From: Setoptus koraiensis
Lineage: Eukaryota; Animalia; Arthropoda
DNA length: 64,000 nt
Reading direction: 5' to 3'
Assembly (NCBI GenBank): GCA_048013815.1
Contig: CM106586.1
Span: forward strand, 19,034,001-19,098,000
Part shown: positions 1 to 64,000 of the stretch, piece by piece
Layout of the letters: each line of letters begins with the position of its first letter
Numbering within the stretch: position 1 is the stretch's first letter
Position numbers and translations under genes: made by a program
Notes under the pieces: generated by a model
What the model was told of the DNA's origin: nothing
What the model saw: the letters and a program-made list of their open reading frames with translations, nothing else
Databases searched by the model: none

Positions 1-2410
<2,410 letters not shown>

Positions 2411-4108
2411 TTACTATTTTACTATCAGGGTTTTAACTATTTTCTTGTAATACTTGAAACAGAGAACCTAAAAGATAATAGATGGTGTCGGACGAGGCCC
2501 TGTTTGCTCAAATATATCCGACAGACGAATAATATGAACCTGACGGAATTAGACTGATGTTGTGCGTGTGTGTCTGTGTGTGTTCTATCAGCATCCCACA
2601 CTGATCGAGGGAGGTGGGGAGTCAATTGTGTCCCGCTCGGGACACGGCACAGCGGTATATTAATTCCTTTCGCTCCCAATTGACTAAGGAGAGTAGGTTG
2701 TGAGTCGACTAATGTAAAAAGGACGCTCCGAAGGAATGAGTTTCTACTCAAAGATATATCTACAAAATACCTGAACGATCTTGATGCCTGCATTCAGTTT
2801 CATCTGTGGCAGATGATTAGAACCCTCCCTGGGAGATGGGAGATCAGTCGGGAGGCGGGATGAGGTAGGTGGGAGGGTGAGTGTGTAAGCATATGCACAT
2901 TTAAAAAGTGGTTCTCCATTGGTACAACAGAGTGCAAAATGATTGTGACGTTTGTGTGCGCAATAATTGTCCTTTCTTGACACAATAGGGGTACGCATTA
3001 ATACCCTGAGAAATCGCTCAATGCGCACAGTGTATCAATAAAGAGAGAGAGAGAGCCACAGTGAGTGTGGCAGCAGTGTGCCGTGTCTGAAACTTGATTT
3101 GTGTTGTTGTTCCACAACACAATACCACCGTCACTCTACCGTGGTAAGGTTTTCCCAATGCGTTTACACCTGTTTACAAGTAAATCCGCCAGAGGCGCTG
3201 GCAAAACCAAAAATGCGAGATTCACACATGAATATTCACTTGTTGTCCTTTATTCATCGCTCCAATACATCCATACATCGCTTGTAAAAATAGTTGTTTT
3301 CATATACGCGAACTTTACTTCGCCTGTCGTCGAGACTTCACAAAATAAAAACAGCCTTATCTCTTACCCACAAAGTTGTCAAAATCCATTTTATTATTAG
3401 TTCGTACGCTAAAACAAGATTGGCCGTTTCAAAGAAATACTCATTCGCCCATGTGGTGGTCCCTTTTCTATCATATGATAGATAGTCAATCGTTGACAGT
3501 ACGCTGCATGTTGTGTAACCATTTATCATATATAGCTAAAGATATTAAAGCTACTGATATCACTATTGTCTCCCGCCCTCAATGATTCAGCATATATATG
3601 AGATGATCGATAGAACATTCTAACAAAGAGCTATTAGTAATTCACCACATCGTCATCCAACCATCTCCCACCCAAGAGAATAAAAATTAATTCATACTCA
3701 ACAGATCCAAGGATATTAGCTAATTAGATTGGATTGTAACATGTTCCCAGACAAAATATTTTTCGTTACTTTATTGATCTTCTGCGTAAGTTGCAACTAT
3801 TGGTATATACCTATTATATTTAATCAGAGAGAACAAAAAAAAAACAAGCGAAAATCTAGACCTACCAGATCGCCTATCACGTTTTGCTCGGATTGAATGC
3901 ATCTGAAAAAATGCAGCTTGATAGCGGATAATTTATCAGTTCAATAGGAAATATATCAAAAACAATAGCAACAACTTTTGTTTATGTGTCATATCCGCTT
4001 TATGCTAAACGATATTTAGTCCTATATCATCACTACATCGCAGCATTTCAATACTTAATTGTTTATCTGTCTGAAATTTATATATCTATAATTCAGGTAA
4101 CTAACATC

Positions 4109-4679
4109 ATGGCGAGCAAAGACTCCTCACCTACAAGGAAGGTCGGAAGTACAGGAGCAGTCCTAGGCAAGGATGCAGAAACTGCCCGAATTATCCAAAA
4201 GGTAATAAATTCTTTCTCGTAATACGATCATGGCTATTTTACCAAGTTTGGCTACATGATTATTTGATTTCAACATTATTGTATTTCCCATACTTTCGTA
4301 TTGTAGATCAAGCCGGATTTTGAGCAAAAGATTGGAAAACCAGTGAAGGAGCTTGATGTCATTCATTATCGCCGTCAAATGGTGAACGGAGTCAATTATT
4401 TCATCAAGGTAATTAAGCTCCGCTAGAACTTTTCTAAACAATGACTTCACATCTTATGTAGGCTAAACTGATAGTAATACTGGCAGCATATCCTCGGGCC
4501 GTTCTAATTGATATATTTACAATTTATACACTCAAAATATACAGGCCAAAGTGGTTTTCGACGATAATACCAGTTCTATAGCTCACTTGAGAGTTTACAG
4601 TCCCTTCCAAGGGGAACCAGAATTGAACGCTTATCAATTGGATAAGACATTGGAGGAGAAGCTTGAATATTTTCAATAG
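4109..4679 (+). CDS. Type-1 cystatin (stefin), 109 aa; exons 4109-4201, 4307-4408, 4545-4679
   Basis: Spliced: MASKDSSPTRKVGSTGAVLGKDAETARIIQK/IKPDFEQKIGKPVKELDVIHYRRQMVNGVNYFIK/AKVVFDDNTSSIAHLRVYSPFQGEPELNAYQLDKTLEEKLEYFQ*. QxVxG motif (QMVNG), NYFIK, HLRV and the C-terminal LxYF of stefins; two phase-0 GT-AG introns. Confidence 0.9.
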
Positions 4680-5302
4680 TGATAGTTCGAGGAAGAAATA
4701 TTCCTATCATCAACGGAAATCAGAAATCGGATAATGTCGCATCAACAGAAAAAAGATTACGAAATTATCTAGTCAAATATCCAGTGTTTTCACTCTGTTC
4801 AGTGTCTTCACTTTGTGGGCAATCAAAACTACAAATGAATTCCTCCAAATTGTTTTATAAGTGATTGTATCTGAGTAAACAGCTTCCAACGAGATGTTTC
4901 AATTGATTGTCGTAGGTTGTTTGTTACACAACAGGGGGTTCATTTCTAATCTTTTTTCTCTATATAATTTATTATCCGTGAAGTAAGTAGCTCCCGAGTA
5001 GAAAAATATCATCGAACTTATATGTACCTCAAAGGAGAACAAGTAATCTGTTGGGAGACGAAGTAGTGACCACTTGTCAAAACGAAACTTCATAAACTAA
5101 TCAGTTGTGAGAGTTTTATGGAGGAAAACAGCACATAATTTGTTCGTCTTTCCTAGAAAAGTATCTTTCCGTTCTCTCCGACTTCTTCCATCTGGTCAAT
5201 ATCTGAATTGTTATATATTGTTATATAACAAACGAAAGCGATTATCTCGAAACTATCGAGTGGGCTTGAGATGCGCTGATTGAATGGGAGGATAGAGATG
5301 TC

Positions 5303-5450
5303 TCAATACTGTATTTATGGGAGGGCACAAATACTTCACGAAGATAGGACTAGGGAGGCGATAAGCGATGGGAGCTCCCGCTTCCTCTCGTTATCGCCAG
5401 ACTATTCACAAATCTCCCTACTTATGTGCTCCCTCATGCAATGCTATTGA
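5303..5450. other. ~150-nt nested imperfect hairpin upstream of V-ATPase H
   Basis: Nested complementary pairs: tcaata/tattga, atgggagggcaca/tgtgctccctcat, tagggag/ctcccta, ggcgataa/ttatcgcc; central gggagctccc palindrome. Confidence 0.55.
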
Positions 5451-5682
5451 TGATAGCGATGCAAACAATGATGGTAAACAAACGTAGAATAAAGACATCT
5501 CGCCGGCCTGATATAATTTATATCAAATAATATAAATGCTAGTCTGATGTAGCTAGCATCAAAATAGATTGAATTAATTAAAACAACACGATTTATTATT
5601 AGTATTATCACTGTGTTGTATCATTTTCTATAAATATCTTTATATTTTAACCAGCCACTATAATCAAGTGATCCACACAAAC

Positions 5683-6776
5683 ATGTTGGAGAATATAACT
5701 CAGCTTCCAGATGAGATATGGTTACAGGCGAGCGAGATAAAGAGCAACCCTGTGAACTGGCAGGCTTATTTCCAGTCGCAGATGATTTCGCAAGATGATT
5801 TTAATTTTATATCTTCGTTTGAACGATTAAATGGACCTCAGCTAGTCAAATTTTTAGAGGAGAATAGAACGCAATGCGGAAAGACTTTTATATTCTTCTT
5901 GGAGCGCCTCGCAACGGAGCACACCATCCAGTATGTATTGATACTCATTGATGATATGCTAAGTCGAGACAAGTCTAGAGTTGAGATCTTTCGTGACTAC
6001 TGTCAAGAGATTGGAGTCTCTGTTTGGAATCCATTTTTGATGTTAATTAACCGCACTGACGGGTTCATCATAAATATGAGCTGCCGCATAGTAGCGAAAA
6101 TCGCTTGCTGTAGTTGCCAGCTTATGGGCCAGCCGGACCTCACTGTCTATTTGTCGTGGCTCAGAGACCATTTAAGAACACCGGTAAGCTACTGATAATG
6201 TCTATGCAGAATCGCCGTGATAGGTGCGAAGTTATAATTGATGGCATTCTAACTTTCATTAATGATATGTTTTTTCTCTGTATCAGAATGGCCAATACTT
6301 GCAATCGGTTGCCAGATGCTTGCAAATGATGCTTCGCATTGAAGAGTACAGGAAGGCTTTTGATGAAATCGATGGCATGGCCACTTTAGAAAGTCTCATC
6401 AGTGAGGAGAAACTGAATTTTCAAATTCAATACCAACTTATTTTCTGCTGGTGGGTCCTTACATTTAACACAGATCTGGCTAGGAAAATGAAAAAGTATA
6501 ATCTGATCCAGAATCTTGCCGATATCCTTCGTAAGGCAGTCAAAGAAAAAGTTCGACGCATCGTTTTGGCTGTCTTGAGAAATCTGATAGAGAAAGTCGA
6601 TGATCCAGACATGAGTCGAGAAAATGCCATATTGATGGTTCAATGCAAGATAATGAAACAATTGGAGATGATACAACAATCTGTCCAGAACAATGGCGAT
6701 CCAGAACTGATTGAAGATACGGAATTTCTGATAGATGCTCTGCAAACTTCAGTGCAGGACCTTAGCTCCTTCGACG
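5683..6776 (+). CDS. VhaSFD: V-type proton ATPase subunit H, 5' part (exons 5683-6183 and 6287-6776), truncated by assembly gap
   Basis: [81 protein letters not shown] are subunit-H motifs; GT-AG intron 6184-6286. Confidence 0.95.
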
Positions 6777-7276
6777 NNNNNNNNNNNNNNNNNNNNNNNN
6801 NNNNNNNNNNNNNNNNNNNNNNNNNNNNNNNNNNNNNNNNNNNNNNNNNNNNNNNNNNNNNNNNNNNNNNNNNNNNNNNNNNNNNNNNNNNNNNNNNNNN
6901 NNNNNNNNNNNNNNNNNNNNNNNNNNNNNNNNNNNNNNNNNNNNNNNNNNNNNNNNNNNNNNNNNNNNNNNNNNNNNNNNNNNNNNNNNNNNNNNNNNNN
7001 NNNNNNNNNNNNNNNNNNNNNNNNNNNNNNNNNNNNNNNNNNNNNNNNNNNNNNNNNNNNNNNNNNNNNNNNNNNNNNNNNNNNNNNNNNNNNNNNNNNN
7101 NNNNNNNNNNNNNNNNNNNNNNNNNNNNNNNNNNNNNNNNNNNNNNNNNNNNNNNNNNNNNNNNNNNNNNNNNNNNNNNNNNNNNNNNNNNNNNNNNNNN
7201 NNNNNNNNNNNNNNNNNNNNNNNNNNNNNNNNNNNNNNNNNNNNNNNNNNNNNNNNNNNNNNNNNNNNNNNNNNNN
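6777..7276. other. Assembly gap, exactly 500 N
   Basis: A round-number N run is typical of a scaffolder-inserted join; the sequences on either side are unrelated. Confidence 0.98.
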
Positions 7277-8471
7277 ATATAAATCGCATACAGCCCGATT
7301 AACTCGTTCCTCAGAGCCAATCCTTTTCCCGAAGTTACGGATCCGTTTTGCCGACTTCCCTTACCTACATTATCCTAAGTGACCAGAGGCTGTTAACCTT
7401 GGAGACCTGCTGCGGATATGGGTACGGCCAAGTGGGAAAATCAACACTATTATAAAGATTGCTCCCCATAATAGCTCCGCTTACACGATTTTTCAAGGGC
7501 CAAAGACAGCTCATGGGACAATGCTAGAACCGCATTGCTTTACGTTTACTACAACCTTATCTTCGATTGATTCGATTCCAAGGTCTCGTTGAGAAAACAC
7601 AGTAAACTTACAAAGAAAAGACAACTCTTCCCCAGGCTGCCGTCGGCGTCATCGTGCTTGTTTGCGTTACCGCCAATATTGATAGTATTCTAGTTTTTAC
7701 ACTAGCCCACTACCAATAATCTCCCCATCTTGGTTTAGGAATATTAACCTAATTCCCTTTCGAGTCATATTGTGCTTTTTATTTTTTCTTTTTTATGGAA
7801 AAATTAAAGACAATCTTTGATTCAGAAATAGCTTTCGCCATTCTCTTAGGACCGACTGACCCATGTTCAATTGCTGTTAGCATGGAACCCTTCTCCACAT
7901 TGGCCCTCAAGGGTCTCACTTGAGTATTTGCTACTACCACCAAGATCTGTACTATTGTCCGTTCCAGCCAGGCTCACGCCCTCATAGCCTTCAACACGAA
8001 CAACACAACCCTCCTACACGTTGAGATATAACTTATCGCTTTAATGGCAAATTGTTATCTCAACGGTGAAGTATAAGTTCAACACTCGAGCTGCTTCCAT
8101 TTTCAGGGCAAGTTGCTTCGGCAAGTGAGTTGTTACACACTCCTTAGATGATTCCGACTTCCATGGCCACATCCTTGCTGTCTTTAGCAACTTACACCTT
8201 TCATGGGATCTCATGAGTGTAGTATAGACAATTTGTTTATTTCTGTCTAGGTATCGGCAACTTTAACTTCACTTTCGGTTCATCCCGCATCGCCAGTTCT
8301 GCTTACCAAAAATGGCCCACTTAGTACTTAACGTATTCTAGATATTATGGCATCAGTTAAGTATGTCATATATCTCACCCATTTAAAGTTTGAGAATAGG
8401 TTGAGAACGTTTCGTTCCCAAGGCCTCTAATCATTCGCTTTACCAGATGAAACTACATAAAAACAAGTACT

Positions 8472-8522
<51 letters not shown>

Positions 8523-8670
8523 AGTCTTTCGCCCCTATACCCAGGTCTGACGATCGATTTGCACGTCAGAATCGCTACAATCCTCCACCAGAGTTTCCTC
8601 TGGCTTCAATTTGCCCAGGCATAGTTCACCATCTTTCGGGTACCAGTCAAGTATCTCTTTACTCCACCCA
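7277..8670 (-). rRNA. 28S rRNA: 28S (LSU) rRNA fragment, about D3 to D8 region, including an AU-rich D7a segment
   Basis: Reverse complement contains conserved LSU blocks acccgaaagatggtgaactatgcc, gacgtgcaaatcgatcgtc, ctaatcgaaccatctagtagctggttcc, gcagcaggtctccaagg and gtagggtaagggaagtcggcaaaacggatccgtaacttcgggaaaaggattggctctgag-like sequence. No 18S, 5.8S or ITS is present in the window. Confidence 0.95.
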
Positions 8671-8707
8671 ACTAACACTTGCGCGTATAGTTATACGAAT
8701 ATACGAA

Positions 8708-8755
8708 CCAACCAACAACCAACCAACCAACCAACAACCAACCAATTCTAACCAA
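8708..8755. repeat. (AACC)n-like simple repeat at the edge of the rDNA fragment
   Basis: aaccaaccaacaaccaaccaaccaaccaacaaccaacc seen directly. Confidence 0.85.
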
Positions 8756-9102
8756 TAAGGCTTATAAGTCACCTTTAGGCTCTCATATTAGTGTGATGAA
8801 TGCAGATATGAGAGGTGTGATGGTGCAAGAAAATGAATGCAACTACTATAATCATAAGGTTCTAGAATTCTCTTTAAAGTGTCTTGTGTAACGACAAAAA
8901 TCAACAAATCCAATATCAATCATTCAATTAGTATAAAGTTTCTAACCGCTTAGGTCCTGAAAATGACATAAATAGTCAAGTATTGTAGTGCCAGATATTT
9001 ACTGAGAAACAGTCGTAAGCCTGACGCGGCAATCCACGCTGATGTGACATCAAATCAGTTTTTTCTCCTTACTTTTTACCTTTCACTGGGTCGGATGGTA
9101 TA

Positions 9103-9945
9103 TTAACGCTCATAGCGCCGGATGTTGTCTTTTATCCAATCCAAATGATGCTCTATCTCGGTAAATCCAGCTTGACTGTTGTTTTTTAATGCTGATGGGC
9201 AGTCTGAATTCAAATGGAAAGAATGTATCCCTCGCAACTCCCATTCCATCTTCCCTTTGTCTTTCTTCTTTTTAGTCAGAATCGGTGTTCCTGCCAGACC
9301 GCAAATATCTGTTATTGTTCGACTATTTACATTGAAAAAGACAGCACAAACACTGGTTGGATCTGCTTTAATAGGTAGAACATTTTCTTGGCACTTGACC
9401 ATCTTCAAATTAGTTTGTTGAAGAGTATTCGAATTGCTTCCAAGCAATTCATATCCTATGGCTGTCACAGTGCCACCCGAAATTAATCGTTTTGCTGGCA
9501 TCGTGGGTAGACTTACAATTCTTGCTTTTGTTCCTATTGTGATTGGCTCTCTGAGCTTTAACAATACGACGGATCTAGATTTGTTTCTTTGTCGTGATTG
9601 CTCAATACGACAGTCGATTTCAATTCCTCTTTTGGAATATTGATGTGACAAATTTTGTAGATTGGGGAATACAAGTATGTTCCTCTTGTCTATACCCTCT
9701 ACGCAAGACGATGATGTGATGACAAGATTTTTAGATATTATTGCAGACAAACACTCTCTCACAGCGCGTCTATTTGATTCTGATATTGAGACTCTGGCAA
9801 TGAACGGCGCCGTTGTTTTGCTAACAGGCTCTAATTTTTCATCGGAAGCTGATATAAAGGGGTCTTTGCTATTACAGATTGAGTGAGCTGAATTGTTACA
9901 AATTGCTAGTAATAGTGATACAACAAGATGGAATGTTGATCTCAT
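9103..9945 (-). CDS. Secreted trypsin-fold serine protease homologue, non-catalytic, intronless, 280 aa
   Basis: Signal peptide MRSTFHLVVSLLLAICNNSAHS; trypsin-like blocks ECLSAIISKNLVITSSSCV, VVLLKLREPI, VTAIGY, LQQTNL, WELRGIHSF...CPS...GFTEIEHHLDWI. His, Asp and Ser triad positions are all substituted (TSSSC, SRSVVLLKL, GLAGTP). Confidence 0.85.
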   Translation of the reverse strand: MRSTFHLVVSLLLAICNNSAHSICNSKDPFISASDEKLEPVSKTTAPFIARVSISESNRRAVRECLSAIISKNLVITSSSCVEGIDKRNILVFPNLQNLSHQYSKRGIEIDCRIEQSRQRNKSRSVVLLKLREPITIGTKARIVSLPTMPAKRLISGGTVTAIGYELLGSNSNTLQQTNLKMVKCQENVLPIKADPTSVCAVFFNVNSRTITDICGLAGTPILTKKKKDKGKMEWELRGIHSFHLNSDCPSALKNNSQAGFTEIEHHLDWIKDNIRRYER

Positions 9946-10920
9946 TTTGACTTGCAGTTACCGGTTTCACTGACTATTTAATTTAAATTTCCAATGGTTC
10001 AAATGAATTCTCTAAATATGGTTCTCTTTCTCACACTATGCGTTCACGATCTGCCTGATCTGATTGATTTGATGAATGGCTTTGGATTTCAAACTGGCCG
10101 AGACTTTAAATACAGAACTGCTTTCCATCTGATTATTGATGCCACCAAAAGTAGTTATATTGTCATGGATACTCTATTGAACTTTAAAATAATTTCACTA
10201 ACAGTATAACCTTTCCAATAAAAAAGAACTCTCAGTCATTCTAAATGGTCACCAAAACTGAACCGCATCATTCAGCGAAAATATTAGAACATTCAGTCAG
10301 TTGGACCAAGATTTTTTATAATATTAACTTTGATGTAGATCAGTTATTACTAGATCATTCATTTAACGACAATGTTTTTGATGGAATGCATGAATAATTA
10401 TAATTAATTATAACTTTTGTTCGAAAATTTTGATGTAGAATGATCAAATAAAATAGAACGGGAAGAGTTAGAATGTAAACTTGAACCATTTATCCCAGGT
10501 TACAGGACAAGTTCATGCCACAATCATCATCAAGCTAATGATGACATCGTTTCGATCCATTTCCATAGCTTTAAACTTAGAGTTATGTATTGTAACTAAT
10601 CTGAATGTTATTTCTAGTGTATAGTTTTCTAGTGTTTTGCAAAAATCATCGGATAATTTAATTGTCGCAATGCATTTGATCCAGCACATATTCTCGGAAC
10701 CACTTATTCGAATAGATGTGCCGAGGTCGTCATGGAATCATGATTGAAAAATATTCATTCTGTCATATGAATATCGGTGAAACAAAGAACATTCAGTGTT
10801 TGTGTGAGCATTGTAGTGGTGATCGATTGATCTCTCCAGTTTTAGTGAATTTGGAGCGATTGTGTGAACGCCTCATGTATGGATGAATAATTGACTAACG
10901 TTAGAGCGCAAAGTCCACCT

Positions 10921-11420
10921 GACCCGGTTAGTTGAAGCAATTGGCTGGATGGCTAAACGACTTTAGACCACATCTAAGCACCGACTCTTGTTTAAACATT
11001 GTAACTGGAGTAAAATTAATCACCCAACAATTAAATGATAATTACATTGTTTTTTTTATTGTGAAGCGAGTACAATCGAGCCTCTTTCGGCCACTCGTCA
11101 ACGAAGTCACGCAGTCAACAAAGCCCCCCGACAGAAGGGGAAACCCCACAGAAATCCAACACGTGAAAGAGGGTCGAATTTTCAAGACTCTTCTATGGAC
11201 CAGGAGTGTGGAAGCTCAATGTAAGTAACTGATCAAGGCGTCAATTATACATGACCCGGATAATTTGGACAATAGGCTGAATGGTTGAACAATTATCGAC
11301 CAAGTGTGACCACATTTAAACATCAAATTTTGTTTAAACACAGTGGTCATAGTAAAGTTAATCGCTTAACAATTGATTATTGATAGCGTTTTTTTTTTGT
11401 TAAGCGAGCACAAGTGAGCT
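10921..11420 (+). repeat. Diverged ~165-bp direct repeat pair (10921-11085 and 11253-11420) between the two protease homologues
   Basis: Both copies run gacccgg...tggctg(g/a)atgg...gaccacat...ttgtttaaaca...aa(a/g)ttaatc...ttttttt...aagcgag(t/c)acaa...gagc. Confidence 0.7.
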
Positions 11421-11817
11421 TCATAATTTTTGGTTCACAGCTCAACGGAACAGATTTCATGCAACCAATCCACATGAATTTGTTAGTCATATCGAGTCAA
11501 ACAGGAGTCTCGTTAATTGATTAATGCCGCACATTGTTGTCTCATTATAAATAATCTACCTAAGAATAATACTCGATTCCAACAATAGTTTTCTTATTTC
11601 ATTTTCCGACATAGCGAGAGCATATAACTATCAAAGATTTATTCTTTTTAATTTCAACACCATCTATCATATCACCACGGCAATCGAAACTCGATAAGTT
11701 AATTGAAAGATCGTGTTTAGTGGATCCGAATAGAAGCAGAGTAGAAAATCTTGATTTCCAAATTCACGACAATCTCAACTCGTTAATGTCCTCAAAACTA
11801 AGAAATTCCAAGTCACA

Positions 11818-12651
11818 ATGCAGTCAACTATGGCTATACTATTAATGTTCGCCTATTCAATCAGTCTCATATCTACCCAGAACATTTTGTCAAAGAACAT
11901 AGTGAAAGTTTTTGCAAGGGAAGCTTCTGAATCGGTTGCACCGTTGATTGCATACCTTTATATAAAACGACCACTTCGAACAACCGATAAAGAATGTTTA
12001 GCAGCAATTGTATCGGAAAATTTTGTTGTCACCTCGGCATTTTGTGTGCTTGATTCAAAACCTGAGGAGGTAATTGTCTACCCAAATCAATATAATCGCA
12101 CAAATTTAGCTCTGTCAAATAACAAGTATAAAGTTGTTCAAATAATAAAAAAAGATTACAACAGACGATCTAAAGTTAACGATATTGCCCTGTTAAGGCT
12201 CCACAAGCGTATCACAATAGACACTAATGCTGATATTGTCAATCTTCCCAATCCGATCGATTGGCATAGATCCGAAGAATTTGGTCTTTCTGCCGAAGTT
12301 TTAGCAGTCGGGTATGATCTCTACGGAGAGGGTGCGATATCGAAATCTTTAAAAGAAACTAACTTGATATTAGTAAAATGCAGATCTGGTGCGGCTACGC
12401 ATATATGTGCGGCCAGAAATGCTGGTAATAATGATCATGCAATATCAGCGCAAATTTGTGGTATGGCTGGCACACCCCTCCTGTATGATGGTGACGGATT
12501 GGGTAAGACGTGGGTGTTGCGAGGAATATTATCATTTGATTCACCAGACAATTGTCCATCAGTGTCTAATAGTAGTCAAACTGGGTTTACAGAAGTTGCA
12601 CAATACGTAAATTGGATGAAAGACATCTTAATAAACAATAATCAGATATAG
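11818..12651 (+). CDS. Secreted trypsin-fold serine protease homologue, non-catalytic, intronless, 277 aa; paralogue of 9103-9945
   Basis: Signal peptide; ECLAAIVSENFVVTSAFCV (His to Phe), NDIALLRL (Asp kept), ICGMAGTPLL (Ser to Ala), WVLRGILSF, CPSVSNSSQTGFTEVAQYVNWM. Confidence 0.88.
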   Translation: MQSTMAILLMFAYSISLISTQNILSKNIVKVFAREASESVAPLIAYLYIKRPLRTTDKECLAAIVSENFVVTSAFCVLDSKPEEVIVYPNQYNRTNLALSNNKYKVVQIIKKDYNRRSKVNDIALLRLHKRITIDTNADIVNLPNPIDWHRSEEFGLSAEVLAVGYDLYGEGAISKSLKETNLILVKCRSGAATHICAARNAGNNDHAISAQICGMAGTPLLYDGDGLGKTWVLRGILSFDSPDNCPSVSNSSQTGFTEVAQYVNWMKDILINNNQI

Positions 12652-13160
12652 ACCATGGATTCAATTTTGTGTTAGTGTCATCTTAATGAATGCAGGTTCT
12701 GAGTGCACCAAAGATTTAATAAAAGAATCTAAACTCCCACAGTAAATGTCGATGTAACTAAGATAGCTGGCGTATTTCGAGCAAATTCGCACGAAATTCA
12801 TTGAGCGTTAAAAACCAACCGGAAACCAGATAAACTCTTGAAACTTGCGATGATTCAAACCGCGTCTGCCTCGAGACTCTCGAAACCTCGCCCAAAAACT
12901 AGTAGTGATGAAACAGAGGCATCTTTAGAAAGAATCGAATCATCTGAGACTGCAGAAGTTTGTTCATTTATTCAAATGAATTGTGATTGACAGGCCGACA
13001 TCGATGCTTCTCTATCGATATATTTACATTGTTAGTTGAAATCCAAATCCATGTTATTCAAATCTGCTCATGGAGTTGCTTTAGTTCATTTCGGTGGCAC
13101 CATATCGTGCATAGCTGAAGGTGATCGTTATGGATGACATTCACAATAAACCATCTGATG

Positions 13161-13260
13161 TCGCGTTCGATCATGTATGAGAGCTATTCTTGGACAGATA
13201 CTTGTTGTTCGTCACGTTCGGTCATGTGTGAGAGCTATTTCTGGACAGACACATTCGTCA
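13161..13260 (+). repeat. Tandem duplication of a ~50-bp unit
   Basis: tcgcgttcgatcatgtatgagagctattcttggacagatac followed by tcacgttcggtcatgtgtgagagctatttctggacagacac. Confidence 0.75.
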
Positions 13261-13458
13261 CTATTTCTCGAATAGTTGCAGTTATCGTCATCGAGTAAAT
13301 ACAGTGCTATGTGTATCATCAATAAACGATCGACTTTTTTTTGTTCGCCATATTGCTATTCGGAACAAATTTGCAAATAAAAATTCAAATACTATTGCCC
13401 TAAGTTGTTAACATTAAAAAAGTTGTCTTTTTCAGAGAAAGAAAACGCAATTAACACT

Positions 13459-13764
13459 ATGGAAAAATCTTTCTTGATTAGAATTGTTGGGCTCGCTTTG
13501 ATTGTTGTTGTTTTGGTGGCAACAAAAACAATCACTTGTGATGACGAACCACAAACACAGGTTGATGATGAATCATTAAAACAAGATGATGAGGACTGGT
13601 ATTCAAAATGTTTGGATCAATTAACTGAATTCGTTAACGCTCAAAACGAATTCTCTGTCCAAGTGATGGCTGATCCAAGGGAAGGCGACGAAGAAATGTT
13701 AGAGCAAATGAGAGAATTGATAATCGCGCAAAAGGAAAAATGCGAACAATTGCGCACAAACTAA
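13459..13764 (+). CDS. Small secreted acidic helical orphan protein, 101 aa
   Basis: ATG at 13459: MEKSFLIRIVGLALIVVVLVATKTITC signal peptide, then a D/E-rich mature part with two Cys (WYSKCLDQL...KEKCEQLRTN). No family recognised. Confidence 0.7.
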   Translation: MEKSFLIRIVGLALIVVVLVATKTITCDDEPQTQVDDESLKQDDEDWYSKCLDQLTEFVNAQNEFSVQVMADPREGDEEMLEQMRELIIAQKEKCEQLRTN

Positions 13765-14059
13765 GATAGGATAATAAAATTGCTGCTTCACAGAGAGCGT
13801 CAATAAACTCTTGAGACTTATTCAAAGTCCATGATATAAACTAACAACTTGCAAACTATAAAAGAAACATTTAATCGTTTCTGATCTAAAAACAAGTCAA
13901 AAGTCATGAGAAATGGACGCTGAATAATAACAATTAGTCTCACAATTGAACTCGATTCAGTATAATATCTCGACAGTACAAAGCTCGACAAGTCTATGTT
14001 TCGAGTATTACATGCTGTCATGTATTGTGTGTAATGAATTCATTTGAGCATATCTCTAT

Positions 14060-15432
14060 TATTCGGAATCATCTTCGACGTCATCTTCATCGTCCTCGTG
14101 ATCATCGCGAGGAACGATAACCGAGAACTTGATGTTATATGCTAAACTTTTTAGGAAATCCATTGGGTCTCGATTCAATCGCTCAGCGTAAACCACTCTT
14201 ATTCTCTCTTCTATTCCGGTTCTCTTCTATTAGTATGCGAGTGAGGAACCATCGCAGGTTGCAATTTCTCTATCTAATTTGCAGTTGAACGTTGTTCATC
14301 TCTGAACATTCTTAAGCCTCTGAGGAGGCCAATATGGCTGTCACCTGCGAGCAAACCAAATCTCAAATGGCAGGCTTCTAAAGAGTTCTGGCTTCGAGGC
14401 AGATTGGCGTCCATTACGTCAGTTACGGACCACGTCCCAGACGGGAACTGAGTTGGTCGGCGACCTCTTCCAACTCTCCGACCAACGACATGATATTTGG
14501 CAAACCAAGCCAGAAGAGCACTGCCTCTTTGATCAAAATTCTCTTTGATCAATTCGAATGTTCGTTCGATGTCACTCGGAGGCACAAATGCGAGAGCAAT
14601 AAGTTGTCGAACTTGAATAGAAAAATGCGATTCTGGGTCTGCATATATTCTTTGCAACTCGCTGGATTGCACATGTCGGTAAACGATTTGTCCCAGATGA
14701 AAGTAGCACCCTTTGTACATTGCCAACGGAAATTTCACCCGAACAGCGTTAATCATGGCAGTTTCAAAGTCTGTTGAGATGAATCTCGGCGCCAGAACAA
14801 TACCGTATTGCTCGCATTACTCAATCAGTATATCGAACATCCTGCGATATAAACGCTCTCTCTCTCTCTCGCTAGTCATGAGAGTGTACACTAATGATAC
14901 ACACTTTCTGCCGGATTCTTCTATTCCAACCACACCACGTAAGGTATAGATTTGCCTGAATAAAACAGGACATGTTTTAAAAGTGCCATCCACCACGATC
15001 GTTGGTGAAGCACAGAGTTTCGACACCGAACTGAGCGATGAAAATATCAAAATTGTGTCACCTTCATGTTCTTCATGAGCCAATAAGAACGAATCACCAG
15101 AGACCGTCTTCGGATCCGTCTATCGAGATACTGTACTGTCGAGATTTCGTACGTCGAGATTCCGACCCAGACCCGAATCGAGTTTATTGTTCTGCAAGTA
15201 CTACCGTTGATCATAATAGTTCAGTTAGCCAATGGCATCTCCTTACGGGTTTCAGTCTATCACAGTCCGCGTTTTTTCTTATCAATCTCAATTGTTCCGC
15301 TCTAATATAATGCACTTCCTTTTTGACTTCAACGTCCAAAACCTGAAGGCTATATTGTGAGTGCTCATCTGAATCGCACGATAGCGTAGGTGAGTGTTGG
15401 TGGACGCGTGCGGTGGGTGCCATACGGTGCAT
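14060..15432 (-). mobile_element. Mutator-like (MULE) transposase, disrupted
   Basis: VVDGTFKTCPVLFRQIYT (first Asp), ISTDFETAMINAV (second Asp), KGCYFHLGQ (CxxH), FPSGTWSV, RSQNSLEACH (Glu). In-frame TAA at 14817-14819, TAG at 14274 and further lesions at both ends. Confidence 0.9.
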
Positions 15433-15496
15433 CAGTAGATGAAACTAGAGTAAACGCTCAGCTTCACATAGGTGAGATGTTTTTTCTATAAAATGC

Positions 15497-15895
15497 GACA
15501 GCATTCATATTTGCTTTTTTTTCACCACAAAAAAAAAATCATTTGTTAGACACTTATACATATACGTCCCAGAATATCGATGAAGTACATCATGAATATA
15601 GCAATTTTATTCTCTTTGTTGATTGTAGTTCAATCGTCGATTTGCCAGAGGCCCGGATGACTAATGAAAATTGAACGAGGATAACTACATTGGGATTGAA
15701 CTACAATCAACAGACAGAATAGGACTGCATTATTCATGATATACTCCATCGATATTCTGGGACAACCGTTGCTCAAGTTTGCTCTGATTAGCAACTTCAA
15801 TCTAACAACTTGTAAGCACTAAATCTATATGTATAAGTGTCTAACAATCGATAGTTTTTTTTTGCTGTGAAAATAAGCAAATATCAATGCTGTCT
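15497..15895. repeat. ~400-bp imperfect foldback (palindrome) next to the MULE 5' end
   Basis: 15566-15635 pairs with 15697-15763 (gtcccagaatatcgatg...tgttgattgtagttcaatc / gattgaactacaatcaaca...catcgatattctgggac). 15497-15564 pairs with 15821-15895 (gttagacacttatacatata / tatatgtataagtgtctaac). A ~57-bp insertion interrupts the right arm. Confidence 0.85.
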
Positions 15896-16329
15896 GCTCA
15901 ATGCGATTTGGTTCGTTGGGAAAATTTATCAGAATTGTAGTGGAATTTCTATAAATAACGGGAGATGCAAGAATAGAGAAAACACCTCATCGAAGTGAAG
16001 CTGAGCAGTTCCTCCAGATTCATCTACTGGTACCTTCACTAACACTTACCTACACCACTGCGATTTAACACTCACTTGCAGCCTGCCTGACTATCGCGCA
16101 ACTAATGTCTTCAACTATACTTCGTTGGTTGTTTTTGGGTAGACATTTGAGACTCGTTGAGTTCACAGGTCTCCCCGCTGGCCTTCCTCGACAGTAATAA
16201 ATAAATGAATAATTTACACACAGAGTCGCACACCCATGGCCTCAGCGCATACATTGTTTGACAAGATCGTGCAATGGGGTCTTGTCGAACAATGTAATTT
16301 ACACCCAAATAGTGGCACAGAGCATCCTG

Positions 16330-16609
16330 TGAACAGCAAATCATTTTACCTCATCTGTATTCTAATTGCAATTACATATTGCATAATTCGGGATACAACA
16401 GGAAAATGTACAGGTATGCTTCTGTAATATTTGAATGTCAACATGTCATCGATATCCCGACCTGTACATTGGGCAACAACTGGCAAATACATGTACTGTC
16501 TAACATCCCTGTGAGCCGTCATTGTTGTCAATGAAGCGCGCTTCCCGTGCTTGTACCGATACTTGGAATTCCGATTAGTATTGTTCACAGGACTCAGGAA
16601 ACAGTTCAC
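16330..16609 (-). mobile_element. Possible relic of a hAT transposase C-terminal dimerisation domain
   Basis: RDVRQYMYLPV...DDMLTFKYY...HFPVVSRIMQYVIAI resembles the hATC pattern EVxxYLxxP...DxLxWW...FPxLSxIAxxYLAI. Degenerate, with a stop following. Confidence 0.35.
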
Positions 16610-17399
16610 ACATAGAGCAGAGTGTATGCAAAGTTAGGCTGGTTCTTCCAATATTTCAAACGAGTAACCTTCCTGTGTCTAGGTGCTCATATGACCAATG
16701 ACAAGGGAAGACAGATGGGAAATTTCGGTGATGGCAAAACTCTGGAACTTTGTATACGGGCCAGACCCATCTAGATGAGTCTTTTGAGTCCTATTCGTTT
16801 CCACCGAAAAAATCGAATTTCGACCTTTCCTGTGTCAAAAAACAAAATATAGGGTGTATTTTCATGAATTTACCCGCAATACATTTTTCGCGAATTTTCG
16901 ACAGGTAGAAAGGTGTCTTCCCTACGGGGAGCAACCACCCCTCTTAGATCCGGGTCTTCCTCCTGGCCAGCCATGATCAGTGCTTCTTGCAAGAAAAAAC
17001 AGAAAAATCTGACGCTTGGGTCTCATAAAGACCGAATCTGACGATCTTTGAGTAGTTTTAAACGACGATTTTGTTCTCTCCACAATCTGTATCAACAACA
17101 CATGCGACCGATGACGGCAATTGTCGGCGCCGCTCTCACAAGGTAAACCCTTGTATGGGATACAAGAGATTGTCAGTGACGGACCAATCGCAATCATCTG
17201 ATATAGATTAGTGCTATGACTCCGGCTATCCGATAGTTGATTTTACAACTTTGTTAGTTACCGATATCAGGAGTCAGCCGAAATCGATTGATGTTGTCGG
17301 TTCTCTGAAGATCATTTTCATTGTGTTCCTTCCGTTTGCGACAATATTTCATTGTTGATTCAATTATAGTCAATTGATTGGTGCAGCTTGTTTGCGGAT

Positions 17400-17846
17400 G
17401 CTCGGCAACAGACGTAATATATATATATATATATGCCTCACAACTAATTATTTGGCTTCGATGTCGGTGTTGGTGACCTAGTGACAGGCCACAATTGCCG
17501 TAACAGTGATAGCACAAAGGCTCGTCGTTGTTGTCATGGTCAGCGTTTAATTTTTGTGCCAATTCTGGTTTCGCTTCTAACAAAATGAAATGTCATCGTA
17601 GCGTAGCAGCAGTAGCATTGTAAAAGAGACTAAACATTGTTATTTTTTAATATGGTTTCTTCGGTGTCTAACGATACCGCTAACGGTCTTACAACGCGCA
17701 TGCCGCCACTAATGAGCCACGCACACTATCACAAGCGAGTAACGGTAATAAATCAAAGTATACAAGTTGTCCTGACAATTGTGAGTAATCAATTTATTGC
17801 TCGCATTTGATGTACGTGGTCAGTACAATGGACAGTCTGTGTGCAA
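17400..17846 (-). repeat. Inverted repeat copy 1 (447 bp), near-identical to 22045-22493
   Basis: Reverse complement of 17400-17846 matches 22045-22493. Differences seen: ggtcacc/ggtcgcc and a 2-nt indel at the internal (TA)n tract. Both copies give the same spurious ORF (MLEAKPELAQK...). Confidence 0.95.
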
Positions 17847-18327
17847 GCTGTCAGCCATCTCAACCAACAAACCTAACAGCTATTGCAAACTTCTTCTATA
17901 ACACAATTTACTAACGAATCACCCTGGAGAAATACAACGAATAACCCGCTACTCTCTTTATGTAACACTGTCCCACCAACCATAAACCAACATGATAACC
18001 AAGTCGCCAATAGCACATTGATTGAATAAAACAATTGCTTCTCATTTCTACCTCTAACACAACCGAATCTGGTGATGAAAAATTGATAATATGCTCGTTA
18101 ATTGCCGCACAAGTAGTCATTTTGTTCATTTTTATTATTCACGTTATAATAAATTTAGATTATTGTTACAGTGTGCTTACAGTGCTGTTATGTGTATATA
18201 ATTTAATTTAATTGAATTTAATATATGTTGTGTTAATTTGTTATTGATATAACAAATTACATGTAGTGTTTACATGTAGTATTGTGTCCGGTGCTTGTGC
18301 ACTAACTAATTTCTACTAATCCTGAAA

Positions 18328-20136
18328 TTAATGCCCATTGATCGATTTGAATGTTTGTGTCAATTCTGACGTGGTTGAGTCAACAAAATGGAGAAACTTG
18401 ATGTAATCCCTCAGAAGCACATAGTCAACTAAAATTCGATTGTAATCGTGCCTCAAAAACTTCAGTCTAGAGTCCATGACGCTTCTTGGGAGATGGTTTG
18501 GCTTGTGATTGATGTGATCTACCTGAGATGTGATGGTATCATCTGATCTGCGCATTATATTTAGGCGCCAATCATCGTCATAGGTGCTGGTGTTATTTGT
18601 TGAGTTGACATCCACACTCATTGTTTGTTTTCTGTGTGTGAGCATTCTGAAATGTTGATTGTAATGCATTCTATTCAATTCGGCAGCCTTGCCAATCAAG
18701 CACAACAAATCTATGACTGTGTCCTCGACTTGGAACAAAGCCCTGAGATTCGCATCTTTACTAACAATTTGACTCTGTATCGTAGCCTCAAAGCCCATTG
18801 CAAAGTATTGCAGATACTCGAGGGTGACATTAATCTTTTCGCGCGTCTATATTTACATTTGCAAGCATGATGATAAAGAACAAAATTGTAAGTATACTGG
18901 TTTTGATAGACATGGGCAAACGACGGTTGTTCAAGGATGGATACTTACAGTGTTGTAGGCGTGCACTGAGCCATTGTTTAACATATCAACTTCTGGCATC
19001 CAAACTTGTCGATAGGCTTGTGTCTTATTTATAAATAAGTCCCTATCAGAGACTTTGCTGAGCTGTTTAATTGGTAAATTGGTTGATAGAGACACAGATG
19101 TTAGCGATTCAATATATGGATCACATGCAACAGTTTCTAGTCAATCATTGTTGAAGCTACTTACTAATCTATCGAGCGCAATCATTGAGAGATTTCTTGT
19201 CTGTCCCAATTTTTCAGATAGACTGTCCAAAGCCAACTTGAGCCGGTCCCTGATCAAGGCCAATTCCTCAGGGCTGACAGGACTGGTGGCCGATGAACTT
19301 TTACCTGCCCCCAGTCCCTTGCTCTCAGGCTCCTCAGATTGGTGTAGATATTTGATTTTGCGTGATTTCTTTACATTACCATTGGAGCCTCTGTTTTTGG
19401 CCACTCCCAAAAGCGACTCACTATGATAATTGGCGCCACGATCATACTTGTCCAACTTTGTCTTCTTATGGTGCTGTTTGCCTATAGATCTTGCCGGCCT
19501 CGTTTGTGTCACCACAGCTTCGAGCGTTCTATTCGGGGCTCCGATATTGCCACTTGAGTTGTTCAGTTCGACGCCCAAAACATTCGAATGTTCGCAAGGC
19601 TGGGCCCACCTTGGTGGTGGAATTTTTCTAATAGGATTTTTGAGATATCTGTAATAATCAAACTCTAGTCTTAGATGTGCAGGCCAATCCTCAAACGGAT
19701 CCTCTAAGACCCTAACTCTTTCCTCGTAAGATGTGTTGGCCAATATTGTTTTGTCGTCGAACAATAATGATATATCGTCTGTTGAATTGTAATCACTGTT
19801 ATTGTTGTTGTCCATCCTAATCACAAGATAATCTTGAGGTCGGTGCTGATTTCTTCTTTTAGACTTGTTTTTACAATAGAATATTTTTTCACGACTGAAA
19901 TGTGGGACTGTTCCCTTCGGTATGGGCACCATCAGCTCATACGAAGGGTATCCTGGCTCGAAAATGCCTAGTGGTCTACCTGGTGTGTAATTCATTCTGG
20001 GAATGATTGTTGTTGCTGTTGTTGTTGTCTCAGTGCCGATATCTGCGGATGTGGGTGCCTGATCATTGGCTTGCGTCGGAACAATTAGGCCAATTGAACC
20101 GATTGTGAGCAGTAAAATTGTTTGGTATCGCACCAT
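18328..20136 (-). CDS. Secreted protein, ~534 aa, with a C-terminal putative long-chain four-helix cytokine domain (IL-6/Unpaired-like); exons 20136-19165, 19062-18949, 18846-18328
   Basis: Signal peptide MVRYQTILLLTIGSIGLIVPTQA. Two 102-nt phase-0 introns with GTAAGT donors and CAG/TAG acceptors join three frames seamlessly (...IALDRL/LSKVSDRD...WMPEV...AYNT/TREKINVTLEYLQYFAMGFEATI...VIDLLCLI...DYVLLRDYIKFLHFV...). Gene structure is well supported; the cytokine assignment is motif recall. Confidence 0.75.
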
Positions 20137-21434
20137 TGTTCGCTGTTTGTTCGTGGTTGCTGAGCGCTCTTATTGTTGATTGAAAAAGACTAAAAATTTT
20201 GCGTTCTTTATTGTTTTAGATGAGAATGGATGAGTATTAACAAGATGACGAGTAGGATTCGAATTGATTCGTTGAAGATTTAGATTGTGATTTCGAGCAA
20301 GTTGCCAGTTTACCTCTCTGAAGTCAACTGATTCTCTCTGCCTCATCAACATCGCTATTTATACTAATTTTTGTCTCACATGCAGACTTGCTAATTAATT
20401 AGTCAAGTCTAGACAGACTTTACAAATCACTCGCGCTGACTTTATTACCTTGATTCATCTGCCCGGGCCCCAATTTGTGCGCAAATCATCAACGCAATCA
20501 CTCGTCTGGAGTATACCACTTTTGCCTCTATAATTTGTTAGTGGCAGTGTCTCGGTATTTGTTTGTGTCTTGACAACCTGATTGCGCCTGACCATGATGA
20601 CAAAAGTGAAAGTTGGCCCGCTGGCGGCACCCAAACATCAAGAGCAACCAATCAAGTGGAGTCACCTTGGCCTGTATGTAAAATAAGGCATACATTTACC
20701 TGAGCGAGACCCTGGCAAGTTCTTGCTTATGCGATGTGTTGATCTGTTTCACATTGTTAACAACAGTTATTGAGATGTGTTTTGTTAAAGCGCTTAACAA
20801 TGTTATTGCATATTCAACAACAACATTTACAGCACAACATGATGCCGTCGTAGCGATTGATTTAACCCCAAAGTTATGCAACCTGATGCCAATGACACTT
20901 CGAATAAACACAACACTACACTACTTGAGATGCACATGTATTCCTCATTGGTTGTTGGCCCCATGCAGGCACCCCAGCAACGCAACGGGGGGTGACCACT
21001 GTCATCCGTTGGCTCGTCTTACAGTCTGCCCGACTATCCCAACTATCTATTTATCTGAAAGGCCCGGGCATTCTGTCTGGCATTGTCTCTTGACAACAGT
21101 GCACAAACAAACTTTGTCTCGAATGCGATCAATCCAATACCTCAACGCTGTCAAAATGGCTGCTCAAGGGCACGCCGGACAAATTCGTCGTATCAAGTCG
21201 TCTGCCTTGTTGTCCGTATCCACCACCAATTAATGATTTATCTCCTCTAATTCTCACAATACAAAATATTGCAAAAACAATTCGCTGGCAATATAATATT
21301 CTGCCTCAAGGTAGATTCAAGGTACGTGTCTGGGCATCAATTTGCCAATATGTCATCACACATAAATTATGTCTACTTACCCGAATATGCGCGCCTATGT
21401 CTGCGATAGTGAATATTCGACTTGATCCGATCAA

Positions 21435-21800
21435 TCAGTCAACCTTGGCTCGACCAAACAAAAAGCCAAAACTTGTCTTGTCGTTCTGATGCTCAATCAA
21501 AATCAATCTATGCTCCGTCGACATGACAATCGCTTGTTCCTTTGTCTGGCTTGATGAAATATTTTGTGGCAGTAAGTTGCATGAATAATTTCGTATGAAT
21601 AATTTTTCTGGATTCGGTAGGAACTTGTGATGCTGTCGGGACACTCTGCTTGACAATGGACCAACAAATGGCCTTGAACATTTCGCGAGACTTGTGGCTC
21701 GAATGTGAAATTCAAATTCAAAATCAAATCACTTGATTGAAGATTGTCATTTGAATAAGTCTGTAGAGTTCGAATTAAACAAGGCTTATCAGTGAGCGCT
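21435..21800 (-). pseudogene. Possible frameshifted dual-specificity phosphatase relic
   Basis: SNDNLQSSDLILNL...QGHLLVHCQA then, in a shifted frame, VSR. This approximates the DSP acid loop plus VHCxAGxSRS P-loop. Confidence 0.35.
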
Positions 21801-22044
21801 AAAAAACGCAGTGTCGTGTTCCGGCAATAAGCAAGATAGGCCATAAACAGATAGGACAGATATACAGACAGATGCCAATGGTTGCTCATTAGCAACCAAT
21901 AAACAAACATGCTCTGAATCGACCATTCATTTACCCAATCAACTCATTATATTAATCAGCAATGAATGTGAAACTAACATTGCCTGGCCACTCATTTGGC
22001 TATCTGACTTACAATGCGAATGGATTCAGTGCCAGAGACAAAGT

Positions 22045-22493
22045 TTGCACACAGACTGTCCATTGTACTGACCACGTACATCAAATGCGAGCAATAAATT
22101 GATTACTCACAATTGTCAGGACAACTTGTATACTTTGATTTATTACCGTTACTCGCTTGTGATAGTGTGCGTGGCTCATTAGTGGCGGCATGCGCGTTGT
22201 AAGACCGTTAGCGGTATCGTTAGACACCGAAGAAACCATATTAAAAAATAACAATGTTTAGTCTCTTTTACAATGCTACTGCTGCTACGCTACGATGACA
22301 TTTCATTTTGTTAGAAGCGAAACCAGAATTGGCACAAAAATTAAACGCTGACCATGACAACAACGACGAGCCTTTGTGCTATCACTGTTACGGCAATTGT
22401 GGCCTGTCACTAGGTCGCCAACACCGACATCGAAGCCAAATAATTAGTTGTGAGGCATATATATATATATATATGTTACGTCTGTTGCCGAGC
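22045..22493 (+). repeat. Inverted repeat copy 2 (449 bp)
   Basis: See 17400-17846. Confidence 0.95.
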
Positions 22494-22739
22494 TTATTGG
22501 TCTAGCTGTGGTCTTTGCTCGAATGACCAGCTTTAAATGTCCATAAAGTGACTGGACCCCATTCAAAGTCACCGAGAAATGTTACGGAAAGAGACTAATG
22601 AAATCCTCTGTTCAAAGATCTTGTTCTATCCATCGGTGCCACTATTAGATTTCATTGGACGTTGTCATTAGAAATGACCATCGTTAAAAACAAAGAAAAC
22701 GTTTGCTTACGTTTGGGGTGCAACACGGCGTGAGATAGC

Positions 22740-23677
22740 AGGGAGTCTTTCTTCTAAACAGCAAATAACTGACGAAAATATCCACACCATATTGCCTCAA
22801 AATTTCATTCTGAATACTGAGCACTCTTCAATTTATAAACGGCTGCGGAAATTTATTACTCGCTAGAGGGAAGCTACAAGACAAAATATATAATGTCGAA
22901 GAGCTTGTTGGTAATATATCTGGTCGTAGTCAGCTAGTGTCTCTTCGTAAGGGGAGCTCTTGAGGAGAGCTTGACACTAGCTAAACGTCAATGTGTCAAA
23001 TCAATCAAGAAAGTCGATACAGTTTCCGGTTTTCTAGATTTATCTAATAAATTGATGCAAGACAATGAATTGAGCGAACAGAAGAATGAAACGATAAATA
23101 GATGGTTACACAGTACTAATGGACAAGACGATATCGGAGTATTTCGAGGGAGCGTCAACGATTCATTCGGTATGCCAGATTTCATTTAGTACTTGATCAT
23201 GTTCGACCTGCAGATAAAAGTAGAACATGCCAGCTATGGTAAATTATTGGGACAAAAAAAAAACAGATTGTTGCCCTTCTTTAGACGGTTTTTTGGGAAG
23301 CTCATTTTAGCCCATAGTGAGATTGGCATGGAAAGGCTACATTGTGAGGAGAATCGATTCAAGAGCAAAAGATCCAAGCAAGTTTGAATTGAGCGAAACA
23401 GTGCAAAAATGGATGAAAGTAGTACAATACTGTCGAGGTGTGCTAATTATTACAGCTAGTCCGGATATTGAGCAGCTAACAATTGCCAGCATCACAATGG
23501 CTATCGTGGCTTACATTTTGTTGGCGTGGGCATATTATGAAGCTAAGGCGAGGCTGGGATAGTAATAGCAGTGGTCAATTCAAATCTCTAGATCACATCC
23601 TGATCAACACAACATCAAATAGTCTAATCACACTTTTCCATTATGGGTCGAATGTCCATCGGTCAAGTCATGATTAA
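22740..23677 (+). pseudogene. Degenerate coding-like stretch of unknown family
   Basis: Chain of short protein-like ORFs in shifting frames (22971, 23193, 23317, 23483) with stops and an A9 run at a frame change. Family not recognised. Confidence 0.3.
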
Positions 23678-23959
23678 TTGAAAGAAACAAATGAACTCAT
23701 ACCATCGATAATGTTGTTATGATACAAAGTGTTTCAAAATAAAGTAACTTCATACTTTATTTTGTATACTATAGTGATGTATTATATAATACTTATAGAA
23801 CATTTCAGTTTTTGAAAAATAGTTCAATCCCACTACACAAAACTATCTCACATTGATTATGGAGAGCAGAAAGTTTCAATGGCTCAGACCACGAGTAAAA
23901 TGAACCATATATGAACCATTTCTAACCTTTTTTAGGGTTATTGTGAATAGTACTGCAGT

Positions 23960-24780
23960 TGATCAATTAATCGGCAATCAATAATAATAGCAGCTAACCC
24001 ATATCACCTAGTTGACCTCAGGCTCGAACATCTGAAAAGATACATATTTCCTTACTATAATCTAAATCAAAATCGAATTGTTCTGCTGTACGCGGGCAAT
24101 ATTCTTCAGACCCAATAGTGATTCGAGTCAATCGTAAACCATCTGGAAGTGTGTGCTCTTCTTTTATCTGGCCTATCGAACCAACTATCGGCTCCCCAAC
24201 TAGCCATATAGGCTATGTCTCCTCCTAGCAGAACGTTTCCCCTATTCAATTTTGGATATAACAAACAAATAGGTCTAACAGTATCTGACCATATCCATGG
24301 TCGTTCCATTTGCATTAGTGTCGAATCAGTGTATGGATGTAACTGCATTTTATAGACTTTTCCGAATTGGGCATTATAAAATGGTCCATCAAATGGATCG
24401 TCTGTGCCAACCACGATTTTAACTTTGAAGTCTGTGTAATTTTCCATCCAATGGCCGCGCTCTCTAGACGTTAATACGTATTCCTCGTTTATCATTACGC
24501 CAGAACATGATATGTGTCCTACTGACTCACCTTCGTAGGAAGAAGTTATAGCTATCACAAAAGGAAAATCTTTCACTAGTCAGCCACCATCCATTCTTAC
24601 TTCACTTCCTGTGTCTTGTACAGGTGAATAGGTCACATCTGCTCTTGCACCACATTCAATCGGGACATTAACACTACCCTCCTTCCAGCGCGCTTTCAAG
24701 CCATTCTTCGGTGGTCTCGATTTTTTTCCTCTTTCAGCATCAACCAGCAACATTTTTTGTGGAAATTTCAGAATGACCAA
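23960..24780 (-). pseudogene. Trypsin-family serine protease (homologue) pseudogene
   Basis: VRMDGG*LVKDFPFVIAI (IVGG-like activation motif, in-frame TGA 24580-24582), SCSGVMINEEYVLTS, VRPICLLYP, MASWG. A frameshift near 24160-24200 leads into LPDGLRLTRITIGSEEYC...EICIF...A*GQLGDMG* (GDSG equivalent) with further stops. Confidence 0.75.
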
Positions 24781-26777
24781 ACTCCTCTAGTCCCCCCTCA
24801 GCACTTGATGCCAATTGTTCTTGAGGCGCCGGAACTAAAATCACTAATATGACCATATATACCAGGGTTTAAAATTGTTCGCACGAGCACCGGAGCCATC
24901 TTTAAGAACCTCTCGATCTTTTCGTCTATCTATCTATCCAAGAGTTTCTTTATCGACAGATGAATCCACTATCGAGAGTTTGTTTTTGAAGTGGACTCTT
25001 TCACACTAAATGTTTTCATTGGTGATTGGATACTCTCCTGTTGGCAACTAGCACTGTCTCAGGCTAAACGTTACCCTGCAGCTTTGTATTGAAACTATTG
25101 CCAGATGAGCTGCCAGAAGAATCCAATCTACGCCTGCTACTGTCTGAGGCCGCAATCGTTGCTCAATCTCCCCACAAGCAGCAGCACCACACTCGCTCGA
25201 GACTTACTCTTGAAATTTAATTAATTTACACCTTACTCATGGTGTTGCTGTTTGTGGAGATATTCCTACAATTGCGACTGTTAGTTCAGCGGTGCAAGTG
25301 ATACTTCAAGTTTTCCGTTATTTTCAGTAAATTTGCATAGAGTGTGTGGATATGGATAGTTGTCAACTAGATATTTGGTTCACTTGAGACCTTTCCAGCA
25401 GCGATTCATTTTTGAAAGAAAAATACCCCAATACGGGACAATTAAACTACACCTGTAACACCTTGATGTTATAGGTTCAAATGCCCAAGTTTCCACAGAT
25501 TATTCAATGCGGCCTTACACAGTACACTTCGTGCACAAGAACACTGCATGCCGCTTGAGATTGGTCCTATGTCCAGCGGTGCTTTGCGAAAGATCCACCA
25601 GGGCCGCTGCTCATGTTTCATTGGACATATAGAAAGTAGAGCAGCGACACCCTCGCGGATCTTTTGCAAACCATTATGAGTGCATCAGAAAGACTACCCA
25701 CCCTGTGCTTGCTTGGCTCGCACAGTTTGTGCGTTAGCAAGAATATGAGCATTCTCGAAGCCTGAGTACGACAGGGCACACAAATCTACTTTATACTCTC
25801 TGTGCTGCTGTGCTGAAATTGAGCTCCGATGTACGCGTGTGGACATGTGAACATTGAACAGCGATAACGCTGACGTTACAAATCATACGCTCGAGGCGAA
25901 CTCTGGGTGTCCAGTTGATAACTACATTTGTGTGTTCAGAATCCTACACGTTGTCGTTGTCCACAAATGTATAACAATATCACCATTCACTTTTTATAAA
26001 ACTACCGTGTTTTTTATGTGCTATGCAACAGTGCCTACAAAGGCGAAACCAATCACTACTTTGTTAGTATTATTAAACTGACAAGGTTGTCACATCTCAC
26101 TATTATATTTCATCATCACCAATTGGACTTATATTTATAATATTCAATTTTATATTATTACTGTCAGTTGTTTTGCGCTACAACTATCAGTAGAAAAACA
26201 ATTTATCATCTTGGTCAGCATTGCTACAGCAGCTTTGAAAAACATCCACCGAGCAAGTTCGATCTGGTGACAACAATACTTGGGGATCATATTGTTTCAA
26301 GTGATGATTTTGTCTGATGTAATTTCACCTTTGTATATTCTGTTTATTGTAAGATCATAGTAATATATCATACAATATTAGAGTACATAATCATAGCAGC
26401 AAAAATACCACCATAATTCCATTGGGCGCGGTCACCATTTTCCTTGTTGGAAGCACATTACAATAGCACAAACTAGACATATACACATCGGTCACCACAC
26501 TGCCACTTGATTGATCCATTCTTCCCTGCTATTCCATCTTATCTGATCAGATGACATTCAGCACCTAAACTAACATTTCTCATCACTCAACTAAATTGAA
26601 GCTAACAGTCAGAGCTGCAAGCACTCAAACTAATCTCATCGGGCACACTTGAGCTGGAGCAGAGAAGAAACATCGCCTAATAGGACTTAAACAGGTCCAT
26701 TTATACATATCCGATGACATTTATATGGTCCTTATATGTATGGCGTTATAGTACTAGTATATCACATCACTACATCT

Positions 26778-26809
<32 letters not shown>

Positions 26810-27625
26810 TCATTATATGTAATATATACTGGCGTGTTATTGTCGTTTCATGCTTGCCCTCTACCAAATGATAACTTGATATAGTCACCATATAACATAT
26901 CCCCTTGAGACTTGGTGATAACTGGCTGACAACAATACAATAATCCCACTACTGGCCAAACTCAGCCACCAACTTTTAGTGTTGCTGTTATATCACTAAA
27001 TGGATCAATGTTCGTCAAGTAAATTCCTTATTGGTTGGTAAACATCATAAATTAACAATCATATTCTAGACTTAGCTTGGCTAGTTGTTTACTAATACGC
27101 TAGCTCATCTTTGGTTCAACACAGATATCTTCTATTGTAATTCATCGGTTTATGAATGTCCTGTCTCCTGTTGCTCATTGAAACTAATTCTACTGCACAA
27201 TAAATAATACTATGTGATATAATCAATAATATGCTTGAGAAATCTGTCACATATTCAACAATCCAGCGCATTTAGTTCATCACAATCTTCTAGTACAATT
27301 ACCATTATGATAACCAACAACTGAAAGCAAGCTTATTCTAACTAGCCGAAAAAACTGCATTAACTAAATTATTGACTTGAACAAGAATAGTAAATTGTCA
27401 AGATGTATCTAGGTGAGTTGTTATTTGTACTACATTATGTACATTTTATCTAAAGTATATCGATTGTTTCTTGGACATGACCGAAATCTATATTCAGCGT
27501 CGCACTATCCTTAAGATAGATTCACCCTGCTGATAGATAGGCATTCTTAAACATCACACTCATCTTTTAACATCACAAATAGTCACCTCATTTGTACTAG
27601 TCTTATATAACATCTTTGTTTCATC

Positions 27626-28597
27626 ATGTCTTCCTCCATTTACGACTCCATGTTGTCTGTTTTGAATTATATTGTCGATCAACCTGTCTTTTATTTTGTA
27701 CTGGCGGTACTTATTGTAGCATGTTTTAAAGGATGCCTAGTTAGAATACCCTATGCCACTATACTATCGACGTTGATATCGTCATGTGGCTTAATAATTG
27801 GATTAGCTGCACTTTATGATACAACTACAATAGTAGACCGGATGACACAAGAGTTATTCAAGAGGAAGCTAATCTTGTAAGTTGTAACTTGTAAGTTTAC
27901 ATCTTCTATCAGTATTTAGTTACTTACAAATAGACTTCTTTTTCTCCCTTTCATTAGATTGGACGATTTGAAGCTCGGCTACGTCTTTGTGGCAATATTC
28001 ATTGTCATCGTAATATTCTTCAATCTAATCATAGGATTTATAGCCACTGATCAATCATTATCAAATAGTGTGTCGGGTCATAGAAGGAAATGTAGCACTA
28101 CCACGTGTGTAAAGAGTTCGACAACAGTATGCCTCTTGCAAACATTCTTAGTATTCAACTATTTAATCTATTATATTTTATTGGTCGCCACTATTTTTAC
28201 TTTTGTTATGCTATTTATATGTTATGTATTATCAGCGTTATGCAATGAAAGTGCATCAATTTCAGGAGATACTAGACAACCAACACCAAATCTACCAACT
28301 GAGAGTAGACTAAGGATTGACTTACAACTATTCGGGCCCGTTATAAATTTCCCATCTAATGAAACAGGACTTTTAGATTTCAAGGATGTAAGACTACATA
28401 AATTATGTGTAGACTATATGAGTGGCCTAATGTTCCACTCCATACTATGCGCTATTGGTTTCCTATTGTCTTGTGTTGGATTTGTCAATTATCTAATCAA
28501 CTTCAGCGTGAATGCAGCCAAGTTAAGCACTAAACAAAAATTTGAAGAACTTGTTTACTTAAAATCTGAATTGGTGACCCTTGATCCAAGATACTAA
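27626..28597 (+). CDS. M6: Myelin proteolipid protein / neuronal membrane glycoprotein M6 family; exons 27626-27876, 27958-28597
   Basis: GCLVRIPYATILSTL, RMTQELFKRKLILLDDL, four hydrophobic segments and C-terminal NYLINFSVNAAKL...QKFEEL match the M6/PLP pattern; phase-2 GT-AG intron. Confidence 0.85.
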
Positions 28598-29360
28598 TTA
28601 ATCAAATTCCAGAAGGGGTCTATAGATCGCGGAATGTATAAAATTATTATCACTCTATAACTGTTGGAGCAACACTATTAATGTCAACAGCATCTGATCT
28701 CTTTTCCAAGATTCTTTTGACTGTAAATTGAAACTGTAAATTAAAACAGTTGTCTTATATGCCACTCAGAAGGAATCTAGTTAACATCGTCATCCGAAAT
28801 GAGAAGATTCTTCATGATCATGCCTCATTAGTGTGACAATACCTGAGTTTGTTCTTGTCGATTGATGAAGAGTATATTACTTTTTGGGGTATTATTACAG
28901 AGTATTAATACCACAGGGAAAATGTATTTTGGAGCAAAATATTCCACCATTTTGGAAGCGCGATCTCTCGTTTGGGTGCAATGGTTTTGTTTACTCAATT
29001 CTTCCATGTTTTTATTATGTTTCCCGAATCCAGCCTGCTTCAGACTTGAACTAGAGACCGTGTATTATCAAACATGGCACATACACTGTGACTCTTTTCT
29101 ATCTATTCAATTGTAGTCAGTATTTTGAGGGAATGCACACGGCACATAACAAGTCCTTTTCCAACCGATCTGTCGGCATGCCTGGATTCTCTCACAGATT
29201 ATCGCATTGTTATCACATGGCCAGTGCTTAAATTTTTATCTCAGTTGACCATATGGAAAGGGTCTCGTAGTGCCAATCATCGATTACTTTATCACCTTAC
29301 TTCACTACTCTCTTTATCAACTCTTTATCGGCTCAACAACTACCAAGCAGGCAGGTTGAC

Positions 29361-30116
29361 ATGCAGAAATTCGTTCAATGCATCTTCAGTCGGAAATACT
29401 TATTGGCCACCAATGCAATCCTAGGGACATCATTCATGCTAGCTGGCGATGTAATAGCTCAAGAGATTGACATTAATGGCCTTGTAAAATCAACGACGGG
29501 CCACGAGGAACATAGTGATGGTAGCGAACTGACAAAACCTACAAATACGTCCAATCAAAGACTGAAACTTGACCCTGAACAATCCAAAGCGATGGCTGCA
29601 GGCGGACTGTATTTTGGTGTAGCATGTCACTATTGGTACTTATTCCTTGATAGAAAATTTAAAGATAGAAAGCACTCTGTTTTAAAGAAACTATTGTGTG
29701 AGTCTGCAGTAGGACTCCCATTTGCTGCCGGTCTATTTGTTGTCACGGGTTCAATCAAGAAACAGTCCACGATTGCCATAGCAAACGATTTCAGGAATAG
29801 CATCTGGTATATAGTGGCTGTAAGTTGACCTAGATACACATTCAAACCAGCGTAGTTACCTTTACCACTTGACGTGCCTCTTTCTCTTTTCCTCTGTAAA
29901 TGATTGATTGTATTATTTGGATTATCCTCACGACCCACTCTCCCTCTCTCTCTCTAGGCGGATTTCCTATTTTTTTTGCCTCTCCAATCAATCAATTTCT
30001 ACTTCCTGCCCACAAGGTACAGATTCCTCTATGTTGGATGTATTACTTTAGTCTATGATGTATTTCTGTCCCACGTGATAAACAATTTGAACAGGGTGAC
30101 CAAGCCATTAGATTAG
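29361..30116 (+). CDS. Mpv17/PMP22 family protein (MPV17L2-like); exons 29361-29819, 29958-30116
   Basis: KYLLATN...LAGDVIAQ, CHYWYLFLDRKF, VLKKLLCE; second exon ADFLFFLPLQSINFYFLPTRYRFLYVGCITLVYDVFLSHV. Confidence 0.88.
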
Positions 30117-30665
30117 AAATCATTCAAATGTAATTTAGTGAGATGTGTTTGGGGCTAATCTGATGATAGAATATCGATATAGTAGTTCTGCAAGAGGCTA
30201 GTCAGTCATAGTAACATTGTGGCTTCCACCTTAAAGATTCTCATACAAACAACATCGGTATTCTAACAAGCAAATGGCACCATCACATAATTGAGCCCTC
30301 TTACTGATCAGGCTTAGTTTTGGAGATAGAATATCGTGCATATATAGAGTCGTAAGAGATCTTAAATAAACAACTGCCAAATAAAAAGAGAGCAAGAGTT
30401 TCATCTTACATAAGAATATAGAGTGCCGCTGTGAACATCAAGAACAAAGCATATTTCTGGTGCACGTGTTTATACAAGGTAGATACAAGCATGTGATCAG
30501 ATGAGACCCTGGTGTGTGTTCATAATATTTTTATTTATTGCAAACAGCATCTATCATTAGGATTGTAATTTTTTTATTACTCAATTGATATCTATTTCCG
30601 ACGATCTCATACACACACACACAGAGTTTAATTTAAACCTCAGTTGGCAAACGAAGAATCTGAAA

Positions 30666-32879
30666 ATGGTCCACTTTAGATTGGCAGTATTCACACTCAA
30701 TCAGTGGGCACTCGATTATGAGTCCAACTATCAAAGGATTATCAAGAGCATCGAATTAGCAAAAGCCGCTGGATCATTTTACCGAGTTGGACCAGAGCTC
30801 GAGATTTGTGGCTACTCATGTGAGGACTCATTCTTCGAGAGAGATCACCAAGATCATTGCTGGCAGATCATAAGCAGAATCATTAATGATAAGGTATCAG
30901 CCGACATCTTAATTGATGTTGGCATGCCCGTAACACTAAACTCGGCTCGTTACAATTGCAGATTGATCATATATAATGGACACATCTTATTGATCAGGCC
31001 AAAAACTCGTCTCGCCATCAATGGAAATTACCGTGAATCGCGTCACTTCACAGCCTGGGACCATCGGTCTGGTATGACCTGGTTCAAACTACCCCCGATC
31101 GTGACTGAGCTTCATGGGCAAAAATGGGCTCCGTTTGGATCAGGCGCTATCTTGGAATTTCCAATTTTTCAACAAGATCGACCATCCTCCCCAGGAACTT
31201 TTCGCGTTGGACATGAGATTTGCCAAGAGATGTGGGACTCAGACTCGTTGAATGAAGAATTCTATTCCAAATACGGCTGTCATCTCATAGTAAATAGTTC
31301 AGCCTCATATTGGGAACTGAGGAAACTCGATACTGTGCAGAGCATCATGAAGGCAGCCACTCTGAGATCAGGGGGCGTTTATGCTTTCTCAAATCTGCTC
31401 GGATGTGATGGTCAAAGGATTTGCTTTTACGGACGTAGCTGCATCTTCGTCAACGGACAGCTCACTAAAATGACAAACTTAAACGGCAATGTTCTAAATG
31501 AGGTTGATATGATAACTCACGACATTGATAATTACGTAGTGGAAGATTACAGATCTCAGTATTCTGTCAGGATCGACAGCAATAAAACTGCTGGCTCTAC
31601 TCTCGATCTCATGGATTGTGTCGTGTACGACCAAAAAAAGAGTTTGATCGACATTGTAAATACGAAAGTCTTGCACTTGAATGTGAATCTGAAATCTCGA
31701 GATCCCTATTCTTCTTTCAAAGATCCTTTAATACAACAAGGTGTACTGAGATTCGAAGAGGAAATTTACCTATATGCTTCATTATGGATGTGGGATTACT
31801 TACGCAGGAGTCGAATGAAAGGATTCGTCATACCGTTGAGTGGAGGACTGGACTCTAGCTCGGTGGCTTGTTTAGTTTATAGCATGTGTGTCATGATATA
31901 TGATCAAATGAAAAAAGGTAGCGATCTTGTTTGTGAATACTTCCGCCGAGTGCACAACATGAAAGAAGAAGAATTACTAAGCAAGTTCAAAACACCTTCA
32001 GACATTTGCAAAACTATATTGAGCTGTTACTATTTAGCCACAAAATTCTCAGGTGCTGCAACACTAAGGCGAGCTGAAAAATTATGTAGCTCTATAGGAT
32101 GTCATTTCCATTATTTAAACTTTGATGAAACATTCACTAACATGAAGGCATCATTGGACGCAACAATCTCCCCAAAGCCAAGCGCCGAGGCTCTCAAATT
32201 GCTAGATCAAAACCTTCAAGCCCGTCTAAGAATGACCTCCATCTACTATCTCAGCGGTGGCAATAGAATCGTTCTAGCTACAGGAAATGTAGATGAGGCC
32301 CTCATGGGTTACTTGACTAAATACGATTGTTCTTCAGCAGATATCAATCCAATTGGAGGCATCTGCAAACGAGATCTCTGTTGTTTTATGTCTTACTGCA
32401 GCAATGTCAGATTTAAAGATAATGAACAATTTGCCAGTATAGTGCATGAAATCGTAGAAGCACCTCCTAGCGCTGAATTGACAGGAGAAGATCAACGAGA
32501 TGAAGATGAGATAGGTTTGACCTACGACGAGATAGCTGCCATGGGCAGATTGCGCAGGGGACAATATGCCTGTTGTGGTCCATATATGATGTTCAAGGTA
32601 TTGTGGCAACGCCGTAATGACGAAGATCTCAAATCTCGGATAAGAGGTTTAGGCGTGGACGCAAATCCTAAAGATATCGGTGAAAAAGTGAAACGATTTT
32701 TCAAGCGATACGCAAGAAATCGTCATAAGCAAACTGTATTGACACCGGCTCTTCATGCTGAAACCTATTCACCAGATGATAATAGATTTGATCACAGGCA
32801 ATTCCTATTTAACTCCGATTGGACTCTGCAATTTTCGTGTATTGATGAAGAAATTGATAGGATCAAGTCAATCATTTAA
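30666..32879 (+). CDS. NADSYN1: Glutamine-dependent NAD(+) synthetase, intronless, ~737 aa from ATG 30666
   Basis: Nitrilase-fold glutaminase triad contexts GPELEICGY (E), IRPKTRLA (K), EICQEMW (C); synthetase PLSGGLDSS, QNLQARLRM, GNVDE, YLTKYDCSSADINPIGGI, PPSAEL, NRHKQTVLTP, PDDNRFDHRQFL. Confidence 0.97.
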   Translation: MVHFRLAVFTLNQWALDYESNYQRIIKSIELAKAAGSFYRVGPELEICGYSCEDSFFERDHQDHCWQIISRIINDKVSADILIDVGMPVTLNSARYNCRLIIYNGHILLIRPKTRLAINGNYRESRHFTAWDHRSGMTWFKLPPIVTELHGQKWAPFGSGAILEFPIFQQDRPSSPGTFRVGHEICQEMWDSDSLNEEFYSKYGCHLIVNSSASYWELRKLDTVQSIMKAATLRSGGVYAFSNLLGCDGQRICFYGRSCIFVNGQLTKMTNLNGNVLNEVDMITHDIDNYVVEDYRSQYSVRIDSNKTAGSTLDLMDCVVYDQKKSLIDIVNTKVLHLNVNLKSRDPYSSFKDPLIQQGVLRFEEEIYLYASLWMWDYLRRSRMKGFVIPLSGGLDSSSVACLVYSMCVMIYDQMKKGSDLVCEYFRRVHNMKEEELLSKFKTPSDICKTILSCYYLATKFSGAATLRRAEKLCSSIGCHFHYLNFDETFTNMKASLDATISPKPSAEALKLLDQNLQARLRMTSIYYLSGGNRIVLATGNVDEALMGYLTKYDCSSADINPIGGICKRDLCCFMSYCSNVRFKDNEQFASIVHEIVEAPPSAELTGEDQRDEDEIGLTYDEIAAMGRLRRGQYACCGPYMMFKVLWQRRNDEDLKSRIRGLGVDANPKDIGEKVKRFFKRYARNRHKQTVLTPALHAETYSPDDNRFDHRQFLFNSDWTLQFSCIDEEIDRIKSII

Positions 32880-33205
32880 GATCAATCATATACATAAATC
32901 TCTATATATATATATATTTACACATGCAGACATGAGATGGCTGGTTATAACAATAATAGCTAGTCAAGTCATTGTCAATGACGAAGAAACAATCGAGTAG
33001 ATCGACTAGATCTTTCCTACTCAATTATCGATGTTTGTATCAATCGCTCTAGGATAGTCTTTTGCTGTAGGTGCTCATCACATGTAGATACAACAAAATT
33101 AATTGTGATCTTGATATATAGCTACTATTTTCATCAGGTTTCAGTTAGGTACAGTCTGATCTTCGTGTCTACATAAAAACTCGAGTCTTAAAAAGTCTCC
33201 ATATC

Positions 33206-33208
<3 letters not shown>

Positions 33209-33261
<53 letters not shown>
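33209..33261. repeat. (AT)n microsatellite
   Basis: Uninterrupted AT dinucleotide run of about 26 units. Confidence 0.97.
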
Positions 33262-33268
<7 letters not shown>

Positions 33269-35754
33269 TCATCATCACTAGTGATAGCTTGATATTCAAC
33301 CATCCTTTTTTATCAGTAAATAGGTATAAGTTGTTTGGATTCATCATCAACGTTTAGATTGATATCACAGTGCTAGTCAGACTACTGATTTCAGTGGCAA
33401 CTCGTCGTCGTGTAGTTATTATTATTACAATGACTCTGTTTACATTTATTTTGTGTGTCTATTGTATAAGTGGTAAACATAACATTGGACAGATACGCTG
33501 ATCACACGTCAATTTATATGGATATACTCTGCAAGAAACGCCTCGCCCTTATGGAGGTATTTATCGCTTGCGGGTTTTGGCGCTTGGATCGTTATGACTG
33601 ATGACTCTTCGACCCAATCTCTACACCTTGAACTGCATGATTCTAGAATTAGGCCCCAATAAAATCAAAAGCATCGAGTAATCATAGCAATGAAACCTCT
33701 ACTACTTGATTGGCCATGATGTCGCCCAGACCATAGCTAGGTAGGCAAACATCTAACTAGAGTTGGTGAAAGTGTTGCTGAGCCATAAATACGCCAATAA
33801 CATCGCTCAAAAGTGCGGACGCTGTAAGGAGATTGCAAGGGGATGCTACAATAAACATTAGCTACCAGTCACCTGTAAATTATGTAATGTGAGTGCAATT
33901 TGCACTATTTTGGATACTAATTGGAATAAATTTGATAGCAGTTTGCGTTTAGGGTAGAATTCGAACGAGTCAGTAGTTTTTATTTGTTTGATACTAACTG
34001 AAAATATTATTGTTCAAACAATCATTTTAACGATTTCATCTGACATGTTTGTCGTGCAACCAACGTTAAGTAAGTTCGGATCAAAAAACATTAGGCAATT
34101 TAGAGCAGTCATATCAAGCTATCGATGTTGCCATTCCATTGGCATTGATGCCATGATCAACAAAAGATGCTCTGTATATAATTAACGCTACTTTATGTAA
34201 TAGAATGAGATCATTGACAGAATTTTCGAATTGAGATTAATGAAGTTGCAAGGATCATGTACCATTGATTTATGTCGCCCCCTCTTACTAAAACAAATTC
34301 ATCATCAACTCATCAATGAGCGTGATGATCCAATTGTTGTTGTATAATGTTGTAACTGAATTACTAATACAACAACAGAGTCGGCAAAATACTGTGATTT
34401 GAAGATGAGAAAAAATTGTTTCATTATTGTTCAGTGCCTGCTCAGGCATCAGTAAGCATACAGAAAATATGTCTCGCCATTGCCCTGAAAATTGCGCGAC
34501 AACAAAACTTATCCCGCCACCATAAAAATTGCCTTTAGCTCTCTTAGATCCGTCAAGTCAATGTGGAAAAACATATTTATATATAGTCAATTGATTGAAC
34601 ATAAATTCGCGCAAAATAAACAACCCATTTGGATACAAAGTAGTCGTGTTAGATAATGTTCATGAATAAATATAGCAACACATTATCTGATGGATTGATA
34701 CCTAGGTGGTTTCCATAGATAATATTAGATGGTGTAGATAATGCGCTCAAGATGCTCATTATAAGCACAACATTGATTCAACACAAAAATAAAATTTAAT
34801 TCAAGTCCACCAATGATCCTTATTTGAGTTTCAACAACAACAATATTTGGTATTGTGCTGACCTACAGGTGAATGGGCCAGTCAACCTGTTCGGAGAAAA
34901 AACTCAAGGAAATCGCATAATAACAAGGTAGGTGCCTCTTGAAGTTGATTACTGAACTTTCTCATAAGACATCTGGACGAAAAATGAGAATTTTATCGCT
35001 CGTAAGGCAATATCTTATTGCCACATGAATCTAACGTTGTCAACAAAAGTCAACAATTATTTCAGCGCAATAAGGACCGCGATTGAATATTTTTATCGCG
35101 TCACCCGGGTTTATTTGCCAATGTTAGCAACAGGAAGACAGATCTAGTTGTTTGTCATCCGTACTATTGTTGATGTTAGATCATTTGATCTTTTCAGTAC
35201 GTTCAAGATTGATTATGTTTGAGACATGTTGTGATACTTATAATTATTATTTTGTAAAGGTGGTAGTGAAGATGTTGGCATAGCTCGACTTGTAAGCCGT
35301 GTTTGTTTGAATAACGTCATTATTAGCTAAGCCGATTATTTGTCATCAATTATTACGACGATTGAGAGTTTCAACATCACCCGCTAATTACGTTCATAGT
35401 TATCATGAAGTCTGTCTATTCGTGCAACGACCCGCTCATCAATATATGAAAAGAATATTGATTGGCGAGTAACCATGTTGAAGACGCATGATAATTGTGG
35501 TTGTAAACAACAATCAGAAGTCAGTGGTGGTATTGTTGTCAGAAACGAGATTCATTCATTGTTGGATGATAAAGTACTATTAAGTAAGAGTACACTCATA
35601 GTTTCATTAGTCACACAAATCTTCTCAAATCCCCGTCAACCGCTTGTCAATTGAAGCAAGTTGTTGTATAATATTCATCTTGACAACTAATCTGCTCTCG
35701 TCAGTCAAAATGATACATATTGTTGAGCGAAAGAAAAAAAGTGCCACTAGTTAG

Positions 35755-36080
35755 CATGGATTTTTTCCCCTTTCCTGGTCTTTCAAGTTTGTTTGTTCTG
35801 AACAAACATGATTAGCTGCGAATCTAGACCAGTCACTATGGCAAATATATTCAAGCCAGGTTCTCTCATCAAATAGTAATCGATCTGTCTTTACCATCAA
35901 CTTCTTGGTGATACGAATATTCGCCAGCCCATTAAAGCTGTCATTGTAATGTGATTCCAGCTACTCTATTGGAAGAAGTCAATCGGTCGATGTGCCAAAT
36001 GACGACATCTTCATATCATCGGTGTAAGACAAGCTGGCGTCCTTTTCCTTGAACCCTAGTCTTATAAACTACTCCATTCG
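35755..36080 (-). pseudogene. Possible relic with an SRCR-like motif
   Basis: One minus frame reads, with several stops, ...RTWLEYICHSDWSRFAANHVCSEQ, resembling the SRCR W-x-x-(V/I)C-x-x-x-W...A-x-x-VC pattern. Confidence 0.25.
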
Positions 36081-37447
36081 TGTTCGTCTCCTCGTTCGTT
36101 GCCACTGACAAACGACCGAGGCTCAATATGGCTCCAGATTGAGGACTGAAATTGAGGACACACACTCACGCTCCATTACGGGTAATGGTAAAGCAAATCG
36201 TAAAAGAAATATGACACCGAAAACAGATTTGCAGAGAATAGAGAAACTTTCAATTCTTTTTTAGGCTTTCTCTGCCGCCACGATCTCGAGATGCTGCCGC
36301 GGTGGTTCGTGACATAGGCTATATTGAGAGTAGTGATACATATGATCATCATGTTTAATACTTACTCATGACTATGTATGTAATCATGGCGGGAATAATC
36401 TTGATGATGATGTTAATCAAGAGAGACTGAAGATATCAGACTCATTATACATAAATGGCTACAAAAACCACTTGTTGTTGTTGTTGTTTAGAGTAGAAAA
36501 ACACACGACACAACCACTGCTGGCATAACTTTATCGCACTGAACTAACTTTTATTAGTTATATATCTGTGAAATAACAAGCAGCAAACAAACAAACAAAT
36601 GAAAGGGAGAAAAAAACACTACTGATTTATTTGAGCTTACATTTATTCAATTCTGTTCCAATGATATCGTGTTTAAGTGATGCATTAAGCAGTAGTAGCA
36701 AAGACGACACATGATTTAAATCTAATTATATCATTGGCGAGGTGTGTTAATAGGTTAGTTGAGCTATCCAGAACAATCGCACACTACTGTGTCATATGCT
36801 AAATTGTAAGCGCCAAGTTGACTTCGATTGTTTATTATTGTTTGTGCTTGTTCATTTGTGTTTTTTATTAATGTTATATGTTCCTGCAAATTGAGATCAA
36901 ATCATCAGTTATTAGCCAGTTGCCATAATAACAATAGTAATAGTTTTATCGAATTGAGACGTCAACTTTATCAAAAATTAGCTATTATAGTTAGTAAGTA
37001 GCTTCAACGGATGGTGTATATTGAGTGAAATTAGACAAGAGCTAAACTAATGTACTTTCTCTCTTTTGTTTTTGTTTATTTAACTGGAACATAAAACAAT
37101 CAAATCTCATGTTATTTACATATCACCATCCTCTCTGATAACAACAGCAAAGTCATCATAATTGCATTGATTTTACCACCATGGTCACTAAATGAATATA
37201 CAATTTTAAATATCCATCTACCATCCATTCAGAAATTTTTAATCTAGTGACCAGGTCTTCCGGCCCGCAATCAAGACATTTTAAAACATTTATTATTACA
37301 TGTGTACAAACAAGCAAATATAAACTAATCAATCAATAGTATTGTTTTAAATTTAGTGACCAACATCCGAAATATCACACTATACTCATACTATCATCAC
37401 ACCATACGAAATCACAAACACGCACCTAGACGAATAAACCATTCAAT

Positions 37448-39359
37448 ATGTCTGACAAGACAAACTTCGCCCAAAGCCTGATGCATCTGATAAAATGCAA
37501 TTTGGGCACCGGACTTCTAGCCATGCCAGCGTCATTTGCCCACACTGGATTAGTCAATGCCATTATTGGATTGCCTCTTTTGGCACTCATGGCAACCTAC
37601 TGTGTTCATCTATTGGTTAGATCAGCGAAACATCTAGAGAAAAAACTTGGATGGACAAACTTTGAATACGCTGAGGTAAAAAATCTAAAATGCTGCCTCT
37701 TTCTTGACTTCAACTTTCTCGACAAATCTTTCACATATTCACTCCTTTCTCGAACGTATCACTATACAGCTAGCCAAAGGTTCATTCAAAGCCGGCCCTC
37801 TCTGGATGAGAGGATACTCTTCCCTGATGTGCAAAACAGTGGATGCCACCTTGATAATATCGCAAATGGGAATATGTTGCGTTTATTTAGTGTTTGTTGT
37901 CGACAACATCAGCAAGGTGATCATTGAATCATTTACCCGAACTTTCAAACATGATTGTTAATTTTAGTTCAAGACTTTACTAACGCAAATTCATTGATTC
38001 TTTGCTTTACCTCACTTATCCAGATCATCAAAACTTACGGCCTTGAATTGGATGATACCAAAATATTTATACTTATGCTACCAATCGCACTATTGCTGAG
38101 TTACATCAGGACACTGAGGAAACTAGCCATTGCGTCTGCTTGTGCAAATGTTCTACAAGTAGTGGGCATCTCCATGATACTTAATTATCTGGTTCGCAAT
38201 CTTGGAAACCTCGATGATATCCAACTTTTCAATAGCATAGATAAGGTGGCCTTGGGTAAATTACAGTTTTAGCATTTTGTTTTCTTTGCTTATCATGGTT
38301 AAAAAAGATAGATTTTTGAAATTTTCCAAGATCTAATATTGAGATATCTTGCCTTTGAAAACTTCCAATTTTAATCACACAACCAGGTTTCGGATCAGCC
38401 ATGTTTGCTTTCGAAGGAATATCCGTAGTGCTACCAGTTTACACTCGCATGAAAGATCCTAAACAAATGGGCGGCTACCTCGGAGCCATCAATTTATCTT
38501 ATGTCCTACTATTGTGTCTCTACTTTTCCATGGGTATTTTCGGGTATCTCAAGTTCGGACACCATGCTCAAGGCAGTATCACGTTGAATCTGCCAGCGGA
38601 GCCCTTATATGATATTGTGAGAGGAATGTTTACCTTGTCGTTATTTCTAACATATCCATTGCAATTTTATGTGCCGAATGAGATAATATGGAATTGGGCC
38701 AAGTCTAGCCTAATTGAAGTAGATGACGGAACATCTTCGGGAAAAGCAGTTAGATATGAGTACTATTGTCGAACGATTCTAGTTATTATAACCTGTAAGT
38801 GACAACTCTTTCCTATGCCCCTTATACCTTTGCATACTTGCACATAGGTTTAGAGAAATTCTACTCAACTGGACATGTTCATCTTTTCGTCTATTTACCA
38901 CCCAGTTATACTGGCCATGAGCATACCAATGTTAAATCTACTTATGGACCTAGTAGGCTCAATATCTGGCACAATGCTATCAATAATACTGCCACCTTTG
39001 ATACACATGGCAGCCTTTTGGGAAGACACATGTAAGTATCCGAGAGAGAATGGTAATGATGTAGGCCTCTCCATAAGAATAGTATTGTTATTGATTTATG
39101 AATATTTGTGTGCTTTCAAAATGCATCATCACTATGTATAATTTAATGATTAGCCGGATCTACTAGATTTACAATGGTGGCTGTAGATTTGTTTGTGGCC
39201 GGGATTGGTCTGATTGCCGGGACTAGTGGTTCAGTATTCAGTATAATTGCAATTTTGGACAAGTTTGCCGCAGGCTCAAATCCGCAAGTGCTTTTTAATG
39301 TAACTCAACATGTTCAAGACACGTTAATTAACTCCACCACTGTAGGAATACATCCTTAA
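37448..39359 (+). CDS. Proton-coupled amino acid transporter (SLC36/PAT family); exons 37448-37675, 37770-37916, 38024-38255, 38387-38794, 38906-39031, 39154-39359; an upstream exon is possible
   Basis: MHLIKCNLGTGLLAMPASF, QMGICCVYLVFV, FGSAMFAFEGISVVLP, FGYLKFG...GSITLNLP, FLTYPLQFYVP, SIPMLNLLMDLVGS. All five introns are GT-AG with consistent phases. Confidence 0.93.
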
Positions 39360-39477
39360 TACAATCATACATAGAGATAAACATACACATAAATATCTAT
39401 AATATATACATGTGCTGTACCCATTTAGGCATGGCCAAACGAATACAAAAAGGCACCAGTGCCACCTTTGTTCCCCT

Positions 39478-39894
39478 TCAATTACTCTCTAGATGAATGT
39501 TGCTTCCGAATCTGGCATACAACTCAGTTTTTAGAGCGGCCATTTCTGTCGCGATGGCGGACTTCTTCGTTTCCAACTCTTCGAACAATTGTTTCTGCTT
39601 TGTTTTTTTCTCCTCCAACCAGGCTTCGGTTTTACTTGGTGTAAGCTTGACAAGCAAATCGCCCACTTGAATGTGGAGATTGGCCTCTTGGTCATCGTCG
39701 TCGAACATGCCTAACTCTAATTCGCTCATGGCATCCTCATAGTTTTTAATCTCGTTTGATTTCAATGCTAGCTCATCTTTCACTTCCTCCAGTCTCGCAT
39801 TCAGTCTGGCGAATCTATTTATTTTCTGTTGATCCTCCTCGGACACATTGAAGTCGCCGTCGACGACAGCTGGTGCTGGCGTTAGTGAGTCCAT
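39478..39894 (-). CDS. PFDN4: Prefoldin subunit 4, intronless, 138 aa
   Basis: VSEEDQQKINRFARLN...NYEDA...IQVGDL...MAALKTELYARFGSNIHLE is the PFDN4 signature; ATG at 39894. Confidence 0.96.
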   Translation of the reverse strand: MDSLTPAPAVVDGDFNVSEEDQQKINRFARLNARLEEVKDELALKSNEIKNYEDAMSELELGMFDDDDQEANLHIQVGDLLVKLTPSKTEAWLEEKKTKQKQLFEELETKKSAIATEMAALKTELYARFGSNIHLESN

Positions 39895-40604
39895 CGAATC
39901 CAATTAGCACTGCTTTAATTAACTGCGTTAATCCAAATAAATATTGATCAGCTATCAAATGGAGGTGATCTCGGCAGTAGGGATATCAATTCGTCTTAAG
40001 ACACACTGGACTAGTGATTAGAGAACGGCCACCAATGTTTGGCTACAGAACGTGGTTTTAGCTTCTGAGCGCAAAATTCAAAATTGTGAATATACAAATT
40101 GTGAATATCCTGTTGAGATCGCACAGTGGAATTCTTTCGATGAGTGATACATGTGTAGGGATACCTATACCGAACCAAGAGTTGGATATTAACTCCATGA
40201 TGGTTGAGTTTTTTGAAAATCGGGAACGGACAGCTCCCCACATCAGTAAGCATTGCAAGAATACAAATAAAGGGCTCCCAGTTTCCGACCTGGAACGCAG
40301 AGATTCTTAGCTCCCTCAATCAAAAGTGAGAGGGGATAGTGATTCTCCACCATTCATTAAATATCCGATATTCAATAGCCAGTTAGGACAGATTCATGGG
40401 TGAACTTGAAATTGAGGTCACACAACCTAGTCCATAGTCCATAGTACACAACACAATCGTTTTGAACGGAAACTCAAAAGTAGCCTCAACTAATTCAGGT
40501 TGTCCGGACGACTTTCTCGAGAAAGTTGCGAAACTTCTATAACGGGGCTCCCTGATCAGAACCTGTCGGTATCCACACCGAATAAATACCATGTCTAATT
40601 GTTA

Positions 40605-40895
40605 TATCAGCCCCATCTTTTATTTGTCTAAGCAGGATATCACAGCGTGTGAAATTTTTTGGACAAATGAACAACGATCAGCTCGGTTGATGTTGTCGTC
40701 GACCAATCGGTTGCAAATCAAAGCTTACCCTTGCTGGATCATCCAAGAAAGTCACCGTGGAATCTCGCCTCACCTCGAATACCTTGACATTGGGAATATT
40801 GAGTTTGCTGGGGAACCGGGTCTTTTCTGCCGCCGCCGCGCTCTCTAATTCCTTTGAGGACATCATTAGCCAACTCTAATGGTGTTCCCGCTAAT
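40605..40895 (-). pseudogene. 5'-truncated paralogue of the secreted orphan at 41812-42646 (C-terminus plus 3' flank)
   Basis: Minus frame AGTPLELANDVLKGIRERGGGRKDPVPQQTQYSQCQGIRGEARFHGDFLG* aligns with ARTPFKLANDVLGGIGG...VAQQPQDFQSQGIHGEASFHGGFLG*. Downstream non-coding DNA (cccatcttttat...tgtgaaa..tttt..acaaa..aacaac) also aligns. Confidence 0.75.
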
Positions 40896-41349
40896 TACAA
40901 ATAGCAATCAGAAGTCAGTGGTGGCTCTAGTAAGTAACTTCAGGTTCATAAATGAATGGTGCATATTGACAATATTTTATCATCTGCGGATAGGCTTATT
41001 TTATTTCAACAAATCATGAGTACGTTAAAATCCCGCTGATTTGAGATGATTGTGCTAACACATGATCAGTCCGCCTAGTCAGATTTCATGATTTCGTTAA
41101 TATTTCGGACATGAAAGTATCCACTCATTTTCTACTTTAATCACTTACAAGACTTCACTTTGTTAGATATACTTATACTTCAAAATCAGACAAAAGCCTC
41201 AAGATTGAGTTTGAGAAAACAGTATAATTACTCTAAAGACTAGACTTTAGTTTAGGTTTTGGTAAACCTTTCCTTGCTCAGTTCTTTCAGGTAGGTGTAT
41301 TTAGGCTGTGGTTTGGTGGAGAGTCCTGTGTGGGGAGGGCTTACCTTGT

Positions 41350-41630
41350 GAGTGAAAATAGACTGGATATAAACTAATGTACTTTCTCATTCTGTCGATT
41401 GTTTTTGTTTATAAACTGGAACATAGAACAATCAAATCTCATGTAACTCAACATGTCGAAGACACGTTAATTAACTCTGCCATTGTAGGAATGCATCCTT
41501 AATACGATCATACATATAAATAAACATACACATAAATATGTATAATGTATACATGTTGTATATGTATCTAGGCATAACTAAACGAATACAAAAAGTCACG
41601 AGTGCCGTTTTTGTTCCACTTCAATTACAC
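41350..41630 (+). pseudogene. Duplicated, internally deleted copy of the SLC36 transporter locus
   Basis: 41350-41444 aligns to ~37022-37112 (upstream of the transporter) and 41441-41630 aligns to ~39298-39486 (last codons and 3' flank). The junction is the shared tetramer ATGT. Confidence 0.85.
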
Positions 41631-41811
41631 CAAATTAATACTATTTCTACTCGCTATAACTGGCCCATCTTTTATTATTCATCTAAACATGGCATTACAT
41701 CTTGTGAAAATTTTTGAACAAATCAACAACCATCAGTATGATCGTTGTTGATTTGTTCAAAAAAATAACGCAGATGAATCAGTTACAGATCAAAGCTCTA
41801 CCTTGCCGAAA

Positions 41812-42646
41812 TCATCCAAGAAAGCCACCGTGGAAACTGGCCTCACCGTGGATACCTTGAGATTGGAAATCTTGAGGTTGCTGGGCAACTCGGTTGTTGC
41901 TGCTGAAACTGCTGCCGCCGCGTCCACCGACTCCGCCGATTCCACCAAGGACATCATTAGCCAATTTGAATGGTGTTCTCGCTATATCCAGCCAATCGCC
42001 TCCAATTCCTGAGGCCTGGCCCACGGCCTGACCAATTATCTCGTTTGGTATGCTAACCAAATCTCCGATTATACCACCGGCATTAGGAGGTCTAAAACTG
42101 AGTCCACCTTTAACATTGAATCCATCATTTTGAGATTGGTCGTATGATTGAGATTGCTTGTTGCCACCTTGTGAGCTAACTGGGCTAGCGGTGTTAGGTT
42201 GAGCATTAGTTTCACTTTTTCCATTGTATTCATAATTATAATTATAATTATTGCTTACATTTGACTCATTAGTTATGTATGAGTTAGATTTGGAATTGCT
42301 TGTGTGGTAATTATTATTGACATTGGCTGGTTGCGCATTGCTACTTCCTGAGTCGCTATAGTCGTTGTAGTAATAATAGTAATCGTACTGATTTTTTGTA
42401 ACGTTATAGCAATTTCCGTTCTCGTCACAATCTGAGAGAGTTTTGTCCGATATGTATGATAAAGAAAACGAAACTCAATTAGTGATAGTTTGGTGATCAC
42501 TTCGAAATTGATCGATCAATCAAAAGAGAAACTTTACCTTCATAAGTGTTGGAACTAGTGAGTGCAGGGCGCGATATCACGATATTCAAGTTTATCAAAA
42601 TGATGGCGGCAATCAAAGCCGAATTTGCTAGAGTTGACAATTCCAT
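41812..42646 (-). CDS. Secreted Tyr/Asn/Ser-rich and Gly-rich orphan protein, 242 aa; exons 42646-42538, 42431-41812
   Basis: MELSTLANSALIAAIILINLNIVISRPA signal peptide. A phase-1 GT-AG intron of 106 nt leads into DCDENGNCYNVTKNQYDYYYYYNDYSDSGSSN...NNYNYNYEYNG...GGIIGDLVSIPNEIIGQAVGQASGIGG...HGEASFHGGFLG*. The second exon is stop-free for 620 nt; the ORF track shows only its last 82 aa. Confidence 0.82.
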
Positions 42647-45009
42647 GATTATTCTGTTTCTGTTTGCGGACTCTCAACTAGATGAATTACGACGCCGAAG
42701 TGTTTCCAATCTCAAACGATTAACTTCTTGCTTGCGACTAGCAATGATCCTTGACTAGTTTATCCACTAAACTCCCAAACTAAAAATTCACCCTCAATTT
42801 ATACCCCCAAACATGATGAACCAAGACAACAACAACTCGCAGACCTTGCTCAAGCGACGGGAACTTTTTCAACAGCATCAATTCATGTCACTGCTAGTAA
42901 CTAACTCTAGAAAGAGTTGTGATTATATTGTTGACATTTCTGGCGATATTACGATCACTATTAAAATAAAAGTCACAATACTATCATGGCCTAGTGAGCT
43001 CATCTAGCCTATGGGCCGTTTTTCAGGTGAAAGACAGCCCTAGTTGGCTGGTGAATTTGTGTGATCTACAACACAATGAATCAATGATGACGCAACTTTC
43101 TGATTTCTCACCAAATCACCTAATTGGAGATTCTTACAACAAACTCAGAATATTGATATACACGATTGTTAATGTCAATTGTGGTGGCCGTTTACTAGAG
43201 CGTCGTCAATAATGTAAAAACAACATATGTAATTGCTTCATTTTTCCACCTCGCCTGATCGTGAAACACAACGAACCGGGAATGTCGTCAATTTTTTTAT
43301 TGGCAACAAAATTCGCGCTTTTCCTTGCAATCAAATAGGTTTTATCCACTGTGGTCGTAAAGATTGTTGATTGTGAAAAGTAAATTATCACGACACACAC
43401 ATCTAGCATGCAGAGTAATTACAGTCTGCCGATCTTTTGGCATTTTATCACATTTTATGACCGTCGTCTGAATGCCACAGACTCTCACAACAGTAGCCTG
43501 ATGCTCAATAGTGACGGCAGCAGCTTGATTGGTCCGGATCAGATACGTGATCATTGGTGTGCTCAGCTGAGCAGATTAATAAGCTTATTAATAAGATAAC
43601 AATGCATAGATTTGTCTAGTTATCTGAAGATATCTATCGATAGCCATAAGATATGTTGATGTTCTAGCTGAACAGCTTGCATGCAGCTCCCAATGTCAGG
43701 TGACTGCATCAATCTGGTGATGAGCGCGAGGACGGGTCGCCAGCTATTTTATCTGGCGCTTTAGAATGTAATGTTAACAGTTTTCTCTTGCGGCCTAGTT
43801 CTCTTGCGGCCCCAATGTTATCGTAGATCGAGAGGCAAACTTGCAGACACAACTTTACCTGTCGAGTTGGTTCTTCTACTGAATTGGCAGCTATTGAAGA
43901 TTGGCGGCCTCAATTGGTGGTGTCCCGTACGATGTCACAATGCCGAATCATTACAACTGGTTAACCAATCAGCGATTTTAGAAAATGCTCATTTAAAATT
44001 TGTTACAATTTAGCCACTATTTTGTTGTTGAGTGGCGCGTGTCTAGCCAGTTGCGTCGAGTTTCGAAACAGTTTGAAAGAGCGCTGCTACAACAAAATTG
44101 AGAGGCCCCAGTTTGGAGGTCCAAAGGGGCCAGGCTCTATAGTGCAGCGTTGTGAGCGTGTGAAGTTCAGGCCCGAGGCGCATAGCTCACATAACGGTAA
44201 CTATATAGGACGACAACATCACTGCCACCAACAGCAACTAGCTTCGGGTGCCTCCATCTATAGAGTCGCCAATACGGTCTGGCAATGGTTGGCTTAGCGC
44301 ATTTAGCTAAGCAGATTGACATTGCGCAATCGTGCACAATTTTATCTGGGGGGGGGGGAGAGAAGTGAGGCTCGCTTGCTTGCTTGCATTGTGTAGAGAC
44401 TTTCACTGAATTTTGTACTTGTTAAGTTGGCTCGAGTGTCTGGCCTGGCTCGTGGCAACTGCCACGAGCTAGACTAAAGAGAATTTGGGGCCAGCAGTGG
44501 GCAAGTGCCAGTAAATATGTTGCCAGCGATGAAAAGAAAGACAAGTGTGTGTGTGTGTTCGTTGAGCATATCGCACCAGCAGCGTATACAATTCGTTTGA
44601 TCGTCGCCAGTTGCTTCGTCACGCCAAATAACGCAAAATTGTGCCCGTCTTGATGCCCCTAATAATGTGCACCTCGGACTTGTTCAAATCGTCATTAGCC
44701 GCGTTTATTGGATTGCATTAGTGTTAGTGTACGCTATTTGCCTATGCGCTGTTTGTTGGTTACGTCAGTGGGCTTCAGCTTATCCTTGCCATTGTGTGAT
44801 ATTGGCGAAATTAAAATCAATTGTCATCATCATTTCGATTACTTGCTCTTGTTTGTTATTTGACAGCCATTTCACATAAGCCACACGTACGCTAGCGCTC
44901 ACTAGCGCCACTGACGGGCCCACTTTTCAGTGCGCATCTATTTTTTATTTGGGCCTCACACGGGCCCCAACAATCAACGGTAGCAGTAGCAGTAGCAGTA
45001 GCAGCAGCC

Positions 45010-45016
45010 TATAAAG
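45010..45016 (+). promoter_or_regulatory. Candidate TATA box upstream of VAChT
   Basis: TATAAAG about 285 nt before the VAChT ATG; motif match only. Confidence 0.25.
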
Positions 45017-45296
45017 GAACTAGAGTAGCAACTGGCCAACGAGCCCAGTAAATGAATAAATGAATCAAAGTGCAAGTGTGTATCGCCCCGATTAATTAGC
45101 ATCTTCGAGAGTAGAGTTCAATTGAGACCAACAACCAAATAAGCATAGTTCACATATTTTGAATGGGTGCAAATTATTATTGGTACCGTTAATTCAAGCA
45201 GAATAAGCTCACCGATCATTAGTTAGTGTTATTCCAAGTGTCGGTTTGCGGTCAGTGAAGCGAAAATCTCAATATTGAACCAGCAAGCAAGCAAAC

Positions 45297-45359
45297 ATGT
45301 CCAGCAACGGCAACGACCAGAGACAATCGGCGTCGTCAAGACGCCAACAACAGCAACAG

Positions 45360-45391
<32 letters not shown>

Positions 45392-48018
45392 ACAACAGCA
45401 AAACAGATATGCTCACATCGGAGCGAAGCCAACGTCTGCCTTGTCGCCAATGTCGCCGGTGGGCAGCGGCGCCAAAAATAACTGGCCCACGTCGAGTCCG
45501 CCCCACGACGGCCTACAAACACGGGTGGCTACAGCAGCAGCAGCAGCAACAACAACAGCCAACAACCAGACAACAACGAATCACATCGGCGCCGGGGCCC
45601 CAAATCAATTTGGCTACAGTTACAATATTAATTCTGTTAATTGGAGCGAACAATGGCAAGAGTTGCGCGACAAATTCATGGACAAGGTGCACGAGCCCCA
45701 GAGCCAGCGAAGAATTATATTGGTGATTGTGTGTTGCGCGTTGCTATTAGATAATATGTTGTACATGGTTATAGTGCCAATTATACCAGATTATTTACGC
45801 TTTACAGGTGCCTGGTCCACGTACGCCGAGGGCGCAAAATATGTTCGCAAAAACGAATCGGGCACCTACAAATGGGAGCGCATCGGTGGTACCATTGTGT
45901 ACGAGGGCGAGGAATCGGCGGTGGGCTTCCTGTTTGCCTCAAAGGCCATGGTGCAGCTACTCATAAATCCCTTCTCTGGCGCCATCATCGACAGAATTGG
46001 CTACGAGATGCCCATGATGATCGGCCTGGTGGTGATGTTTTTCTCCACCATAGTGTTCGCTTGCGGCCAAACATACTCCATACTGTTTCTGGCGCGCAGT
46101 TTGCAGGGGGTCGGATCGGCCTTCGCGGGTACGTTCAACGGGCACGGGCCCACCCTTTCACTGACCATACTCTCACCATTTTTGCCACTTTTGCCATTTT
46201 TGCCACTTTTCACTAACCGTTTCACCTGCTCATTCGCGTCCGCTCTCGCCGGCGCCGCACGCGGATCGATTGTTTGAAATCAATTGTTCGAAATCAAATC
46301 CACATTTGAATATCCGAAATATTATTTATCTGAATTATCGAGCAGACACCGCTGGCCTGGCGATGATCGCCGACAGGTTCACCGAGGACAACGAGCGCCA
46401 GCGCGCCCTCGGAATCGCCCTGGCCTTCATATCGTTCGGCTGCCTGGTTGCGCCCCCTTTCGGGGCCGTCCTATATCAGACGGCGGGCAAGGAGGTGCCA
46501 TTCATAATATTGTCACTGGTGTGTCTGGTGGACGGCTTCCTGTTGCTACTGGTGACGCAGCCTGGCACATTTGCGTCGTGCAGTTTGAGCTTCTTGCAGT
46601 CGCTGGTAGGCGAGACGCCCCAGCAGCAGTACCAGAACCAGCAGCAGCAACAGCAGCAATTGAAGCAACAGCACCACAGCCAACAAAGAGCGCCCCTGCC
46701 GGACAGACAAGCGACAACAACAACAAGTGTGTCAATTGGGGCCAACGACGACGATCCAGCGCAATATAAATCAGCGGAATTGTCCCAGAAACAAAAGCAA
46801 CGACAGCAACTGCTAACGAGACAAAAGTCCACCTCGCGCCGACAATCGCTCACCGCGGCCTCTAACGGCAAGACCATCAAGGGCACCCCCATTTACGTGC
46901 TGCTCAAGGACCCGTACATAGCCTGTTGTTCGGGGGCGCTCATAATGGCCAACGTGTCGCTGGCCTTCCTAGAGCCAACAATATCCATTTGGATGCAGGA
47001 CACCATGCCCGACATTGAGGAATGGCAAATGGGCATGATTTGGTTGCCCGCGTTTATACCGCACGTGTTGGGCGTGTACTGTACGGTGCGTCTGGCGGAC
47101 AAATACCCAAAATATCAGTGGCTCATAGCGGCCATTGGACTGGCCCTGGAGGGTGTGTCATCGTTTCTGGTGCCCTTCTGCACCTCGTTCTGGTCACTCA
47201 TAATACCCATCAGTGGCATCTGTTTTGGCATTGCCCTGGTAGACACGGCCATATTGCCCACGCTGGGGTATTTGGTTGACACGCGTTACGTAAGCGTTTA
47301 CGGAAGCATTTATGCCATTGCCGATATCAGTTATTCGCTGTCGTACGCCATTGGGCCCATTATTGCGGGCGGCATCGTAGAGGCAATCGGATTTACGTCG
47401 CTCAATGTGTTAATCGCCATCACAAATTTAGGCTACACGCCGGTGCTGATGATGCTCAAGCATATTCACGATTACAAGCCGTTCGAGGACAACAACAACA
47501 GCAGCGGCGCTGATGCAACTAGCAAGAAATTGACCGGCCCGGCCGGGCCCAACAATCAGCTGAGCTGCGAGGAGGGCTCCGAGCGCTACGGCGGCGGCGG
47601 CGACGACGACGACGACGAGCCCGACGACGACGACGACGACCTGGATGCGGCCAACAATTACAACTCGGGCAGATACTTTATTCAGTCGACGCAGGGCTGG
47701 CCCAGCAACGGGCAGGCGGTTGCAATTGGCAAGCCGGCAACGTCGCCGGGCGATTCAATTTTAAAATCGTCGCACTGTCACAGTAGCAACAGCGGTGATA
47801 CGAACCATCAGGCGAACAATCAGAGTGGCAAGTCGGGTATTATGCGCGACTACAGAAATCCGCGCTGGGCCTCGCAACAGAGCGGCCCGCAGCAAGAGTG
47901 GCAGCAATCGTCGTCGCCGAGCGGCCAGTACGCGATGGCCTCAAAACAACACTCTGTCACCATTGTTGAAGATCCGAGCCAATTGACGAGTGTGAGACGC
48001 AGCGAGCAGCAGCAACAA

Positions 48019-48056
<38 letters not shown>

Positions 48057-48099
48057 ACAACAACAACAACGACGGGACAGTATCACGCAACAACAGTGA
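45297..48099 (+). CDS. VAChT: Vesicular acetylcholine transporter (SLC18A3); exons 45297-46128, 46346-48099
   Basis: [126 protein letters not shown]; phase-1 intron 46129-46345. Confidence 0.97.
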
Positions 48100-48411
48100 C
48101 CAAACAAGTGGCCGCAAACGAAAGCGGAAATAAACTCAGTCGGCAAACTGGTGCTTATTTGCGCAAGAGCTCGCTAATTATCTCGTTAGATAAGAGTTTA
48201 TATTGATTGAGCGCTGTGTTCATTATCTGTTTGTTTGTTTGTTTGCTTGTTTATTTGTTTGCTCGGGCCCCATGGGGGGCCGTCGCTGTGTTTGTTGTCG
48301 CCGTTCCTGTTTGACACTGTATGTTTATAGACACACGAACAGCGGACAACAGCAGCAACTATGATTTAGACGACAATTGTTTATACTACGACATGTACAT
48401 AGCTAACCACA

Positions 48412-48417
48412 ACACAC

Positions 48418-48461
<44 letters not shown>
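48412..48461. repeat. (CA)n microsatellite
   Basis: Direct observation. Confidence 0.95.
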
Positions 48462-48465
<4 letters not shown>

Positions 48466-49911
48466 CAAGCAACAATAATAACAATCAATGCTCGCATTTT
48501 ACATTCACTTGTCGCTCGTGTCTCGTTACGTAATACATATATCCCCCTCCATATATCACACCGTGTCTTGCTGCATCCGCTCAGCACTTGCAGACACAAT
48601 ATCAGCTTGCGATGACTTGTGTCATTGTGAGCTCGCCAACTACGTACTGTTGTAACTGCGCCATCGACTCATTGGCACTGACAAGAATGACTCATCAGTG
48701 AGTTCAGGTAACAGTGGCCAGATTTTGCTGAATTCTGTCGCATTTTGCCACGTTGCACAGCGAATTGAGACAGACACTGGCTAGATATGGAACGATTCAT
48801 CTGACTCCATCTAACGCTGCTAGATGATAACTGCTAATTAACGCCAGAGAGTGCAGCGTTGGCCGGCTCTCATTTGTCGGACATCCGACTCGCCAATATC
48901 TCGTCTATCTATTTCGTGCTGCGAACACGAGCAACGTCGGATAACGTGCGATAACGTTCTCGACGGTGCCATTCGAATGATAGCGCGGCACCCAAAGAAG
49001 CGATCGCGGCCACAATCAATCAAATGCTCGGCGCTAACATCATTTACTGGCCAATCTTGTCGTTTACCCCCTTGCGCTGACCAGCGATTCGAGCAGTTTA
49101 ACACGAACACATCATTAGCCGTAATCCTGTGAACGACACACACACACTCGAATATTGCCCCCCCCCCCTGTGCTGGTCGACAATTGGCCCTCTCTCGGCA
49201 ACCATTTACTATCCGCCTACGCATGACTATTTGAGCGCTGTTTTGGTGCCCGTGCTCGCGCAAGATATTGTTGTTGCTGTTGTTGTTGTTGTTGTATAGT
49301 GTGTGTCGTTTAACAACAGCAACAACAACAAATGGGCCACTTCATTAGCATGGCGCATTCATTAAGCAAGGCACACACACAAGCACACATTACATAATAA
49401 TACGTAACATATCAAAATGGGGCATTTTTGGTTTGTTGGGCGCCGCTGAGGTGGCGAGTGGCGCCTGATGATGGGCATCACTGGATAAGCTGCAAAAATT
49501 GTTTGTGCTCGCTTGCACGAGCTCGATGATGAAGCTCGCGCTCCATTTCAGGTGAGCAGCGCCCGATTATGTAAATCCTGCTGTCGTGTCAACAACCAAC
49601 AGTCTGCCGCATCTCACATCGGATGAGCAATCGCAATTGTCTCATCCGACGAGCCAATACATGCAAGTGGCACCCGTACAGATTTACACATACACACAGA
49701 TACATTTATGGCTGGCAGTAGGTGTATCACGGGGTGCACCAGTGGGTGCAGTTGCACGTGTAGCGGCCACGGCGATGGTGATTAAGTGAACAGATAAATA
49801 ATAAAATGGCCGCTCCAATCAACAGAGTCTGTCAATGTCGTCTGCGTGCCTTGGGCTCATCACGATGGCGCACCAATCGAGTTTGCCAATTGACTCAAGT
49901 TGGCCTGTTTC

Positions 49912-49980
49912 GGTTGTTGTTGCTCGGTTGTTTGGTTGTTGTTGCTCGGTTGTTTGGTTGTTGTTGCTCGGTTGTTTGGT
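49912..49980 (+). repeat. 22-bp tandem repeat x3 (ggttgttgttgctcggttgttt)
   Basis: Direct observation, embedded in (GTT)n-rich DNA. Confidence 0.85.
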
Positions 49981-50940
49981 TGTTGCGGCTGCTGTGGTTG
50001 TTGTGGTTGTTTGGTTGTTGGGGTTGCTCGGGTTGCTGTGGCTGGCGTGGCGGTGGCTGCGAAGAGGCACAATTATCTCACGAGTCGCCCCATCACGAGT
50101 ACTTGTGTCAGCCAATTAAGCTATTGGCTGGCAATCATTATACTGCTGCCGCTGCTGCTCTATTGTTGTGCTCGTATCAATGCCAGCCATGACAATGAGC
50201 CGCTGCCGTAGCTGTAATTGACATGGCTCCCCCATCAGACAATTGGACAGTTTGTTAGCGACGCCGCTAGGTGAGCCCTTGACGCAAACATCCCATCACC
50301 AGTTCAATTGGCTAGTGCTGACCTATTGTTGTTGCTGCTAGTGGCACCATGACAAACAGCTGACTGTTTGTTTGCTAACAACGGTGCCTCAACGGTAGGC
50401 CGTCTCGAAAGCACGTGGCACGACAGCAGCACCAATTGAGGCGCAACAAAGACGCACGTGCCTGTCATAAGTGTGCAAACGTATGGTGTGTCAACCAATG
50501 CGCGTGTATGTGAGTGTTAGTGCGTTTTATTGTGTGTGCAACGGCGCCACATCTACATACAATGATACTGTTACATAATGCTGACCCATTGTTCATATGC
50601 CACAACATAGTGCCGTTGCGCAATGACACCTAACTCTTAGTTGCTAATTTGAGTGGCGACACCGATGCTTTCATCGGCATTGGGGCGCCCGACGAAACTG
50701 CTCGGTATTGGCGTGCGCATACTGTGCGCATATCGTGCCAATCACAATATCGTTATATAACGACGAGCATAATTATTGTGACAACAAATTACAATTATTG
50801 TCGCATCGCTCACTCGGTCAATTGGCACAGTTGCCGATTGGCACAGTTGTTACCGGGTTGCTGTTACAATTGTTGCACACACGCACACAGGTCTCAAACC
50901 TGAGGTTTGCAAAGTTTTTCCGTTGCAAATATTGGTTGCA

Positions 50941-51030
50941 CACCGGAAACGGGACACTGGCACCGGAAACGGGACACTGGCACCGGAAACGGGACACTGG
51001 CACCGGAAACGGGACACTGGCACCGGAAAC
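50941..51030 (+). repeat. Perfect 20-bp minisatellite x4.5 (caccggaaacgggacactgg)
   Basis: Four identical units 50941-51020 plus a half unit; no spacers. Confidence 0.97.
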
Positions 51031-52572
51031 TGGGCCAGTTTCTTGCGTTTCAGCGTGTGCCCAGCGGACAGCTTTGTTTTTGGTCAGTCTGGCCGGTGTG
51101 TTTGAGGGTAAAAGCAGCCATAACTCACCGATAACTCGCACAACTGACAGCGCGCGCTCGTCTGACAGTGGCCGGCACCTGAGGCTAGGCGCGCCCCGCG
51201 GCACTTGCATCAACTCAACTTTAATCATGCTCGCAGTTGTTGCAAAAACACTGCCAAAGTACATGAGCGAACCGCCATCAAGCCAGCGCACCAACTAGCT
51301 CTGGGCTATATATAGATATATTATAATATATATATATGTATAAATATATAATATATCCATATAAATTGTCGGTGCAGCCTGGCAGCAGCTTGCATTTTGA
51401 CCGGCGCGCTAGCCGGCCCCGTCATGGTCGTGATGCGGCCAACACCGTCTGACCCGTGGCAAATTCTTGGACCGACCAGAGTCAGGCAAGCGATGATGCG
51501 ATTTACAAGTTGCAAGTTGCTCTCAAGCGACCTGATGCGACCCGGCCTCGATGCGGGCCCCTGGTGGACGAAATAAATAACTGACTGTCACATATGATGT
51601 AATAATCTGTGATGGACCAGACTATCACCTGGTCACCGTTGGCTCACCGACAGCCAACGGTGACAGCAGCGCAGAGCTTCATCGACTGAAACATCGTTAG
51701 ATAGGCCGGTCACGTTTATATTGGTCTTAACAATTGACTATTCAGTGGTAGCCCGTGGCCAGTTTGACGCTGTCACATATGACAGCGTCACAAGACACAG
51801 ATGACGGCAAGACAGCTCACACATTTTGTCAGTGTGGCGACATCCACCAAATAACCATGGGAGGTGACACGCGTCCACCTCCTATGGACGCCAACGTCAG
51901 ACAATTGACCGAATGGGGACCATTTTTGGCCCCATTGGCTCAAGATTGAAACATGGGCTCCTCAAAAGACGACACAACCTCGCTCATCTTGCTTGTGAAA
52001 TCGGAGATAGATATCTGCTACCAAAACATTCGTCCGAGAATCGCGTGTCAAACCGATAGATCTTGCGTCTCTCCGATAGATGGATACAATACGAGATAAA
52101 AGTCACACAGGTGAATAACAAGCAGCATCTCTGGGCAGCAGGCGCTACGAAAAGAAATCCATATATCTACCCATGGCAGCGACCTCTGACAAGTAGTTTC
52201 AATCCGAAACAATTCACAACAGGTTCGGGTCTGAGCTTAACTAGTGTGAGCGGTCAGGGTATGCATTTACGACGGGTATAATAACAAGTTGTGTGCAGAT
52301 TGAGAACGTGTGGCTGAATTGGCAGAGCAGCGCTATTCATGGAATCTCTGACACGAAATTTTTGCATCTCAGCAACCGGAAGTTTAGGAATACGAATTTC
52401 GTGACAGATGGTGTCAAGTTGCACCACGATCAGCCTTGACAAGGTAAACCTCATTCCTGATGACGCCCATTCCAACGTGAGTCTGGTCTATCTGAATTAC
52501 CCTGTTTCTGCGTAGCAAGAAAAGGTATATCGAAAGCCCGGAAAACAAATACTTTCTGCAGTAATCAGATTT

Positions 52573-52780
52573 ATTTTGTTTGGTTAGTTGGTTGGTTTGG
52601 CTATGTCATACCAAGTCGGTTTACATATGCAAAAACAAAGAAATCATGAATTTTGACCTCTACTTTGATCGTGTATTTCATATATTTTTGACCTAAACGT
52701 GTGAATATGCTACGGAATCAATCAGAATAGGCCTTCAAAGGCATTCTGCCAACCGAGCAACCAACTAATCAACCAAAATG
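52573..52780. repeat. AT-rich island with ~30-bp imperfect (TTGG)/(CCAA) inverted ends
   Basis: attttgtttggttagttggttggtttggc versus gccaaccgagcaaccaactaatcaaccaaaat. Confidence 0.45.
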
Positions 52781-55700
52781 TATATTTGTACACATATATG
52801 ATGATGAAAAATTTTCGTAAAAATTAAAATGAATGATACAATGGTCTATAGTCTGTCTATGCTGAGGACGATTCTTTTTGGCCATTCAGAGTTGCGAAAT
52901 TAGAATGAAAAAAAAAACTGGAAAATCGGATTTTTTTCCTCATTTTCCGGAGCAGCACGAGCGATATCGTTTTCACCTTTGTTATCAGTATCTCCTATTC
53001 AAGGCAGAATGTGTGTGCAAGAAATCCGGAAGAAATTACTACATTTTATTAGATTACTTTGGCGCTATCTTAGCGAGCAATTATCGCCAATTTTTTTTGC
53101 ATTGATACTATCGATTTGATAGCACGGAGGGCGCCGAGACCAACTGGAACCGTCATTCAAGTCATTGACTCATGCGAAGCCCATATTTAGTCGAGATGAG
53201 CCATAGATGATTTTGCATCCATCTGACAAAACGTTCAACAGAGTCCAATTTGTCAATGGTCTGGCATCTCTCGACAAGCTTTCAGTTCTCGCAAGACGCT
53301 GCCGCCAATGTGAATTGCACCACAACGACATCTAAAAGTGGCCCGTGATAAATCCACCTGAAACGTCTCTGAATTCTTTGTCAGACGGTCGGTTATTCTT
53401 GCGAATTGAATCTAGTCTAGCATTGAATAGACAGAGATGAGTCATCGCGGCGGCGGCCTACCAAAACACGGCATCTATCTGCTTCGGCAGCATGTTATGT
53501 AATGTTGTGTTGTTGCCGTTGCTGTTATTGTTGTTGCTGCGGCCGCTGCCGGTGCTGTTGTTGTTGTTGTTGCTGCTGCCAGTGCTGTTGTTGTTGTTGT
53601 TGGCGGGCAATGGTACAGGCTGCCAATGCCACTGGCACAACAGCCATCAATTGCGTAAGTGTGTGTGTGTTGGATTTGTAAAGCTTGTTGTCGTTGGTTG
53701 TGCGTCACTGCGCTTCGGGGCGATTCGCGAGCGCTGCCAATCGAAGCCGATCGTAGGTGGGCTCATTGATTGCAGCAGTGGCGCAGTTTAAGCCAACGGT
53801 AACAGCATCACAGCACTGCCAGCATAACTGCATAATTGGTTCGGTCGGGCCCTCTGGGGCCCCACGAGAAACTGCCTGCCTAACACGGCTGGCAGTTTCT
53901 CGTGTAGCGCACACTGGTTGCGCTGCAGATGCGATTCTTTGTTATCCGCTTCGTGAATTTGTGCGCGCCAGACCACAATTGCATGCTATACAAATACACG
54001 CCCCCATTTGGGCCTCACCAATGCACCGTCGGCTAACATGGTCGGCCGGCACGGTCGTTAGGAGCGAGCTGAGCAAAGTGATGCAAAACAAGCATAAATG
54101 GCCACCAATTGATGGTTGCGTCATCATGCTAGTAAATAATCTAGCGCGAGGTGTCGCTTTATTTCGTTTCGTGTGACCCTCTCTCTCTCTCCCTCTCTCG
54201 CTGTCTCTCTCATGTGGAGCTATATTCAATTATTACCATTATTATTCATACACACACACACACGCACAATCGATCATGAGAATGGGGCCGATGAAGCGGG
54301 CGACAAATAAAACGGCAAACAATAACACGCCAGCAAATGTGCAAAGCAAACAAACCCGCTGGCAGGTTGTTGTTGTTTTTGCGGCTGTTGCATGACAAGT
54401 GCCAACAGCCGCACATATTTTATATTGCTCATGCCGTGACAATTGAAACGCACGTCGCCGGCCCCAATTCGGCCTCTCACTTTTTCCCTCGGCCGGTCGT
54501 TATGTCGTGTATTTGTCGTTGTTTGTTTGTTTGCTCGCTGGCTGGTTAGTTTGTTGAACGCGCGCCTGTCAGATTGCGTCACATTCATGGCTTCATCAGG
54601 GCCGCCGCCGCCGCCGCAAACCAGCAATGGCGCTGTGGGGCCCTCGTTTGTGGGGCCCCTCGGTGGCGGGGCCCCTTGTTTGTCGGGCCCGAATGGTGGG
54701 CCTGATACGAAGCGATATCGGCCGGCCGGGCGACAGTCTGCGTTGTCAACACGAGCCCCAATCTGTCAGCCCCCCAGCAGTCCCATGCACGGGACTGCTG
54801 GGGACCCCGCCGAGGCCTCTAAAAGTGCTCACTTGGCGGTCGCATGCAAATCGTAAAGAATTTTCATCTACAATTGTCATGTTCGCTTTAAACGCAGCCG
54901 CCCGTCCGGCGAATTTCCACAACCTCATTCATTTGAATCATTCAACTTGAATGATTCAAAGGCTTCGGCGGCGAATGGGCCCAGCGAGCTGCAGCGGCCC
55001 ACACGGCCCTGAGCGCGTTCATATGCGCGATATTCACACGTGAATATCGCACGACTGGGGCACCATTTCGCTCGTGTGCGCGCCATATGGCGTTGCGTGA
55101 ACAATCACGAGCATCCGCCCACTCACAAAATGACCAAAAATGATGTATTGATCAATCTCAAGTTGATCATAATCATAATCATTGGCTTCACGTCGGCACC
55201 TAGCGGCGCATCTTTTCGCGCCGGCATTAACTGGCCGCGGACTGGCACTGCCAAGCGCAGTTTATAAGCCCGCTGGGTGTGTGTGTGTGCAAACCAGCAA
55301 ATCAGTAACAGGATATGGCGGCGAGGGCATTGAGGGGCCCGAAGAACGAATGAGCGAATGAACGAAGAACGAATCAGCGAATGAGCGACGAGCGAATGAG
55401 GGGCCCCTATGAGTTCTTGATTGGCTGTACATATAGGTGGCGGTGGTATCGTGTGCGGCTGGCGGACGGGCAAATCGGTGGGCGCAGCCGCTCAATCGAG
55501 CAAGAGCAAACGTTGGATCGTGTTTATTGTTCGCTCCATTGAGCAGTAATCAATCGGCACAGTGAGCCGCTGGCGGCTTGCTCGCTAATTGGGCCCCAGC
55601 AGCAAGTGTGCGCCGGATAATCAGGCTGCACACGCAGTCGGTTTAAATAAGTTGTCCAGGCTGCCGACAACGTGCAGCGAGTAGCGATTGGCGCAGACCG

Positions 55701-58700
55701 TTATGTCTTGTTTTAGCCGAGCGAGCGGGGGCCAACATGATCCACTAATGATGCTAATTAAGCACTGCGCCAGTGATAGCGGCGGACGCTCAATGATGCC
55801 GGCCCGCCGCCGTCGCCGCCGCCGCACGGACACTGGATGTCGGCCGGCTGGCACGTATCTGGGACGAGTGCGTATTGCGAAACGTGCCGGGCCGGCGATA
55901 TTGCCAATCGGGTCGCTGATCCAGTTTGGGTGCGCGGACAAGTGCCAGCGATCCGTAGTTGGCGCTATCGCGCGTGGGGCCCCAACTTGTGCTATCCGAC
56001 AATTTGCAGCTCGGCGCTGCCGGCACAAACGCTCGCAGAGCGACAAACTAAAAATAATAGTCTCTGTCTGGCCGTTTGAGTAGCGGGCAAATTATGAATA
56101 ATTCATGCATATGCATTGTTTGCACGGCACACAGCAACATTCGGGGACAGTGTCAGTGGTTGTTGGGCGCAATCGTTCAATTATTATCATTTTGCCAGCC
56201 CCTGACTCTTTGGCAGCAGCAACAACAATTGATGATATAGACGTGCAATTGAGTGTTTGTATGATTGGTTGCCAACGAGATGTGTGAGGGCCGCCGTTGC
56301 AGTCGCGTTCTCTCGTGGTCGCGCCATGATTAGAATAGATCGGCGGGCCCCAATTGGAATAGTTTATAAGTGCGCGCCAGCAACAACATGCACCCACGAT
56401 ATCGACTACTCTGTCTGTCGTAATATTGCGTCATTGTTGTGCGCACTATAAACACTTATAAACTATTATTATTTTTTTTTCATATTTGCGTGCTATATTT
56501 GGCCCCCGTCATTGGCCCATGTATTGCTATTATTCACGATATTCGCCGCGTATGCTGCCGATATTCAAATTGGCCATTGAGGGGCCGCTCGAAAAATTGC
56601 TGCTGCTGCTTCTGCCATGTTTGGCGTGTCTGGGCGACGTTGTTCGTGTACTACTCAGAGAGAATACGCGCACCCGTGTGTACGTCAGCGATACAGTTAA
56701 TTTGGGGCCCACTGTCTGGAAATAACTGGCTCATTGTGGCGAGCACGACACTTGTAAAGTTCACTTGAGCCCGAGCAAGCAATACACGATAATAACGATA
56801 GCCGCGGATCACCGGCCCGACAGCCATGGATCGCCGGCTCGATACCATTGATGCGTCGGCCCGATACCACCGATGCGTCGGCCCGGTGCCATCGATGCCA
56901 GCGTCGGCCAGTGATTATATTGTATTATTATTATTATTATTACTACTGTTATCATTATTATTGTGGCCCGAAATACCTAGCGGCTCGTTGCTGGCGGTTG
57001 CGCGCTTTGGCCGCTTGCCCGTGCTCGCGACGGGCCCCAAAGCGATGGGGCCCCTTACGAAACTGGCGCGCCAGACAGCTGGCCGCACACTCTGTCTGCC
57101 AGTTGGGATCCTTTCGAGAACTTTGCTCGCTAACAACTTGCCAGTGAGTGGCCGAGAAATTCAGCAGTCGGTCAGTGGGCATGCATTGGCAACATTTACT
57201 CAAATAGGGGCTGGCTATATCTTAATTGAATGTACGTCCACTTTATTCACTTTATTCTTGTTACGTAACTTGTTATCCGCAACACACACACACACGCAAT
57301 CTGTTTATGTTTGAGTGTGTGTCAGTCTATTATTAGGTTAGTTAGCTGGCAACAGCGCCACCAGTACCACTATCATTTCCGGCGCCCACAAGCAAGCGTC
57401 GCGCCAACGGCTCAAGTTGGCCCGCTCAAGGCTAATGGTGGTCAGCTGAGCCAGAGGACCGATCATTAGGAGTAATGTTATTCCAGTTGTTGGAGCACGT
57501 GGACGGCCGACAAGAAGCCAGTCAGTTATTGTCGCTGTTGCTGCTGTTGTTGTTGTGTAATCCACTTATCTTGAGCACGGCCCGGTAATGGTGCGCGTGC
57601 CCCATTAGTATTGGGGTCGGCCGGTCAGCTTGGCCGCTTTGGGGCCCGGCTGCCGAGCAGAAGAGTCTAGTGATGTAAACAAAACTAACTATGTAAAGTT
57701 TAAGTTGTTTGCCGATGTGTCAAATGAGTCGCTTAGGCGACTTGTCTCCAATGCAACGACGGCAACCAACAGTTGCGTCGGATAAAACATGCAGCGCCCA
57801 GATATGACTGCTCTCATATTAATACGCAAAATGCAAATGGCGCTCGTGTGACACAATTGAATAACGATAACAACCAACGTGATATGATTCGCATGCAGCC
57901 GACGACAATTTAATGATCATAACGACGGTATAAATACGAATAATAATAACACAGCCCGATGATGTAATAACGACGGGCCAAAATGATACATGCGAGTCTT
58001 AATGGCGGCTTAATCGTCGGTTTGATATATCGCTGCTTCACTTAACATGTTGGTGGGTGTTTGGAACCCGCTCAGTTGTTAGCCAATACAGATAATATCG
58101 TCGTCAATTTGTCACGACCAATTGCTCTCACACATGGCCAGATCTCGATGGCAGAGATCTCAGCTATAGAGGTCGCAGTCGCAGAGACCTCAGTTGGCAC
58201 AAATTGCCAAATGAGATCGCTATCTTGCTGCACCCCACAATGTGAGGCGCACAATCTAGTTGCAGTATAGCACCAGTATATAACAAATTATAGCGAGCGT
58301 CATGACATGATTAAGCCGCCGGCTCGGCGTCGCCCAATTTGGATGTGGGCCCCACATGCGCCTGCCAGTTGATGGCCGTTTGATCGGCCACTTGGTCGGG
58401 CGCACTCAATTGCCAATTGCCCCAGGTAGCCCGCAACGGTAATTTGGGTGGCTCGAGAGTCCAATCAAGACAAAACAAGGCACACACTCACACACTGTAA
58501 ATATCACTGACGCAAGTTGGCTGCGAGTTGCAACAAATCAGAACCGGCCACCGAGAGGCACATTTCAAATTTAACTTCCTTATTCTTTTTAAATCCAGGC
58601 CAAATTGCACACAATTCCAGTCTAGGGGGCGCACACAATTTGCCAGTAACCAGCCAGTAACTAGCCAGTAACCAGCCAGTGGGGACACAATAGATATCCC

Positions 58701-61700
58701 ACTGCTAATGACAGATGATCGCCTCTGGCGTGCCCGTCAAACCCGCTGTAGCTGGCAACCGCCCGGTGCCCAACTTCGATTTAAGCCTCGATCCGACTCA
58801 ATTATCCGGCGTGGGGGGAGGCGACACGATTTCTCTTTTGTTGCGGCACCAGCCCCGACCAATTCAACGGCACTGGATCCTCAAGTGCCTCCATCCAACT
58901 TGGGGGATCCAAGTTTAAAGCGCCCCCCCCCTGTTTAAGTTCAACCAGGCCATTGTAATGATTGTTCCTTTTTATCAAGAGATTTCCATCTCTTTTCACA
59001 AAAGCGGATTTAGCGCTTCGCTCGTCGGGCTAAACTGGCGACTTGGTATTTGAATTTTAGCAAGCCGAAAACGGGGTGCCCCTGTTTGCAGCGAAAATGA
59101 AATCTGTCTTTATGCGTCACAGATTAAACACAAAACAACGAAATCATTGCAACAGCTACTGCAAATATCACTCTCTTGTTGCGGCCCCATACAAACAATG
59201 AACCCACGAAAACATTTAACGACATATTGTTTTTGCCGGTCGTATCTATAAGCGGAAGCGGTGTAATTAGCGAGCACTATTGTTTATCCAATAGCTTAGG
59301 CTGGTTTCGTTGATCCTGGCGACCGGTTTATTTAATCGCAATCACCGAAAAGACGACGCAAACCCATTGTGGGTGCCCGCTTGAGCTTTAAAATGCCCAA
59401 GATACAACAACGAAAACACCAGCTATGCGCCTAGCTGACTTATACACAAGCAGCAGCTACCTTTTTGTAGCCTCACAAAGAGGCGAGTCTCGCCCGGGGC
59501 CCACTGTGTCTGCGTTAATACGAGTGTGGGGCCCACTGCGTTTGTGCTTATACGAGTGTGGGGCCAACTGGAGCGTCATCGCGGCGCGGCGGCGGCGGGC
59601 CGCCCAATTGAATGCAGCGGCGCACCTCGGGCAAGCGCGCCACCAAGTTGCCCGTCAGACAGACCTGTAAGTTGAATGGATGGCGGAACAAGTCCTTCGG
59701 GAGGCCGGCCTCCCGGTGCAACTATCATTAGCATAATAATGATTATCATTTGCATATATTGACACGACAATCAATTTATTTATGTCGGTGCCAGCGATAG
59801 ACAGCGACAGCACACCGATTGCCACTTGATCAAAACGGCGCCTCCGTTTTGGGCCGTCGGCGCGGGGCCGCCAATTGAAATGGGCGACTAACTGGGCACG
59901 ATTCGCAACGGCACCGACACTTGGTCGCTCGTTGCTAACACCATTATAAACAGCATTAGGGGCACGACAACAATTGGCCAACGACATAATGACAATGACA
60001 CAATTCGTTACAGCCACTGGGCCCCAATGTGCGCGTCCCCAATTGAGACGATGCCGATATACGATTGTGATCGAATAACCGAAACGAATTTACGACGAAA
60101 ACGCGCCCACTAGTTTGTTGAATCGTTGGCGCCACCAGCGCCAGGCCGATGGACAAGCGAAAGGCTAGTTTTCAGTCCAGTCAAAAACTGGAAAGCCAGC
60201 AAATACTGTCCACCATTCGGCTGCAATCGTTTCAGCGATCCGATGTTTGGGTTTCTCTGGCAAGATTCTGTCCGTTCCAAGCCAGCCAGCTCGCTCTGAC
60301 AGAACAGTGGCTCCACCGAACAGAGGTATTCGCAATCTAAAATTGTCAGCCGGGGCTGCCGCTACCCATCAGTGTGTGACGCAGAGAGCAGCCGTTGGAG
60401 TTGTTGCAGGGGCCGGCCTCAAGGCGACCCTTTGAATTGCCACTGAACCATTTAAACCAATTTTCTATTTGGCTTGTCTGCTGGCTTGAATGTCTGGCCT
60501 GACATTCAAGCCGACAGCGAGACAAGCTCCAGCTATAACAAGATACAAATTCGATTTAAACGCCCGTCGGAATGCAATCGAAATTGCGACTTATCTAGTT
60601 GAAAGAACGCGGACACGACTCAAGAGTTGGCAAGTTGCGAGGCCCTCGAACGCCTCGGCGCTCGAAAACAAATCGAATCTAAATAGAAAAGTGGCAATTT
60701 TTTTGAAACGAGCCCCTCGTGTCGTCGCTAGCACGACAACATCGACAAATGGATCGCTTGCTCGAATTGAGTCTGCAAAAACTCATTCGCCACCAATATT
60801 ATACCGGCAATATATATATACATTTATTACAATGATGCGCACGATAATATGCCAATAGTTAGCCCCAGTTTATTCGCAAGTTTTCATGGCTGTCGCCCCG
60901 TTTGTTTGGGGCTATGATGAAACGATGCCACTGAATTGCAATGAATTGAAAATGAAGATTCTCGGAATACTCAAAAGTTTTGAGTTAGAGCACCCAAAAT
61001 ACCGGGCCGTTTCAGTTCGGTTTATGAGCCAAATCGTTATATACAATGTATAACTATTTGTATGGGATAAATAATTGGCGCCAACGATAATTGTGTCGTC
61101 TCGTCATTGGTGTGTGAGTTATTTGACGGCAACTACTACTGTTTGCCTGAAACAAGTGCCCACTTTGTTTTCGCAGCGGACACCACCTAGCGGATTTGTG
61201 GTGAACTGGCGATGGCGCTATGTGCCCCGTGCTGATTTGATTTTGCGCACATAGCGACTCTGGCGACTTGCGAGGACATTTGGGCTGGCGCGTTGCAAGC
61301 AACGGCATCAGTAGCTGGCTATTCGCAGTTTGACAAGCCACTGGCTGATATGTCTTTATAGGATCAGGGCAACCGCGAGCAACAAAACACAAGTGGCCTT
61401 GTAAACAACAACAGTTTATATATAGCGGACATTGTATAGCTTTGCGTTGGTTTTTCTGCAATAATAGTTGTGTAATTGTGGTTATTTTTGCCATTGTTTT
61501 CCATTCAACGCACACACACACACACACACACACACACGACATATCAACACACATGCACCAGTAACGATTGTTACGCAATTGGACACACAGACACACATGT
61601 ACACGTGTATTTAGGCGCCTCACCTTGAATTCTTTACAAATTCTCTGCAATCAACGTGCGTGTGTCCGTTAGAGATGTCGCCCCTGGTGGCTGTTACGCG

Positions 61701-62205
61701 TAGCGACACAATGCAAATTTGTTTATCAGCATACATATATTTATCGAATTGGGCCGAATATTAGACGAACAAAGTACGTGCAATACCATTCATAATTTAC
61801 AGCAAATGGACCGCCACCAAAAGCACCGCCAACCGTACAGCGAGCAACCAAAAATGTAGTTGTGTGCATCATCATCGCCATTATTGTTGTTGTTGTTGCT
61901 GTTGTTGTTATGATCAATTTATTGTTACATATTTAGTTGTTGCTGTTGTGTTAAGTTTGTGAACGTTCGTAGTGAACAATTGCCGCTGCTTCTAATTGAC
62001 AAATTAGCGCCAAGTTGCCAGTCAAATCATTAGTCTAATTAAGCGATTTAACAATTAACAATAACTAGCAGCAAGTTGTTGTTGTCGAAGCTCATCGATT
62101 GGACTGGCCAGCAGCGAGCACAGGTGATCCAGTGATTTAGTTGAAGTTTGTTATCAGCGTCAATTAGCGCCAATCACAAATTAATTTGCTAATTATTGAC
62201 TGATA

Positions 62206-62746
62206 GTGTCCACAATGAAGGCGGCCGGCATGAGCAACAATAATCAGCAACGAGTGGAGCGTCGCCAGAGCGCCGCCGCCAAGATGTCGGTGCTGCAATC
62301 GTCGCTGGCGCAATCAATGTGTTCAATAGATCTGACCGACTCAAATTGGATACAAGTAAGTTATCATTTAGCTCATCTAGACACTTGTAACGCCGACAAT
62401 AAATTGCACTCACTAACCCGCCATTTGTATCGCCAACCAAACAACCGACCCAATGCGACCCACTGCGACCCATTGCAACCCACTGCGACCCACTGCGACC
62501 CACTGCAACCCAAACCTAAACCAACCCGCTGGCCAACCAAACACGCTCGCGTTGCACCAGGATCTGCCGTGTTTGCCCGTGCCTGATCTCAAGACAACAT
62601 TGGACCGTTATTTGGGCTCCCTCAAGCCGGTCATTAGTGAACAACAATACAATAAAACATTGGACATTGTTAAAGATTTTATGCGCCACCAGGGACCCCA
62701 ATTGCAACGCGATCTCAAGGAATACGCAAATAAGTGCCAGAATTGG
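62206..62746 (+). CDS. ChAT: Choline O-acetyltransferase, first coding exons (62206-62355 and 62561-62746); the rest lies beyond the window
   Basis: DLPCLPVPDLKTTLDRYLGSLKPVISEQQYNKT...LQRDLKEYANKCQNW is the choline/carnitine acyltransferase N-terminus. Same strand and downstream of VAChT, as in the conserved cholinergic locus; GTAAGT donors at 62356 and 62747. The first exon assignment is less certain than the second. Confidence 0.88.
62447..62510 (+). repeat. 10-bp tandem repeat (cgacccactg) x~6 inside the ChAT intron
   Basis: Direct observation. Confidence 0.85.
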
Positions 62747-64000
62747 GTAAGTGCCAGCCACTATTTTATAGTGGCCACAGTTCATTGATATCACTGTCCA
62801 TTGATGAACACTGCGGGCCTCTTATCAATGGACTTTATCTCTCACATTCTCTCTAACATTGCGATTGCTGCTGGGGCCAATCTCGTTGTTTGTACATTGT
62901 ATGATATTCATGCATCTCGGCATTCGCCAGTGTTTTTCAATGTTTTAGCGACGATACAACGGCCCGCATAAAATGAAACCGACACGATAGGGCCGAAATC
63001 TAATGAAATGTTGAGCACGTGAAATCAAATTAATGTATATGAGGTCACGAAATTAGCATTGGCATTTAATTTATTGTTGTTACAACACATACATTGTTCG
63101 CCCGATAGGTGCCCAATTCAACTATCTCGTGTCGTTGTTGAGTATCGTGTTATTGAGCCAGTCTGGCCCCATTAACTCTTGGCTTTTGTTGTTGATTGTC
63201 GATAGCGACCGACGGACAAGAGAGCAAAGTCCGCCACCAGAGGCCGGTTTTTGGCCCCAAAACGTCGGACGACAGTCGCTGGCTGGCTGGCTGGCTGGCT
63301 GACTGGCTGCAATTAAATGGCACCAATTGAATTGATTTCAGTTCTGGTTTTATTAGTGAATGGCGCCATTCTTAATCAAGTAGCCAATGACCGTTGGTGG
63401 CGCTCGCTAGCTCGCTCGTTAGCGCAAATTCTGGGCCCTAGGTCCCCTAGGTTTCTCAGCACGCAAACAGATTGGCGAGCAAGTGTCGTTTATAATTTAG
63501 TAAACGGTCTAGCGAGAGCCGAGCAAATTAAGATGGCAACTAGCACTACTTTTGATTGCTGCTTTATGTTTATAGCCCTCAGATATAGTCGGGGCCCACT
63601 GGTTTCCAATTATGTCCGCTGCCGCCAGTCTGAGTATGTTGGCCAGTCTGAGTATGTTGGCCAGTCACGGTGGCATTCGGTCGGCATCGCATCCTGGCGC
63701 ATACGTACCCTGGCACGCATTCGCACGGGGCTGTCTCATTGCATTTTACTTTATTTTATTTCAAGTTTTGTTTCCGACGACTTGAGACCATTGAGTTGCC
63801 GCCAATTCACACATGAATACCGATACGGCCGTCGAAGCAAATTGATAGGTACCAGTGGGTGACGTTGGATCGTCCATCATCAATTGGATTGCCACGGGGA
63901 ACGGGGGCCAATTCGAGCACACAGCACACGCGCCCTATGGAGCCCGCATCGTGGCGCCAGCCGAGAGCGGGCCCCATAAAATTCAGATCGGCTCATTGTG

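Follow-up and report, generated by a model that had tools for sequence, protein, structure and literature searches.

A three-exon mite gene predicted to encode a fast-evolving secreted precursor with possible likeness to helical cytokines

Two minus-strand open reading frames (ORFs) in the window, as we call the whole 64-kb stretch of DNA that was analyzed, raise the question of whether they belong to one gene and, if so, what kind of protein it would encode. Both ORFs (19141–20136, 331 aa; 18328–18798, 156 aa) had been reported in the first-pass annotation of this DNA and both were found, and the annotation had joined them through a middle exon into a secreted protein resembling the IL-6 and Unpaired (Upd) cytokines. 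Mites and ticks possess Domeless, JAK and STAT, but Upd has not been detected in them and reviews describe the ligand that activates the pathway as unidentified (PMC12027997; PMC7962413).

The host lineage was assessed with the NAD synthetase encoded in the window. Its best named matches were those of acariform mites, and in a maximum-likelihood (ML) tree it formed a 100/100 clade with a 93%-identical sister, beside a group holding Aceria tosichella; an insect source, and with it the frame of an Upd orthologue, was ruled out by these matches and the tree. Judged from these sequences, the source is an eriophyoid-lineage mite (gall- or rust-type), and eriophyoids are plant parasites (PMC11920263). 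A Domeless ligand gains in interest if it comes from a mite and not from an insect.

A three-exon structure shared with a sister species

Three coding pieces on the minus strand (20136–19165, 19062–18949 and 18846–18331) were found to splice in phase into 534 codons (324+38+172), with every exon junction in phase 0 and with two 102-nt introns of the form GTAAGT...AG (Table 1). Intron 1 carries a CTAAC branch motif at 19104–19100, and AG is absent from the final 72 nt ahead of its acceptor, as it is from the final 48 nt ahead of the acceptor of intron 2. Exon 3, which is entered at 18846, shares its frame with the ATG ORF, and the leader is free of ATG over its final 200 nt.

Table 1. Predicted features of the locus and their positions in the window
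Feature	Position	Strand	Remarks
TATAAATA box (TATA box)	20356..20363	-	227 nt upstream of start codon
Exon 1 coding part	19165..20136	-	324 codons; phase-0 end before GTAAGT
Signal-peptide-like start, residues 1–23	20068..20136	-	by hydropathy
R213-P-A-R216, minimal proprotein-convertase motif (RxxR)	19489..19500	-	R-K-Q-R in relative
Conserved basic block KKSRKIKYLHQS, residues 256–267	19336..19371	-	K257 and R259–S267 invariant
Predicted helix A, residues 289–323	19168..19272	-	only confident part of exon 1; 10-residue block pLDDT means 63–83
Intron 1	19063..19164	-	102 nt; donor GTAAGT from 19164, acceptor AG 19064–19063
Exon 2	18949..19062	-	114 nt, 38 codons, without stop
Intron 2	18847..18948	-	102 nt; donor GTAAGT from 18948, acceptor AG 18848–18847
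Exon 3 coding part	18328..18846	-	172 codons plus stop codon (18330–18328)
Predicted helix B, exon-3 residues 2–38 (protein 364–400)	18733..18843	-	low-confidence model
Predicted helix C, exon-3 residues 43–77 (protein 405–439)	18616..18720	-	low-confidence model
Short predicted helix in C–D loop, exon-3 residues 89–103	18538..18582	-	low-confidence model
Predicted helix D, exon-3 residues 121–170 (protein 483–532)	18337..18486	-	low-confidence model
AATAAA	18131..18136	-	191 nt past stop codon

The same three exons were found on a contig of a sister species (L001), with an exon 2 that is also 114 nt long and with junctions at the same codons, so that the annotated model of a 114-nt middle exon and two canonical introns joining the ORFs into one protein of ~534 aa agrees both with our reading of the sequence and with the structure in the relative. 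Exon 1 is 36% identical to L001:1–927, this contig being without the N-terminus of the relative's protein, and exon 3 is 45% identical to L001:1251–1784, with the conservation starting exactly at the acceptor. When conservation was measured by nucleotide local alignment against L001, with z-scores calculated against shuffles, the exons scored 29.7 (last 300 nt of exon 1), 8.0 (exon 2) and 66 (first 300 nt of exon 3), and the non-coding parts scored 0.4 (intron 1), 2.2 (intron 2) and 0.1 (3′ UTR). The exon-2 peptide in the frame of the model scored 60 against the relative, a value reached by 0 of 2000 shuffles (null 18.8 ± 4.2), and stops were found in the other frames of this exon. In either species, reading on beyond the donors ran into stops and yielded tails that are unrelated. 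In exon 2, which makes up most of the predicted A–B loop, an N-x-T sequon is conserved and the motif W.PEVD.L.N is present.

Beyond this sister mite the protein appears isolated. An exhaustive phmmer search with exon 3 against 1.84 billion representatives returned one relative only (P0001, from the sister mite), and word searches with exon 1 and exon 3 gave no match. A lysine-rich repeat protein (P0002), which matches one short stretch of helix D, was treated as spurious. The candidate has diverged rapidly from its relative, with a dN of 0.59 compared with 0.036 between the NAD synthetase of the window and the one from the sister-species run that also contains the relative. Its dS is ~1.2–1.4, compared with 0.74 for NAD synthetase, which gives a dN/dS of 0.4–0.5 by its own dS and a higher value with the dS of NAD synthetase as the neutral reference. 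The relative may be an orthologue or an older paralogue, both of which fit the higher dS of the candidate; because the colinearity of a second sister-species contig (L002) with the window is confined to ~28925–36610, synteny does not tell the two apart. A tblastn search with the three exons against the 64-kb window found the self matches and one weak match (E 0.094), which falls in the kinase domain of a Rho-kinase and was rejected as chance. As far as these matches tell, the candidate gene is single copy within the window.

It would be very improbable, in our estimate, that the locus is instead a non-functional gene or that the exon model is wrong, whether as two independent ORFs or as a decaying locus. 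Such an explanation can appeal to the three runs that hold the locus, all of which are DNA contigs and contain no spliced joint at the introns, to the absence of the protein from protein collections in the word searches with exons 1 and 3, and to a divergence from the relative that is near the level of non-coding DNA. However, all three pieces are open in both species despite a synonymous divergence of >0.7, exon 2 has not changed in length, the junctions fall at the same codons and the indels within exons leave the frame intact. Moreover, conservation begins and ends exactly at the splice sites, dN/dS is <1 with conserved islands present, and the TATA box, the ATG-free leader and the AATAAA are all in place. 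On the strength of this sequence evidence we consider the three-exon gene to be real.

Secretory features and the N-terminal region

The annotated protein was described as secreted, and the features that we found are of the secretory type. By hydropathy, residues 1–23 are the sole hydrophobic segment of the protein, and this putative signal peptide comprises a basic n-region, a 14-residue hydrophobic core (residues 6–19) and T-Q-A before N24. In total, 15 N-x-S/T sequons for N-glycosylation were predicted. Exon 2, the beginning of exon 3 and the C–D loop each contain sequons whose positions correspond between the two species.

The N-terminal ~260 residues gave no confident structure, yet they contain conserved islands; exon 1 folded alone yielded only the helix at 289–323 and a short helix at 151–163, with no structured pro-domain. 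Around the RxxR motif, R213, R216, S217, I218, G219 and K220 are invariant in both species, with SIGK following the motif. The annotation had singled out two basic clusters of this region, KSKRR and KKSRKIK, as potential convertase or heparan sulfate-binding sites. KKSRKIK is conserved, whereas KSKRR is not conserved in the relative, and the best convertase-type site is found elsewhere, at RPAR/S of residues 213–217 (RKQR/S in the relative), where we infer cleavage. The conserved basic block KKSRKIKYLHQS could bind heparan sulfate or matrix, or could be an NLS-like patch.

These features would also suit a secreted effector that is specific to this lineage of plant-feeding mites and is exported with the saliva or by another route. 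Such a fast-evolving helical protein would be delivered to the tissue of the host plant, and its conserved basic block would act as a nuclear-localisation-type or host-binding patch. The mite groups with the eriophyoid Aceria, within plant parasites (PMC11920263), and the protein combines a signal-like start with orphan status (one relative in 1.84 billion proteins), fast evolution (dN/dS of 0.4–0.5 by its own dS) and a conserved K-K/R-x-K/R-type basic block. We therefore treat a secreted effector as a serious rival to the cytokine reading, if a somewhat unlikely one: tblastn found neither a paralogue nor a tandem family in the 64-kb window, and the length of 534 residues, the long unstructured N-terminal part and the conserved RxxR are more like those of a processed precursor.

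Predicted helices and searches for cytokine relatives

The C-terminal part, which had been described as helical, is predicted to form four long helices (A–D; Table 1), those of exon 3 at low confidence (pLDDT 54 and pTM 0.30 when this exon was folded alone). Helix C has a conserved Cys, the short helix in the C–D loop shares positions with a conserved stretch that runs from DDD to SDDTI, and helix D contains the conserved block R.L.DY.L.RDY.KFL.F. The predicted connections are ~40 residues for A–B, ~4 for B–C and ~43 for C–D, with low confidence for exon 3, and this long-short-long connectivity fits that of up-up-down-down cytokines in the models. The description of the helices as amphipathic was not demonstrated, because the hydrophobic moment of the four helices was not above that of shuffled controls in either species. 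Fold searches with the model of exon 3 alone (PDB representatives, Foldseek PDB and ESM Atlas) matched generic helices only. The fold check that the annotation had proposed, run here on the separate exons, gave low-confidence models and no match beyond generic helical ones.

In a language-model feature search, exon 3 returned only clusters of IL-6/CNTF/LIF/IL-11/IL-27/IL-12-type cytokines, the neighbours being cardiotrophin-2-like, CNTF, IL-11, IL-6, LIF/OSM, IL-27a and IL-12a, all of which are long-chain helical cytokines. The top feature score was 0.91 (208 of 256 features shared), on a scale where shuffled proteins reach 0.9 in 4–10 of 100 cases. For the 45%-identical relative, the same clusters topped the list more weakly, at 0.79. 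The atlas 'recognition' values were low for both (1703 and 1367), compared with 2300, which is reached by 91 of 100 proteins of known families, and fast-evolving secreted helical orphans may drift to cytokine clusters in such an embedding. The annotated motif resemblance to Unpaired and IL-6 found no counterpart in sequence searches. Pfam hmmscan, run with every exon from the two species and an E limit of 10, detected no cytokine family, and no cytokine was returned by one profile search and two piecewise searches of the PDB. The exhaustive phmmer search with exon 3 contained no Upd and no cytokine among the 1.84 billion representatives, and the word searches with exons 1 and 3 returned no Upd.

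Both the long-short-long helices and the consistent cytokine neighbours would be unexpected for a generic helical effector. They also bear on another explanation, in which the protein would be an endogenous extracellular precursor of a different type (matrix, reproductive, whether seminal or egg, or prohormone). Its helical C-terminus would then be a scaffold, built as a coiled coil or a bundle, that has no relation to cytokine receptors. The secretory features, the heavy predicted glycosylation and the basic patches agree with a precursor of this kind, reproductive proteins also typically evolve rapidly, and the helices of 35–50 residues are longer than those typical of cytokines, in a model that is extended and not compact. 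Nevertheless, Pfam indicated no specific family of such kind, cytokines were the only language-model neighbours, and the loop pattern is hard to square with a simple coiled coil; we consider this explanation rather unlikely.

A possible cytokine-like precursor and its comparison with known ligands

The explanation that we favor, plausible but unproven and advanced only tentatively, is that the product of the gene is a precursor of 534 residues, secreted and N-glycosylated, which gives rise to a signalling protein resembling the helical cytokines. In such a precursor, the signal peptide would be removed after Ala23, a furin-type convertase would cut after R216 at the conserved RxxR/SIGK, and the conserved basic block KK.RKIKYLHQS would anchor the product on heparan sulfate or matrix. 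The four helices could then pack as an up-up-down-down bundle, which loops of ~40, 4 and 43 residues would fit, and the bundle might engage a gp130-like receptor (Domeless) and drive JAK/STAT signalling. The candidate would thereby do for the mite what Unpaired does for Drosophila, although it is not recognisable as belonging to the Upd family.

We counted in favor of this cytokine-like precursor the cytokine neighbours of exon 3 in both species, the helix connectivity and the secretory features, together with the very fast evolution (dN 0.59 versus 0.036) that is typical of cytokines and the presence in mites and ticks of Domeless, JAK and STAT with no ligand found. Against it we counted the lack of a sequence or profile match to a cytokine or Upd family, the low atlas recognition values, the shuffles that reach 0.9, and helices that are no more amphipathic than shuffled controls. 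The stronger proposal, that this is the first class-I helical cytokine endogenous to a chelicerate and the missing Domeless/JAK-STAT ligand of mites, diverged past recognition from the insect Upd and vertebrate IL-6-type cytokines, is in our view rather unlikely.

The candidate, whose exons are defined, whose helical domain is delimited and which has a putative processing site, makes the ligand gap of mites and ticks testable. Confirmation of the fold would let the two sequences serve as seeds for structure- or profile-based searches across other Acari, among them ticks and Varroa, and if the cytokine reading is true, structure-guided searches from the candidate might reach the tick ligand too. 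Should the protein be an effector, it would join the other fast-evolving proteins that plant parasites secrete, and its interest would be purely local.

Among known ligands, the gp130-family cytokines (IL-6, IL-11, CNTF, CT-1/CT-2, LIF/OSM and IL-27 p28) were the sole feature-space neighbours of the candidate in both species. Like them, it has four long predicted helices with a long A–B, a short B–C and a long C–D connection and an extra short C–D helix, and IL-6 too has a mini-helix in its C–D loop. The helix D stretch of IL-6, L-x-L-R-x-F-x-x-F-L, resembles L.RDY.KFL of the candidate, a resemblance without statistical support in the PDB searches. Unlike the gp130 family, the candidate has no Pfam, PDB or profile match, its predicted helices are longer (35–50 residues), it has a large N-terminal extension, and its helical part contains one conserved Cys only.

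Compared with Drosophila Upd1–3, the IL-6-like ligands of Domeless, the candidate has no detectable sequence similarity, it comes from a mite, and its N-terminal part of ~260 residues has conserved islands and an RxxR site of its own. It is likewise secreted by its predicted features, helical, fast-evolving and much longer than a bare cytokine domain, and Upd1 is glycosylated and associated with matrix and heparin, which the conserved basic block of the candidate would parallel.

Splice structure of the candidate gene and its counterpart in a sister species

Reading the bases of the minus strand resolved the candidate locus into three open exons separated by two introns of 102 nt each (19063-19164 and 18847-18948), with every junction in phase 0 and a predicted product of 324+38+172 = 534 residues; the splice model and coordinates of the first-pass annotation proved exact. 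No ATG was found in the final 200 nt of the leader. Intron 1 carries a CTAAC branch motif 38 nt before its end, and the AG-free tails of introns 1 and 2 extend over 72 and 48 nt, respectively. The locus was present in three DNA sequencing runs, as contigs in which the genomic sequence is continuous and has no joint at the introns.

Positions of features at and near the candidate locus
Feature	Position	Strand	Basis
ORF 1	ATG 20136 to stop 19141	minus	ORF listing
Intron 1 donor GTAAGT	starts 19164, right after codon 324	minus	bases read
Intron 1 acceptor AG	19064-19063	minus	bases read
Exon 2, open, 114 nt	19062-18949	minus	bases read
Intron 2 donor GTAAGT	starts 18948	minus	bases read
Intron 2 acceptor AG	18848-18847	minus	bases read
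Exon 3 start	ORF 2 frame open back to 18846	minus	bases read
ORF 2	18798 to 18328	minus	ORF listing
TATAAATA box	227 nt upstream of candidate ATG	minus	
AATAAA	191 nt past candidate stop	minus	
Trypsin-like ORF, truncated, 156 aa	24106-24576	minus	Pfam, profile positions 12-128/220 (first half of domain)
M6/myelin-PLP-like membrane protein ORF	27959-28597	plus	Pfam

When exon 3 was compared exhaustively by phmmer with 1.84 billion representatives, a single true relative emerged, P0001 (E 2.6e-34, 45% identity), which was located on a 1954-bp Logan contig, L001. On this contig GTAAGT follows the ...DRL with which the upstream ORF ends, a perfect TACTAAC lies in intron 1 (928-1025, 98 nt), the middle exon has the same length as in the window, exactly 114 nt, intron 2 (1140-1250) spans 111 nt, and the last exon is conserved from the acceptor onward (TREKIN.T.EYLQYF), a point upstream of the ATG chosen by the gene caller. 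GTAAGT opens all four introns of the two species, AG is absent from the last 48-72 nt before each acceptor, and a (TA)CTAAC branch motif lies about 40 nt upstream of the acceptor of intron 1 in either species. The phmmer search also matched one stretch of helix D (exon-3 residues 113-158) five times in P0002 (E 1.1e-06), a lysine-rich protein of 445 aa with repeats of about 65 residues, which was read as a compositional or repeat artefact and rejected as a relative.

Amino acid identity between the two species was 36% in exon 1, 32% in exon 2 and 45% in exon 3. When local nucleotide alignments of the window with L001 were scored against shuffles, high z values were obtained for the last 300 nt of exon 1 (29.7), exon 2 (8.0) and the first 300 nt of exon 3 (66), and low ones for intron 1 (0.4), intron 2 (2.2) and the 3′-UTR (0.1). 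The exon-2 peptides scored 60 in the model frame (shuffle null 18.8 ± 4.2; 0/2000 shuffles reaching 60), the remaining frames of this exon contain stops in both species, and read-through past either donor leads to unrelated tails and stops. Because anatomy is shared with L001 and conservation is limited to the exons, the three-exon gene can be regarded, from comparison of sequences, as established short of transcript proof, and it is very improbable that the locus is a non-gene or that its exon model is wrong.

Lineage, neighbourhood and rate of evolution

The lineage was tested with the intronless NAD synthetase gene at 30666-32876. Its best named matches were acariform mites, namely Oppia, Oppiella, Aceria tosichella, Halotydeus, Tetranychus and Dermatophagoides (45-49% identity), against about 40% for insects. 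In the maximum likelihood tree, it pairs with a 93%-identical sequence, and this pair is sister (100/100 support) to a clade that includes the eriophyoid Aceria tosichella along with many unnamed sequences, apart from other mites and from insects. The organism is thus a mite, and not the insect that had been assumed at first reading. Since the 93%-identical sequence came from run SRR33593474, which also yielded L001, the latter represents a close sister species. The published assembly of Setoptus koraiensis comprises 47 Mb in two chromosomes, was scaffolded with 3D-DNA and was annotated without RNA (PMC11920263).

The candidate gene stands alone in its neighbourhood: the nearest Pfam-matching ORFs are the trypsin-like and M6-like ones, and the ORFs at 14277-14756, 17257-17583, 20736-21230 and 21506-21910 could be assigned to no family. 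Farther away, a 500-N scaffold gap (6777-7276), of a size typical of 3D-DNA scaffolding, interrupts V-ATPase subunit H-like ORFs (5668-7282) and adjoins a 1.28 kb fragment of eukaryotic LSU rRNA on the minus strand (7381-8663; Rfam RF02543, 956 bits, model positions 665-1888/3401); a join made during scaffolding or assembly, or the insertion of a piece of rDNA, is the probable cause.

For NAD synthetase, dN and dS between the two species were 0.036 and 0.74, and for the candidate gene 0.59 and about 1.2-1.4, giving a candidate dN/dS of 0.4-0.5 on its own dS and nearer 0.8 when neutral change is set at the NAD synthetase dS. The candidate's coding DNA is conserved no better than the alignable intergenic DNA near NAD synthetase (71-75% identical). 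Either the candidate would evolve very fast while keeping conserved islands, or L001 would carry an older paralogue. Synteny is no guide between the two, because another sister-species contig, L002, is colinear with the window solely from 28925 onward. In both cases, selection for a protein is evident from the frames, which are open, and from the indels, which preserve the frame.

The colinear segment itself (window 28925-36610, L002:6386-13965; 71-86% nucleotide identity) covers NAD synthetase and downstream intergenic DNA. Upstream of the equivalent of about 28925, L002 has a kinesin gene in place of the window genes, which places a rearrangement breakpoint there between the two closely related species.

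Anatomy of the predicted protein

Hydropathy analysis found residues 1-23 to be signal-peptide-like: the start is basic, the hydrophobic core spans 14 residues and T-Q-A precedes N24. The protein as a whole has no second hydrophobic segment. Fifteen N-x-S/T sequons were counted, some of them (in exon 2, at the exon 3 start and in the C-D loop) at corresponding places in both species. An extracellular protein with some other role than that of a ligand or an effector is a rather unlikely reading.

AlphaFold2 models were made exon by exon, with a two-sequence alignment for exon 1. Residues 1-282 were without confident structure; a short helix was predicted at the conserved WP...YY..L island (151-163), and a long helix at 289-323 (pLDDT block means 63-83). 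Invariant islands in the unstructured part were PRWA.PC, R213-x-x-R216 followed by SIGK, GSNG, and K.RKIKYLHQS. The RPAR|S site, which reads RKQR|S in L001, conforms to a minimal furin-type motif; of the basic clusters highlighted earlier, KKSRKIK is conserved in the relative and KSKRR is not. Exon 3 was modelled as all-helical but poorly (pLDDT 54, pTM 0.30), with helices at its residues 2-38, 43-77, 89-103 and 121-170. Amphipathic helices had also been described, but their hydrophobic moment was not above that of shuffled versions.

Likeness to helical cytokines and the Acari ligand question

Together, the models predict four long helices with connections of about 40, 4 and 43 residues, the first (A-B) being mostly exon 2. 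Up-up-down-down helical cytokines need long-short-long connectivity, whereas all-antiparallel bundles have three short loops. The predicted secondary structure would therefore fit the cytokine topology.

An ESM-Atlas feature search with exon 3 retrieved clusters of cardiotrophin-2-like, CNTF, IL-11, IL-6/G-CSF, LIF/OSM, IL-27 alpha, IL-12 alpha and growth-hormone-type proteins, and the ten best family-bearing matches all have a family or clan in common. The highest score, 0.91 (208/256 features shared), is to be read against shuffled proteins, which reach 0.9 in 4-10/100 cases; the 45%-identical relative retrieved the same clusters at 0.75-0.79, and "recognition" was low for both (1703 for exon 3, 1367 for the relative). 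No cytokine or Upd match was found in Pfam, the PDB profile search, piecewise PDB searches or the exhaustive exon-3 search. Of the original proposal of an IL-6/Unpaired-like cytokine, a secreted, helical protein, cytokine-like in language-model features and loop topology, stands, and recognisable IL-6 or Upd membership falls away.

A secreted effector of a plant-feeding mite is a doubtful reading, though one that the plant-feeding lineage favours: a secreted helical orphan that evolves fast may just as well act as an effector, and an NLS-type patch is one possible role of the conserved basic block. Yet the candidate is single copy in the window, its size and layout are those of a processed precursor, the RxxR site is conserved and the loop pattern is of cytokine type, all of which argue for an endogenous signal.

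We tentatively regard the candidate as a possible cytokine-like ligand. The evidence is thin, but according to the literature mites and ticks have Domeless, JAK and STAT, while an Upd homologue has not been found in them and the ligand is unidentified (PMC12027997, PMC7962413, PMC6902594), and a candidate of cytokine type from a mite gains interest from this gap in Acari.
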